DNA of 64,000 bases from Bdellovibrionales bacterium. Its GTDB lineage: Bacteria; Bdellovibrionota; Bdellovibrionia; Bdellovibrionales; UBA1609. This document shows positions 1 to 64,000 of the stretch, one piece after another. Both the position numbers and the translations under genes were made by a program. The notes below the pieces were generated by a model, which saw only the letters and a program-made list of their open reading frames with translations, had not been told where the DNA came from and searched no databases. Every line of letters begins with the position of its first letter. Within the stretch, counting starts at the first letter, position 1. The DNA lies in the NCBI GenBank assembly GCA_965219095.1, contig CBDCMT010000001.1, forward strand, positions 1,280,001 to 1,344,000, written 5' to 3'.

Positions 1-93
1 TTCGTTCAAACCCTTTTCAAAAGATTCCACTTCCACATTAGTTACAAAATAATTTTTTTTCTGTTTTTTAAGATGGGAAAAATGTTTATCCAT
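1..93 (-). CDS. sufB: Probable Fe-S assembly protein SufB, N-terminal fragment running off the window
   Basis: My translation from ATG at 93: MDKHFSHLKKQKKNYFVTNVEVESFEKGLNE, resembling the SufB N-terminal F-V-T-x-I/V-E...KGLNE motif; overlaps the stop of the Rrf2 gene. Confidence 0.55.
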   Translation of the reverse strand, partial: MDKHFSHLKKQKKNYFVTNVEVESFEKGLNE

Positions 94-517
94 ATCTTTT
101 ATCCTTTGTTTGCTTTGAGTTTAAAAGATCATCTATATTAATGGATTCGTAAAAATTCTTGAGTTTATGATGAAACAAACGAGACGAATCCTGAATATTA
201 CAGTGACTCTCTAGTTCACAAAAACCATTTTCTGCAAGACATTTCACTGTAGCAAGCTTTCCATTTAAAGTTTCTGAAAGCTCAAGAAAAGAGATTTTAC
301 TCAACTCCTTTATCAAAAGGTAACCACCCTTTAACCCTTGTCCTGAATCCAGCCAGCCCGCTTGGCCCATCTTCTGCATCACACGACTTAAAGGATCAAA
401 AGGAAGACCTAGTTTATTAGCTATTTCTCTTACAGAAATCCTTTTTCCCTGTTTTTGAGAGCTTAGGTAATTAAGAGCCATAAGAGCGTATTCTACCTGT
501 CGACTTAAAGTTCTCAT
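86..517 (-). CDS. Rrf2-family (IscR-like) transcriptional regulator
   Basis: YAL..L..L start, wHTH, G..GGY.L and three Cys (VKC...FCELESHC); likely start ATG at 517 rather than 556. Confidence 0.9.
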   Translation of the reverse strand: MRTLSRQVEYALMALNYLSSQKQGKRISVREIANKLGLPFDPLSRVMQKMGQAGWLDSGQGLKGGYLLIKELSKISFLELSETLNGKLATVKCLAENGFCELESHCNIQDSSRLFHHKLKNFYESINIDDLLNSKQTKDKRYG

Positions 518-570
518 CAAGACCACCTTTTCTATGTCTATTATAACAGAAGTCAAGCCTAACTTCTATA

Positions 571-595
571 AAATAAGTAATTTTTCTACTTATTT
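571..595. promoter_or_regulatory. 25-bp palindrome, candidate Rrf2 operator
   Basis: AAATAAGTA-N7-TACTTATTT upstream of the Rrf2 gene; extended -10 TGTTATAAT on the minus strand near 540-548. Confidence 0.45.
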
Positions 596-740
596 CACAA
601 AGCTATTATTTAAATTTCACAATATTATCAAATAGTTATAAATATAAGCCTCTAGAATAAAATATGATTTGTTGCATAATAAGTCAAATTATATGGTTTA
701 TTAGTTGCGAAAGCCCATTTTAGCTTGCATTGCTCAAGTA

Positions 741-2152
741 ATACCATTTCCAAAAATTAATTCGACATTTTTTTAACACATTGCGTCCTGGCTTTTTGAT
801 AAAACTCTGTTAAATTTTTAGAGTCATGTCGAAAAAAGATTTAGTTACACAGATTCAAGGGTATAATTTTCTAGCTACTTACAAAGTAGAAAGAAGTGCC
901 AACATCAAGACAAAATTATTGGCTTTGCAGCATATGCAAGAAGGAAAATCGATTCAAGAAACAGCAGGTATGGTTTTGTATCACCGTCACAGTATCAAAT
1001 CCTGGTTACAGTCTTTTTTTGTAGACTTTGATTACGAGGGATTGATAGATCGAGAAGGCAGAGGACGCAAGCCTCGTTTGCCAGTAACAGAAGAAGAGAG
1101 GTTCAAAATCAAGTTAGATGAAATTCAAGACAAAAGAGAGGGAGGAAGCATAGGAGCAAAGGGAATACAGAAACTTTTAGCAGATGAATTTAACTGTTGC
1201 TATTCTCTTTCTGGGGTTTATGTTTCTTTAGACCGCCTTAATATTGTATGGATCAGTGGTCGTTCTCTTCATCCTAAAAGTTCATTAAGAAGCTATGGAA
1301 CAGTTTAAGGAACATTTTCCAGAAGAGGTGGAGAAAATAAAAGAAAAGATTCAGACTCATAAAATAGAGATTTGGTGGCAGGATGAATGCAGAATAGGCC
1401 AGCAAGGTTCTTTGAGTAGGATTTGGGCAAGAAAAGGCACACGACCTAGAGTTGTGAGACAAAGACAATTTTTATCCACTTATATTTTTGGAGCAGTTTG
1501 TCCGGATAAAGATAAAGGCTGTGCTTGGGTTTTACCGGAATGTAATTCAGGGATGATGCAAATTCACTTAGATGAGATATCTAAAAATATTCAAGAAAAC
1601 TATCATGGAATTGTTTTAATGGACAGAGCCAGTTGGCATACCACAGAGACTTTGATAGTTCCTAAGAATTTATCCCTGATGCCTTTACCTCCTTATAGTC
1701 CAGAATTAAATCCCATGGAACAAGTCTGGCAACAATTACGAAGGATCAAATTATCGAATGCATGTTTTAAAAACTATGACCATATAGTGAATACTTGTTG
1801 TGAGGCCTGGAATACTTTTTGCGATCAGGAGGGCAGGATTAAAAAATTATGCACTCGATCTTGGGCAAAACAACAAGATGAATCAAGCTTGTAAATTAAT
1901 TTGAACCTATAAATTAAATTGTGTAACTGATTTTTGTCATTTTAAATTTTACCCTCACTTTTTCACTTATTTTAACCCATCAATCGATTTACACAACAAA
2001 TAGATATACCTGAAATAAACTTATCTTATGAAAACTTAAACTCACCTTAAAAGAAGTTTTTTTAAAACCTCCTAACTGAAACTTTTCCTTAAGTCAATTT
2101 TAAAATTTTAAATTTGAACATGAAAATGTCGAATTAATTTCTGTAATTGGTA
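741..2152 (+). mobile_element. IS630-family element type A, frameshifted transposase (826..1308 and 1295..1894)
   Basis: About 30-bp imperfect terminal IRs (ATACCAwTwCArAAATTAATTCGACATTTT); HTH, WWQDE, MDRASWH and LPPYSPELNPME motifs; the copy at 36732..37370 reads through the junction, so this break is a lesion. Confidence 0.92.
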
Positions 2153-2213
2153 TAAGTCTTATTCAAAGGGTGCGATATTTTTAAACTTAAAAGTATTTTA
2201 TCTTGAGGAGTTT

Positions 2214-2624
2214 TTAATTTGAATTCTTACTGAAAAAGTGTTTGAAATACTCTGTAACTTCTTTAGGAAATTTCTTACTTTTAGGTGAGAAAGAAAACTC
2301 TTTATAAATGCGAAGATAGTATAATTCATCCTCCGCAATAGCTGTGATTTTACCCTTACCAATATAAAACTCTAACTGCTTGATAGGTTTAATAGAGAAT
2401 TCCCAAAGAAAACTAATAGTACCATTCCAAATTCCATTGATTTCAGGTATTTCATAAGGAGTAAAAGTTTCTGACAGCTTCTGTATGAAGTGATTTGTGT
2501 TCTCTAGAACACCATCATTCAGCAAAACAGTGTCCCCCTCAAAACTCTTTAAATTATCAGAAACTAGTAAGCTCTTGAGTTTTTTCTGTATTAAAAAAGT
2601 GTTTGGTTTGAATTCTATAATCAT
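2214..2624 (-). CDS. Hypothetical protein
   Basis: 136-aa ORF with a GGAGG ribosome-binding site; no recognisable motif. Confidence 0.6.
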   Translation of the reverse strand: MIIEFKPNTFLIQKKLKSLLVSDNLKSFEGDTVLLNDGVLENTNHFIQKLSETFTPYEIPEINGIWNGTISFLWEFSIKPIKQLEFYIGKGKITAIAEDELYYLRIYKEFSFSPKSKKFPKEVTEYFKHFFSKNSN

Positions 2625-2959
2625 TTTTCACCTCCCTGTGATTTTTTAATCCTCCTTAATGACGATATTTTCTTTTACCTAACTTCTACCCAACCTCCCA
2701 CATATCTTCAGGATAAAAGCATAGCACCTAATCATATCTATCAAAACTACTTTTAGTTTAATCTATAGTTCTTTAGAAGTCAAGAATTTCGAAGAAAAAA
2801 TTTTTACAAAAGCTTTAGGAGGTAGGGAATGATATCTTCATTTAATAAATAAATATAATTTAAGAACATCTTATGGGAAATTAAGGAGTGGTTGGGGTTT
2901 TTGAACAAGCGGAAACCCCGCCATATACTGGCTACACTTCAAAAATCCCTTTTCTATCT

Positions 2960-4523
2960 AGTCGAACGTGAAAAATGCACAAACAGCTAAAAACACTTGT
3001 TTTTTTGTAATTTTTGCATAAAAATAATTGCAAGGAAGTGGAAAAACAGATAAAAAACCTTGCAAAACAGAAAGGAAAAAAGATGAGGCCAAAAGACATG
3101 TTCAGCACACAAAAGAGAAGCCCTCTTAATTTTAGAGTAAACGACATTGTTCATAAGAAGCATCCGCTTGTCATTTTAGCTAATAAAATAGACTGGGATC
3201 GTTTTGATAAAGTTTTTGGTTCGAAGTATGATGAAAAAAAAGGTCGTCCAGGTCTTTCAACTCGTTTAATGGTGGGACTTCAGTGCTTGAAATACATTTA
3301 TAATTTAAGTGACGAGAAGACAATAGAAATGTTCAAAGAGAGTCCTCAATGGCAGTATTTTTGTGGTCAGCCTTTTTATTCTTATGAAGATCCCTGTGAT
3401 AGAAGTTCATTGACTAACTGGAGAAAGAGGATGGGGGCTGAGAAGATAGAAGTTCTCTTAGAGGAAACCATTGATTTAGCTTTGAGAGAGGATTTTGTAA
3501 AAAAAAAAGAGTTTGAGAATGTAGTTGTTGATACAACTGTTCAAGAGAAAGCAATAGCTTTTCCTACAGACAGCCGTCTTTATTACAAAGCTTTAAAGAC
3601 TTTAGTTCACAGGGCTAAAAAAGAGGGTTTAGTTTTACGTCAAAGCTATAAAAGAAAGGCCAAGGAGTGTTTGTTTAAGAATGCTCGTTATGCTCATACA
3701 AGAAAAATACGTTTAGCAAGAAAACAGCAAAGAAAGCTTCATACTTATCTAGGTCGTGTGATAAGAGATGTTACAAGAAAAGGAGGTCCTAAGTTCTTGG
3801 AAGAGAATACATCTTTAAAAAGATGTTTATCTTTATGTGTAAGAATTTATAACCAAAAAAGAGGGGATAAGAACAAGGTGTATAGTGTTCATGCTCCTGA
3901 GGTTTATTGCATAGGGAAGGGCAAAGCCCATAAAAAATATGAATTTGGCAATAAGGTGAGTGTGGCAACTTCATCAAAAAATTGCTGGGTTTTAGGGGTA
4001 AAGTCATTTGAAAAAAATGTATCAGATGTTCACAGTTTAAAGCCAGCCTTATCTCAAGTTGAATCCTTAACAAAGGTTAAGGCAAAAAATTTGTATGTAG
4101 ATAAAGGTTATCGTGGCAAAGAGCATCATCCTTCGGGAGTTAATGTTCATATTGGGGGAATGAGTAAAACATTAAGTCCCTACAAAAGAAAACTTCACAG
4201 AAGAAGAAGTTCAGTTGAGGCAATCATTGGTCATATGAAAATAGATTCTCGTATGGGAAGGAACTTTTTATTAGGATCACAAGGGGATGCTATTAATAGT
4301 CTTTTATCAGGAGTTTCTCAAAATTTTAGAAAGTTAATGCTAGAGGTGCGTCTTTTTTCGTTTTTTTCACTGAAATGGCTTAAAAGGCCTGTACGCCTTC
4401 TTGAAAACTACTGTTTTGTTTAAGTTATGAAAAAATATTTAACCCTCTATAGTAGAAAGTAACAGGAATAAAGATCATACAGCATAAAAATCCTAGGCTT
4501 TTGTCAATTTTTCACGTTCGACT
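2960..4523 (+). mobile_element. IS5-family element with intact transposase (ORF 3014..4423, true start probably a later ATG)
   Basis: IRs AGTCGAACGTGAAAAAT; flanking direct repeat ATCT (TATCTA if the IR is drawn shorter); GRP..STRLM, DTTVQEKAIAFPTD, KGKAHKKYEFG, VDKGYRG and RRSSVEAIIGHMK motifs. Confidence 0.93.
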
Positions 4524-4622
4524 ATCTAGATAGAAAAAATGATTTTCAAAACAGGGTTAGCATATTTATAAAAATTACACTGTTAAATGGCCTTGTTGTA
4601 CACAAGCGTTTTAGATCAAGTT

Positions 4623-6443
4623 CCTGAGTTTGCCCTTTCATTAAAAAAACACTTTCAAATCAAAAATAATGCAGTTTCATGTCTTTTTTCTTTAAGTTTG
4701 CAATATGTCATGTAATGTGCAATTATATAACTTAGAGAAAAAAGAGAGAGGGATTTTTTATGTTCATGGCTTGTCCTAAAAGAAAAGATGGAAATATTGT
4801 GGTTAGGCTGATTGTATCCTATAGAAAGGAGGGTAAACCTAAATCTAAAATAGTTAAAACTATCGGTCAATCTAAAGATCCTAAAGCTGTAGAGCGGTAT
4901 AAAAAGATAGCTAAAGAATTAATTGAAAAAGAAAAAAAGGGACTTGTTTCAATAGAGGGTGCTATTCGTAATAAGATTACAGTAAATCTTTCAGATGTAG
5001 ACAATGAAGAGCGTCGTAATAATGGCTTTAATGACATTCTAGGTTTTACTTACCAACAGTTGGGTTTTAATGATCTCATCCAAGCAGGAAGAGATCCTAA
5101 AAAGCTCAATGCTATTTTAAAGAATCTAGTTTTGATGAGAGTTTTTGATCCATCAAGTAAATTAAAAAGTTCCTATTTACTTGAGGAGCATTTTGGTAAA
5201 AATATAACTCTCAAACAAATTTTAAATTTGATGGATCACATATCAGATCAGGAAGAAAACATTAGGGATAGAATTTCCCAAGTTATTCTTAATGGGGAAA
5301 AGAGCTTAGACATTGTCCTTTTTGATGTAACGACCTTGGCCTTTGAAAGTGTTGTCCCAACGGACTTATTAGATTTTGGTTACAGCAAAGATGGTAAACC
5401 TGGAGAGGTTCAAGTTGTTTTAGCTGTTTTATCGAATCAGAAGGGTTTGCCTATAAGTTATGAATTATTTGCTGGCAACACTTCAGAGTTTGAGACCTTT
5501 GAATCAATGATTAAGGGGGTTTCTAGGAAGTATAACCTTAGAAAGATAAGGGTTATAGCAGACCGAGGTTTGTTTTCCAATAATAATCTTGAAGCTTTAG
5601 AGGGGTTAAATTCAGAGGGAATCAAAGCTGAGTACATTGTTTCTTGTCCCTTAAAAAAACTTCCTAAATCTCTTAAGGACAGTATTTTGAATAAGAGTAA
5701 TTACAAAGATGATGGTACAGAAGGCTCTAAAATCTTATACCATGAGGTTGAGTATAATAACCGACGAATTATTATAAGTTACAGTGAGAAACGTGGGCGA
5801 CATGATATAAAAAAAAGGGAACGTGCTGTAGAAAAGCTAAAGGAGTTAGAAAAAGATGGAAAGATTAAAAGTTCTAAGCTGATAAAAGGTGGAGGGAAAA
5901 ATAAATATATACAAAAAGTTCGTGGGGACACAAAGATTGATTGGAAAAAAGTGGAGCAAGACGCCTTGTGGGATGGTCTATATGGAGTTTGTACAAATTT
6001 AAAATCAGAGTCTGTTCATGCCATTTGTGAGGCCCGCTACAATCTTTGGCGAATTGAAGAGCTGTTTCGGATTAACAAACATAATTTAAAAATGCGCCCC
6101 ATATATCATAGAAAAACTCAAAGAATAAGATCACACATAGCTATTTGTTTTTTAGCTTATGTGGTTCTGAGAAGTACAGAAATAACTTTAAAAGAAGCAG
6201 GGGTGAATATTAGCTCCCAAGAGCTTATTGAGACTCTTAAGGATGTAGAGACTAATATTATTCGAAATAGAGTAAAAGTTCCCTCTAAAGCTTATGGCCT
6301 TCCTCGTAAGTTATCTGCAAAGGCTAAGAAAATTTATAAGCTCTTTGGAAAGGAGTTTCCTGAAAGAGCCTATGAAATAACATAATTGTGAATGTTTATT
6401 GGAGAGCTTTTGGTATGTAGAAAAATGTAGTATGTCTTTTTAA
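4623..6443 (+). mobile_element. IS1634-family element (transposase 4760..6385), right end lost
   Basis: Left end CCTGAGTTTGCCCTT like the element at 45125; FDVTTL.FES, GYSKDGK, ADRG and LWRIEELFR..K motifs; abuts an IS66 end at 6444. Confidence 0.9.
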
Positions 6444-7187
6444 GTAACTGTTCACTTAAATTCTAGTGATTTTAATGTTTAGAGAGGTATTCAGTAGCCA
6501 TGTCAACGAAGGATAGATTCTGTTTTTTGGCCGTTCGAGCGACACTCATCATAACCTCTTGGTTATGTGCTCCCTGTTCTGAGCGATTGCAATAAGAGAT
6601 TTTTCTCATAAGTACAGCAGGCCTAATTTCCCTCTCTCCATAATTGTTAGTGGGGTCTACTCCAGACTTAATGAAAGTATAAATTTCATCTCGATATTTG
6701 ACCAAACGTTTACAAAGTCTTTGTAAGTCATGGCTTCTGTATTTTTTTGATACCCATTTTTCTGTATCACACATAAGCAGTTTGTATTTTCGATCGATAT
6801 TCTCTTTACTCTCATATTCATTTTGCAACCTTTTTCCCCTCTTGAAAAAAAGTTTGGCTCTCTTAGAAAACTGAGCAATTTCTTTGCTTTTAGGATGTTT
6901 TTCTTTTAGCCCATGAAGCTCCCTTAAAAGATGGGGCCAACATTTTTGCTTTTGACAGTCAATCTTGTTATATAGTGCTTCCGTTTAGGTTTTTAGAATC
7001 TAAAGGAAGAATTATCATATGAAACTATTTTTTAAAACAAATGACGATTTATCAATACTTTTGAATAAAAACTAGACCCTAACTCAAAAAATCTGAAAAT
7101 CTAAACGAAAAATATCATATAACATTATAGGCATAGGAGCTTTTAGTGAAATTTCAACAATTTACTAGAATTTTTCTGAACAGTTAC
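6444..7187 (-). mobile_element. Internally deleted IS66-family element (3' transposase remnant incl. 6472..6828)
   Basis: IRs GTAACTGTTCA...TGAACAGTTAC; DPTNNYGEREIRPAVLMRK motif; no target duplication. Confidence 0.8.
6973..7117 (-). mobile_element. Miniature degenerate derivative of IS630 type B (both ends, no transposase)
   Basis: TAGTGCTTCCGTTTAGG end plus a diverged copy of the type B left-end region, inside the IS66 remnant. Confidence 0.7.
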
Positions 7188-7199
7188 TATAAAATAACC

Positions 7200-7264
7200 C
7201 CTCGATTTGAGGTGTTTGTTGATATCAGCTAGCTTTTGGCACTGAAAAAAGTCGAAACTCGGGT
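7200..7264 (-). mobile_element. Isolated left end of an IS982-like element
   Basis: AAAAAAGTCGAAACTCGGGT and adjacent bases match the reverse complement of 60221-60280. Confidence 0.6.
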
Positions 7265-7591
7265 TACTATATTTTTCATTTTAAAAGATTCTTATCCATG
7301 GATTTGAGTATTTTTTTCGATGCTTGATCAATGTGACTATTTTAGGAAATTCGCACCCTTCTTCTTGCATAATCATGTAAACTTTATACATACCATTCCC
7401 TAATGTCTTTCAAAAGAAACAGTACCTAAAAGTCTTCATTTGTTTATAAATCTTTCCTTTCGGATCAAAAATTTGTCTTGAAAAGATACAAGAGAAAAAA
7501 AGTTGTCTTATTAAGATACGAAAAAGTAAAAATAACTCACTTTTTTACTTTTTTTTAAAAAATTTACTTAAAAAAGCCGATAGAGATTCCA

Positions 7592-8296
7592 ATGGCAAAA
7601 CCAAGATTGAAACAGAAACTTTTTATTTCATCAAACATAGATCATATTGATCAAATGAAGTTCATGACTGAAGAAATACAAAGCATTTTAGAGAGAAGAG
7701 GCTATAGCCTTACCCCTTACACCTCTGACTCTCTTCAAAAATTCTCTGAAGATCCTGAAGAAAAACAAATCGCTTCTCTTGAGGAGGTAAGGAACTATTT
7801 GGAGATCATCAAGCTAAAGCCCATTCTAGAAAATACAGGAAAATTGAGAAATCAAGAAGAAGTTAAGATTCTTAGGATTTTCTTTGATAAGTATAACGTA
7901 CTTGCTCCTACGGAAGTCTTTAGAGAGATTAAAGAAGGTAATGTTATAGAAGTGTACACTGAAGATCATAGACAGATTCATAGAAATTTTGAGTTTCTCC
8001 ATGAATGTAAATATGACTATCTCACAACCATTCGAAATCCTTGGTATGAAATTTATGATAGGGATAATGAAATTCAAAATCAAATTTTATCTCAAGTAGA
8101 AGTTTTTATTCGTGGGCCAAGGGTCTATAGTAGTATTGATCCTAAAATTCCTGCACATACTGTTAAAGAATTAAAACTTGAGAACGTTAAAAGGAGGTAT
8201 TTAATTAAAATGAGGCGGTGGATTAAAGTTCCCTGCACAAAGAATAAGGAATGTTTTATAATTGTTATCTCAAAGACAAAAAGAATTAAAATCTAA
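7592..8296 (+). CDS. Hypothetical protein, reminiscent of Bdellovibrio-type conserved hypotheticals
   Basis: 234-aa ORF with a VIEVY...QIHRN..F...C.Y...PW.EIY pattern; family assignment from memory only. Confidence 0.7.
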   Translation: MAKPRLKQKLFISSNIDHIDQMKFMTEEIQSILERRGYSLTPYTSDSLQKFSEDPEEKQIASLEEVRNYLEIIKLKPILENTGKLRNQEEVKILRIFFDKYNVLAPTEVFREIKEGNVIEVYTEDHRQIHRNFEFLHECKYDYLTTIRNPWYEIYDRDNEIQNQILSQVEVFIRGPRVYSSIDPKIPAHTVKELKLENVKRRYLIKMRRWIKVPCTKNKECFIIVISKTKRIKI

Positions 8297-8367
8297 ACAC
8301 TCATTTTCTTAAAAGGTTAAAGCTAATTTTTACTTCTAATCTTATGAACCTTTGTGTTCATCACATA

Positions 8368-11206
8368 TAGTGCTTCCGTTTAAGTTTTCCGTTTTTTTTT
8401 GAGTTGAGGTCTAGTTTTTATTCTAAGGCCTTGATAAAAAGTCATTTATTTTTAAAAATAGTTTCATATGTCAGGGTTTCTATCAAAAAAAGAGCGAAAA
8501 GATTTACTCTATGAACTATCTCTAGAGAAAAATCTTAAATACGCAAAAAGGATTATGACAATTCTCCATTTAGATAAAGGTAAGTTGTGTAAAGATATTG
8601 CCTGCTTTCTTTTCATTGATGAGGGCACGATAAGAGCCTGTAGAGATCGTTATAACAAAGGTGGGATAGAGTGCTTAATCAACGACAATTACAACCCTAA
8701 AAGGTCCTTTTTAACTAAGAAAGAGGAGAAAATGCTTTTAAAGGAATTAGAGAAAAGAATTTTTCCATCATCACGGTCTGTCATCCAATTCATTGAGGAG
8801 AATTTTAGTGTTACGTACTTTAACAAGTGGTGTAATTGATCTTCTCCATCGCCTTGGTTTTTCTTATAAAAAAGCCACAGCGATACCGGGTAAGGCAAAG
8901 AGAGAAGAGCAGAAAAAGTTTGTGCGTAAATACAAGAGAATTAAGAAGAAAGACGGTCCTGTTTACTTTGCTGATTCCACACATCCTGAGTGGGGCCCTA
9001 CGATTTCATATGGTTGGATAAGAGAGGGTAAGAAGTTTGAAGTGAAGACCAATTCACCTAAATTCGTGACCAAAAATGTACACTACAAAGCTATAATTTC
9101 CCATTTTCCATAAAAATCTCAGTTTTCATAGGGGAATTTTCGATTTTTAGATAAAATCACAAAAAATAACTTGCCTTGCATTTTCCTTTGTAGTGTAATA
9201 TATTACACTACAAGAGGGAGAAATATGAGCTTTATCAGAAGAATAAAAAGAGGAAAGGTAACATATCTTGCAGAAGTAGAGAACAAAAGGGTCGATGGAA
9301 AAGTTATCCAAAAGCATATTCGGTACATCGGGAAGGAAGAGAATGGTGAAACTGTAATTTCAATGAGTTCATCTGATCTTGAAATAGAAAAGGTCAAGGT
9401 TTATGGTCCTTTGCTTGTTTTAGATAAAATAGCTAGGGAAATAGATTTGCAAAAATCTCTTGGCCAATACTCCAATGAAATATTAAGCATGGTCTATGCT
9501 CACTGTTTAGATTACAAAAGCCTTAGAAAAATGCCAAAATGGTATGAGAGAACAGATTTAAACACTTTGCTAAATTTAGAGGATCTAACCGAAAGTCGTT
9601 TGCTTTCTGCTCTAGATTCTTTAGAGAGTGATCCAGAAAATTTACAGAAGAAAATATTTCAAGGTGTTCAGAAAAGGTACAATCTTGAGCTAAAAGGGTT
9701 GGTGTACGATGTTACCAATACATACCTTTATGGTAGCAAATGTCAGCTTGGAAAATTAGGAAAGAGTAAGGATGGGAAACGTGGAAATCCTTTGATTCAA
9801 ATTGGTTTGGTGACAACTCAAAAAGAAGGAATACCAGTGTTTCATAAAACTTTTAGTGGAAACATACACGATAGCAGGACTCTACTAAGTTTATCCGATG
9901 GATTTGCAAACTATGGACTAAGTGGAGGAATGTTTGTTTACGACAGAGGCATTTTTTCAGAGAGAAACCTCAATGAAATCAATGATTTGGGCTGGAATAC
10001 GCTTTGTGGGATTGCTCTCAGAAAAAAAGAGAAGGATTTGATTAGAAAAATGATAAGGCTAGACTCTATTGTTGATGTATCCCATCGCATCAGGTTATCA
10101 AGTGGTACCTTGTATGCTCAGAGCATTAATCACAATGTTGGAAAAATCAAAGGACGTTTAGTTGTTTGTTACAATCAAAGGAGAGCTTTAGATATAAGAG
10201 AATCTCGTTTGGACGAAATTGCAAACGCACAAATTCTTTTGTCTAAAAATATAAAACCAGGTTTGGAAAAATACCTTACTCCAACAGGAAGATTAAGGAG
10301 AGATCGGTTGAATTTAGAATCTGAGTTTGATGGTTACTCTTGTATATTTTCTACAAAAAAGATCTCTGCAAAAGATATTGTTAATTTGTATTATAAGAAA
10401 GAGATAATTGAAAAATCTTTTAGGACCTTAAAGGGAATAACAAATTTGAGACCAATTCGTCATTGGCTTTACAACAGAGTTCAATCACATGTCTTTATAT
10501 GCTATTTATCTTGTCTGATACTTTCAATTCTAAAAATGAAGCTTGAAAAGATGCAGATGTCTCCAGAGGAAGCTCTTGAAGAACTCGGTAGCATGTATAA
10601 TGTCTATCTTTATGACCGAAAAAATAAAACTAGACTTATCAAAACAGTAGCTTTGAATAAAGTTCAAGAAAAAATACTAAGATCTATTGGAAAAAGTCTT
10701 GTCAAAAAAACGTCCGTCTGTAGTGTACATTTTTGAGCACGAACTCAGGCAATTCAGGCTGGAGAAAAAGAGTGAATGTTTGTGGAGCTATTGAGATCAA
10801 TAGTTTGAAGACGGTAGTCAGGAGTTATAAGACAGTTAACGAAGTTTTTCTATGTGATATGCTCTATCATATTCATTAAGAAGTATTCCAATGAAAAAGA
10901 GATTCATCTTATCTTAGATGGAGCCGGATACAATAGATCGAAGTCTGTCAAGAAGTTAGCAAAAGAGTTGAATATAAAACTTATTTATCTTCCTCCGTAC
11001 TCACCGAATTCAAATCCTATAGAAAGGCTTTGGAAGTTTATGAAAAAAGAGGTCACAGCGAATCGCTATTATGAAAACTATGACGATTTCAAGGGAAGTT
11101 TAAGTCAATTTTTTAGAGGAATACGAAAACACAGGCCTAAATTAGAAACTTTGATAACTGATAACTTCTCCATCTTAGGAACCTGAAACCCTAAACGGAA
11201 GCACTA
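8368..11206 (+). mobile_element. IS630 type B copy 1, frameshifted and interrupted by an IS1634-type element
   Basis: IRs TAGTGCTTCCGTTTA, TA duplication; fragments 8468..8839, 8793..9056, 10757..11186 with FADSTHP, LDGAGY and LPPYSPN motifs. Confidence 0.92.
9057..10749 (+). mobile_element. IS1634-type element, intact transposase (9225..10736)
   Basis: IRs CCTAAATTCGTG/CACGAACTCAGG; 7-bp duplication CAATTCA (9050-9056, 10750-10756); YDVTNTY, GKSKDGK, YDRG and IEKSFRTLK motifs. Confidence 0.92.
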
Positions 11207-11208
11207 TA

Positions 11209-12345
11209 TAGTGCTTCCGCTTAGGTTTTCCGTTTTTTTTTGAGTTGAGGTCTAGTTTTTATTCTAAGGCCTTGATAAAAAGTCATTTATTTTTAAAAAT
11301 AGTTTCATATGTCAGGGTTTCTATCAAAAAAAGAGCGAAAAGATTTACTCTATGAACTATCTCTAGAGAAAAATATTAAATACGTAAAAAGGATTATGAC
11401 AATTCTCCATTTAGATAAAGGTGAGTTGTGTAAAGATATTTCCCGTTTTCTTTTCATTGATGAGGGCACGATAAGAGCCTGTAGAGATCGTTATAACAAA
11501 GGAGGGATAGAGTGCTTAATCAACGACAATTACAACCTAAAAGGTCCTTTTTAACTAAGAAAGAGGAGAAAATGCTTTTAAAGGAGTTAAAAAAAAGAAT
11601 TTTTCCGTCATCACAGTCTGTTATTCAGTTCATTGAGGAGAATTTTGGTGTTACGTACTCAACAAGTGGTGCGATTGATCTTCTCCATCGCCTTGGTTTT
11701 TCTTATAAAAAAGCCACAGCGATACCGGGTAAGGCAAAGAGAGAAGAGCAGAAAAAGTTTGTGCGTAAATACAAGAGAATTAAAAAGAAAGACGGTCCTG
11801 TTTACTTTGCTGATTCCACACATCCTGAGTGGGGCCCTACGATTTCATATGGTTGGATAAGAGAGGGTAAGAAGTTTGAAGTGAAGACCAATTCAGGCTG
11901 GAGAAAAAGAGTGAATGTTTGTGGAGCTATTGAGATCAATAGTTTGAAGACGGTAGTCAGGAGTTATAAGACAGTTAACGAAGTTTTTCTATGTGATATG
12001 CTCTATCATATTCATTAAGAAGCATCCCGATGAAAAAGAGATTCATCTTATCTTAGATGGGGCCGGATACAATAGATCGAAGTCTGTCAAGAAGTTAGCA
12101 AAAGAGTTGAATATAAAACTTATTTATCTTCCTCCGTACTCACCGAATTCAAATCCTATAGAAAGGCTTTGGAAGTTTATGAAAAAAGAGGTCACAGCGA
12201 ATCGCTATTATGAAAACTATGACGATTTCAAGGGAAGTTTAAGTCAATTTTTTAGAGGAATACGAAAACACAGGCCTAAATTAGAAACTTTGATAACTGA
12301 TAACTTCTCCATCTTAGGAACCTGAAAACCTAAACGGAAGCACTA
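11209..12345 (+). mobile_element. IS630 type B copy 2, tandem to copy 1, frameshifted
   Basis: Same IRs, separated from copy 1 by a single TA; ORF pieces 11309..11554, 11512..12018, 11993..12325. Confidence 0.92.
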
Positions 12346-12589
12346 TATACTGGCAACACTTCAAAAATAGTGAGAAAAAATGGATAACCAGATTTTTTAA
12401 AGCTGAAACTTTTAATGCCTTAATGAATCATCTGTAAGAAACGAAAGGCTTTTCATAAGTATTTCTATTTTCGAGGATAACCCGTCCCTAAAATTCTCAT
12501 AAATTTCATTTAGCGGGATTTCCTTTCTCATAAATCTTTTAAAAATCTTTCTAACACATACAGAAAATATTATTATTATGCTTTATTTA

Positions 12590-14281
12590 CCTAAATTCGG
12601 TGTTAAAAATATACACTACAGTTGTCATTTTACAAGGTGTTTATCCACGGCTTTGAGTATTTTTTCTTGAGATTTACTCAATGTGACTATTTTAGAGAAC
12701 ATATGGCGTTTTTTCTTGTCCTCCATATAAACTTTGTACACACTTCCCAATTCTTTTAGTGCTTCTTCAGGAGATATCTTAAGATTGTTTAAACTTAACT
12801 TTAGAACGGACAGCAAAAGATAGGATAAATAACATATAAAAACATGAGCGATAACTCGGTTATACAACCAATGTCGAATCGGACGCAGATGAGTGATTCC
12901 TTTTAAAGTCTTAAATGCTTTTTCTATAATATCTTTGTCAAAATATAATTTTAACATGTCTCTGTCAGGGATATTTTTTGTAGAAAATAAACAAAAATAG
13001 CCGTCAAATTCTTCTGCCTTTTCTAATTCTTGTTTTCTAATTCTTCCTTGAGACGTCAAGTATTTTTCTAAGCCCGTCTTTATAGGCTTTCCTTGAAGAA
13101 TTTGGTTTTGAGCATGTTCTATCTCATGGTGACGGGATTCTTTTATCTCTACTTTTCTGCGCTCATTGAAACAAATAGCCAACTTCCCTTTTATCTTACC
13201 TAGCTTATAAGGAAAGCTCTTGATATAAAAAGTGTTTTTACCAAGCCTTGCCATGTTAGAAACATGACTTATAGGTTTTGTCTTTAGGGCTTTTCTAAGC
13301 ACTTTTTTTTCTCGATCTTTTAAAGGAAGACCACATAAGCTATTCCACCCCAAGCCTTTTATCCCCTCTATATTCTGTCGAGATGTTACCCCTCTGTCTG
13401 ATACAAAAACACCTGAGCGAAGATTATAGCTAGAAAAACTTTTAATAAGAGAAAATAGAGCCTTACTGTCATGTATGTTTCCATTGAAGGTTTTATGAAA
13501 AACGGGGATGCCTTCCTTTTGAGTTCTTGCAAGGCCTATTTGAATAAGAGGCTTTGATTTCCCATCCTTGCTTTTTCCAAGCTTAGCAAGCTGGCATTTT
13601 GTCCCATACAAATAAGTATTGGTCACATCATAAACGATTCCCTTTGTGGACAGATCATATATATTTTTTACGATATTAAAAATATCTCTTTGATGTCGCT
13701 CTATTCTTTCTTCAGTTAAAGAGTCTAAAGCTGACAATAGACGTTCTTCTGTTAAACCTTCTAAATCCAAAATAGTATTTAAGTCCGTTCTGGAAAACCA
13801 GTCTGGCATATTATTAACACTTTTGTAATTTAAGCAATGTGCATAAACCATGCTTAATATCTCATTTGAATAATTTTCCAATATGTCCGGGAGTTTGATT
13901 TTTTTTGATATTTTGTCTAGGACGATAAGGGGGCCATGAATTTTAACTTCAGAGATTTGAATGTCCTCTGAACTTAGTGAAATCACTTTTTTACCGTTCA
14001 CTTCTTTTCCGATATAGCGAATATGCTTTTGCACAACCTTGCCCTTAATTCTTTTACTTTCTACCTCAGCCAGATAAGTTTTATTGCCTTTTTTTATTTT
14101 TCTTATGAAGCTCATATCCCCTCCTATAGTGTATAATATATACACTACTACAGATAGTAGTCAATGGCAAACCCCTTTCTTTTTCAAGAAATCTTGTCTT
14201 TTCTCAGAGGCAAAAAGACCGTTTTAAGATGTTTTAAATGTTAGGATGTTTGTAGTGGATATTTTTTGCCCCGAATTTAGG
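12590..14281 (-). mobile_element. IS1634-type element, intact transposase (12625..14115)
   Basis: IRs CCTAAATTCGG/CCGAATTTAGG; 7-bp duplication TTATTTA; protein clearly paralogous to 9225..10736. Confidence 0.92.
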
Positions 14282-14320
14282 TTATTTAGATTTTCCTATT
14301 TTTTTAACGATATGTGTCAG

Positions 14321-14411
14321 TGGCGGAGAGAGCGAGATTCGAACTCGCGGTACGAGAAAATCGTACGACAGCTTAGCAAGCTGCTGGTTTAAGCCACTCA
14401 CCCACCTCTCC
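14321..14411 (-). tRNA. tRNA-Ser(GCT)
   Basis: GGAGAGG...CTCTCCGCCA, anticodon arm CAGC-TTGCTAA-GCTG, long variable arm, GTTCGAATC T-loop. Confidence 0.96.
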
Positions 14412-14604
14412 CTTAAACTACTAAAGAATAAATTTGCATAATAAAGGACCATAAGCAATATATCTTCAAAAAGAGGACATGCGTTAATCTCTGGAGAAAA
14501 TCCTATTCTTTTAATATCTTTTCATTGATAGATGCCATTTTGCATTCATTTCTGATAGTCTTGCTATGTTGGAAGTTATTTTAAAACTCACATAGAATTA
14601 TCAA

Positions 14605-14682
14605 GTACCCGTAGCTCAGCTTGGATAGAGTACCTGACTACGAATCAGGTGGTCGGAGGTTCAAATCCTTCCGGGTACGCCA
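14605..14682 (+). tRNA. tRNA-Arg(ACG)
   Basis: GTACCCG...CGGGTACGCCA, anticodon arm CCTGA-CTACGAA-TCAGG, GGTTCAAATCC T arm. Confidence 0.96.
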
Positions 14683-14774
14683 ACTACACTGATCATGTTT
14701 CAAAAATCAATTTTTTAGCTAAATAAAAAAAAGATTTTTGAAGTGTGACCAGTATACACCATCTTGTAATCTTT

Positions 14775-15950
14775 TTATTTACAAGCATGGTAAAAATCTA
14801 AAAACTTAGGAAAACTTTTAGAAACCACATTTTTATTAATGATGTTAACAGGATAACCTGCTCTATGAGCCACCATCATAGCCATAGCCAATCTATGGTC
14901 TTGATCACAATCAAATTCAAAACTTTCTAATTCATGAAGAGAGATTTTTGCGACTTTAAGAATCCTCATTCCGTCATCTCTTTTTTCAAAAGGTCTTTTA
15001 ATTTTCATGAAAAACTCACAATTTTTTTCAATGCGATTGGATTCTTTATATTTTAAATGGGGGGCTCCATAAAGCAAGCTCTCTTCTAAAGATAAAGAAC
15101 ATAAAACTGCTAAAACAGGAAACAAATCAGGAGTGTCTGAAAGATTCCAAGAAGTACCTTTTAAATTTTCTTGATAGGAAAACTCCAAGCTCCCATGCTG
15201 AAACTTGAGATCTACTCCCATATCATTTAATACTAAAGGAAAAATAGAATCAGGTTGAAAGCTTTTCTCAGGAAAAGGCTTTAAATGCACTTTTGCTCCT
15301 GGTGTGACTAAAGCTAGAGAAGCTAAAGCAAAGGCAGAGCTCATGTCTTTTTCGACTTCGTAGTTTAAAAGAGAGGGTTTTTGGTGTTTTAAAATAACAA
15401 GTTCATTTCCATGTATTTGGATTTTCATTCCTAAATGTTTTAAAAATTTTAATGTCATGTTGAAATACGATTGACTCATAACAGGTCTTTGAAACGATAC
15501 GAAAAGATCAAAAGGTAAACCCCAACTACTTAACAAAAGTGCTGATAAGAACTGACTCGATTGCTGTGTTCTTACAGAAAGGGAATCTCCCTGGACCTTC
15601 CAACCTTTGCTTACAATGTGCAAACGATTTTCTGATAAACTTACATGACTTCCTAACTGCCTTAATATATGTATTAAATCATCTTGAGATCTTTCAAAAA
15701 GCCTTCTTTCTCCTAAAAGTTCAAAAACCCCTGCTTCACGAGACACTCTTAGAGCCATAAAACGTAAAACAGTACCTGCACAACCACAATTGATAGAAGA
15801 GAAATCTGTTATTGCTTTTTTCATAAAAACAACATCATCAGCTTGAGAATTGTATTTTATCTCAAATTTAGGAAAAAAACTTTTCACTACAAGAGCTCTG
15901 TTAACAAGAGACTTAGATGAAGGGGGCATTCCTATAAAAGAAAAACTCAT
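14775..15950 (-). CDS. aroA: 3-phosphoshikimate 1-carboxyvinyltransferase (EPSP synthase)
   Basis: SKS..NRA, AGT..RF, SSQFLSALL, PDL.P, KESNR, DHRLAM and KSFP motifs. Confidence 0.9.
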   Translation of the reverse strand: MSFSFIGMPPSSKSLVNRALVVKSFFPKFEIKYNSQADDVVFMKKAITDFSSINCGCAGTVLRFMALRVSREAGVFELLGERRLFERSQDDLIHILRQLGSHVSLSENRLHIVSKGWKVQGDSLSVRTQQSSQFLSALLLSSWGLPFDLFVSFQRPVMSQSYFNMTLKFLKHLGMKIQIHGNELVILKHQKPSLLNYEVEKDMSSAFALASLALVTPGAKVHLKPFPEKSFQPDSIFPLVLNDMGVDLKFQHGSLEFSYQENLKGTSWNLSDTPDLFPVLAVLCSLSLEESLLYGAPHLKYKESNRIEKNCEFFMKIKRPFEKRDDGMRILKVAKISLHELESFEFDCDQDHRLAMAMMVAHRAGYPVNIINKNVVSKSFPKFLDFYHACK

Positions 15951-16945
15951 ATCACAAAACCTTGTCTCTTGGCTTCTAAAAACAAATCTTCGAAAGTTAC
16001 CCTTTTTTTAAAAGGCTTTCCTATCCCTTTTAGAAAGATAAAGTCAATGGTTTTAGAAATTGCTTTTTTGTCACAAGATATGTAATTTATAAATTTTCTT
16101 CTACTTATTTTTCTTTTAAAATATTTTTTTTCTAAGCCCATTGTTTTAAGAATAAAAATCATCTTTTCGTATTCTTTCACGTTTAAAAGTTTTTCGTGTA
16201 GGCTATAAGATAAAGAAAAATAAAGTCCACAAGCTACGGACTCTCCATGAGATATTCTGTAATGAAGTTCAAGAACGTGGCCTAAAGTGTGCCCTAAGTT
16301 GAAGACTTTTCTTAAGCCTTTTTTTTCAAAGGGATCTTTTTTTACAACATCTAATTTAACTTTTATAGCACAAGAAAGTAAGCTTGGAAAAAGGGAAGTT
16401 TTTTGATTCTGAAACTTTAAAAAAAGTTCTTTATTTAAAAAAATCATTTTTGCCAACTCTCCTAAGGCTTCTTTTTTTCGTATCTTTGGTTGAGATTCTA
16501 AGATTTCTTTCACAAGATAAACACATTGAGCAGGGTAAAAGCTTCCCAACTGGTTTTTAAAACTTCCTATGTTCAATGCTGTTTTTCCTCCATGAGAAGA
16601 ATCTAAGGCAGAAAGCCAAGTAGAAGGGAGTAAAACTAAAGGCACACCTCTATGCAAAACAGAAGCTAAAAATCCTGAGAAATCTCCCACACTTCCTCCC
16701 CCTAAAGCTAAAAGAGCATAGGGAGAAGAGTGGAGTGATAACTTTTGAAAGAGAGTTTTTGTTTTCTGACTAAAAGATTCTAGGCTCTTAAGTTTTTCAC
16801 CTCCTTGAACAGGGAATTTAAGATGGTAATTTTGTGAAAACCTTTTAAGTTTCCTATCATAAATAAGAAGACAGGTATGATGTTCTAACTTGAGATCTTT
16901 TTTTATTGTTTCAAGGCTTGGAACTTTATTTGTTTCTATGATCAT
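15947..16945 (-). CDS. aroB: 3-dehydroquinate synthase
   Basis: GGGSVGDFSGF, DSSHGGKT, NLGHTLGH..E, HGESV and DKK motifs; likely start at 16945. Confidence 0.9.
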   Translation of the reverse strand: MIIETNKVPSLETIKKDLKLEHHTCLLIYDRKLKRFSQNYHLKFPVQGGEKLKSLESFSQKTKTLFQKLSLHSSPYALLALGGGSVGDFSGFLASVLHRGVPLVLLPSTWLSALDSSHGGKTALNIGSFKNQLGSFYPAQCVYLVKEILESQPKIRKKEALGELAKMIFLNKELFLKFQNQKTSLFPSLLSCAIKVKLDVVKKDPFEKKGLRKVFNLGHTLGHVLELHYRISHGESVACGLYFSLSYSLHEKLLNVKEYEKMIFILKTMGLEKKYFKRKISRRKFINYISCDKKAISKTIDFIFLKGIGKPFKKRVTFEDLFLEAKRQGFVI

Positions 16946-16946
16946 T

Positions 16947-17627
16947 TTACAATTTAGGGAGCTTCCAGCAAATGGGATCAAACCCTTTTGACTCTAAATA
17001 TTGATTAGTCTTTATAAAGTGATTGCAACCTAAAAACCCTCTATGAGAGGAAAAAGGAGAGGGATGAGCTGCTTTTAAAACAAGATGGTTTTTTTTGTTA
17101 ATATAGGCTCCTTTTTTCTGAGCGTAGGAACCCCATAATAAGAAGACAAGGTTTTCTTTTTTTTTATTTAAAACCTCGACAATCTTATCAGTGAAAATTT
17201 CCCAACCCTTGCCTTGATGAGAGCCAGGCTTATAAGCTTCTACAGTTAAAGTGGCATTCAATAGCAAAACCCCTTGGTCAGCCCAAGGCAACAAACATCC
17301 ATGAGAGGTCTGTTGCACTCCTAATTCATTTTCAATTTCTTTAAAAATATTTTTTAAAGAGGGGGGGATTGCCATTTGAGGTCTCACTGAGAAGCAAAAT
17401 CCATGAGCTTGACCTTTATTATAGTAAGGATCTTGACCTAAAATCACAACTCTCACTTTCTCCCAAGATGTTTGAGAAAGTGCTGCAAAATACTCTGAAG
17501 TATGGGGAAAGATGGTTTTCCCCATCTTTAATTCACTTTTAAGAAAAGACTTAAGCTTGAGCATGTAGTCTTTTTTGAATTCAGGGTTTAAAAGTTCTCC
17601 CCATTGGGAATGAGAATTAAAAGACAT
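16947..17627 (-). CDS. ung: Uracil-DNA glycosylase, family 1
   Basis: GQDPY, PPSL.NI, GVLLLN and HPSP motifs. Confidence 0.96.
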   Translation of the reverse strand: MSFNSHSQWGELLNPEFKKDYMLKLKSFLKSELKMGKTIFPHTSEYFAALSQTSWEKVRVVILGQDPYYNKGQAHGFCFSVRPQMAIPPSLKNIFKEIENELGVQQTSHGCLLPWADQGVLLLNATLTVEAYKPGSHQGKGWEIFTDKIVEVLNKKKENLVFLLWGSYAQKKGAYINKKNHLVLKAAHPSPFSSHRGFLGCNHFIKTNQYLESKGFDPICWKLPKL

Positions 17628-19138
17628 CAGCTATGTTTTCTAATCTCACCTGATGCAAGTTTTTGCTTATAATCTAAAAGAGCATTTTTAATTTTATTTC
17701 TTAAAATATAAAGTCCTAATATATTAGGAATCCCCATACTCAACATCATAAGATCACTAAATTCCAAAATATTTTTCGAAGTTGTAATGGCCCCAAGAAA
17801 AATACAAGTTAGTAAGATGATTTGGTAGACTTTAACATATTTTTCTGAAAAGACATACGAAAAACAACGTTCCCCATAGTAAGACCATGAAATAATGGTT
17901 GAGTAAGCAAACAACACTACAGCAATGGCTAAAATAAAAGGAAACCAACTTACTTGTGAACCAAGAGCTAGGGCTGTAAGTGTTGCTCCTTCTTGGTTTT
18001 GAACAATGTGAGCGTATTCAGGATTATTGTAAGTTCCTGTGATCACAATCACTAAAGCAGTCATTGTACAGATCACAATAGTGTCAATAAAGGGCTCAAG
18101 AAGAGCTACAAGCCCTTCTTGAATAGGATGTTCTGTTTTCGCTGCTGAGTGGGCAATGGTCGCAGACCCAAGGCCTGCTTCATTAGAAAAGGCCGCTCGT
18201 TTAAAACCTAAAATAAGAACTCCTATAGCTCCCCCGTACATAGCATCAGGACGAAAAGCTTTTGATACAATAGTCACAAAAGCTTCAGGAATTAAATTCA
18301 CATTCATGATAAGCACATAAAGGCAAGCTATAACATAGAGAGTACACATAAAGGGTACAATATGACTTGCTGTAGTTGCAATACGAGTCACCCCTCCTAT
18401 GATAACAATAGCAACTAAAATTGTTAAAATAGCACCATAAATCCAGGGAGAATCTCCTATAATAGGAACAATGTTTTTAACAACATTAAGGGATTGATTT
18501 ACTTGAAAAGCAGCTCCCCCTCCTAAAGAACCTGCCATACAGGAAAAAGCAAAAACTATGGAAAGAACTTTTCCTAAAGATTTTAAATTCATTTCAGAAA
18601 GCCCTTTATGAAGATAAAGCATAGGTCCTCCCATAATATGGCCATCATGACGTACTTCTCTATACATTTGTCCTAAGGTGCATTCTGCAAATTTAAAAGT
18701 CATTCCTAAAAGACCTGCCAAAATTATCCAAAACGTAGCACCCGGCCCTCCTAAGCCCACAGCCACAGCTACACCAGCGATGTTACCCAAGCCTACTGTA
18801 GCACTCAGAGCTGTTGTCAAAGCCTGAAAGTGGTTGATCTCCCCTTTGTCTTCAGATCTATCATACTTACCTAATGTCAATAAAATAGCATGTCTAAAAG
18901 CTCTAAAATTAATAAATTTCATTTTAAAAGTAAAGTAAATGGCTCCTACAACAAGCCAAGCCACTGTGAAAGGGATACCCCCTTGCACCAAGCCAAACGA
19001 AAGATCAAAAAATAGAACAGTAGCAATGGCACTGTTTAAATTTCCAAAAAACTCATTAACAGAATCGTTTGCCGTTTCATTGGCAAAAAGTAATATGTGC
19101 ATAAAGAACATATTAAAAAAGATTGTTATTTGTTTCAT
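17627..19138 (-). CDS. Alanine/glycine:cation symporter (AGCS family)
   Basis: ALSATVGLGNIAGVA, GGPGA.FW, FSNEAGLGS and FIDTIVICTMT motifs. Confidence 0.93.
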   Translation of the reverse strand: MKQITIFFNMFFMHILLFANETANDSVNEFFGNLNSAIATVLFFDLSFGLVQGGIPFTVAWLVVGAIYFTFKMKFINFRAFRHAILLTLGKYDRSEDKGEINHFQALTTALSATVGLGNIAGVAVAVGLGGPGATFWIILAGLLGMTFKFAECTLGQMYREVRHDGHIMGGPMLYLHKGLSEMNLKSLGKVLSIVFAFSCMAGSLGGGAAFQVNQSLNVVKNIVPIIGDSPWIYGAILTILVAIVIIGGVTRIATTASHIVPFMCTLYVIACLYVLIMNVNLIPEAFVTIVSKAFRPDAMYGGAIGVLILGFKRAAFSNEAGLGSATIAHSAAKTEHPIQEGLVALLEPFIDTIVICTMTALVIVITGTYNNPEYAHIVQNQEGATLTALALGSQVSWFPFILAIAVVLFAYSTIISWSYYGERCFSYVFSEKYVKVYQIILLTCIFLGAITTSKNILEFSDLMMLSMGIPNILGLYILRNKIKNALLDYKQKLASGEIRKHS

Positions 19139-19192
19139 AGGTATTTCCCCTTAGTTTTTGTTTAAAAAGGTTTTTTTCATCATTTAAAATCC

Positions 19193-20893
19193 TTAAGCAT
19201 GAATTCCTTTTGGAATAGCCTCTAACAAATTTTTTGTGTACTCTTTTACAGGGTTTTCGTAAATCTTTTGAGATTCACCTTGTTCCACAATCTCTCCTTC
19301 CTGCATAACAAGCAGTTCATCAGAAAAAAACTTCACAACAGACAAGTCATGAGATATAAAAATATAAGTTAAGCCCAGATCTCTTTGTAAATCAAATAAA
19401 AGGTTTAAAATCTGAGCCTGTGTTGAGACATCAAGAGCTGATACAGACTCATCACAAACGATAAAATCAGGTTGAACAGACAAAGCTCTTGCTATACAGA
19501 TTCTTTGCCTTTGTCCTCCTGAAAACTCATGGGGATAGCGGTTTAGCATTTTATGAGAAAGACCTACTTTTTCCATCAAATCCTCCGCACTCTTCTTGTC
19601 TTCAAGATGTGATTTATTGAGTTTATGAATTTGCATAGGCTCTGTAAGAGATGCGCCGATAGTCATAGAAGGGTTTAAAGAAGCATAAGGATCTTGGAAA
19701 ATAATTTGCATTTTTCGTCTTATTTTTCTTAAATGAGACCGATTCAAAGCTAAAATATTTTTATCCTCGTAAAGGATCTGACCTGCAGATGGTTCAACAA
19801 GACGTAAAATACAACGTCCTAAAGTTGTTTTACCACAACCACTTTCGCCTACAATTCCTAAAGTCTTTCCTTTGTGAACTTTCAAGCTTACATTTTTCAC
19901 AGCATGAACATAAGATAAAGGCCTTCCTAAGAAATTCCTTTTTAAAACAAAGGACTTAGAAAGTCCTTTTACCTTTAAAAGAACAGGAACTTTATCTAAA
20001 GAACGGGGAACTTTTTTTCTAAAAAGTTTTTCTGTATCTACTTCAATAGAATTTCCATGCTCGTCCATAAAATCACTGACGACAGGAAGTCTTTCGTAAT
20101 TTGTTTCTAAAGTAGGTCGACAAGCTAAAAGCCCTTTTGTATAGGGGTGTTCAGGAAAAAGAAAAATTTCACGGGTTGACTTTCTTTCCACAACCTCTCC
20201 TTCTTTCATAACAACGACCTCATCAGCAATTTCAGCTACGACACCTAAATCATGAGTGATAAAAAGAACACTCATACCATTTTCTTCTTGAAGCTTTTTG
20301 ATAAGTTCCAAGATTCTTCTTTGCACTGTAACATCTAAGGCTGTGGTAGGCTCATCAGCAATTAAAAGTTTAGGAGAACAGGAAATAGCCATAGCAATCA
20401 TAACTCTTTGTCTTTGACCTCCACTTAATTCATGAGGATAGGAAGAAATACGTGTTTCTGGATTGCGAATTCCTACCTCTTTTAACAGCTCTATAGAGCG
20501 ATCAAAGGCTTCTTTTTTAGAAAACCCTTTGTGTAAGACAAGACTTTCACCAATCTGATTTCCAATTGTAAAAACGGGATTTAAGCTCGTCATAGGTTCT
20601 TGAAAGATCATAGAAATCTGATTGCCCCTTATGGACTGAATACTGGGCAAGTTCAAACTCAAAAGATTTTTTTCTTCAAAGAAAATTTTACCTCTTGTGA
20701 TTTTTCCTGGAGGCTGGGCCACAAGCCTCATAAGAGATAAAGCTGTCACACTTTTGCCCGAGCCTGACTCACCGACAAGGCCTAGTATCTTTCCCTCAGG
20801 GATGTTTAGAGATACATTTTTTAAAGCCTCGATCCTTCTTTCATCCGTTTGGAACTCTAAACATAAGTTTCTAATTTTGACTAATGAGGACAT
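19193..20893 (-). CDS. Peptide/dipeptide ABC transporter ATPase with two fused nucleotide-binding domains
   Basis: Two GESG.GK[ST] Walker A motifs, two YPHE.SGGQRQR signatures, DEPTTALDV and DESVSALDV. Confidence 0.93.
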   Translation of the reverse strand: MSSLVKIRNLCLEFQTDERRIEALKNVSLNIPEGKILGLVGESGSGKSVTALSLMRLVAQPPGKITRGKIFFEEKNLLSLNLPSIQSIRGNQISMIFQEPMTSLNPVFTIGNQIGESLVLHKGFSKKEAFDRSIELLKEVGIRNPETRISSYPHELSGGQRQRVMIAMAISCSPKLLIADEPTTALDVTVQRRILELIKKLQEENGMSVLFITHDLGVVAEIADEVVVMKEGEVVERKSTREIFLFPEHPYTKGLLACRPTLETNYERLPVVSDFMDEHGNSIEVDTEKLFRKKVPRSLDKVPVLLKVKGLSKSFVLKRNFLGRPLSYVHAVKNVSLKVHKGKTLGIVGESGCGKTTLGRCILRLVEPSAGQILYEDKNILALNRSHLRKIRRKMQIIFQDPYASLNPSMTIGASLTEPMQIHKLNKSHLEDKKSAEDLMEKVGLSHKMLNRYPHEFSGGQRQRICIARALSVQPDFIVCDESVSALDVSTQAQILNLLFDLQRDLGLTYIFISHDLSVVKFFSDELLVMQEGEIVEQGESQKIYENPVKEYTKNLLEAIPKGIHA

Positions 20894-21003
20894 ATCCTTA
20901 CTTTCTTTTAAACTCTTTTTTACAAATAGAGTCAATATCTTAGTAGTATGTGCGTCGCAGTATTTATTGCTAGAAAAAAGGATCTATAAAAAAATATCTC
21001 CAT

Positions 21004-21648
21004 ATGCCTTTAGAAAGAATAGAAGATTTAAAAAAAATATATATTGAAAAACACTTTGCTTCTCAAACACCTCTTCATCAGAAAATTCTTAAAAAATTAC
21101 ACATAGATCACAAAGAGGGTATTAACATAAGCTCCACTGAAGGGCATATGTTAGCTTTTTTCGTCAAAACTTTCCAAGTAAAGAGAATTTTAGAGATCGG
21201 TACTCTTTATGGTTATTCTGCTTTATGGATGGCTCAAGCCCTTCCTCCTAAAGGTTCTCTTATTACCTTAGAATCCGATCCCCATAACGCCCAAAAAGCA
21301 CGTCTTCTTTTAGCCTCTGAAAAAAGAGTTCAAATCATAGAAGGTGATGCTAAGGAAACTTTAAAACAACTTACAGGGTTTTTTGACCTTATTTTTATTG
21401 ATGCCAACAAATCTGACTATAAGCACTACCTTGATTGGGCCGAAAAACACACTCAAAAAGGAGGCCTCATTATTGGAGATAACACTTTTCTTTTTGGAGC
21501 TATGTATGATGATAAAGAAGCTCAAAAAGCAAATAAGAAGGCATTTTGTTCTATGAAGAAGTTTAATGAAAGGCTGGCTAAAAAAAACATGTATGAAAGT
21601 ATGTTAATTCCTACTCAACAAGGCCTGACTGTAGCAAGAAAAAAATAA
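21004..21648 (+). CDS. SAM-dependent O-methyltransferase
   Basis: LEIGTLYGYS, FDLIFIDANK and GGLIIGDN motifs. Confidence 0.88.
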   Translation: MPLERIEDLKKIYIEKHFASQTPLHQKILKKLHIDHKEGINISSTEGHMLAFFVKTFQVKRILEIGTLYGYSALWMAQALPPKGSLITLESDPHNAQKARLLLASEKRVQIIEGDAKETLKQLTGFFDLIFIDANKSDYKHYLDWAEKHTQKGGLIIGDNTFLFGAMYDDKEAQKANKKAFCSMKKFNERLAKKNMYESMLIPTQQGLTVARKK

Positions 21649-21662
21649 ATTTAAAAAGAGTT

Positions 21663-22385
21663 TCAATTCGAAATCAACCAATTCCTGTCTTGAGCCAATT
21701 CTTTGAGTTTTATTTCACTGTCATAAAGAACTTTCTTACTTTGAGGGCAAGATCTGTTCATAGCCACTTTCACATGACTTGCTACTTCTAGAAGAGCTAA
21801 ATCGCCCATAGTATTTCCAGCACATAAAAAAGGATTCTTATTTTGAGTGTGAGCTAAAAGACTGTCTCTTTTTCCTTCTTCCCAAGTTAAGTGTCCCTCT
21901 ACTTCCGACATGATGGTATCTCCTTGAAGTTTGGTCTTAATGCCTAAAACATGGTCTTTAGGAATGTTGTAATAAAGATGGGCTTTTTCTTCCGAAATCC
22001 ATTTCAAAGAACCTGTGACAACAAAGATTTCAACTTTCTCATCTTGTAAAAAACGGATTAGTTTTTCTGAAAGATCAATTTTGTCAGACTGATTTTTACA
22101 GATAACTTCATGGCAATCACTTTTCAGTTTCTTATAGGACTGACCTTCTAAGCTCTGAGCCAACCAAACTAAAGATTCCTTATAACATTTTTTTTGAATC
22201 TCATAAAATGTGTCCCAAAAACCTTCTCTTTCTCCATAATAACGTTTAAAAAAAGCATGGCTGATGTCATCATGCCACAAAGTTCCGTCAGCATCAAAAG
22301 CAGCTATAGGATGAACTCCCTTATCAAGAGCCTCTAAACTGGCTTTCTTAATGATTTCAAAAATTTTGTTTCTATCCATAAACAC
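21663..22385 (-). CDS. HAD-superfamily hydrolase
   Basis: FDADGTLW, VVTGS and AGNTMGD motifs. Confidence 0.85.
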   Translation of the reverse strand: MFMDRNKIFEIIKKASLEALDKGVHPIAAFDADGTLWHDDISHAFFKRYYGEREGFWDTFYEIQKKCYKESLVWLAQSLEGQSYKKLKSDCHEVICKNQSDKIDLSEKLIRFLQDEKVEIFVVTGSLKWISEEKAHLYYNIPKDHVLGIKTKLQGDTIMSEVEGHLTWEEGKRDSLLAHTQNKNPFLCAGNTMGDLALLEVASHVKVAMNRSCPQSKKVLYDSEIKLKELAQDRNWLISN

Positions 22386-22827
22386 CTTTTATAAGGAAAG
22401 TTTTCTTATCCTCTTTTTATAGGTTTATAATAAATAAATTTTCCTCTAATAGCAAATTAACCTCGAAAAAACCTTTATCTTGATGTCTTATAAAATAGTT
22501 AAGCCTATAGTCTATAAAATTTTCAAAAGTTTAGAACTAAAATCCATCAAGATGACTTCTAGATCAGGTAGATTGGCTAAGATCTATCATTAAAAAAAGG
22601 ACACAACATAACGATTCTTTAAAGAAAAGTACTAAGAAACTTCTCTTTAAGGAGTTTCATAACAGCAGGAAATCTTTTTCAAGTTTCAGTTGATGGTTTC
22701 CAAACTACAATTGAGTAAGATGAACTCGAACCATAGCATCACTTTTGAAGTATACATACAATGATTGTATTTTAATTTTAACGAAACACCATAGTTTTAA
22801 CGAAATACACTCCTCCATATGAGTATA

Positions 22828-23965
22828 TAGTGCTTCCGTTTAGGTTTTCAGGTTCCTAAGATGGAGAAGTTATCAGTTATCAAAGTTTCTAATTTAGGCC
22901 TGTGTTTTCGTATTCCTCTAAAAAATTGACTTAAACTTCCCTTGAAATCGTCATAGTTTTCATAATATCGATTCGCCGTGACCTCTTTTTTCATAAACTT
23001 CCAAAGCCTTTCTATAGGATTTAAATTCGGTGAGTACGGAGGAAGATAAACAAGTTTTATATTCAACTCTTTTGCTAACTTCTTGACAGACTTCGATCTA
23101 TTGTATCCGGCCCCATCTAAGATAAGATGAATCTCTTTTTCATCGGAATACTTCTTAATGAATATGATAGAGCATATCACATAGAAAAACTTCGTTAACT
23201 GTCTTATAACTCCTGACTATCGTCTTCAAACTATTGATCTCAATAGCTTCACAAACATTCACTCTTTTTCTCCAGCCTGAATTGGTCTTCACTTCAAACT
23301 TCTTACCCTCTCTTATCCAACCATATGAAATCGTAGGGCCCCACTCAGGATGTGTGGAATCAGCAAAGTAAACAGGACCGTCTTTCTTCTTAATTCTCTT
23401 GTATTTACGCACAAACTTTTCCTGCTTTTCTTTCTTTACCTTACTCGGTATCGCTGTGGCTTTTTTATAAGAAAAACCAAGGCGATGGAGAAGATCAATT
23501 ACACCACTTGTTAAAGTACGTAACACCAAAATTCTCCTCAATGAACTGAATAAGGGCCTGTGATGATGGAAAAATTCTTTTCTCTAATTCCTTTAAAAGC
23601 ATTTTCTCCTCTTTCTTAGTTAAAAAGGACCTTTTAGGATTGTAATTGTCGTTGATTAAACACTCTATCCCGCCTTTGTTATAACGATTTCTACAGGCTC
23701 TTATCGTGCCCTCATCAATGAAAAGAAAACGGGAAATATCTTTACACAACTCACCTTTATCTAAATGGAGAATTGTCATAATCCTTTTTGCGTATTTAAG
23801 ATTTTTCTCTAGAGATAGTTCATAGAGTAAATCTTTTCGCTCTTTTTTTGATAGAAACCCTGATATATGAAACTATTTTTAAAAATAAATGACTTTTTAT
23901 CAAGGCCTTAGAACAAAAACTAGACCTCAACTCAAAAAAAACGGAAAATCTAAACGGAAGCACTA
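22828..23965 (-). mobile_element. IS630 type B copy 3, start codon changed to ATA, frameshifted
   Basis: IRs, TA duplication and near identity to copies 1-2. Confidence 0.92.
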
Positions 23966-24001
23966 TATAGACAGTTATTTGATTCCATAGGACAATAAAC
24001 T

Positions 24002-25564
24002 ATGGAATTTTCCTATCGGACAAGGCAACAAAATCTCAAGAAATTATACAGGGATACCTTTGATCTTGTCATCTTAGGAGGTGGTATCAATGGTGTAGCT
24101 GTTACTCGTGATGCAGTATCTCGTGGATTGAAAACAGCTCTTATTGAAGCCTGTGACTACTCTTCTGCCACAAGCTCTGCTTCTAGTAAACTCATCCATG
24201 GAGGTTTAAGATATCTAGAGCAACTTCGCATTTTTTTAACTTTTGAGTCTCTAAAAGAAAAAAATTTTCTTCTCAAGTCATCACCTCATTTAGTAAAACC
24301 CTTAGATTTTGTATTCCCTATCTATAAAGGTGATCGTTTGTCTTCTTTTCACTTACAGGCAGGACTTTTTTTATATAATTTGCTTAGTGGCTTTAAAAAC
24401 AAATGTGAAAGGTTAAGTCATAAAGATGTTTTAAAGCTTTTTCCTCTTCTCAAAATAGAGGGACTTAAAACGAGTTTTTGTTACGAAGATGCTCAAATGG
24501 ATGATGCCGGCCTAACATTTGAAGTTCTCTTATCAGCTCATAGGAAGGGTTCTATATGCGTTAATTATGTCAGAGCCTTAAAATGCTTTTCCGATAGGGT
24601 GTTAGCAAAAGATACAATAAATAACGAAACATTTGAAATTAAAACTCGCCATATTGTATCCACACTAGGGCCTTGGACCGATATCTTTTCATCACAAAAC
24701 AACATGTCTTGGAAGCCTATCTTAAGCCTCAGAAAAGGGGTCCATCTTGTTTTTTCTCAAAACGATTTGCCTTCAAAAAAAGCTCTCGTGTTTCAAAAAG
24801 ATAAAAGAATTATTTTTGTGATTCCTCAAGCAAGAAATAAAGTTTTAGTAGGTACAACAGATACAGCTTTCAAAGGAGATCCTAGAACAGTTTGTGTGAC
24901 AAAGAATGATATTGATTATCTTTTTTCAGCTTTAAAGACTTATTTTCCTCAATTCGAAGCCTCTTATGGAAAGATTGTATCTTGTTTTGCAGGGGTCAGA
25001 CCTCTTGCCAAACAGTTTTACTTAAAAGAAACTCAGATTAGCAGAAAGGAGAAAATCATCAGAAAAGACAATATCACTTTTGTTATAGGAGGTAAATATA
25101 CAACTTTTAGACCAATCGCTAAAAAAGTCCTAAACTTCGTAACTCATAAAAAATATCTTCTTAAAGACGAACCTCTTCGAGAGCTAGACTTTAGTCAAAA
25201 TTTACAAGACAAAACGCATTTCTCTACTTTCTCGACTAAAGAACAGTGTTTTCAAAAAGTACCTCAAGCTGACTATCATTTTATAACAAAACGCTTCTCT
25301 CATCTCTATAAACATCTAGATGATGAAAAAAAAGCATGGGCTCTTTTAGCTCATTATGCCTTAGAAAGGACTATGTGCCTTTCTTTGAAAGATTTTTTTC
25401 GCCTCAGAACGGACTTAACTCTCTTTGAGCCTCAAAAAGCTTATGAGCTTATTGACTTCATAGCTTCCATTTTTGAAAAAGAAATGAAATGGAGCAAAAA
25501 AGAAATGTTGCAACAAAAAAAAGAGGCCTTAAACAGTTTGACCTTTTGTCGTCCTTGTTTCTAA
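24002..25564 (+). CDS. glpD: FAD-dependent glycerol-3-phosphate dehydrogenase
   Basis: GGGING, TSSASSKLIHGGLRYL, GTTD, AGVRPL and GGKYTT motifs. Confidence 0.88.
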   Translation: MEFSYRTRQQNLKKLYRDTFDLVILGGGINGVAVTRDAVSRGLKTALIEACDYSSATSSASSKLIHGGLRYLEQLRIFLTFESLKEKNFLLKSSPHLVKPLDFVFPIYKGDRLSSFHLQAGLFLYNLLSGFKNKCERLSHKDVLKLFPLLKIEGLKTSFCYEDAQMDDAGLTFEVLLSAHRKGSICVNYVRALKCFSDRVLAKDTINNETFEIKTRHIVSTLGPWTDIFSSQNNMSWKPILSLRKGVHLVFSQNDLPSKKALVFQKDKRIIFVIPQARNKVLVGTTDTAFKGDPRTVCVTKNDIDYLFSALKTYFPQFEASYGKIVSCFAGVRPLAKQFYLKETQISRKEKIIRKDNITFVIGGKYTTFRPIAKKVLNFVTHKKYLLKDEPLRELDFSQNLQDKTHFSTFSTKEQCFQKVPQADYHFITKRFSHLYKHLDDEKKAWALLAHYALERTMCLSLKDFFRLRTDLTLFEPQKAYELIDFIASIFEKEMKWSKKEMLQQKKEALNSLTFCRPCF

Positions 25565-25573
25565 AATAGTTTT

Positions 25574-26623
25574 ATGAACTTTGTAGAACGTTTTGGAGAT
25601 TATTTTTCCTACGATTTAGCTATTGATTTAGGAACAGCCAACACCTTAGTGTATGTGAAAAGTCATGGTATTGTTTTAGATGAGCCTTCCGTAGTAGCCG
25701 TTAGACAAACCATGGACGGCAGGCCCACTAAAGTTTTAGCGGTAGGAAAAGAAGCTAAAGAAATGTTAGGTCGGACTCCTGGAGGGATCGAAGCCATACG
25801 TCCTGTAAAAGATGGAGTTATTGCAGATTTTCACATCACACAAGCTATGTTGAAGTGTTTCATGCATAAGGCCATTAGTTATAGGAAGAGTATTTTAAAA
25901 CAAAGATTGCGGGTGATAGTTTGCGTACCCTATAACATCACACAAGTAGAAAAAAGAGCAGTCAAAGAAGCAGCTTACTCAGCAGGAGCAAGAGAAGTGT
26001 ATCTTATGGAGGAACCTATGGCTGCTGCCATAGGAGCAGAACTTCCTGTTACAGAACCTACAGGAAATATCATTGTAGATATTGGAGGAGGAACAACAAG
26101 TGTCTCTGTCATCTCTTTGGGAGGAATTATTTATTGCAAATCTATTAAAATCGCAGGTGACAAATTCGATGAGTCTATTGTGAATTACATTCATAGACAT
26201 TTTAAGCTCCTTATTGGAGAACCCACAGCAGAGTTTTTAAAAGTCAAAATTGGTAACGCCTATCCTTTTGAAACTCTCAAAATTATGGACGTAAAGGGGC
26301 GTGATTTAACTCTTGGTTCGCCAAAAGTCATAGAAGTCACAAGTGATCAAATAAGAGAAGCCTTGAACTCACCTTTAACAGCTATCTTAGATGCTGTAAG
26401 GCTGGCCTTAGAAAGAACACCACCTGAGTTAGCTTCGGACATTGTGGATAATGGCATCATTCTCACAGGAGGAGGAGCTTTACTTGCTAATCTAGATACT
26501 CTTTTAAGAGAAGCTACTCAAATTCCTGTGAGTGTAGCAGAAAGACCTCTTCGCTGTGTGGTCTTAGGAGCTGGTCAGATTCTGGATCAAATGGACCTTT
26601 TAAGACAACTGGAAGTTAGCTAA
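25574..26623 (+). CDS. mreB: Rod shape-determining actin MreB
   Basis: IDLGTANT, EPSVVA, EEPMAAAIGA, DIGGGT and LTGGGALL motifs. Confidence 0.96.
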   Translation: MNFVERFGDYFSYDLAIDLGTANTLVYVKSHGIVLDEPSVVAVRQTMDGRPTKVLAVGKEAKEMLGRTPGGIEAIRPVKDGVIADFHITQAMLKCFMHKAISYRKSILKQRLRVIVCVPYNITQVEKRAVKEAAYSAGAREVYLMEEPMAAAIGAELPVTEPTGNIIVDIGGGTTSVSVISLGGIIYCKSIKIAGDKFDESIVNYIHRHFKLLIGEPTAEFLKVKIGNAYPFETLKIMDVKGRDLTLGSPKVIEVTSDQIREALNSPLTAILDAVRLALERTPPELASDIVDNGIILTGGGALLANLDTLLREATQIPVSVAERPLRCVVLGAGQILDQMDLLRQLEVS

Positions 26624-26676
26624 TTTCCCTCTTATCTTACTCAAGTAAAGCACTTTTTTAGACGATAACGGAACAT

Positions 26677-27270
26677 ATGAACAAAAAAGATACAGCTTTT
26701 TTAGAAGGTCTTTGTCTAGGATTTTTCTTAGCATGCCTTTGGCTTCTTTTTCAAAATTATCAAAAAAAAGCCCCTACTCCAAAAACAAGTTCCCTAGCTT
26801 CAATAAAAAGAGACTCTCTTTCCATAAAGGACTCTTTGCTCAATCAAAAAGGTAAGAGAGCTACTCAAAAGGAAATCGAAAGACTCAACGAAAAGCTAAA
26901 GGAAGATTTCAAAAAATTAAGGACTAAAGCAATCCTCAAAACTCCTAAGCTTCATACAACAAGTTACGAAGACACACCTCTTTTTCATAAGCCCCCTGAT
27001 CATTTAGAATTAGGAGATATTTACCCAATAACAAAATACAACACTCCAAATAATTTAACAATAGAAGATGAAATTCAAGAAAAACTTGATCGACAAAGAT
27101 TCAAAAAAGATCTTGATAAAAGACAAGAAAAAGCCTTTGTCGAAGCTTTTATTCAGAAAGCAAAAAAATTAGGATACATTGTTATTGTGAATAAGAACTT
27201 AGAGATTGTCCGTATACAAAAAAACGTACCAAGAACTTTTAACTCTACTAAAAATAAAAATAAGAAATGA
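26677..27270 (+). CDS. Hypothetical protein with N-terminal membrane anchor
   Basis: 197-aa ORF with a hydrophobic N-terminal segment; not MreC-like. Confidence 0.7.
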   Translation: MNKKDTAFLEGLCLGFFLACLWLLFQNYQKKAPTPKTSSLASIKRDSLSIKDSLLNQKGKRATQKEIERLNEKLKEDFKKLRTKAILKTPKLHTTSYEDTPLFHKPPDHLELGDIYPITKYNTPNNLTIEDEIQEKLDRQRFKKDLDKRQEKAFVEAFIQKAKKLGYIVIVNKNLEIVRIQKNVPRTFNSTKNKNKK

Positions 27271-27441
27271 TGCAATTATAAAATTTAATTCGACACTTTT
27301 CATTTCCAAATTATGGAAATTTTGAGGAGTGACTTAAGAAAATATAATGCTTCAAAATCCACATAAAGAGCGGGATCAGAGTTTTTGTCAAAATGTCTTG
27401 ATAACATAAAGTTTTATATAAACATCTATGAAAAGAAAATA

Positions 27442-27563
27442 TGGATGACCAACCTTTTTGAAAGGCTGAGACTTAAAAATCCTGATTAGAAGAGTTAGAC
27501 TCATCTAAGAAGTAAACTCATAAAAAGGAGCTTACTATTAACAACAAAAAAGGAGGTCATCCA
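27442..27563. repeat. 122-bp MITE-like structured repeat, copy 1
   Basis: Terminal IR TGGATGACC...GGTCATCCA with internal hairpins; inverted second copy at 37632..37755. Confidence 0.75.
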
Positions 27564-28041
27564 TATTTTCTTTTTACCTCCGATCTGTTTTTACAGAGTA
27601 GTGGAAAACGCTGAAGTCGTACCCATTCTTAAAAAGAAGTTCTCTGCTCTCCTTTTCGAAAGGTAAAAATTACATCACTATAAAAAATTTATACAGTTTT
27701 TATAGTTTTAAAAAAAATAGTTTGTGTTTTTAACTTCTTTATGATAGACTCACTTTAATGATTATGAAAACAAAAAACTGGAAGTCTATAACGTTTAAAG
27801 AAGTAGGTGACAATTTTTGTCACCTTTTGAATTTTTTTACAGTCTTAGAGGCTCAGCTTTACATAATAAGGAGTTAAGCTTGGAATAGTTTTTGTAATAC
27901 ATAATTTTAGAAAGGTTAAAGCTCCTTACCTAGATATAAGAAAATAGGATTTAAAAACAAAAAAATGAAAGATAGCTATTTGAAATAAATATCTTTCACA
28001 AACAAAAGGAGGATGTTATGAAACCAAATAACAATAATATA

Positions 28042-31000
28042 CCTGAGTTCGTGCTCAAAAATGTACACTACAGACGGACGTTTTTTTGACAAGACTTTTT
28101 CCAATAGATCTTAGTATTTTTTCTTGAACTTTATTCAAAGCTACTGTTTTGATAAGTCTAGTTTTATTTTTTCGGTCATAAAGATAGACATTATACATGC
28201 TACCGAGTTCTTCAAGAGCTTCCTCTGGAGACATCTGCATCTTTTCAAGCTTCATTTTTAGAATTGAAAGTATCAGACAAGATAAATAGCATATAAAGAC
28301 ATGTGATTGAACTCTGTTGTAAAGCCAATGACGAATTGGTCTCAAATTTGTTATTCCCTTTAAGGTCCTAAAAGATTTTTCAATTATCTCTTTCTTATAG
28401 TACAAATTAACAATATCTTTTGTAGAGATCTTTTTTGTAGAAAATATACAAGAGTAACCATCAAACTCAGATTCTAAATTCAACCGATCTCTTCTTAATC
28501 TTCCTGTTGGAGTAAGGTATTTTTCCAAACCTGGTTTTATATTTTTATTTTTGCCTCCTCAAAAGAATCTGTGGGTTCCCGGAGGTTCTGGCAGTTTTCC
28601 AAGGTTATGATATAAGGCGATTTTTATAGCTTTAGAGGTTCTAAAGCCGTAAGATTTTCTCATAGTGAGTTTTACTTTGTTGTTTAAACCCTCTACAATC
28701 CCTGGAGAAGGTTTTTTTAGCCTTGAAGTAATTAAGAATAAGTAGCTTATGTCTTCGTATGGTTTTTGCTTTTCTTTTCATAGGTTCAATTTTTGAAAGC
28801 ATGACTCGTCTCGTCCAACTGTCTATAAATTTACCAGCCCAAGTTGGTGAAACATAGGTCCATAACTGTCGGAAGTCTTCTTTTAAAAGATAACAGAGGA
28901 TACTTTTTAAATTGTACTGTATTAAATGCCTTAATTTTACTTTTTCATAAGATTTTAAATTTTCTGCATTTTTTAACAAGGGCCATCTAGCTTTTGTTAA
29001 AAGGGGTTCATACCCGTCTTCTTTCATTTTTTTGTGTTCTGAAGCTCTCACTTCGTCTAAAGCCTTATTGAGTCTTGCTACGATATGAAACCGATCTAAT
29101 ATGTGTAAAGCTCCACTTGCCCTCTCCTTTATGACTTTTAAATAAGGCTTCCACATATCAGAACACACAAACCGTATATCTTTTGACTTCTCTCCTAGTA
29201 AATCAAAGAATTTTCTAAAACTCTTTTCTGTTCTTTTTTCTCCTATCCATAGCAAACGAACACTTTCTTTGCTTATTTCATAGACTAAGGTGAGATACTG
29301 ATGGTTCTTTTTCCATTGTATTTCATCTACACCTATAGCTTGTATTCCCTTTAAAACCCTTTGTTTTAAACCATATTCTACGACCCATTCTACCGAAGCA
29401 TAGACCTGATTCCAACTGACATGAAACTTACAAGAAACCTCTTTCCAAGACAGGTGACGACACCAGTCTGCTAAATACTTCATGTAAAAGATCGTTAAAC
29501 TCTTCTTACCATCGGCCCAAGGTAAATGTTCAACTTTTACCCCACAGCAAGGACAATTAACTCTTCTTACAAAATAAACAAAAAACACCCTGTAACTTAA
29601 AATAGGAAGGGATTCAAAGTCCCGTGATGATTTACTGCTGTCATACACTGAACAGGGCTTCTTACAAACACTACAAAAAGCTTGGCCATTTTTACGAGCC
29701 TTAATAGGAACATTAATTGACTTTCTATCTTTTGAAAAATAAATGTCTCCGTATACAAAAGACTTCCATCTTAAACAATCATTTAGTATAGTCTTCAAAA
29801 GCATCTCTTCCCTCCTTTTTTTTTTTTTTTTGAATAACATTTTAAGGCATCTGGGAAGTAGGTGCTTCTTTTTTAAAATTTTAATGTAACACAGCAAATA
29901 AAAGCAAATAAAATGAATGTTTTTGAGTTCAATCACCGGAGGTGATAGAGGCCAGTAAGGGCCTCAAAGAACTCAAAAATACAAGATAGAATGTCTTACT
30001 CTTACTTTGATTAATATGAGCTCTTTTGGGGGATTTCTACTACTTTTCACCCACAGATTCCCGGGAGGAGCCTTATTTTTAGACAAAAGAATTTGTGCGT
30101 TTGCAATTTCGTCCAAACGAGATTCTCTTATATCTAAAGCTCTCCTTTGATTGTAACAAACAACTAAACGTCCTTTGATTTTTCCAACATTGTGATTAAT
30201 GCTCTGAGCATACAAGGTACCACTTGATAACCTGATGCGATGGGATACATCAACAATAGAGTCTAGCCTTATCATTTTTCTAATCAAATCCTTCTCTTTT
30301 TTTCTGAGAGCAATCCCACAAAGCGTATTCCAGCCCAAATCATTGATTTCATTGAGGTTTCTCTCTGAAAAAATGCCTCTGTCGTAAACAAACATTCCTC
30401 CACTTAGTCCATAGTTTGCAAATCCATCGGATAAACTTAGTAGAGTCCTGCTATCGTGTATGTTTCCACTAAAAGTTTTATGAAACACTGGTATTCCTTC
30501 TTTTTGAGTTGTCACCAAACCAATTTGAATCAAAGGATTTCCACGTTTCCCATCCTTACTCTTTCCTAATTTTCCAAGCTGACATTTGCTACCATAAAGG
30601 TATGTATTGGTAACATCGTACACCAACCCTTTTAGCTCAAGATTGTACCTTTTCTGAACACCTTGAAATATTTTCTTCTGTAAATTTTCTGGATCACTCT
30701 CTAAAGAATCTAGAGCAGAAAGCAAACGACTTTCGGTTAGATCCTCTAAATTTAGCAAAGTGTTTAAATCTGTTCTCTCATACCATTTTGGCATTTTTCT
30801 AAGGCTTTTGTAATCTAAACAGTGAGCATAGACCATGCTTAATATTTCATTGGAGTATTGGCCAAGAGATTTTTGCAAATCTATTTCCCTAGCTATTTTA
30901 TCTAAAACAAGCAAAGGACCATAAACCTTGACCTTTTCTATTTCAAGATCAGATGAACTCATTGAAATTACAGTTTCACCATTCTCTTCCTTCCCGATGT

Positions 31001-31268
31001 ACCGAATATGCTTTTGGATAACTTTTCCATCAACCCTTTTGTTCTCTACTTCTGCAAGATATGTTACCTTTCCTCTTTTTATTCTTCTGATAAAGCTCAT
31101 ATTTCTCCCTCCTATAGTGTAATATATTACACTATAAAGGAAAATGCAAGGCAAGTTATTTTTTGTGATTTTATCTAAAAATTGAAAATTCCCCTATGAA
31201 AACTGAGATTTTTATGGAAAATGGGAAATTATAGCTTTGTAGTGTACATTTTTAGTCACGAGTTTAGG
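28042..31268 (-). mobile_element. Second copy of the 9057 IS1634-type element, interrupted by ISL3
   Basis: Same IRs, 7-bp duplication TAATATA; ORF halves 29973..31154 and 28055..28528. Confidence 0.92.
28553..30072 (-). mobile_element. ISL3-family element, transposase frameshifted near its 3' end
   Basis: 24-bp imperfect IRs (GGCTCCTCCCGGGAATCTGTGGGT), 8-bp duplication TTATTTTT; CxxC zinc finger, IGVDE, CSDMW and DRFH motifs. Confidence 0.93.
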
Positions 31269-31680
31269 TAATATAAGGAAGGTTTTAATAGCTTTATTTG
31301 CTATGGGAGCTTTAATAAACTTAAGCTTTCCTGCTTTTTCTGAAGATCTGGATCCTGAATATGTGGATTGCTCTAAATACTTTAAAAAAGAGTTAAGAGA
31401 AGTTATTTCCGAAGGAAGAATTAATATTTTCAGAAAAATATTAGAACAGTGTCAAGTTGAAGTACCTGTGAATTATAGGATTGGTTATAAAAATGAAACT
31501 ATGTTGGAATATGCCCTTGATGTTGATCGAAAAGAAATGGCAAAACTTCTTTTGTCACACAAAGCTGATGCGAATAATGAACCAGCACAAAATGCACTTA
31601 CGAAAGCAATAGAAAATGGAGATTTAACTTTTGCAAAAGCTCTTAATAAAAATGGTGCTAATTTAAGATATAGACTTATA

Positions 31681-32817
31681 TAGTGCTTCCGTTTAGGTTT
31701 TCAGGTTCCTAAGATGGAGAAGTTATCAGTTATCAAAGTTTCTAATTTAGGCCTGTGTTTTCGTATTCCTCTAAAAAATTGACTTAAACTTCCCTTGAAA
31801 TCGTCATAGTTTTCATAATATCGATTCGCCGTGACCTCTTTTTTCATAAACTTCCAAAGCCTTTCTATAGGATTTAAATTCGGTGAGTACGGAAGAAGAT
31901 AAACAAGTTTTATATTCAACTCTTTCGCGAACTTCTTGACAGACTTCGATCTATTGTATCCGGCCCCATCTAAGATAAGATGAATCTCTTTTTCATCGGA
32001 ATACTTCTTAATGAATATGATAGAGCATATCACATAGAAAAACTTCGTTAACTGTCTTATAACTCCTGACTACCGTCTTCAAACTATTGATCTCAATAGC
32101 TCCACAAACATTCACTCTTTTTCTCCAGCCTGAATTGGTCTTCACTTCAAACTTCTTACCCTCTCTTATCCAACCATATGAAATCGTAGGGCCCCACTCA
32201 GGATGTGTGGAATCAGCAAAGTAAACAGGACCGTCTTTCTTCTTAATTCTCTTGTATTTACGCACAAACTTTTCCTGCTCTTCTTTCTTTACCTTACCTG
32301 GTATCGCTGTGGCTTTTTTATAAGAAAAACCAAGGCAATGGAGAAGATCAATTACACCACTTGTTAAAGTACGTAACACCAAAATTCTCCTCAATGAACT
32401 GAATAAGGGCCTGTGATGATGGAAAAATTCTTTTCTCTAATTCCTTTAAAAGCATTTTCTCCTCTTTCTTAGTTAAAAAGGACCTTTTAGGTTGTAATTG
32501 TCGTTGATTAAGCACTCTATCCCGCCTTTGTTATAACGATCTCTACAGGCTCTTATCGTGCCCTCATCAATGAAAAGAAAACGGGAAATATCTTTACACA
32601 ACTCACCTTTATCTAAATGGAGAATTGTCATAATCCTTTTTGCGTATTTAAGATTTTTCTCTAGAGATAGTTCATAGAGTAAATCTTTTCGCTCTTTTTT
32701 TGATAGAAACCCTGATATATGAAACTATTTTTAAAAATAAATGACTTTTTATCAAGACCTTAGAACAAAAACTAGACCTCAACTCAAAAAAAACGGAAAA
32801 TCTAAACGGAAGCACTA
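31681..32817 (-). mobile_element. IS630 type B copy 4, inside the ankyrin gene
   Basis: IRs, TA duplication, multiple frameshifts, start codon ATA. Confidence 0.92.
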
Positions 32818-33550
32818 TATATGCAGTAAGGACAAGAGATTCAAATCTTGTAAAGTCTCTTCTCGAATTTCCAGTAATAAATGTAAATTATAAAGATTAT
32901 GAAACAGAAATGACAACACTTATGTGGGCAGCAATTAAAGGACAGTCCGATATTGTAGAGCTTCTTTCTAAAGTTAAAGGTTTAGATGTAAATGCTAAAG
33001 ATAATGGCGGAAGGACAACACTTATGTGGGCAGCAATTGGAGGATTTTTCCATAGTGTAAAGTTTCTTTCTAAAGTTAAAGGTTTAGATGTAAATGCTAA
33101 AGATAATAACGGAATGACAGCACTTATGTTGGCCGCAAGTAAAGGACGTCTCGATAATGTAAAGGTTCTTTCTAAAGTTTCAAATGTAAATGCTAAAGAT
33201 AATAGCGGAAGGACAGCACTTATGCATGCAGAAATTCAAGGACATTTAGATGTAGTAGACTTTCTCAAAGGACTGGTATTGAAAAAGTAAAGTCAGAAAA
33301 CTGTATTATGAGCCTGTAAATTAAATTGTGTAACTGATTTTTTCATTTTAAATATCACTTCCTTGACAAACAGCCATGTATCCTTTTGAAGGTTGTTTTT
33401 TTATAAACCTAGTACAGCATAACATAGTTATGTGAGTCGGTTGCTATTCTCCCTACCATTTTCTTGAGGAGTTTGTTCGTGATTTGTTCGTGATTAACTA
33501 TCCAAAACTGTGAAAAAGTGTGTGCATTTGGCCTGAAACAAGGAAGTGTT

Positions 33551-34121
33551 ATACCAATTACAGAAATTAATTCGACATTTTTATGTTCAAATTTAAAATT
33601 TTAAAATTGACTTAAGGAAAAGTTTCAATTAGGAGGCTTTAAAAAAGTTTTTTTTGAAGGGAGGTTGAGTTTTCATAAGATATGTTTATTTTATGTATAT
33701 CTATTGTTGTGTGAATCGATTGATGGGTTAAAATAAGTGTAAAAAAGTGAGGTTAAGATGTAAAATGAAAAAAATCAGTTACGCAATTTAATTTATAGGT
33801 TCAAATTAATTTACAAGCTTGATTCATCTTGTTGTTTTGCCCAAGATCGAGTGCATAATTTTTTAATCCTGCCCTCCTGATCGCAAAAAGTATTCCAGGC
33901 CTCACAACAAGTATTCAGTATATGGTCATAGTTTTTAAAACATGCATTCGATAATTTGATCCTTCGTAATTGTTGCCAGACTTGTTCCATGGGATTTAAT
34001 TCTGGACTATAAGGAGGTAAAGGCATCATGGATAAATTCTTAGGAACTATCAAAGTCTCTGTGGTATGCCAACTGGCTCTGTCCATTAAAACAATTCCAT
34101 GATAGTTTTCTTGAATATTTT
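33551..34121 (-). mobile_element. 3' half of a second IS630 type A element
   Basis: Reverse complement of about 1584-2153 including the right IR. Confidence 0.9.
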
Positions 34122-34169
34122 GCCTCCTCAAAAGAATCTGTGGGTTCCCGGAGGTTCTTTTGAGGAGGC
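34122..34169. mobile_element. 48-bp head-to-head fusion of two ISL3 right ends
   Basis: GCCTCCTCAAAAGAA...TTCTTTTGAGGAGGC palindromic junction. Confidence 0.8.
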
Positions 34170-34505
34170 AAAAAATTAAGAATCTATCAGGGTAAGTAAT
34201 CGTAAGCAGAAAATAGGCCTAAAGAATCCCTTTAAAAGCTTGATAGCTAAACTATCAAGTAAAAAAAGCTCATCATCCACACCTACATGGAAAAACAAAA
34301 TCATTCAAGACGTAGCTCTCTTTTTTAGCGGTCTTTTTTGAACAAGTTGATAAAAGGCTTAACGGACTTAAGACTTAAGAAAAGAAAAAAAAGCTCTCTT
34401 CTTTTCTCTTCATGAGACAAGTATGGTTCAAAAAAACACTTTTTTCATAGGAGGCTTGCTTTAAAAAGAACCTTAGGTTATGGTAAAATTAGGGGGATGT
34501 GGTAG

Positions 34506-35337
34506 ATGAGTAGAGAGAGAGAGAGCGTCATGGATTCCTCTAATAACGTGTGTAACAAACTTCTTTGTCTGCTTTTTTGGTTTTTCTTTTCGAAAAAACC
34601 AAGCTAAAGAAAAACAAAAAGGATTTACTGTACTAGAGCTTCTTGTAACAGTAGCCATAGTTGGGGTTTTAGCTAGCATAGGATACTCAGCCTATAACAA
34701 CTACAAAAGAAAGGCTATTGCTTCTAACGGAAAAGTCTTAGTGTCTAATCTTTTCACAATGTACAAAACTGTGCTTTATGAACAAAATCCTAAGACAACA
34801 CTGGTAACCGGTCTGGGTGGGGGGACTTTCTCTGGCTTTAGCACTTACACTGAAGGCTTTGGTTTTAGGGATGCTTTTTATGATTTAGCATGTGATAAGA
34901 ATGACGGATCTGTATCTTACTTTACAAGTCAAGTTATTGTCTATTTTGATAGAACAAACTTTGATAGAACAAACCCTTTAAATCCACACGCAATTCTCAC
35001 TACTTTTTATTTAGGAGGCAATGGCAACGATAATCATTCAGAAGAATGTCCTAGCAAGTACGAATTTAAAGATAGTACCGACCGGACTACATCTGCTAGC
35101 AGATTACCATTAGTCAATTATCCTCCCCCACAAAGCGTATATCCAAATAGCCTTCATTTTAATTATTGTGAAAGTAATAACCCTACTCCTGGTGGTGTTC
35201 CTAACCCAATTTGTTATGATGGTGTCGGTGTTGAGATGTACCTAAACAAAACCATAAGAGTTTGCCTTAACCTTGATGGTTTGGCAACTGATAGCACGAA
35301 AGATTGGACTCCTAAAGAATGCGGTGGCTCTCTTTAA
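34506..35337 (+). CDS. Type IV pilin-like protein whose start codon is out of frame (frameshifted or phase-off)
   Basis: KEKQKG|FTVLELLVTVAIVGVLASIG prepilin motif at 34606-34683 in frame with ORF 34741..35337; Cys-rich C-terminus; ATGs at 34506 and 34530 lie in another frame. Confidence 0.8.
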
Positions 35338-35942
35338 TAGAGTAAAAAAATCTTTTTCCCTTTACATTTTAAATAAACCTTACACAGACAAAAGAAACTT
35401 CATAAGAATAAAAACAAAAAAATAAGAACTTCGCAAACCCTACTACATAAAAAAAATGGCCTCTTCAAAAGAATCTGATTCTTTAAAACTTCCTATTCCA
35501 GTCACTTACAAGAAAAAAGTAAAAGAAAGGGTTAAAAAGCTTTTAAGCTCAAATGAGCATACTTAGTGTGTGTAACTATTTTTTTTCACTTTTCTGAGTT
35601 TTTGAGCTTTGAAAGCTCTTTGTCTTTTTTCTCAAACAAAGCTTCATTTTCCTCAAACAAAACTTGTATGAGTCGAAATAGTGGAGTAATTTTTAACGTA
35701 ACATACTTCATTTACTTCTTTTTTTCAAATTTTAATAAAAATAGTATTGCAAAAAAGACGGTATTATGAGATTGCAATTCTTTTTAAAACATGACTTCTA
35801 AAGTTATCACTTCTAAACCCTCTTGTTCTTTTAAATAAGCAAATTTAAGAAAAAATCTGAGCCTTTAAAAATCAAAGAAAGCTAAAAGGTGGAGTTTACG
35901 ACCTAAGTTTGACAACACAAGAGATACATAAACATTTTCTGA

Positions 35943-36334
35943 CCCGACTTCAGCGTTTTCCACTACTAAAACTTCATAAAGTGTGCGAGCTATGTTTAGA
36001 ACAGAGTTGGGGGGTATTTTTCCAGACAGTGCATTTGTAGTGTCAGAAATCTTTTTTTGAGGTCTTTTCAAGGCTGGAAATTTCTTTTAACATTTAAATA
36101 TGTTTGTAAAAAAGATTCCAAGAAAGAATAGTTCTATTTCAGTTCAGATTGTAGAGAACAAGAGAGTGCAGAATAAAGTCATCCAAAAAACCATTCAACA
36201 TTTGGGGCAATATACAGTTTTAACCCCTAAAATCATATAAAAATCTATAAGGCACCGTTTAAAATGTAGTGATCACGGTTTTGCGTAACTACTTGAAATC
36301 ATTAGATTCTTGAAAAGAAAACGCTGAAGTCGGG
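35943..36334 (+). mobile_element. Internally deleted IS1634-type element (MITE-like)
   Basis: Perfect 18-bp IRs CCCGACTTCAGCGTTTTC; retains the transposase N-terminus MFVKKIPRKNSSISVQIVENKRVQNKVIQKTIQHLG from 36100. Confidence 0.82.
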
Positions 36335-36728
36335 AGAAAGTAAAATTAAGGCATTTAATACAGTACAATTTAAAAAGTATCCGCTGTTATTTTTTAAAAG
36401 AAGACTTCCGACAGTTATGGACCTATGTTTCACCAACTTGGGCTGGTAAATTTATAGACAGTTGGACGAGACGAGTCATGCTTTCAAAAATTGAACCTAT
36501 GAAAAGAGAAGCAAAAACCATACGAAGACATAAGCTACTTATTCTTAATTACTTCAAGGCTAAAAAAGCCTTCTCCTCAGGGATTGTAGAGGGTTTAAAC
36601 AACAAAGTAAAACTCACTATGAGAAAATCTTACGGCTTTAGAACCTCTAAAGCTATAAAAATCACCTTATATCATAACCTTGGAAAACTGCCAGAACCTC
36701 CGGGAACCCACAGATTCTTTTGAAGAGC
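36335..36728 (+). mobile_element. 3' fragment of ISL3 including the right end
   Basis: Matches ISL3 43410-43804; ORF 36478..36723. Confidence 0.9.
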
Positions 36729-37452
36729 AAATTATCTTTGTCTCACAACTCTAGGTCGTGTGCCTTTTCTTGCCCAAATCCTGCTTAAAGAACCTTGCTG
36801 GCCTATTCTGCATTCATCCTGCCACCAAATCTCTATTTTATGAGTCTGAATCTTTTCCTTTATTTTCTCCACCTCTTCTGGAAAATGTTCCTTAAACTGT
36901 TTCATAGCTTCTTGTGAACTTTTAGGATGAAGAGAACGACCACTGATCCATACAATATTAAGGCGGTCTAAAAGAGCATAAACCCCAGAAAGAGAATAGC
37001 AACAGTCAAATTCATTTGCTAAAAGTTCCTGTATTCCCTTTGCTCCTATGCTTCCTCCTTCTCTCTTGTCTTGAATTTCATCTAACTTGATTTTGAAGTT
37101 CTCTTCTTCTGTCACTGGTAAACGAGGCTTGCGCCCTCTGCCTTCTCGATCTATCAACCCCTCGTAATCAAAGTCTACAAAAGACTGTAACCAGGATTTG
37201 ATACTGTGACGGTGATAGAAAACTATACTTGCTGTTTCTTGAATCGATTTTCCTTCTTGCATATGCTGCAAAGCTTGGAGTTTTATCTTGATGTTGGCAC
37301 TTCTTTCTACTTTGTAAGTAGCTAGAAAATTATACCCTTGAATCTGTGTAACTAAATCTTTTTTCGACACTCTAAAAATTTAACAGAGTTTGATCAAAAA
37401 GCCAGGACGCTATGCGTTAAAAGAATGTCGAATTAATTTTTGGAAATGGTAT
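36729..37452 (-). mobile_element. 5' half of the second IS630 type A element
   Basis: ORF 36732..37370 and left IR at about 37425-37452. Confidence 0.9.
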
Positions 37453-37631
37453 TAGTTATTGTTTTTATTCTCTTTTTAGTGTTTTCAAGAGGTTATACAA
37501 AATAACCCCTCGGTTTAACTCGATCCGATGAAATCTCTGGAATCATGGAAGGAGCTATGACATCACAGGCTATTTTTGCTTCGTCAAACTGTCTTTTGAG
37601 ACTGAAACCTAATATACATTATATTTTTCAT

Positions 37632-37755
37632 TGGATGACCTCCTTTTTTGTTGTTAATAGTAAGCTCCTTTTTATGAGCTTACTTCTTAGATGAGTCTAA
37701 CTCTTCTAATCAGGGTTTTTAAGTCCCAGCTTTTCAAAAAAAGGCTGGTCATCCA
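37632..37755. repeat. MITE-like structured repeat, copy 2 (inverted)
   Basis: Reverse complement of 27442..27563 with a few substitutions; followed by a degenerate IS630 type A left end (about 37772-37858). Confidence 0.75.
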
Positions 37756-38017
37756 TATTTTCTTTTTGATAGACACTCTAAAAAATTAACAGGGTTTGAT
37801 CAAAAAGTACGTACGCTATGCGACAAAGGAATATCGCGTTAATTTTTGGAAATGATATAACTAAGCTTATAAGAAAATACTACTCAGAAGTAAAGGACGA
37901 ATTATAAAATTAGCTAATTCATCTGTTATAAGATCATGTCATGTTCGGAAGGGGTTCAGGAAGGAGTCTATAAAACACTCTATGAAAAATATAGGGAAAA
38001 AATAAGGAAGTAAAAAT

Positions 38018-39028
38018 ATGAAAGAATTTATTAATACAATTGTCCATAAAGACTCTTTAAAGTTTTTACCAAAATTAAAGAATTCCTCTATTGATCTTGT
38101 CCTAACAGATCCACCCTACTTTCTTGACAAAATGGATCAAAATTGGGATACAAAAAAAGTAAATAACAAAAAAAATCTCCAAACTATAAAATCTCTTCCT
38201 GCAGGAATGAGGTTTGATAAAGAGCAGGGTAAAAAATTTTATTCGTGGTATTTTAAAATATCAAAAGAAATGTTTAGAGTCTTAAAGCCAGGGGGTTTTT
38301 TATTTTCATTTTCAAGCCCCAGACTTTATCATAGAATGACCTGTGCTATAGATGATGCAGGCTTTGAAATAAAAGATAGTTTTATATGGCTTTACACTCA
38401 AAATCAGCCCAAAGCCATGAGTTTAAACCACTTTATTAAGAAACTAGATATTTCTCAAAAAAAGAAAGAGGAAATAATTGACAATTTATCAGGCTGGAAA
38501 ACTCCTCAAGTTAAATCTTGCTTTGAACCCATTGCAATGGCTCAAAAACCTACAGAGGGAACGTTTTTGAAAAATACTTTAAAACACAATGTCTCCTTAG
38601 TGAATACAAATCTTAAGCAAGGTTTAAACAAAGACATGTTTGCTTCTAATGTTTTATCTAGTGAGGAGATAAGTAAAGTTATTGATAGGGCTTTTTTAGT
38701 TGGAAAACCCAAAAAAAGTGAAAGAGGTGCTTTTAATAATCATAAAACTGTTAAACCTCTATCTTTATGTGAGTATTTAATTGCTCTAACAACAAGAGAG
38801 GGCTCATTAGTTTTAGATCCTTTTTCAGGAAGCGGAACAACTGCTGTAGCTTGTAAAAAGCTAAAGAGAAATTTTATAGCTATTGAAATGAATAAAGAAT
38901 ACATTGATATTTCAAATCGAAGATTGAAAAATATTTCTTCTTTACCTTTCAGAGAAGTACCACACTATAGTTTAATACCAATTACAGAAATTAATTCGAC
39001 ATTTTTATGTTCAAATTTAAAATTTTAG
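38018..39028 (+). CDS. N4/N6 DNA methyltransferase, beta-class motif order; C-terminal tail derived from an IS end
   Basis: DPPY motif before H.TVKP and DPFSGSGTT; IS630 type A right IR begins near 38975. Confidence 0.9.
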   Translation: MKEFINTIVHKDSLKFLPKLKNSSIDLVLTDPPYFLDKMDQNWDTKKVNNKKNLQTIKSLPAGMRFDKEQGKKFYSWYFKISKEMFRVLKPGGFLFSFSSPRLYHRMTCAIDDAGFEIKDSFIWLYTQNQPKAMSLNHFIKKLDISQKKKEEIIDNLSGWKTPQVKSCFEPIAMAQKPTEGTFLKNTLKHNVSLVNTNLKQGLNKDMFASNVLSSEEISKVIDRAFLVGKPKKSERGAFNNHKTVKPLSLCEYLIALTTREGSLVLDPFSGSGTTAVACKKLKRNFIAIEMNKEYIDISNRRLKNISSLPFREVPHYSLIPITEINSTFLCSNLKF

Positions 39029-39192
39029 AATTGACTTAAGGAAAAGCTTCAGTTAGGAGATTTTAAAAAAACTTCTTTTGAGGGGGGGTGAGTTTTCATA
39101 AGATATGTTTATTTCATGTATATAGTGCTTCCGCTTAGGTTTTCCGTTTTTTTTTGAGTTGAGGTCTAGTTTTTATTCTAAGGCCTATAAAA

Positions 39193-40237
39193 GAGGATGT
39201 CCGTAATCCCGTTAGGGTTTCAGAAGGGACTTTTTCATAATTAAGCTATCTCCATTTGTTTTTCAAGGGTTATTTTATTTATTTCTTCTATAAATAGAGG
39301 GATTTGTTTATGTCCCCTGATAGTGCGAAATTTTTTCTCGACATGTAACAAGGAAGCTGCGACCCATAAGGAGATTTGTCGAGGGTTTTTTTTCCAATTC
39401 TTCACTCTTCCTGTTTGTTGACGAACGATAGAGAAGGCACTTTCTATTGGGTTCGTAGAGCTTAAAGTCTTTCGTAAAAGAGGAGGAGTTTTTAAACGAA
39501 GGACTGTCAATGTTTCTAAATGGGCTTCTTTAAGACTTTCTGAAGCTTCAGAGCTTATTTTTTTAAGCCACTTCAGAAGACTATCATGTTCTTTTTTAGC
39601 ACTTTCATAATCTTCCAATCCATGAAGTTTTTTCCAACGTCTTTTAAACTCTAAGTGCTTTTCTTTGGGAAGATAGGAGAGGATATTCCTCTCCTTATGA
39701 TGAATGCATCTTTGAACCAAAGAGTTCTGTCCAAAAACATCATTGATGGATTTGCGAAGAGCTTTGCTTCCGTCAGTCACAAACAGTTTTTTGCTATCTT
39801 GTGGAAGACCACGTTCTATAAGATTTTGCAAGAGGTCTGTCATGATGACAGCGTTCTCTGTAGAGCCTTCTCTGAGACCTAAAATCATCTTTTTTCCTTC
39901 ACTTGTAATTCCAAGAACGCAAATCACTGTTCTTTTTGAAAATTCAATGCCGTCAATCATTAAAGCCACGAAACTTTCTTGTGAAAGATTCCGAGACTGA
40001 ATGGCTTCCAAAGACTTTTGACAACTCATCTTGAAAGCTTTACTGACAGAGGATTTTTTTAAACCTAAGCCGTCTTCCAACTTCCTTTGTAAAGGCTCAT
40101 AGTTTCTGGTGCTGACTCCTCATAGCCCTCATTACATCTTCACAGAGAAGATCAAAGCTCTGGAGAACTGTATAACTCTCCAGAGGAACTTCCTCTTTGT
40201 TTTTTCTAAGACGAGGACGTTGAACTCTTATCCTCTG
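39193..40237 (-). mobile_element. IS256-family element, 5'-truncated transposase (39241..40080)
   Basis: LMIDGI, G.K.ILG, VTDGSKAL, QRCIHHK and STNPIES motifs; cut by IS3 at 40238. Confidence 0.88.
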
Positions 40238-41488
40238 TGATCTTCCCCCAAAAAAGTGGACAGTTTTTATGTTCTTAAAGCCCTCCTTTGTTTAAATTCT
40301 TTTGGGCTCATGTATTTCAAGGAAGAATGCATTCTTACCTTGTTATACCAATCCATGTAAATTGCAATTTTTTTCTCCAACTCTTCCTTTGTTGTACAGT
40401 CTTTGTATTCCAGTTCATCCTTCAACGTATGGAAAAAGCTCTCCACAAACGCATTATCATAACAATTTCCTTTCCTAGACATAGATTGCTTGAGGCCAAA
40501 GAATTTCAATTCTTTTCTAAACCCTTCACAACAATATTGAACCCCTTGATCCGAGTGGATTATCAAGCCCTCTAAGTTCCCAGAAACAGATTGGACTGCG
40601 GCTCTCAGAGCCTGTTTTGAATGAACCCCGTCCAAGCTCTCACAGAGCTTCCAAGACTTAATCTCTCGATTATAGACATCTAAAAATACAACCAAATACA
40701 GAAATTTATCTCTAAAAGGAATATAGGTTAAATCCGAACACCATACCTGGTTTTCTTTTCCTGCTTGGCTCTGTCCTGTCTTAAACAACCGAGGAGACTT
40801 AATCATGAGAGGGTTATTCTTTGTTGTTCTAGGAACATAGGGTTTTTTCTGACGGGCACTGAGATTCTTTAGTTTCATAATTCGAGCTACTTTGTTTTCT
40901 CCAGCACTCACTCCGCAACGCTTTAATTCCCTATACACCCTGGGGGAACCATAACAGCCTTTATTTTTTTTAAAAATAGATTCTATGTTTTTCTCCAGAT
41001 TTTTATCCTTTTCAAGCTTTCCCCTGGTTTTTAAAAAACTATAAAAACCAGAACGAGATCCTCTTAATAATTCGCAGATGCGAAGCACTGGATGCCCTTT
41101 CTCTTTTACATAAAACATAGCCTTAAATCTCATTTCAGGATTTCCTTTGAAAAAAAAGCCGCTGCCTCTTTCAATATACCTACACTCCGCCTCTCATAGA
41201 CCAGCTCCTTTTTTAACCTCTTTATTTCCTCCAATGCCGAAGCCAAGTCATGGGAAGCTTGTCTTTCTACTTCAGGCTTTAGAAAACGCTTCCAAGAGCT
41301 TATCACTTGGAAATTTCTCAGTCCTAGCTTCTCTGAGGCTTCCTTTGCACCTATTTCCTCTGCCAATTCAATGGCTTGCTTTTTAAACTCTTCCGAGTAC
41401 TGTTTTACTTTTTCCATTCTTTCTTTTACCTCCATTTTATGGAGACTTTAAGAGAAAATTGACTGTCCGCAAAAACAGGGGAAGTTCA
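40238..41488 (-). mobile_element. IS3-family element, orfA 41130..41435 and orfB 40267..41133
   Basis: TG...CA ends with IRs; YSEEFK HTH; WCSDLTY, HSDQGVQY, DNAFVESFF and YN..R.HSSL motifs; ATGA overlap. Confidence 0.95.
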
Positions 41489-42285
41489 GGGGCCCTACGA
41501 TTTCATATGGTTGGATAAGAGAGGGTAAGAAGTTTGAAGTGAAGACCAATTCAGGCTGGAGAAAAAGAGTGAATGTTTGTGGAGCTATTGAGATCAATAG
41601 TTTGAAGACGGTAGTCAGGAGTTATAAGACAGTTAACCATGTTTCCATATGTGATATGCTCCATCATATTCGCAAGAAGCATCCCGATGAAAAAGAGATT
41701 CATCTTATCTTAGATGGGGCCGGATACAATAGATCGAAGTCTGTCAAGAAGTTAGCGAAAGAGTTGAATATAAAACTTGTTTATCTTCCTCCGTACTCAC
41801 CGAATTTAAATCCTATAGAAAGGCTTTGGAAGTTTATGAAAAAAGAGGTCACGGCGAATCGATATTATGAAAACTATGACGATTTCAAGGGAAGTTTAAG
41901 TCAATTTTTTAGAGGAATACGAAAACACAGATCTAAATTAGAAACTTTGATAACTGATAACTTCTCTATCTTAGGAAACTGAAAACCTAAACGGAAGCAC
42001 TATATGATCTTGATTTGAAGGTTTTTTCGTTTTTGAGTTCAAAAAATGTTCATCAGTGATAAGAGAAATGGATTTTTGAACAAAGTTTTTTGGGTTTATT
42101 TTCTTAGCATAAGAGCTTTGATGAGCTTTTTTTAAAAGATCTTTTGATTTTAAAAAAATACGTTTTTCAAGAATAAGACGTGCTACTTTCTTCTTAGTGT
42201 TTTTATTTTCTTTATTTCTCATAAATGAACCTTTCTTTTTTTATTCTTTTAATTTCTAACTTAAGTGATAGTTTTTTATTTTTTT

Positions 42286-43804
42286 GGCTCCTCCCGGGAA
42301 TCTGTGGGTGAAAAGTAGTAGAAATCCCCCAAAAAGGCTCATATTAATCAAAGTAAGAGTAAGACATCCTATCTTGTATTTTTGAGTTCTTTGAGGCCCT
42401 TACTGGCCTCTATCGCCTTTGGCGATTGAACTCAAAAACATTCATTTTATTTGCTTTTATTTGCTGTGTTACATTAAAATTTTAAAAAAGAAGCACCTAC
42501 TTCCCAGATGCCTTAAAATGTTATTCAAAAAAAAAAAAAGGAGGGAAGAGATGCTTTTGAAGACTATACTAAATGATTGTTTAAGATGGAAGTCTTTTGT
42601 GTACGAAGACATTTATTTTTCAAAAGATAGAAAGTCAATTAATGTTCCTATTAAGGCTCGTAAAAATGGCCAAGCTTTTTGTAGTGTTTGTAAGAAGCCC
42701 TGTTCAGTGTATGACAGCAGTAAATCATCACGGGACTTTGAATCCCTTCCTATTTTAAGTTACAGGGTGTTCTTTGTTTATGCTGTAAGAAGAGTCAATT
42801 GTCCTTGCTGTGGGGTAAAAGTTGAACATTTACCTTGGGCCGATGGTAAGAAGAGTTTAACGATCTTTTACATGAAGTACTTAGCAGACTGGTGTCGTCA
42901 CCTGTCTTGGAAAGAGGTTTCTTGTAAGTTTCATGTCAGTTGGAATCAGGTCTATGCTTCGGTAGAATGGGTCGTAGAATATGGTTTAAAACAAAGGGTT
43001 TTAAAGGGAATACAAGCTATAGGTGTAGATGAAATACAATGGAAAAAGAACCATCAGTATCTCACCTTAGTCTATGAAATAAGCAAAACCCGTGTACGCT
43101 TGTTGTGGATAGGAGAGAAAAGAACAGAAAAGAGTTTTAGAAAATTCTTTGATTTACTAGGAGAGAAGTCAAAAGATATACGGTTTGTGTGTTCTGATAT
43201 GTGGAAGCCTTATTTAAAAGTCATAAAGGAGAGGGCAAGTGGAGCTTTACACATATTAGATCGGTTTCATATCGTAGCAAGACTCAATAAGGCTTTAGAC
43301 GAAGTGAGAGCTTCAGAACACAAAAAAATGAAAGAAGACGGGTATGAACTCCTTTTAACAAAAGCTAGATGGCCCTTGTTAAAAAATGCAGAAAATTTAA
43401 AATCTTATGAAAAAGTAAAATTAAGGCATTTAATACAGTACAATTTAAAAAGTATCCGCTGTTATTTTTTAAAAGAAGACTTCCGACAGTTATGGACCTA
43501 TGTTCCACCAACTTGGGCTGGTAAATTTATAGACAGTTGGACGAGACGAGTCATGCTTTCAAAAATTGAACCTATGAAAAGAAAAGCAAAAACCATACAA
43601 AGACATAAGCTACTTATTCTTAATTACTTCAAGGCTAAAAAAACCTTCTCCTCAGGGATTGTAGAGGGTTTAAACAACAAAGTAAAACTCACTATGAGAA
43701 AATCTTACGGCTTTAGAACCTCTAAAGCTATAAAAATCGCCTTATATCATAACCTTGGAAAACTGCCAGAACCTCCGGGAACCCACAGATTCTTTCGAGG
43801 AGGC
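42286..43804 (+). mobile_element. ISL3-family element; transposase from 42551, stop TGA changed to CGA
   Basis: IRs, 8-bp duplication ATTTTTTT, AGGAGG site before MLLKT. Confidence 0.93.
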
Positions 43805-44887
43805 ATTTTTTTTAACCCTTTAGCTTAAGAGTTTTTAAAAAAGCTGAAATAGGGGTCAGGCAGGTTTTTTAAATTTGCAGAAGATAGCTAAAAAATAAAT
43901 AATTTCAATAAGTTATAACGCTTAAAAATATTTTTTCACTGTGGAGTTCTCATCATCAATTCATCACTTGTTTTTACTCCCTTTTTTGTTTTTTAAAAAC
44001 TACAATCTCTCTTCTCTAAAATGGGCTAAGCTCATTAAATTTTTATCCATGAAATCCTCAAACAGGTATAAAAAATCTTAGAAGGGCTATTTAAAAAAAA
44101 AGGCTTTTTTCTTCATCCATTAAGTTATTTCTTCTTCTTTTTTTAAAAAAAATGTATAAAACAGCTAAATTTCAGGCTTTGAAAGTAGCTTTTTAAAGCT
44201 CTTTGAAGACGATTTTTTGACCTGTAGCTACATAGGATTTGAACCCTGTAAAAACTCTTTTTTATCTTTTAGAGATATAACATTTTCTGTCTATGGCCTC
44301 CTTTTCTTTTATGGAGCGGTTTTTTTAACTTCAAGGGGTTTGCATGGGTGTTTTTTTTTCTTATTTCTTCGAACAAATAGAGCTTATCTTGACCGGACAT
44401 GGAAAATTTCCCCCTCACTATAGGGGAGGTGCTAACCCCTATGGGGGTTAAATTCCTTCTAATTGATTGAATTTCTTAGTTTTTTTGTTTTTTAGCTTCT
44501 GAACTGGAAATGTTTAATTTTTTAGAAATCTTCCCTTCTGTCAAGTCTCATAGAGGGCCATTGGAATCACACTTTTTTTTTACTTGAAAGTAACTGAGAG
44601 TAGATTTTTTTAAGAAGCTGACCTAAAAAACTCATCTTTTAAAGCTGCTTTTGGATTTTCTTTTTGGCACTCCTTAAACCTCACATCGATACGATCCTGA
44701 TTAGAAAGTGTTTCATCTCTTAAGCTCAAATAGGTGATCCTCTGTTTTAAGAGAAAGGGCTTTTTTGAAAATATCTTTGGCTTTAATTTTTCTACTATAA
44801 GGGATTTTATGGGATTTTATGGGATTTTACTAAAAGCTCTTTTAATTTAAAAAAGCTCCATTTAACTTCTCAAATTAGAGCCCCCTC

Positions 44888-44941
44888 TTTACGATCGGTC
44901 AATAGGGAAAGCTTATGGAGGCTTTAGTACAAGGTAAGCTA
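44888..44941 (+). pseudogene. Degenerate fragment paralogous to the 48502..49320 gene
   Basis: Translates FTIGQ*GKLMEALVQGKL versus FIGQWGKLMEALVKGDL. Confidence 0.6.
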
Positions 44942-45124
44942 GAGGATGAGAGTCAATTGATTTAATGTGCCTAACTTTTAGCCTAAGAAAGAAAATAAAA
45001 GTAGCTAAGAAGGTAGGAAGTAACAACTTAAAACATGGAAGAAGATAGAGTTTTTACTTAGCGATCGGAAAAAGACAGTAGAAGTTAGAAGCAAAAAACT
45101 TTCCAACAATTTGTTAACTTAAGC

Positions 45125-48100
45125 CCTGAGTTCGCCCTCAAGAAAGGATTAAATTTATAACTATTTGATTTCATTGGTATTTTTTTGCTTGACAACATAG
45201 TATGTCTTTAGTATGTTCATATTTATAGGGGGGGATTATGTACATAACAAGTCCTAAACGCAAAAACGGTAGCACAGTGGTTCGTCTTGTGGAATCTTTT
45301 TGGAAAGAAGGCAAAGTAAAGAATCGCATTATCAAAACCATAGGACAATCTAAAGATTCCAAGATCGTAGAGAAATACAAACAAGAAGCTAAAAAGCTTC
45401 TTGAACAACATAAAAAGGGTCTTCTTTCACTTTCAAGCCTTTCAGAAAAGATTCCTATTGATCTCCTACGTTTCCAAGGTGAGAGAAGACATAACCATGG
45501 TTTTGAGGACATTTTCGGAACAGCATGGGAGGATTTAGGTTTTAAAGATTTAATAGAAACTGGAAGAAAAAAAGAGGCTATAAACCAAGTACTCCGTGAG
45601 GTGGTTTTTATGAGAGTTTTCTCTCCTTCAAGCAAGCTAAGAAGCTGTTCTCTAATAGAGAAGTTCTTTAGTAAACAAATATCTCATAAACAGGTCTTGA
45701 CTATGATGGATAGAGTTTTTAAAGAGGAGGATGTTTTGAGGCAAAAGGTTTTCGAATCTCTAGCATCCAAAGGTTCGGACTTTAATGTTTTACTGTTTGA
45801 TGTAACAACCCTATATTTTGAATCTACCATGCAGGGAGAATTAAGGGACTTTGGTTATAGCAAGGACGGAAAGTTTAATGAAACTCAAGTGGTTTTGGCT
45901 GTGCTAGCCAATACAGAGGGTTTGCCTTTAGCTTACGAGGTGTTTCCTGGTTGCACATCAGAGACCAAGACTTTGCAATTTGTTTTAAACCAAGCTGTAA
46001 AGAAGTATAAGGTAAAACGAATTCGTGTGGTGGCTGATAGAGCTATGTTTTCAGATAGCAATTTTAAGTTTTTTGAAAGTTTAAATAAGAAAGGAATTGA
46101 GGCTGAGTATGTGGTATCCTGCCCTTTAAAGAAACTACCTAAAGAGAAAAAAGAAAAAATTTTTGAATTTAAAGAACTTAAAAAAGAGAGCCAAAATTCT
46201 GAAGTTTATGAGTTTTCCTACAAGAATCGCAAGGTATTTGTTTCTTACAGTGAAAAGCGGAGATTACAGGATGAAAAAAAACGACAAAGATTGTTAGAAA
46301 AACTCAAAAAAATTTGTAAAGACGGTAAAATTTCAGCCACTAAGTTAGTAAGTAATCGTGGGGTTCGAAAATACCTTAAAACTCTAAAAGGAAGTGTTCA
46401 GATAGATGCAGATAAAATCTTTCAGGACAGCCTTTGGGATGGCCTCTATGGAGTTTGCTCTAACATAGAATGTGAAACAAATAGGAAACCTTTAGAATTA
46501 TACCGGTCACTTTGGAAAATTGAAGAACTGTTTCGTATTAACAAGCATACCTTGAAGATGCGTCCTATCTATCACAGACTCTCTGAAAGAATTAAATCTC
46601 ATCTTTTTATTTGTTTTTTGGCTTACACTGTCTTGAAGTATGTAGAACTCTCTTTAAAAAAAGCTACTCTTCATTACAGCCTTAATGAGCTTATTGATAC
46701 TTTAAAAGAGGTTGAATCTTTTGTGATTGGAGACAAAATGAAAAAACCTTCTGTCTCCTATTTTGTCCCCAGAGCTTTATCCAAAGAAGCCAAACAGATT
46801 TATGCTGTATTTAAAAAAGATTACATAAAAAAACCTTTTCGCATAGAAAACTCTTCCTAAACTTAAAATAACCCATCTAAAACCTAGTGTTCTGACCAGT
46901 AAATTTTTTCACAATTTTCAAGCCTTTAATCCAGGTCATTTTATTAAATTATTTTTATATTAAAAAGAATAAAAGTGAAATGTTTAGAGTTATACCAATT
47001 CCAAAAGTTAATTCTACATTTTCATGTATAAGTTTGGATTTTTACTTCTAGAAATTTATAACTTTTAAGTATGGGTAAAGAGTGTATCAAATTCATTGGA
47101 AAGATATGATTTTCTAATGTTTATATACAATTTAGTTTACAGGCTCTTACAGGCTCGTCTCATTTTTTATAATGGAACTTTTCTCTGGCTGATTTTCTTG
47201 AAAAATTCCATTTTATTGTCATCTTCCGTCTGTTCATAATATTCACCCAAGCCTTGGTTCTTTTTCTTAAAGTTTCTATGTCAGGTATTCTTGATTTTCC
47301 TAAACATTGACGAGAGTACATATTGATTGCAATTTCTGCTTGATTTAACCAACTTCCATGACTCGGAGTATAATGAACCTCAAAGCGAGACCATAGATGC
47401 AAACCTCGATCTTTTCCATAAAAATCAGTAAGACTTTTTTTTCTATGAGTGTTCAAATTATCCATAACTAGAACAATCTTCTTGGAATCAGAATAATGTC
47501 TCTCAACAGAAGATAAAAACTTAGCAAAATCCGGACCTATCCTTCTCTCTGTTACCTTATTCATATAAAAACCTCTCTTAGGCTCCACAGCACAGAAAAC
47601 ATTTGCTGTACCCTCTCTTTTATACTCATAATCTACTTTTTTTACTTCCGAGGGATGACAACCCGATGGAGGACGAACATCATCAAGTAACTGAAGAGGC
47701 TTTTCATCAATACACACAACAGGCTTTCCTTTAATCGGAGGCTTCTCATACACTTTCAAAACATCCTCCATCCTCTCTATAAATTCATCATTAAGCTCTG
47801 GTACACACCAACTCTTCTGTTGCCAAGGTTTTAGATCATGTTCTAAAAGAATAATCCTAACTTTTTCTTTGCTAATAGAGTCTACAATCTTGTTTTTTTC
47901 TGCCCTCTCTTTAATGAGCTCTAAAGTCCATCGATCAAAGCCCTCCGGAGGATCTGAGCAGACCATAGCTATAATCTTTGACTTTATGCGATCATCAAAC
48001 TTTGGAGGTTTTCCAGGACGAGGATCATCTTCAAGAGCTTTTTTCAGCCCAGAATTCTCATAGTTTTTTTGGATGTTGAAAACAGTTCTAGGAGTTATCT

Positions 48101-48422
48101 CTAAGTAATCTGCTGTCTCTATGGCAGTTAAATTTTTGTTCCTTAAGTTTAGAACATTGGCTCGATATATGGCTCTTGGATTTTTAGACTTCTTTATAAT
48201 TTTAAGAATTTCTCTCTTATCTTTTGGCTTTAATAAATTTAACATATGAGTATTAAAACATAAAAAAAAAATAAATAAAATGACCTGGATTAAAGGCTTG
48301 AAAATTGTGAAAAAAATTACTGGTCAGAACACTAGTATGTCTAAAATCTGGAGGCAATCCAGAAAAATCTAATATATTCAAATACTTATGAATTTTATCG
48401 TTTGTTAAAGGGCGAACTCAGG
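45125..48422 (+). mobile_element. IS1634-family element (transposase 45238..46860) with 32-bp flanking direct repeats
   Basis: IRs CCTGAGTTCGCCCT/AGGGCGAACTCAGG; direct repeat 45093-45124 = 48423-48454. Confidence 0.93.
46887..48332 (-). mobile_element. IS630 type C, intact single-ORF transposase (47160..48245), about 60-bp IRs
   Basis: IRs with one mismatch, TA duplication in a CTAG context; IDEK, MDNLNTH and TPSHGSWLNQAE motifs. Confidence 0.93.
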
Positions 48423-48501
48423 AAAAAACTTTCCAACAATTTGTTAACTTAAGCCTTTTGGAGATATCTTCCGTAACCTTATGCTATAAAAGAATGTCGA
48501 A

Positions 48502-49320
48502 TTATTTTTTGGAATTGGTATTACTAAAGTTTTTTTGTTTAAAGTGTTTGGCATTAATAATACTTGCACTACTTCCTAAAGCTCGAATCACAAAAAGACC
48601 TTCTTTCTCAGCTTTTCTAGCTGAACCTTGATTGGCCTTAAGATACGCTACAGCACCATAAATTATTTTATCTTTATACAAAGGAAGCATTTGTTTAAAG
48701 TTTTTTAATTTGTTTATAAAATGAGTCAAATCTTTTAGCCATAAGGTGGTCTTGACTTCTGTCACAACCACTTCACTGCCATTAACTACAATAATGTCAA
48801 ATTCAAAAGGCTCATCATTCCATACCCCGGAAGACTCTTGAGAAATACTCTGCACTTCAATGTTTCTTTCTTGAAGAAGTTTAACTAAATCACCTTTTAC
48901 CAGAGCCTCCATAAGCTTTCCCCATTGACCTATGAAAAGTTCGTCTAACTTTGCCATACGTTTATCAGACTTTTTGAACTGACGATCGGTCTCAAGTTTT
49001 GACTCTTTTAACAAACGCTCTGTTTCTTTGTGGGCTTTGGTGATTTCTTTTTGGGATTCTCTGAGTTGGCGGTCAGTCTCTTTTTGGGTTTCTTTGAGTT
49101 GGCGGCCAGTCTCTTTTTGGGTTTCTCTGAGCTTGCCGGTCTCTTTTTGGGATTCTCTGAGTTGGCGGTCAGTCTCTTTTTGAGCTTTAGAGGTTTCTTT
49201 GAGTTGGCGGTCAGTCTCTTTTTGAGCTTTTGCCAACTCTTTAATTCCCTTAAAAGCTCCTTTAATAGATTCCTGAAGAGCTTTGGGAATCTGGTTGTTT
49301 TTTGTTACTTTTATAGCCAT
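48502..49320 (-). CDS. Coiled-coil repeat protein with C-terminal PD-(D/E)XK-like domain (DUF3782-like)
   Basis: Repeated KETDRQL(K/R)E units then EFDII...TEVK; last codons come from an IS630 type A-like end (about 48490-48522). Confidence 0.75.
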   Translation of the reverse strand: MAIKVTKNNQIPKALQESIKGAFKGIKELAKAQKETDRQLKETSKAQKETDRQLRESQKETGKLRETQKETGRQLKETQKETDRQLRESQKEITKAHKETERLLKESKLETDRQFKKSDKRMAKLDELFIGQWGKLMEALVKGDLVKLLQERNIEVQSISQESSGVWNDEPFEFDIIVVNGSEVVVTEVKTTLWLKDLTHFINKLKNFKQMLPLYKDKIIYGAVAYLKANQGSARKAEKEGLFVIRALGSSASIINAKHFKQKNFSNTNSKK

Positions 49321-49702
49321 ATTATTTATAATAATATAAAAAAACTTTCTTTTCAAGTGGTTTTAAAAAAATTTCTTTTAAATAGCCTCACTGCGACATC
49401 TCTCTCTAACCTACTGTGAAAACAAGAAAATAAGAAAGTGCCAGAAAGATGCCGCTAGAGATAATACAACAATTAAATCCGCTTTCAAAAGTAATACAAA
49501 AGCTAACCTTTTATAAAGCTACAAGTAACTTATCACACACTTAATTTGTTTAGAGTGAGTTCAGAGTAAAAAATTAAGGAACCTTAGAGAACTTTCAGGA
49601 AATTTTAAGATAGATAGTGACGGCTAAGTTGTTAATTTTATTATTTCCTTTTAAATTTTTTAATGATTCTAAGAACTTACAAAAGTTCACAGGCCATTTT
49701 AT

Positions 49703-50050
49703 ATGAATTCTAGTAATAAAGACATTGATAGATTGTGTACCTCAGATAGAATTCGTGGTTCTGATACAAAAACTATGTGTAAATATACGACATCAAAAAA
49801 CCTTGATGAATTTGCTAAAGCTGTAAGATTTAATGAAGATGAAAGTTATGAACTCCCACGGTATTTTTATAATGGTGAATACATTATTTTTTTCTGGACT
49901 CAAAAGGAACGATCTGTTGTTAGTCACACTTATGATGTAGAAAAGGAAGAGAATTTTGTTTCTGTTTTTAGAGGTACTTATATTGTTCAATTTACAAATG
50001 AAAATGGTCAAACCTCTGATGTTTATGGCGTTAACTCTTGGGAAGATTAA
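49703..50050 (+). CDS. Hypothetical protein
   Basis: 115-aa ORF followed by a weak hairpin and T-tract. Confidence 0.5.
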   Translation: MNSSNKDIDRLCTSDRIRGSDTKTMCKYTTSKNLDEFAKAVRFNEDESYELPRYFYNGEYIIFFWTQKERSVVSHTYDVEKEENFVSVFRGTYIVQFTNENGQTSDVYGVNSWED

Positions 50051-50146
50051 AACAACACAACTATCACACTTAAAAAGAGAGTCTGGAATTTAGTTTCAGC
50101 CTTTTTTTTTAGAGAACACAACTGTAAGTCGGTTTCTTAACAGCAA

Positions 50147-50494
50147 CCACTGATCCATACAATATTAAGGCGATCTAAAAGAACATAAACCCCAAAAAGA
50201 GAATAGCAACTATCACAATTCATCTGCTAAAAGTTCCTGTATTCCCTTTGCTCCTATGCTTCCTCCTTCTCTTTTGTCTTGAATTTCATCTAACTTGATT
50301 TTGAAGTTCTCTTCTTCTGTCACTGGCAAACGAGGCTTGCCTCCTCTGCCTTCTCGATCTATCAATCCCTCGTAATCAAAGTCTACAAAAGACTGTAACC
50401 AGGACTTGACACTCTAAAAATTTAACAGAGTTTGATTAAAAAGCCAGGACGCTATGCGTTAAAAGAATGTCGAATTAATTTTTGGAAAAAGTAT
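50147..50494 (-). mobile_element. Deleted remnant of IS630 type A (left end plus internal piece)
   Basis: Matches 36940-37198 and 37366-37452. Confidence 0.8.
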
Positions 50495-50598
50495 AACCTC
50501 TAGCTCTTAACTTAAGGAAGAAATTTTTAAAGGGGGAGGTCGCCTTGCATCAAATTCCATAACTTGAATTTTTCCAAAGTTTTTTCTATAAACAACTT

Positions 50599-51414
50599 AT
50601 GTGGAAGCCCATAAAAACCTATGAAGACATCCTTTTTGAGAGGCTTTCCGATCAAGAAATTGCTAAAGTCACCATCAACCGTCCCCATGTGAGAAATGCT
50701 TTTCGTCCTGAAACGGTTATAGAGCTGAAGGATGCCTTTGAGCTTTGTCGCGATCGTCAAGATATTGGTGTTGTGATTTTAACAGGAAAAGGAAGGGAAG
50801 CTTTTTGTTCGGGAGGAGATCAAAAAGTAAGGCAAAAAGGAGGTTATAGAGGAAAAGACGGCCTTAGCCGTCTAAACATTTTAGATGTTCAAAAACAAAT
50901 ACGTTTTCTGCCAAAACCCGTTGTAGCTATGGTCTCAGGCTATGCTATTGGAGGAGGTCATATCCTCCATGTTGTTTGTGATTTAACAATTTGTTCTGAT
51001 AAAGCTCGTTTTGGTCAGACAGGCCCTAAAGTAGGATCTTTTGATGGTGGTTTAGGAAGTAGTTATTTAGCTCGTATTGTAGGTCAAAAAAAAGCTCGTG
51101 AGATTTGGTTTTTATGTCGTCAGTACTCAGCTTGGGAAGCTTATGAGATGGGTTTAGTCAATAAAGTGGTACCTTACGAGCAGTTAGAGATGGAAACTTT
51201 AAAGTGGTGTCGTGAAATGTTAGTACATTCACCTATGGCTCTTCGCTGTTTGAAGTCAGCTTTGAATGCTGACTGTGATGGCCAAATAGGCCTTTTAGAC
51301 TTTGCAAGCCAAGCCACTTTACTTTATTATTTATCTGAAGAGGCTCAGGAGGGAAAACAAGCCTTTATTGAGAAAAGGAAGCCGGACTTTTCAAAATTTC
51401 CAAGGTTTCCTTAA
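50599..51414 (+). CDS. menB: 1,4-dihydroxy-2-naphthoyl-CoA synthase
   Basis: [40 protein letters not shown] and KKAREIW motifs. Confidence 0.97.
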
Positions 51415-51424
51415 TAGTTTAAAA

Positions 51425-52312
51425 ATGTTAAAATACCTTTTTCTGTCTTTTCGTATGAAAACATTGACAGCCTCTTTAGCTCCTATCCTTGTAGGAAGCA
51501 GTCTAGCTTTTTTTTACAAATCCTTTTCTTTTTCCCTTATGATCTGGACTTTTTTGTCTTCTGTGTGCATTCAAATAGGAACTAATTTGTTTAATGATGT
51601 CTTAGATTTTCAAAAAGGTGTAGATCATGAGGGAAGATTAGGTCCCTTAAGAGTAAGTCAAAATCAGTTTTTTACTGAAAAGCAAGTTTTCTTTATGGCC
51701 ATGGGTTTTTTTCTCCTTTCTATGTTATTTTCTATCCCTCTTCTTTTAAAGGGAGGCCTTTTGATTTTTCTAATAGGAGTTTCCGCTCTTACTTTTGGCT
51801 ATCTTTATACAGGAACTAAGTGGGCTTTATCATACACAGGTTTAGCCGAACCTTTTGTGATTTTATTTTTTGGAATTATTTCTGTAGGAGGTATGTTTTT
51901 TCTTCACACAGGATCGTATCATTTTGAAGTGTTTTTAGCTGGTTTACAAGTGGGTCTTGTTTGCACAACTCTCTTAGTCATCAACAATTTAAGAGATATA
52001 GAGTGTGATAGAAAAGCCTCTAAAAAGACTCTTGCAGTAAGGCTTGGGTTTCAAAAAGCTCGCTTTGAACTGTTATTTCTATATGTTTTAGCTTTTATTT
52101 TACAAATTTTTTGGATTGCTAAAGGATATAGTTTTGTTTTTTCACTTTCTTTTTTACTCATTCCCTTTTGCTTCCATCTTGTCTATAAAGTGTTCTCAAG
52201 CCCCCCTTCAAAAAAGTATAATGCATACCTAGCTGAGTCGTCTTTATTTCATATCTTGTTTTGTACTCTCTTAAGCCTTGAATTTCTAATTCCTTCTGGA
52301 GGACCTTTATGA
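51425..52312 (+). CDS. menA: 1,4-dihydroxy-2-naphthoate prenyltransferase
   Basis: R.KTL.AS, QIGTNL.ND..DF.KG.D and NNLRDI..D....KKTLAVRLG motifs. Confidence 0.93.
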   Translation: MLKYLFLSFRMKTLTASLAPILVGSSLAFFYKSFSFSLMIWTFLSSVCIQIGTNLFNDVLDFQKGVDHEGRLGPLRVSQNQFFTEKQVFFMAMGFFLLSMLFSIPLLLKGGLLIFLIGVSALTFGYLYTGTKWALSYTGLAEPFVILFFGIISVGGMFFLHTGSYHFEVFLAGLQVGLVCTTLLVINNLRDIECDRKASKKTLAVRLGFQKARFELLFLYVLAFILQIFWIAKGYSFVFSLSFLLIPFCFHLVYKVFSSPPSKKYNAYLAESSLFHILFCTLLSLEFLIPSGGPL

Positions 52313-53232
52313 AAAAGATAAAAAAATTGAATGGTTTTATTTACGATCTTGAAAGAAGAGATTTAAAAGGAACAAGATCAGGAATTTTATTACGTTATGA
52401 ATTTGAAGATGACTCTATAGGAGTAAGCGACTGCCACCCTTGGCTTGAAAGAGGAGATCCTTCTTTGAAACAGGTCATTTTGCTTTTGAAAGCCTGCAAT
52501 TTTTCTTCTCAACTTTTAAAAAGAAGCTATGAGATTGCTATAGAAGATAGCAAAAGTACCTTAAGAATTTTAGAAGAGAAAGATAAAATCAAAAGCCATA
52601 TAATAACACCTCTTGATGAAGACTTCCCCTTAGACTTTGATGTTTTAAAAATCAAGTTAGGGAAGGATATTGAAAATGAAATAAAAATCATAAAGAAAAA
52701 AAGAAGGCCACACCAAAAACTACGTCTTGATCTTAATTACAAAGTAACTAAAAAAAGATTTCTTAGCTGGATGTCAAAAAACCTTTCATGGCTTTCCTCC
52801 TATGTTGAGTTTATAGAAGACCCTTTTTATGAAGAAGAAAATGACTGGAGTATTTGCTATAAGAATTACAAAATACCTTTAGCTTGGGATTATAATGAAA
52901 AAGGGCCTCAAGTTTTAGATTCTCAGTTCCTTGTTCTCAAACCAGCTCTTATGTCCATAGACACCATGGACTTTACAAAACCCTTTGTTATCACTTCCTA
53001 TTTAGCACATCCCATAGAACAAGTATCCTCTTACTATACAGCATGTAAAGTATCGAAAATCCATCCTAAAAATACCCTGTTCTGTGGTGTAATATCAAAT
53101 TTTTATAAAAAAAACATGTTTTCAGAAGTCTTAAGTACAGAAAACCAAAAACTTTGTTTTCCTAAGGAAAGACATTGGGGTTTTGAGAAAATTTTGAAAG
53201 GTCTAAAGTGGAAATCAATTGGCAGTCTTTAG
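52309..53232 (+). CDS. menC: o-succinylbenzoate synthase, divergent enolase superfamily
   Basis: KIK, LRLD.N, FIEDP, LAWD and VLKP motifs; men operon context. Confidence 0.75.
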   Translation: MKKIKKLNGFIYDLERRDLKGTRSGILLRYEFEDDSIGVSDCHPWLERGDPSLKQVILLLKACNFSSQLLKRSYEIAIEDSKSTLRILEEKDKIKSHIITPLDEDFPLDFDVLKIKLGKDIENEIKIIKKKRRPHQKLRLDLNYKVTKKRFLSWMSKNLSWLSSYVEFIEDPFYEEENDWSICYKNYKIPLAWDYNEKGPQVLDSQFLVLKPALMSIDTMDFTKPFVITSYLAHPIEQVSSYYTACKVSKIHPKNTLFCGVISNFYKKNMFSEVLSTENQKLCFPKERHWGFEKILKGLKWKSIGSL

Positions 53233-54293
53233 ATAATTACCTTCTTTTTAACAAAAAGCTTTCCTCTTTATGGAAAGATGTTTTAGATCTTAAAAGATTT
53301 CCGTCTTTAAAGAAAGCTTGTGTATGGCTCTTAACTTCTGGGACGACAAGTTTTAAAAAAGATTCTCTTCGGTTTGTAGCTTTGTCTAAGGAAGCTTTGC
53401 TAAATTCAGCACAGTCAGTTAATGAAACTTTTGACATTAAATCGAATGAAAGATGGCTTTGTAAGCTCCCCTTGTTTCATGTAGCAGGACTTTCTATTTT
53501 AGCAAGAGCTTTTCTTTCACAAAGTGAGGTTTATTTTTCAGAAAAATGGGATCCTTTTTTATTTGTAAAAGAAGCTAGAGGGTTTCACTTAACCTCTCTA
53601 GTCCCGCAACAAGTTTATGACCTTGTATCTTTTAACCTGAAAGCTCCCCGTTCTTTAAGAATGGTTTTTGTAGGGGGGGGGGCTTTAAACGAACATATAA
53701 GACAGAAGGCGTTACAACTTAACTGGCCTCTTTACATCTCTTATGGTTTAACAGAACTTTCCTCTCAAATAGCTACAGCAAGAAAACCCTTTTCTTCTCA
53801 AATGAAACTCTTAAAGCATGTAAAAGCCCGTTTGTCTCAAGAAGGTTGTTTACAACTTTGTTCGCCCTCGCTTTTTTCTGCTTATATAAGAGTTTTTTCA
53901 GATAAAAGAATTATTCTAGAAGAACGAAAAAATGATTGGTTTGAAACAAAAGACATAGCTTCATTAGAGGAAGACGTTCTTTTTATAAAGGGCCGTAAAG
54001 ATATGAAAAAAAAGATCTCAGGAGAGCTTATAGACCTTGAAAAATTGGAGGTTGTTTTAGAGGATATTCTTCTTTCTCGAAAACTTCCTCTCTTTAAGAG
54101 CTTTCTTAAGTTAAAAAGATACGATAGAAAAGGTTATAGCATTGAGATGGTTTGTGAAAAAGAACTTCAGAAAAAAGCTTCTCTGATTTTTTGTGAATTT
54201 AACAAAAAGGTTATGCCTTTTGAGAGAGTTTCTAGACTTGAGTTTGTGGACAGTATAGAAAAAAGTGATTTAGGAAAGGTTCTTAGATGTTAA
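53208..54293 (+). CDS. menE: o-succinylbenzoate-CoA ligase
   Basis: TSGTT, LPLFHVAG, SYGLTE..SQ, WF.T.D and GR motifs; operon context. Confidence 0.85.
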   Translation: MEINWQSLDNYLLFNKKLSSLWKDVLDLKRFPSLKKACVWLLTSGTTSFKKDSLRFVALSKEALLNSAQSVNETFDIKSNERWLCKLPLFHVAGLSILARAFLSQSEVYFSEKWDPFLFVKEARGFHLTSLVPQQVYDLVSFNLKAPRSLRMVFVGGGALNEHIRQKALQLNWPLYISYGLTELSSQIATARKPFSSQMKLLKHVKARLSQEGCLQLCSPSLFSAYIRVFSDKRIILEERKNDWFETKDIASLEEDVLFIKGRKDMKKKISGELIDLEKLEVVLEDILLSRKLPLFKSFLKLKRYDRKGYSIEMVCEKELQKKASLIFCEFNKKVMPFERVSRLEFVDSIEKSDLGKVLRC

Positions 54294-54997
54294 GGGATGA
54301 GTTTCTTCAGTTTAATAATTCATTTTCAAGAAGTCTTGAGTTTTTTCTTAGGAAAAAAAAGCCTTATATAAGAATGTTAAAACAAAACTCGCCTCTTATT
54401 TATGTTGACTTTCATGAATCAAAACCTAAAGAAGTTTCTTTAAAACAAATTTTTTCAAAGGCTTTAGGCCTAAATCATGGAGTGGAGAGTGTTTTAGATG
54501 CTACAGCAGGCTGGGCTAATGACTCTCTTTTTATGTTAGCTTGTAAAAATTCACTCAAGGTTACAGCCTTAGAATCCCACCCTCTTGTTTACTACATGTT
54601 AGCAGAAGAGCTAGAAAGACATCGTAACCAAGACAACCCTTGGAGCAAAACCCTTTCTAAAAATTTCAAGATTTTACATAAAGAAGCTCACTCCTACCTT
54701 GAAAAGAGCAATAAAATTTATGATACAATCTACTTAGATCCCATGTTCTTTAATACTAAAAAAACTCTCAGTTCTAAGAAAATTCAGTGTTTAGAGCTCT
54801 TACAAACTTCACACCCTAACCCTCACAAGGAAAACCTCTTCTCTCAGGCTTTGAAGAAAGCCCTTCGAAGGGTCGTTGTCAAGAGGCCTTTAAAATCCTC
54901 TCAAGCATTACATCCTAAACCTTCTTTGAGTTTTAAAGGAAAGTCACTAAGGTATGATGTTTATCTTGTTAATTCAAAAAGAAATCAGGATCGTTAA
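54287..54997 (+). CDS. RsmJ/YhiQ-like class I SAM methyltransferase
   Basis: VLDATAG...D, IYLDPMF, RVVVKRP and R[YF]DVY motifs. Confidence 0.8.
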   Translation: MLRDEFLQFNNSFSRSLEFFLRKKKPYIRMLKQNSPLIYVDFHESKPKEVSLKQIFSKALGLNHGVESVLDATAGWANDSLFMLACKNSLKVTALESHPLVYYMLAEELERHRNQDNPWSKTLSKNFKILHKEAHSYLEKSNKIYDTIYLDPMFFNTKKTLSSKKIQCLELLQTSHPNPHKENLFSQALKKALRRVVVKRPLKSSQALHPKPSLSFKGKSLRYDVYLVNSKRNQDR

Positions 54998-54999
54998 CC

Positions 55000-56646
55000 A
55001 TGAACCATCTTATGCCATTCATTCCACCTCGCCTACCTGAAGCTTTATTTTTTATACTTATTTTATTCTTCTTATTTGTCTTTCAATTTTTCTTTTTAAG
55101 GTTCTCCCGGAGCTTTCAGAATTTAAACGAAAAAGCATTTGTAAAGCTTATTAACAGTTTAGGGAATAATAACCTCCTTCTTATGGCTTCTTCTTTGGGA
55201 ATTTCCTTTTTTACTCAGTCCTCTAGTGCCGTTAACGCTATGAGTTTGGCACTATCGCGCTCAGGTCTTTTAAGCTTCAAACAAACTGTAAACCTTCTTT
55301 TATGTTCTTACTTTGGGCCTCTTATAACACTTTTTATAATTCTTTCTATTCTACTTTCATCTCAAGTTTATTTGTTTTTTCTCTTACCTATAATTTTTGT
55401 AAGCTTCATTTTGCTACGGTTCAATTTAAATCAAGAACTTTCTAAGGCTCTTATTTATTTTTCTGCTCTGACGATCATCTCTCATATGGCTGTCACAGCC
55501 CTACAACATCCTTCATGGAATTTATATTTTTTAGAAGGCTCCTTTATCACAGATCATCTCTACAATCTTTCTTCTCACAAGATCCCTTTATTTTTAACTT
55601 GTATTCTTGTTTATTTTTTAACAGGAGCCAGCTTTGCGTGTTTGTCTTTTCTTGTTTTTTTAGACTTAAAGATGGGAACTCACTTTAGTTTAGTAGGATT
55701 TACAGGACTTTTGTTTGCAGGCTCTCTATGGGGACTTTTCGAAATCCGAAAAGGAGCTTTACAAGCTAAGAGGGCTGTATGCTTTCTTCTTCTCGTTCAT
55801 TGTATAGGACTTTTTTGTCTCTCTTACTTATGGTCCTACCTACCCCTCACATTTTTTGAAGAAGCTTACTCCTATGTGACATTTCATTTATTTTATGTTT
55901 TTTTCCTTATTTGCATAGGACTTTTTTTTCTGTATCTAGCAGGCTTTCTAGGTCTCTTTTCTAAGACACTTAAAAAGAGAGCTCAAAAACTAAAAGCCCC
56001 TCTTTTATCGAATCATTTTTCCTCAGTCTGGGCTCTTGAACAAATCCACCAAGAAGTAAAAAGAGCTTCAGTGAACATCTCTAATTTTTTAAACTTTAAT
56101 TTCTCAGCCTTAAGAGAGGATAACTTAGATGAGATTATCAATAAGCTTAAAAAATATGAAAGGATCATGAATTCTGTAAAAAGTGAGTTCTCCTCTTTTA
56201 TTTCCAAAGTAAGCACTTGCTCTCTTTCAAAGAAGCAAGGCAAAAAATTGAGAGGACTTATTTTGACTGTAGAAAATCTTGAAAGCTTATCTGATCATTG
56301 CCTAGAGTTTTTTCATAGCTATTCTGATCTAAAATACATGAATGTATCTATTGACAAAAAAATGGAGATCTCTTTGGAACAAACTTTAAAGAAAGTCATA
56401 AGCTACTATGAATCTGTTTTCATAGTTCTTTCAGAGCAAGGAAAACCCCCTCAAGGAGAAAGAGGCCGGAGAGAACAGCAGTTTTTATCCCAAAGTGAAG
56501 ACTTCAGAAAGCAACTCTTTGATTTTTTGTATGAAAAGAATTTATCTAAAGAGACAGCATTTTTACTTCAAAAGATGATTCTAAACCTTGAACTCATTCA
56601 AAAAGTTTCTAAGAAATTATTAAAAAACTATGCCGTTTACTTTTGA
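55000..56646 (+). CDS. Na/Pi cotransporter-family membrane protein with PhoU-like C-terminus
   Basis: QSSSA motif, many transmembrane segments, helical C-terminus with LESLSDH. Confidence 0.7.
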   Translation: MNHLMPFIPPRLPEALFFILILFFLFVFQFFFLRFSRSFQNLNEKAFVKLINSLGNNNLLLMASSLGISFFTQSSSAVNAMSLALSRSGLLSFKQTVNLLLCSYFGPLITLFIILSILLSSQVYLFFLLPIIFVSFILLRFNLNQELSKALIYFSALTIISHMAVTALQHPSWNLYFLEGSFITDHLYNLSSHKIPLFLTCILVYFLTGASFACLSFLVFLDLKMGTHFSLVGFTGLLFAGSLWGLFEIRKGALQAKRAVCFLLLVHCIGLFCLSYLWSYLPLTFFEEAYSYVTFHLFYVFFLICIGLFFLYLAGFLGLFSKTLKKRAQKLKAPLLSNHFSSVWALEQIHQEVKRASVNISNFLNFNFSALREDNLDEIINKLKKYERIMNSVKSEFSSFISKVSTCSLSKKQGKKLRGLILTVENLESLSDHCLEFFHSYSDLKYMNVSIDKKMEISLEQTLKKVISYYESVFIVLSEQGKPPQGERGRREQQFLSQSEDFRKQLFDFLYEKNLSKETAFLLQKMILNLELIQKVSKKLLKNYAVYF

Positions 56647-56652
56647 TCTTCT

Positions 56653-58185
56653 GTAACTGCTCACCTACATTGTTCAGTTATCCCTAACTTTAGACCTGTT
56701 TTAAGATAAAAGTCTTGCTCTTACAGATTTTCTTTTAAATACTTTTTTCAAATGACAATAAATAAGACCTCCATCAGAAATGAGATTGAAAATATAAGAA
56801 GTGACTTTGATAAGCTTGCAAAGAAAGGTTCTGTGCCTACTGAGATTTCTGTGATTGTTGAATCTCTCTTTAAGGTTGTGAACATTCTGATTGTTGTGTT
56901 TTTAGAAAAACAGGTTCGAAAAAATTCCAGCAACAGCGGTCTTCCTCCTTCGCAAGATTTTAGTCGTCAAGGGAATCGTAATAAGAAAGCTAGTGGGAGT
57001 CAAAAAAAGGGCTCTAGACTTGATAACAGTAAAGATACAAACAGTGAGGAGACTGTCTCTCCCTCAGAGTGTTCTCAGTGTGGGATGTGTTTAAAGACAG
57101 CAGAGGTAAAAAGCCTTGAGAAGCGTAAAAAGATTGATATTTTTTATGAAATTCAGACCCATACTGTAACTTCTGAAGTTAAGGATTGTCCCTCATGTGG
57201 AGCTAGAAATAAAGGTCAATTCCCTAAAGGTATGAGTGGTCCTCTTCAGTATGGTATAGGCATTAGAGCTTCCATCATCAATTTCATTATAGTTCAGATG
57301 CTGTCTTTTAGAGCGTGTTGGGGAACATTACATGGGGCTTATAGGTCGAATGATTTCTCCTGCAGTTATGTTGAGATACATTGCTGAATTAGGAGAGTTT
57401 CTTAAAAGTTGGGAAGAGCAGATGAAAGAAAAGATACTTGAATCAGAGGTCATTCATGTTGATGAGACCTCTATGAGGGTTAAGGGTAAAAACTACTGGA
57501 TTCATACTTATAGTTCAGGAGAATTAGTCTTGCAGTTTCTCCACCTTTCAGGTGGAAAGGAAGCCATAAAAGATATTGGTCTCTTGGATAGATATGCAGG
57601 AGTGCTTGTGCATGATTGTTGGAGTCCTTACTTTTGTTATGATAAGATAACTCATGCTTTGTGTGTGGCTCACCTTTTGAGAGAGCTTAAATTTATAGAA
57701 GAAAGCAATGGATTCAAATGGGCTATAAATCTCAAAAAACTTCTTAAAGAGACTGTGGAGTTAGTTCATAAAAAAGAGTCAAGAGTTCTGACTCAAAAAG
57801 AGTACGAAACTCTTCAGAGAAGGTATAGGAGTATTCTTACAAAAGGCTTAAAAGAGCTTCCAGAATTTCCTAAGAAAAATGGCAAGAAAGGACGAATAAA
57901 GCATACACAAGCTCAAAACCTTTGGCTGCGATTTAAAAAGTATGAAGCAGAAATACTGTGCTTTGCTAAAAGAAAGAACGTAGATCCTACTAATAACAGA
58001 GCTGAAAGAGATCTAAGAATGACTAAAGTGAAAAAGAAAGTGTCAGGGTGTTTCAGAACAGAAGAAATGGCGAAATATTTTTGTCGTATTACCAGCTATG
58101 TTAAAACAATGAGAAATAAAGGGTATTCTTCTTTAGAAGCCATCTCTATGGCTTTAAATAAAAACTTACGAGAGTGAGCAGTTAC
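56653..58185 (+). mobile_element. IS66-family element, single transposase with one frameshift (56752..57387 and 57332..58177)
   Basis: IRs GTAACTGCTCAC/GTGAGCAGTTAC; NSSNSGLPPS, CxxC, HVDET, VHDCW, C.AHLLREL and PTNNRAERDLR motifs; no target duplication. Confidence 0.92.
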
Positions 58186-58459
58186 AAAAAAACAAGCTTC
58201 CCATGACTTGGCTTCGGCATTGGAAGAAATAAAGAGGTTAAAAAAGGAACTGGTCTATGAGAGGAAGAACGTGGTTATATTGAAAGAAGTAGCGACTTTT
58301 TTTTCAAGAGATTGTAGAGGGTTTAAACAACAAAGTAAAACTCACTATGAGAAAATCTTACGGTTTTAGAACCTATAAAGCTCTAAAAAAAAAGCTTTAT
58401 ATCACAGCATTGGAAAATTGCTAGAACCTTCGGGAACTCACAGATTCTTTTGAGGAGGC
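58186..58459 (+). mobile_element. Fused degenerate fragments of IS3 orfA and the ISL3 right end
   Basis: 58190-58306 resembles IS3 orfA; 58308-58459 resembles the ISL3 3' end. Confidence 0.75.
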
Positions 58460-58463
58460 AAAA

Positions 58464-59534
58464 TTATTTTCTTGCACAACTGTAATTTATAGTATAGGAG
58501 CCAGGATTAAGATGTGTTTCAAAAGTGATCTTGTCTTTATCTTGATTCAAAGTAAATTTGACTTGAGGATTAGGCTTGATTTCAATATCATCTTTAAAGT
58601 CACCATTGTCGTTGACATCTACAGACGAACATTCTAGAAAGATCTTTCTTGTAAGATCCTTTATAGACTCTGTAATCCCATCTAAAACTGTTGTGTAATC
58701 AAGACTACAAATATTTAGAATTTTCCCTGGAAGAATACCGTTTATAGGATCATTTGTATTTGATAACATTTCATAAAATCTTCCTTTCGCTGTTGTGTTT
58801 CTGCAAGATTCTTGAGAGGGGCTAACAATAGAATGAAACTGAAAAACTTTACTGTTTCCAAGAATAGCAACTTTTCTACTGATAAATTTTTGAACCAAAG
58901 AGGGAGATCCGTTAGATTCATCATTATCTGATATAAGAATGGAAATAAAATGAGCGTCTAGTCTTAAAAGATCATTTTGTGGGTATCTATCTTTATTCTC
59001 AAGAAAATTAATTAATGACTTTATACCTTGGTGTTCAGAAAATGGCTTAACAGATAAAATGGTCTGCTCTAGTATTTCTTGTTTTTTTCTATCAGAATAA
59101 GAATCTTGGTTCTTTAAAACGTATTTTTTAAAGTTTGATTCATTCCAAATTAAAGGCGTCATATTATAATTATTATATGCACCATTTGTAGACTGAATAG
59201 CAATCCTCCAATCTATGTTGTCTGCATTGAGTTTTTGAATGAATATGTTGATTCTATTAGATAAATGTTTTCTTTCATTCCGCATAGAACCCGAAGCATC
59301 AATGATAAATAAAAAATCAACAGGAACGGTTTCTTTGATCGTAAAGCTTTTTATTTTTTCTACAAAATCATGAGTGGCTTGAAGATCAAGTTCGACCCTT
59401 GTTGTATTTTCTGCCTTATCGTCATTTCTTTGCCCAAAATTGGTTTCAGAACATGAATTAAATAAAAAGGGTAAAGGAATGGATAAGATGATAAGAAAAC
59501 TTATGAAAATCTTTCTTATATGAATCTTTTTCAT
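58464..59534 (-). CDS. vWA-domain lipoprotein
   Basis: Signal peptide ending F-N-S-C, MIDAS-like VDFLFIIDASGSM and ISDNDE, paired Cys. Confidence 0.8.
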   Translation of the reverse strand: MKKIHIRKIFISFLIILSIPLPFLFNSCSETNFGQRNDDKAENTTRVELDLQATHDFVEKIKSFTIKETVPVDFLFIIDASGSMRNERKHLSNRINIFIQKLNADNIDWRIAIQSTNGAYNNYNMTPLIWNESNFKKYVLKNQDSYSDRKKQEILEQTILSVKPFSEHQGIKSLINFLENKDRYPQNDLLRLDAHFISILISDNDESNGSPSLVQKFISRKVAILGNSKVFQFHSIVSPSQESCRNTTAKGRFYEMLSNTNDPINGILPGKILNICSLDYTTVLDGITESIKDLTRKIFLECSSVDVNDNGDFKDDIEIKPNPQVKFTLNQDKDKITFETHLNPGSYTINYSCARK

Positions 59535-59605
59535 ATCTTCTTTTTCGACAGAAATGTCTCAAACCTTTAGTCTAAACCTTGTGTTTGTTTCTTTATCTTT
59601 GTTCC

Positions 59606-60220
59606 AGCTATGGAGATGCGTCCTATTCCAACACGCACCAGTCCCATCAAGACCAGCTCCTAATGACCGTTTTTGATTCGACTATCCGAGACCTTAATCC
59701 ACCTTTTTTAGAAGACAGATCATCTCATGGTTTTATTCCTTGTTTATCAGGTTCTATCCGACTAACGAGCTTTTTTTTAACTCACCGAAAAGTGATCTGA
59801 GTTTCCTGATAAACCGAACGATCTAAATCATCACTGTTGCTTGCCATCCTCTTCGGCATTTTTTTACTTTTCTTTAGAGGTTGTTTTATTTTTTTGTTTT
59901 TTTGTCATATCTTTTTTAAGTTTTTTGTCTCATCTTTATTTCTATTTCTATCACTCAGCTATCCGTGTCTACAGCAGGAGGATTATGTCACCATCTTACC
60001 TTCTGCCCACATCCCATCTGGACTTCATTAACTTATACATTCAGTTGTCGAGCCCGAAGCTCATGGATTAAATACCTCCTTAACATCTCACACCCACTTC
60101 TCGTAATTGAACCTAACCTCTTCATCTCTCCACTTGAAAATTCCCTAGGAATTAAACCTAAATAACTTCCCCACTTATGAGCATCCGGAAAACGAGACAT
60201 TTCATCAAGAACTGCTATTA
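59606..60220 (-). mobile_element. Cryptic IS110-family (IS1111-like) remnant: transposase fragment plus noncoding end
   Basis: Minus strand 60219-60061 translates IAVLDEMSRFPDAHKWGSYLGLIPREFSSGEMKRLGSITRSGCEMLRRYLIH; continues upstream at 62800-62819 across the IS982 insertion. Confidence 0.82.
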
Positions 60221-62794
60221 ACCCGAGTTTCGACTTTTTTCAGGGCTAAAGGCTCTAGCTAATATAAACAAATACCTCAGACTTTTGTAAGATTTTCTTG
60301 AAAAAGCAACTTACAAGAAAAAACACCTTGAGAGTTATAAAAAAACATACAAGGAGGTCTAAGATGTTTAATTCTAATTATATCATATCAATTTATGTTC
60401 TTGTCGATGATTTTTTAACCCCTCTCATACAGCAGCATCCAGAACTGGTTTGCTAAAAATAAAGGAGGTTTTTCTTGTGCTATGTCTCCCAGCGAAATTG
60501 TCACTCTTTATCTTACTTTTCCAAAGTTCTGGCTTTAGGAATTTGCCTCCTCAAAAGAATCTGTGGGTTCCCGGAGGTTCTGGCAGTTTTCCAAGGTTAT
60601 GATATAAGGCGATTTTTATAGCTTTAGAGGTTCTAAAGCCGTAAGATTTTCTCATAGTGAGTTTTACTTTGTTGTTTAAACCCTCTACAATCCCTGAGGA
60701 GAAGGTTTTTTTAGCCTTGAAGTAATTAAGAATAAGTAGCTTATGTCTTCGTATGGTTTTTGCTTCTCTTTTCATAGGTTCAATTTTTGAAAGCATGACT
60801 CGTCTCGTCCAACTGTCTATAAATTTACCAGCCCAAGTTGGTGAAACATAGGTCCATAACTGTCGGAAGTCTTCTTTTAAAAAATAACAGCGGATACTTT
60901 TTAAATTGTACTGTATTAAATGCCTTAATTTTACTTTTTCATAAGATTTTAAATTTTCTGCATTTTTTAACAAGGGCCATCTAGCTTTTGTTAAAAGGGG
61001 TTCATACCCATCTTCTTTCATTTTTTTGTGTTCTGAAGCTCTCACTTCGTCTAAAGCCTTATTGAGTCTTGCTACGATATGAAACCGATCTAATATATTC
61101 AAAGCTTGACTTGCCCTTTCCTTTATTACTTTTAAATAGGGCTTCCACATATCAGAACACACAAACTGTATATCTTTTGACTTCTCTCCTAGTAAATCAA
61201 AAAACTTGTTGAAACTCTCCTCTGTTCTTTTTTCTCCTATCCATAGCAAACGAACACTTTCTTTGCTTATTTCATAGACTAAGGTGAGATACTGATGGTT
61301 CTTTTTCCATTGTATTTCATCTACACCTATAGCTTGTATTCCCTTTAAAACCCTTTGTTTTAAACCATATTCTACGACCCATTCTACCAAAGCATAGACC
61401 TGATTCCAACTGACATGAAACTTACAAGAAACCTCTTTCCAAGACAGGTGACGACACCAGTCAGCTAAGTACTTCATGTAAAAAATTGTTAGGTTTTTCT
61501 TCCCATCTGCCCAAGGTAAATACTCAACTTTTACTCCACAGCAAGAACAATTAACTCTTCTTACAAAATAAACAAAAAACACCCTGTAACTTAAAATAGG
61601 AAGGGATTCAAAGTCCCGTGATGATTTACTGCTGTCATACACTGAACAGGGCTTCTTACAAACACTACAAAAAGCTTGGCCATTTTTACGAGCCTTAATA
61701 GGAACATTAATTGACTTTCTATCTTTTGAAAAATAAATGTCTCCGTATACAAAAGACTTCCATCTTAAACAATCATTTAGTATAGTCTTCAAAAGCATCT
61801 CTTCCCTCCTTTTTTTTTTTTTTTGAATAACATTTTAAGGCATCTGGGAAGTAGGTGCTTCTTTTTTAAAATTTTAATGTAACACAGCAAATAAAAGCAA
61901 ATAAAATGAATGTTTTTGAGTTCAATCACCGGAGGTGATAGAGGCCAGTAAGGGCCTCAAAGAACTCAAAAATACAAGATAGAATGTCTTACTCTTACTT
62001 TGATTAATATGAGCTCTTTTGGGGGATTTCTACTACTTTTCACCCACAGATTCCCGGGAGGAGCCAGGAATTTTAAAGCCTTTTACCAGTTTGCAAAAGT
62101 CTATCTTAAATCTTATTTTCCTAAAATGTTGTCTTACTCCCGATTTGTGAACATCAAAAAAGACATGGCTTTTTTGATGTTTCTTTTCTTGACAAGCCTT
62201 ATGAGTAAAACCACCGGCATATCATTTATTGATTCCACATCGATTTTTCTTCAAAAATAAAAGAATAGGACAAAATAAGGTGTTTCAAAAGTTAGCTAAA
62301 AAGAGGCAAAAGTAGTATGGGCTGGTTCTTCGGATTTAAACTCCATATTGTTATCAATCACCTAGGAGAGCTTTTAAGTTTTACCTTAACTCCGGGAAAT
62401 GTAGATGATCGAAAGCTAAGTTATGGATTTATAGTAAAGGGCTGATGGGAAAACTCTTTGGGGACAGAGGTTATATTTCATCAGATCTTTTTAAACTTCT
62501 TTTAAAGAAGGGAGTTAAGCTTATTACAAACGTCAAATTAAATATGGAGAATAAATTGATTCCCTTATTTGACAAGTTGATGTTGAAAAAACGTTCTGTT
62601 GTGGAGGTTAGTGATTGGAGTGTTAAAAGGAGAGTTTCATCTTGAGCATTCTCGCCATCGTAGCCCACAAAACTTTGTCATCAATCTTTTAGGTACTCTC
62701 ATCTCTTACTTGCTTAAAACCTAAAAAACCCTCCATTCAACTTAAAACTCAAAACAGGAGCTTCTGAACAATATATAAAAGTCGAAACTCGGGT
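60221..62794 (+). mobile_element. IS982-family element, degenerate, interrupted by ISL3
   Basis: IRs ACCCGAGTTTCGACTTTT, 5-bp duplication TATTA; fragments SYSRF, FIDST, GWFFGFKLH, GNVDDR and LFGDRGYIS. Confidence 0.88.
60545..62065 (-). mobile_element. ISL3-family element with intact transposase (60551..61798)
   Basis: IRs, 8-bp duplication AGGAATTT, 415-aa ORF. Confidence 0.95.
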
Positions 62795-62819
62795 TATTAA
62801 TAAAATTGAAGTCAAAGAC

Positions 62820-64000
62820 TGAACTTCCCCCAAAAAAGTGGACAGTTTTTATGTTCTTAAAGCCCTCCTTTGTTTAAATTCTTTTGGGCTCATGTATTTC
62901 AAGGAAGAATGCATTCTTACCTTGTTATACCAATCCATGTAAATTGCAATTTTTTTTTCCAACTCTTCCTTTGTTGTACAGTCTTTGTATTCCAGTTCAT
63001 CCTTCAACGTATGGAAAAAGCTCTCCACAAACGCATTATCATAACAATTTCCTTTCCTAGACATAGATTGCTTGAGGCCAAAGAATTTCAATTCTTTTCT
63101 AAACCCTTCACAACAATATTGAACCCCTTGATCCGAGTGGATTATCAAGCCCTCTAAGTTCCCAGAAACAGATTGGACTGCGGCTCTCAGAGCCTGTTTT
63201 GAATGAACCCCGTCCAAGCTCTCACAGAGCTTCCAAGACTTAATCTCTCGATTATAGACATCTAAAAATACAACCAAATACAGAAATTTATCTCTAAAAG
63301 GAATATAGGTTAAATCCGAACACCATACCTGGTTTTCTTTTCCTGCTTGGCTCTGTCCTGTCTTAAACAACCGAGGAGACTTAATCATGAGAGGGTTATT
63401 CTTTGTTGTTCTAGGAACATAGGGTTTTTTCTGACGGGCACTGAGATTCTTTAGTTTCATAATTCGAGCTACTTTGTTTTCTCCAGCACTCACTCCGCAA
63501 CGCTTTAATTCCCTATACACCCTGGGGGAACCATAACAGCCTTTATTTTTTTTAAAAATAGATTCTATGTTTTTCTCCAGATTTTTATCCTTTTCAAGCT
63601 TTCCCCTGGTTTTTAAAAAACTATAAAAACCAGAACGAGATCCTCTTAATAATTCGCAAATGCGAAGCACTGGATGCCCTTTCTCTTTTACATAAAACAT
63701 AGCCTTAAATCTCATTTCAGGATTTCCTTTGAAAAAAAAGCCGCTGCCTCTTTCAATATACCTACACTCCGCCTCTCATAGACCAGCTCCTTTTTTAACC
63801 TCTTTATTTCCTCCAATGCCGAAGCCAAGTCATGGGAAGCTTGTCTTTCTACTTCAGGCTTTAGAAAACGCTTCCAAGAGCTTATCACTTGGAAATTTCT
63901 CAGTCCTAGCTTCTCTGAGGCTTCCTTTGCACCTATTTCCTCTGCCAATTCAATGGCTTGCTTTTTAAACTCTTCCGAGTACTGTTTTACTTTTTCCATT
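62820..64000 (-). mobile_element. Second IS3 copy, running off the window
   Basis: Near identical to 40238-41488; ORFs 62849..63715 and 63712..63999. Confidence 0.95.

Follow-up and report, generated by a model that had tools for sequence, protein, structure and literature searches.

An ISL3 transposon in the window (the whole 64,000-nucleotide stretch of Bdellovibrionales DNA analyzed here) carries in its leader a three-way junction that is a real fold with evolutionarily preserved pairing. Judged from sequence comparisons, the junction and an adjacent hairpin, P0, appear to be a structure-conserved passenger, similar to REP and TwoAYGGAY elements, in the left end of the transposon; present evidence suggests neither an attenuator nor a guide. 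The explanation that we favor, tentatively and at a little under an even chance, is that P0 and the junction (42361-42438) represent a captured and rearranged Bdellovibrionales repeat of this kind, fixed as a passenger inside the ISL3 left end and acting as a REP-like boundary.

The ISL3 element and its copies

ISL3 elements are characterized by terminal inverted repeats and an 8-bp target duplication. The window element belongs to this family by its transposase, which contains a DDE_Tnp_ISL3 domain (PF01610, E 5e-68), by its imperfect 24-bp inverted repeats and by the 8-bp duplication that flanks it (Table 1). The leader ahead of the transposase start measures 265 nt, as an earlier note on this DNA had estimated (about 265 bp). 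The usual transposase stop (43796-43798) is absent from the window copy, and the frame enters the flank (43796-43828).

Genome-wide, the leader core has 106 profile matches, and 59 ISL3 copies are full length, with an intact 415-aa frame in 50 and an 8-bp duplication at 37 of them; the insertion sites are AT-rich, with 8-bp duplications of the ordinary kind. Blocks of linked differences are extensively shuffled among the 59 full copies, which implies recombination between diverged parents, and variants of the module may have spread by recombination among the roughly 100 copies. We also noted (i) mini-elements that consist of the ISL3 terminal repeats only (e.g., window 34122-34169), with 45 genome matches for a 48-bp form and 26 for a 38-bp form, and (ii) a short palindrome (42031-42046), 240 bp outside the ISL3, that resembles both outer-stem arms without the interior. 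Transposases 70-74% identical to that of the window element exist in sequence databases; the 72% locus, L001, has no left end within the upstream DNA at hand and lacks the anti-start arm described below.

Table 1. Features of the window ISL3 element, its leader and two further copies of the junction (window positions)
Feature	Position	Strand	Description
Target duplication	42278-42285 / 43805-43812		8 bp
ISL3 element	42286-43804	+	1519 bp; PF01610 transposase; flanking 8-bp target duplication
Left terminal inverted repeat	42286-42309	+	
Right terminal inverted repeat	43781-43804	+	
Hairpin P0	42361-42375	either	loop ATCCT; antisense C-AGGAU-G
Three-way junction	42379-42438	either	P1 + P2 + P3
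Outer stem P1	42379-42389 / 42428-42438		11 bp
Hairpin P2	42393-42410		6-bp stem
Hairpin P3	42412-42426		6-bp stem; four-base haplotype block at 42415, 42419, 42420 and 42423
Promoter-like site, weak, outward	42444-42472	-	ends 6 nt before P1; 1 found vs 1.2 expected
Anti-start arm	42490-42515	+	predicted pairing with Shine-Dalgarno and AUG (~42538-42556)
Terminator-like hairpin	42513-42491	-	overlaps anti-start arm
ISL3 transposase	42551-43828	+	10 codons beyond the 415-aa norm
Junction in second ISL3 copy	29920-29979	-	A-T/TCC form
Junction in third ISL3 copy	61913-61972	-	A-T/TCC form

Structure and covariation of the leader module

As the earlier note had described, an 11-bp outer stem (P1) encloses two hairpins with 6-bp stems (P2 and P3), and this arrangement is supported by shuffling: the junction has an MFE of -28.2 kcal/mol, with z scores of -7.1 (+ strand) and -8.2 (- strand), and none of 200 shuffles equaled it. 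A further hairpin, P0, had been missed; its closing pair in the window copy is C.A on the + strand and G.U on the - strand. The commonest genome copies fold better on the - strand than on the + strand.

Pairing was compared in an alignment (A4) with helices registered by hand in 9 of its 11 rows and the decayed relics L174 and L175 left out. Two Watson-Crick types occur at 8 of the 28 pair positions of this hand-registered alignment, over nine lineages (one position in P0, two in P1, including one double transversion, two in P2 and three in P3); the wider leader alignment, which the earlier note had proposed as a check, thus shows further covariation. Evidence on the folding strand is split, with six wobbles that favor the + strand (G.T) and five that favor the - strand (A.C, that is, G.U on -), besides four other non-canonical states. 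When the alignment was fitted to the model with all 11 rows, 10 of 28 pairs covaried (0 of 500 shuffles, which ignore relatedness; slid controls, at most 4). Relative to random placement, double changes were in excess in the two most diverged relics (p 0.002-0.02) and showed less or no excess in the remaining relics (p 0.016-0.35), these values being uncorrected and dependent on hand registration. The covariation in diverged relics indicates that the fold has been maintained beyond one pair.

Pairing may also be kept by copying at the DNA level. Template switching can produce compensatory changes in one step, without selection (PMC8794818). A short relic in this genome, L178 (183100-183330 of contig C1), has both ISL3 ends and an interior that is inverted between the P1 arms, so DNA-level copying does occur in the junction; loose ends in sequencing runs X2 and X5 are alike. 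The module could be a functionless relic in which template switching and gene conversion keep the pairing and variants hitchhike in haplotype blocks, a reading that also suits the mosaic ISL3 copies and three relatives (L033, L119 and L151) whose leaders of 110-140 nt have no module evident. We judge this unlikely: each of the four helices has compensations, even the outer stem with its arms 38 nt apart; the loop change in P3 is not an inversion; and modules of this class turn up again in unrelated ISL3 lineages, identically placed and oriented. For a captured repeat, as we prefer, the pairing would be kept by selection on the fold, aided by arm-to-arm copying. The earlier proposal of selection on an RNA or single-stranded DNA fold keeps its support in the maintained pairing, but arm-to-arm copying of the kind found in L178 may also have contributed.

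Searches with Rfam gave only chance-level matches in the ISL3 element and its relics, with no family covering the junction, in agreement with its earlier description as an unrecognized structure; the loci of 20 relatives yielded only group II intron pieces at or near cut-offs. Under strict filters, model R1 of the junction module had no match in 97 related loci, 108 genomes of the family, 150 of the phylum or 5 chosen genomes. In the sets searched, no other genome had the exact junction fold, and in this genome every occurrence of the module is associated with ISL3 sequence. The outer-stem pattern matched six hairpins in viral contigs, all unrelated, and plasmid blastn returned short AT-rich matches only. 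No description of a structured ISL3 leader was found in the mostly open-access literature searched; the accessible part of a recent ISL3 paper mentions neither hairpins nor secondary structure (PMC13216065).

The paired change in hairpin P3

The earlier note had singled out a paired change in P3, which reads ATCGCC-TTT-GGCGAT in the window copy and ATCACC-TCC-GGTGAT in the second and third copies; the two forms do differ at four P3 positions. Across the 106 genome matches, 83 have the A-T/TCC state and 9 the G-C/TTT state, while 5 have a single variant and 9 could not be parsed. All five diverged relics examined are G-C at this pair, so the change probably ran from G-C to A-T, the reverse of the direction previously read from the window copy. 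The stem and the loop can change independently (G-C occurs with TCC in one relic, and there is one instance of A-T with TCT), and among genome copies the four differences move as one haplotype block. Since the ISL3 copies are mosaics of diverged blocks, the paired change counts as one inherited event, and an old one. In contigs from four sequencing runs, all junction variants were of types that the genome also contains. The majority form of P3 was also considered as a - strand Shine-Dalgarno sequence and rejected; no start codon follows it, and it is not conserved.

A dispersed repeat of the Bdellovibrionales

The leaders of three sister ISL3 elements (L034, L122 and L146; transposases 61-62% aa) contain three hairpins with AUCC-type loops and a triloop. 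When 151 genomes of the order were searched with a model of these leaders, 10 had matches, in 8 cases outside ISL3 elements. The refined model R3, which was built with matches from 10 of the genomes concerned, matched 19 of the 151, at 1-21 copies each among the 27 candidates at most that were scored per genome, and its seed alignment of 17 rows shows covariation at 15 of 17 pairs. Sites of the repeat include the ends of genes and the neighborhood of Y1 transposases. In other ISL3 lineages it sits immediately interior to the left end, in the orientation of the window module. In L239, a PF01610 ISL3 about 31% identical to that of the window, the module lies about 30 nt inside the putative left end.

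Of the repeat loci, 30 were examined: 10 have a Y1 transposase at most 1.5 kb away (one genus accounts for 8 of these), 4 have an HNH gene nearby and 1 is in an ISL3. The AUCC-loop strand is 3' of a same-strand ORF at 23 of the 27 loci with a left ORF, the ORFs being crude open frames. The Y1 proteins beside repeats score far under the NCBIfam RAYT cut-off, and close to one repeat locus is a TwoAYGGAY match that stays under the cut-off (34.5 bits vs 43). Inverted doublets also occur in the repeat family (L218-L252), whose members frequently precede short genes for Y1 transposases.

The window module appears to resemble this repeat by parts, in its AUCCU-loop and triloop hairpins, P0 included. 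The first 14 nt of ancestral P0 equal the start of hairpin A in the free-standing repeats L219, L220, L228 and L232; the best matches of R3 in relics fall on P2 plus P3 or on P0; and L147, L149, L152 and L153 each carry one hairpin of the repeat module. On the window module itself, R3 produces partial alignments only, of 8-17 bits (listed members, 23-91 bits), with E above 1 genome-wide and no full-length match, and the hairpin order and enclosing stem differ between the two. There is also no free-standing copy of the repeat in this genome as judged with R3. The module seems to act like a member of the class, yet by score it is no member of the repeat family, and we infer its descent from that family from the match by parts.

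We propose that a repeat was captured by this ISL3 lineage and has since been a fixed passenger, immediately interior to its left end. The module would fold in + strand transcripts that enter the ISL3 from neighboring genes, since the free-standing relatives are mostly 3' of genes on that strand, and once folded it may provide a REP-like stable boundary for decay, processing or pausing.

A single-stranded DNA role must also be weighed. Purine triloops closed by C-G are stable in DNA, and the antisense P3 loops are purine triloops, mostly with this closure. That property, the Y1 transposase genes near 10 of the 30 repeat loci and the binding of subterminal hairpins by IS200/IS605 and REP enzymes (PMC6006769) would suit recognition by a Y1/HUH transposase of a structure that has since been orphaned or is used in trans. 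This seems quite improbable given that the genome has no match to PF01797 (Y1), that no hairpin foot in intact copies bears GTAG or GTGG, and that the module stays with ISL3 sequence here.

The left-end slot and the transposase start

To place the module among relatives, 91 of 92 elements were scored (L060 was skipped, and L055, with no upstream DNA, was left out). In 60 of the 91, the space between the left end and the transposase is occupied by a divergent ORF (e.g., L102:612-1073) that encodes about 145 aa and has no above-cut-off match in Pfam or NCBIfam; further relatives have different hairpin sets in this slot. As the module is absent or replaced in relatives, it is not needed across the clade. 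The clade shows a two-part leader, composed of a widely conserved start-codon helix and a swappable slot whose occupant is either a module resembling REP/TwoAYGGAY elements or a divergent gene that lacks annotation. Ten relatives (L036, L043, L049, L069, L074, L095, L100, L109, L111 and L118) carry other structured-looking modules in the slot, eight of which had no Rfam match at cut-off.

The anti-start arm, which is separate from the junction, is predicted to bury the Shine-Dalgarno sequence and the AUG, and it covaries across elements. In an equilibrium folding model, the unpaired probability of the Shine-Dalgarno sequence is 0.18 with or without the junction; as accessibility is unchanged, no control of translation by the junction is predicted. 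Of the 31 elements that have no divergent-ORF match (the window element included), 20 have the arm; it starts 58-80 nt before the AUG, and in those 20, several of which are close kin, its sequence tracks the start context. The arm beat at least 98 of 100 shuffles in 19 of the 31 ORF-less elements vs 10 of the 60 in the ORF group; of the 11 ORF-less elements that lack it, 10 have start contexts like those of the ORF group. In several lineages, the start helix has a C.A mismatch opposite the A of the AUG. We suggest that the arm, rather than the junction, would keep read-in transcripts untranslated; no promoter for the transposase itself was located.

The earlier note had raised the idea of an attenuator or a guide-like RNA. 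While a stable, covarying junction in the leader might be expected of an RNA that governs transposase expression or targeting, such a role is highly improbable: (i) no alternative pairing of the junction with the Shine-Dalgarno sequence or AUG is predicted, (ii) the leader has no terminator-like site on the + strand, (iii) none of the 106 matches has a variable target-matching segment, (iv) the short leaders of several relatives do without the module, and (v) the insertions are of the ordinary kind.

Antisense GGA loops

The consensus of CsrB repeats is C-AGGAU-G (PMC7652899), and the same loop is present antisense in P0 and in P2 of one diverged relic, with GGA in P3. On the - strand, the module might be an outward RNA that offers GGA loops to CsrA, either as a sponge or as a means of CsrA control of outward transcripts. 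The host encodes csrA, TwoAYGGAY has been suggested to bind CsrA (PMC4333381), and at least one such antisense loop occurs in 23 of 30 repeat-family loci. At least one antisense GGA loop is retained in 105 of the 106 genome matches, though the hairpin that carries it changes, and two are retained in 39; linkage, however, may explain this retention. The GGA of P0 is lost in 50 of the 106 matches, and in 47 nothing but a three-base GGA loop, on a stem of 6 bp, remains, whereas CsrA SELEX ligands have six-base loops on short stems (PMC7652899). The host also encodes fliW, as in Csr systems of the protein-antagonist type. Further, the outward promoter match is at chance level and overlaps an 11-bp duplication found in 67 of 106 matches; GGA loops in the leaders of relatives show no strand bias (9 antisense, 7 sense); the free-standing relatives mostly face genes with the other strand; and ATCGT is among the repeat-family loops (5 of 43). 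We thus find the outward RNA doubtful. An extended form, in which ISL3s repeatedly recruited GGA-loop modules for use and outward RNA from about 100 copies titrates CsrA in a FliW-type host, seems improbable; if it were true, a global regulator would be adjusted by the load of transposons, with no Csr small RNA dedicated to the task. The module, which we continue to read as a captured repeat, is a small, high-copy system in which to ask whether CsrA binds such repeats with GGA loops or whether these function as DNA.

Comparison with known systems

Like TwoAYGGAY (RF01731), the window module has two hairpins on a common basal stem and GGA(U) loops on one strand, and the related free-standing repeat is dispersed, with variable copy number and inverted doublets. 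It differs in the lack of an AYGGAY loop (its antisense loops are AGGAU/AGAAU, CAGUAAG-type and GGA/AAA), in the triloop of P3, in the extra hairpin P0 and in its location inside an ISL3; the RF01731 covariance model has no match up to E 10 in this genome and none in the relics. For TwoAYGGAY, Csr/Rsm binding and mobile-element-like spread have only been proposed (10.64898/2026.09.22.753630; PMC4333381; PMC2864571), and the TwoAYGGAY variants in the supplement of the first of these could include the three-hairpin family.

REP sequences are defined by GTAG or GTGG 0-2 nt from the hairpin foot (PMC6006769). The related repeat shares with REP/REPIN sequences and their RAYT (TnpA-REP) an extragenic position, mostly 3' of genes, a conserved structure and frequent proximity to Y1 genes. 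The window module differs from them in its multi-hairpin layout, the lack of a GTAG/GTGG foot and the absence of a Y1 match in the host. A cognate Y1 together with free extragenic copies, absent from this genome, is found for the related repeat in other genomes, and the module ties a dispersed structured repeat to Y1, HNH and ISL3 genes.

Within the ISL3 family, whose regulation has so far been poorly described, the window element is typical in its single transposase of about 415 aa, its terminal inverted repeats and its 8-bp duplication, and unusual in a left-end slot that holds a hairpin module here and the divergent ORF, or little, in relatives. Among other insertion sequences, IS200 has a structured transposase leader, and IS10 and IS50 are protected against read-through. 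The leader of ISPpu9 buries the ribosome-binding site (PMC8450116). The window arm resembles these leaders in that its predicted helix covers the ribosome-binding site together with the start codon; it differs in belonging to an ISL3, in covarying over 47-62% identity and in having the junction outside its helix.

Follow-up and report, generated by a model that had tools for sequence, protein, structure and literature searches.

A dead IS1111-type element in a Bdellovibrionales genome points to an IS110 variant with a predicted RNA of three modules and an asymmetric footprint that includes a target duplication

The question raised by positions 59606..59860 of the 64,000-nt stretch of Bdellovibrionales DNA analyzed here (hereafter the window) is whether this noncoding DNA can still be recognized as the guide-RNA locus of an IS110-family element and, if so, what kind of element left it behind. 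Sequence comparison confirmed that the locus is noncoding DNA from the 3′ side of an IS110 element of the IS1111 type that is now dead (Table 1). The unannotated transposase fragment that a first-pass annotation had noticed upstream was identified as a Transposase_20 (PF02371) peptide with the catalytic-serine motif FSSG preserved. It was 84–87% identical to the full-length PF01548+PF02371 proteins P0001–P0003 among the best 120 of 171 matches of a protein search, one of which carried a Halobacteriovoraceae label. Its N-terminus was lost to a multi-copy repeat upstream (29 matches in the genome) and its C-terminus to an internal deletion that, compared to intact relatives, removed approximately 300 nt, namely the last ~60 codons and the start of the noncoding region.

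Table 1. Positions in the window of the recognizable parts of the remnant.
Feature	Positions	Strand	Basis and details
IS110 recombinase C-terminal (Tnp) domain fragment	60060..60227	-	PF02371, E 6.9e-13, over cut-off
Deletion scar	60022..60059	-	Homology ends after YLIH; alignment to L020
Module A, extra donor-type module	59951..60021	-	Hairpin 59965-60010, then GG and guide-like ATAGCTG 59956-59962
A-rich linker	59861..59950	-	Composition (19% G+C); relatives have a linker too
Module B, predicted target-binding loop	59742..59814	-	10-bp closing stem, right-target guide 59786-59794, inner hairpin, left-target guide 59759-59765
Module C, predicted donor-binding loop	59679..59736	-	Right-donor guide 59728-59736, hairpin 59688-59726, 3′ strand 59679-59687
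Right end	59603..59623	-	Subterminal inverted repeat 59610-59623, extension AGC 59607-59609, donor-derived TG 59605-59606, then GA
Predicted right-hand copy of ~57-bp target duplication	59548..59604	-	Ends at guide-matched GT^CGA, cut 59548/59547

The region 59606–59860 was, as first noticed, GC-richer than its genome (42 vs. 34%), and the perfect 10-bp stem (59742–59751 with 59805–59814), the second module and the end ...GCATCTCCATA were all present as first described, the common end of the copies continuing via GCTGG(A) to 59603. When the 255 nt were shuffled 2000 times with dinucleotides preserved, 2.35% of the shuffles contained a perfect 10-bp inverted repeat. The fold of the whole 255 nt was no more stable than that of shuffles (z −0.77; 42/200 shuffles as stable), and the region gave 11 weak Rfam matches and no family at gathering score. 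A promoter and terminator scan yielded results at or below chance. An open frame running from the linker into module B was considered as a coding tail and rejected, since the relatives' proteins stop ~60 codons past YLIH and share no homology with that frame.

The peptide 60060..60227 matched nowhere else in its own genome. The noncoding region recurred in six further partial copies, five of them with the sharp right end of the window, in agreement with the expectation that it would travel with other copies. A right end was present in six of the seven remnants of this genome (window included), with identical sequence in all six, and a left end in none of the seven. Searches of this genome with the peptide, the region and profiles thus uncovered these partial copies and neither a left end nor a full-length gene or intact copy; because no left end and no full gene were found, the element appears to be extinct here. 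Intact copies, which the first-pass annotation had envisaged as a possible new recombinase variant, were found in other genomes, where they carried three modules and long duplications. A second PF02371 match (C1:173504) and 17 PF01548 matches in this genome were assigned to other elements.

Relatives were obtained from a metagenome scan (19 loci, 5 of them close) and from genomes of the order (5/384), the phylum (5/401) and one family (2/237), these sets overlapping. A contig scan of genomes gave two loci, both false, and neither two scans of viral contigs nor plasmids contained a clade locus. A nucleotide search of 60 relatives returned only weak matches to the A-rich linker. Both PF01548 and PF02371 scored over the cut-off in the relatives P0002 and P0026, of which the window keeps PF02371 only, and D25, E69, D107, D110, and S277 were conserved in the recombinase. 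The ends of complete copies established their IS1111 type: a left end TGGA-NNN-ATGG.. and a right end ..CCAT-ARN, with subterminal inverted repeats matching at 12–14 of 14 positions and extensions of 7 nt (left) and 3 nt (right). The noncoding DNA of the relatives measured 499–865 nt to the right of the gene vs. 89–158 nt to the left, and in intact relatives it contained three modules, each built as an inner hairpin with G(G/A)ATA(G/A) after it. Its position 3′ of intact IS110 genes, together with two loops that match target and donor, supports the original interpretation as a guide locus, the extent of which had been drawn too short, leaving the third module at 59951–60021 outside 59606..59860. 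Judged from its sequence, the region is very probably a guide-RNA locus.

The loops of the predicted RNA were found to correspond to target and donor, as the first-pass annotation had anticipated for a guide: module B matched target sites and module C the left end. Thirteen of 15 sequences had, at a constant offset, a closing stem of 6–11 bp for module B that differed in sequence, the remaining two (L018 and L046) having only 5 bp, located elsewhere; RNAalifold on a MAFFT alignment did not recover this stem. Right of the cut, the target was complementary to the 5′ strand of the module, and left of it the target was identical to the 3′ strand; a top-strand complement 5′ of a bottom-strand match is the order given for IS1111 seekRNAs in the available text of PMC11187229. 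Across 7 elements and 12 sites, guide and target agreed at 59/96 right and 39/60 left positions, and pairings as good were obtained in 1/5040 (right), 266/5040 (left), and 9/5040 (both) permutations, figures to be read with guide registers set by eye, relatives that are not independent and a right-target test helped by a two-group register split. Taken alone, the left-target covariation (266/5040) is weak. The guide of the window differs from those of the relatives in its left part (GT^CG vs. C^CG). When compared to five independent right ends in its own genome, it matched 8, 10, 11, 8, and 6 of 12 positions at +59, +99, +83, +459, and +90, respectively (p 4.5e-5 vs. random genome windows), the last flank being at background level; the site at +59 (8/12) is the best one beyond the window's own right end. 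In a further fragment of the genome the right guide paired fully with the +83 site. This own-genome test is less circular than the permutation tests on the relatives.

The 5′ strand of module C paired with the left end at 22/24 variable positions, with 8/40320 permutations performing as well, in a comparison restricted to 8 elements, near-duplicates having been left out of the 12 whose left end was known. Position +4 was unpaired in 11 of 12 elements, and the hairpin of the module displayed two-sided changes among relatives. Applied to the window, this pairing predicts that its lost left end read TGGATTT.

The actual novelty, absent from the expectations of the first-pass annotation, is the long duplication of the target in relatives. 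In ten of eleven complete same-contig relatives, from five genomes, direct repeats of 80–519 bp abutted the element ends: 80 bp (80/80), ~514 bp (468 aligned, 94.5%, in a repeat array) and ~469 bp (another insertion splits the right copy, the far end of which was not visible) in G030; 519 (518/519), 304, ~340 (94.8%), and 242 bp in G664; 128 bp in G612; 88 bp in G312; and 128 bp (96.9%) in G213. The eleventh, G438:C30, had no repeat as assembled, its right flank pairing over 75–85 bp with a left flank on another contig; a second cross-contig pair in G438 shared 52–56 bp, and one left end and two right ends of that genome remained unpaired. An ambiguous locus (L019, element plus 164-bp spacer) was not counted, and L018, L020, L021, L022, and G123 were dropped because flanks or ends were missing. 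The left copy abutted the left end and the right copy continued into CCGAT, the RNA-matched site, in 11/11 cases with a visible end; downstream of unpaired right ends, the first CCGA was CCGAT, at +62 to +273, in 5/7. The right end was followed by TG at all 11 ends beside a transposase and all 6 in the genome of the window, with GA next in 22 of 25; searches free of junction sequence revealed no other right ends in three genomes. Filler bases were present at some right junctions (L055, G438 pairs).

Among 39 comparison IS110 loci, of which 24 extended at least 800 nt to either side and one was the sister element lacking the third module (L041, below), none had such an end-abutting repeat; 36 lacked any direct repeat of at least 25 bp, and in the other three the repeats were located within paralogous genes or at a distance from the ends. 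In read-derived contigs, the 80-bp repeat of G030 was assembled as a piece of its own, with roughly double the depth of the flanks, in three of four runs of one sample. No circle joint was present in the read-derived contigs of four runs of one G030 sample, such contigs dropping rare forms. The long duplication is very likely the normal footprint of the clade. Duplications themselves are visible in the relatives only; the ~57-bp duplication of the window is a prediction, the left copy of which was presumably lost together with the left end. Left copies of duplications were not found in this genome, where flank matches were paralogues or a duplicated locus. Some junctions had peculiarities of their own. 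At L080 (G030:C11:~751800–754800), the duplication begins in the last bases of a repeat of the surrounding array, which we take to be CRISPR-like. At the left junction of L087 (G213:C116), the two repeat copies are not identical: the left one agrees in its last bases with the left-target guide rather than with the right copy. The first 350 nt past the stop codon of L040, a G030 element, hold an extra insert with two TTATCCACA motifs in a long hairpin, presumably DnaA-box-like.

Module A is the third module, and in the copy of the window its ATAGCTG is identical to the right end extended by TG, the two bases with which the left end begins. The same identity of the 3′ strand with right end plus TG held at 7/7 positions in nine of ten elements and at 6/7, with a wobble, in the tenth. 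Module A tracked the end variants AGC, AGG, and AAC, and the same motif in module B did not. Two-sided changes were present in 8 of 11 predicted pairs of its hairpin (6 sequences). Its 5′ strand had no donor match, and inspection by eye found in it no guide for the upstream GA site. The third module occurred in 13 of 15 sequences, the exceptions being a truncated copy of this genome and the sister element L041. With ~38–50% identity, L041 had module B and one donor loop only and no duplication; this single loop resembled both A and C and equalled the canonical junction of the element, AGA|CG. The comparison suggests that a donor loop was duplicated in the clade, followed by a division of labour. 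The link between module A and duplication is drawn from one sister without both, placed outside the module-A elements, which group at support 86 in a quick tree. Just one such sister was found because 38, 5, 75, 14, and 101 further genomes gave no clade member beyond G438.

The model that we favor, with a probability of roughly 0.55, is that an element with a three-module RNA makes its two junctions at separate target sites and that the host fills the gap. The element would circularize, creating the junction ..CCAT-AGC^TG-GA-NNN-ATGG.., after which module B would find the target (C^CGAT in most relatives, GT^CGA here). Module C would hold the left end, and one strand transfer would join the target to it at the RNA-matched site, where the right end would be left unjoined. 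IS110 chemistry proceeds via a 5′-phosphoserine and with the top strand first, according to the available text of PMC11208158, and the left junction is what such a normal first exchange would produce. A recombinase dimer on module A would then hold the right end and the TG core, and the right end, cut 2 nt further on, would be joined to a loosely chosen GA ~50–520 bp upstream. Host replication or gap repair would copy the DNA between the two sites. The resulting footprint would be asymmetric: one end programmed, the other free, and the target restored by a long duplication of variable length. The odds that module A makes the right junction are about even, and we are equally divided on whether the clade, by duplicating its donor loop, split integration into an RNA-programmed junction and a free-site junction made up to half a kilobase upstream by a third-loop complex.

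A rival that we rate as possible, at clearly lower odds, is one-ended transfer followed by host repair. The recombinase would make the left junction only, the free 3′-OH of the right end would be elongated along the circle through TG(GA) and then switch template to the chromosome at an upstream GA microhomology, and module A would serve excision through half-match recognition of the right junction. Most duplications do start with GA, which is also the dinucleotide that comes next in the donor, and the filler bases fit repair better than a clean cut; top-strand-only integration in CazIS110-1 (10.1101/2025.10.25.684509) and donor-only excision in IS621 (10.64898/2026.08.31.748434), as described in the available portions of these preprints, point the same way. 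However, TG is always kept, as expected from a fixed 2-nt stagger, and host repair alone is not enough to explain the duplications because the other IS110/IS1111 loci, from the same genomes and order, lack them. It is improbable that the footprint arose in two steps, by scar-free insertion and a subsequent left-donor half-match reaction that duplicated adjacent DNA or made a flank-carrying circle re-entering by homologous recombination. Such a route has been proposed for expanding IS110 loci, with LD-only boundaries and in-place duplication described in the available text (10.64898/2026.08.14.744561), and the contig L019 would suit it. This route is disfavored because no ordinary right junction was found, either among the 11 + 6 right ends recovered without junction bias or in junction-free searches, and because the TG after the right end can only come from an end-to-end junction: it is contained in the circle junction and not in the canonical one, and the target gives only ..T-GA.

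Assembly artefacts around a repeated element, with the remnant as an ordinary two-loop IS1111 relic, constitute a very improbable explanation. One G438 copy was collapsed across contigs, and one extra piece of the G030:C7 locus (L082:4228–4351), a duplicated partial left end, lacked read-derived contig cover and is possibly an assembly error. Against artefacts, however, the repeat copies have diverged and one is split by another insertion, the duplications occur in six genomes and all end at the same motif, read-derived contigs back the 80-bp repeat, and other IS110s in the same assemblies have no repeats.

As far as the available texts describe them, IS1111 elements with a right-end seekRNA or bridge RNA (ISEc11, ISKpn4, ISPa11; PMC11187229; PMC11208160) share with the clade the DEDD + Transposase_20 recombinase, subterminal inverted repeats with 7-nt left and 3-nt right extensions, a long 3′ noncoding region and the target-match order. 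They have a target and a donor loop, whereas the clade has three modules and the donor TG at both ends; its right-end region is also longer (~500–865 nt) than that of the sister L041 (280). Target duplication is described as not characteristic of IS1111-group elements in the available text of PMC11187229, and amounts to 52–519 bp in the clade. The element is set apart as a variant, rather than an ordinary IS110/IS1111 member, because ten of the eleven same-contig insertions carry the 80–519-bp repeats. IS621 and ISCro4 (PMC11208158; PDB 8wt6, 9t56) have homologous proteins (E 4.5e-14 and 6.3e-14) and, in the available descriptions, similar loop-hairpin-loop guides with one unpaired position inside the right guides; they differ in that their RNA has two loops and lies in the left end, both strands are exchanged at a single core, and no long duplication results. 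The CazIS110-1 two-pathway, IS621 half-match and expanding-locus reports (10.1101/2025.10.25.684509; 10.64898/2026.08.31.748434; 10.64898/2026.08.14.744561) resemble the clade in single-strand or one-sided reactions with the left-target/right-donor junction formed first, and in their available text contain no third loop or long flanking duplication as a regular insertion product. Long variable direct repeats (8–514 bp) are likewise left by IS1549/IS1634, for which no mechanism was proposed in 2008 (PMC2266710, available part), and restriction-modification genes likewise insert with long target duplication (PMC2853133, available part); these involve DDE transposases or no transposase and, in the same texts, no guide RNA or programmed end. 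The clade protein is PF01548+PF02371 and not a DDE transposase, so that only the footprint is like that of IS1549/IS1634. Searches of openly accessible papers and preprints, including the accessible parts of PMC13626964 and 10.64898/2026.10.21.760802, brought up no IS110 that has a third loop or makes long duplications, a scope outside ISfinder, subscription journals and supplements; the bridge-RNA model sets in such supplements may include the clade.

The remnant, although dead, points to an IS1111-type variant that has three modules in its predicted RNA and leaves an asymmetric footprint with a duplicated target. IS110 recombinases are prized as scar-free two-loop editors, and resolution of the second strand is disputed in recent preprints; that step becomes testable in a natural clade whose junctions lie 50–520 bp apart and whose second junction is matched by an RNA module of its own. 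The clade also provides a way to approach long variable duplications of the target, for which the available text on IS1549/IS1634 lacks a mechanism (PMC2266710). Such elements could land in promoters, genes or repeat arrays and yet restore the target, and pipelines requiring short cores may miss or mis-bound them. If the model is true, this would be an RNA-guided 'insert and duplicate' recombinase that does not disrupt its target sequence, and no earlier long-duplication element would have had two junctions that changes to an RNA can uncouple.

The surroundings of the remnant are crowded. In window positions 56752–63999, IS66, ISL3, IS3, and DDE_Tnp_1_3 elements are piled up, and near-full-length copies in the genome number 59 (IS66), 68 (ISL3), and 35 (IS3). 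The predicted target site lies 13 nt ahead of the start codon of a 356-aa protein (58464–59534, minus strand) that has a weak VWA_2 match only (E 0.03) and shares its upstream and 5′ region with two other places. An unrelated decayed IS110-type element was present at G000:C2:522382 and 16 other places, corresponding to the 17 PF01548 matches. The similarity between the C1:173504 locus and the C1:318050 copy was traced to a shared IS end, presumably IS630-like. In the copies at C2:1590057, C1:318050, and C2:1766356 of this genome (G000), the A-tract in the inner hairpin of module B is the break point with other IS ends.
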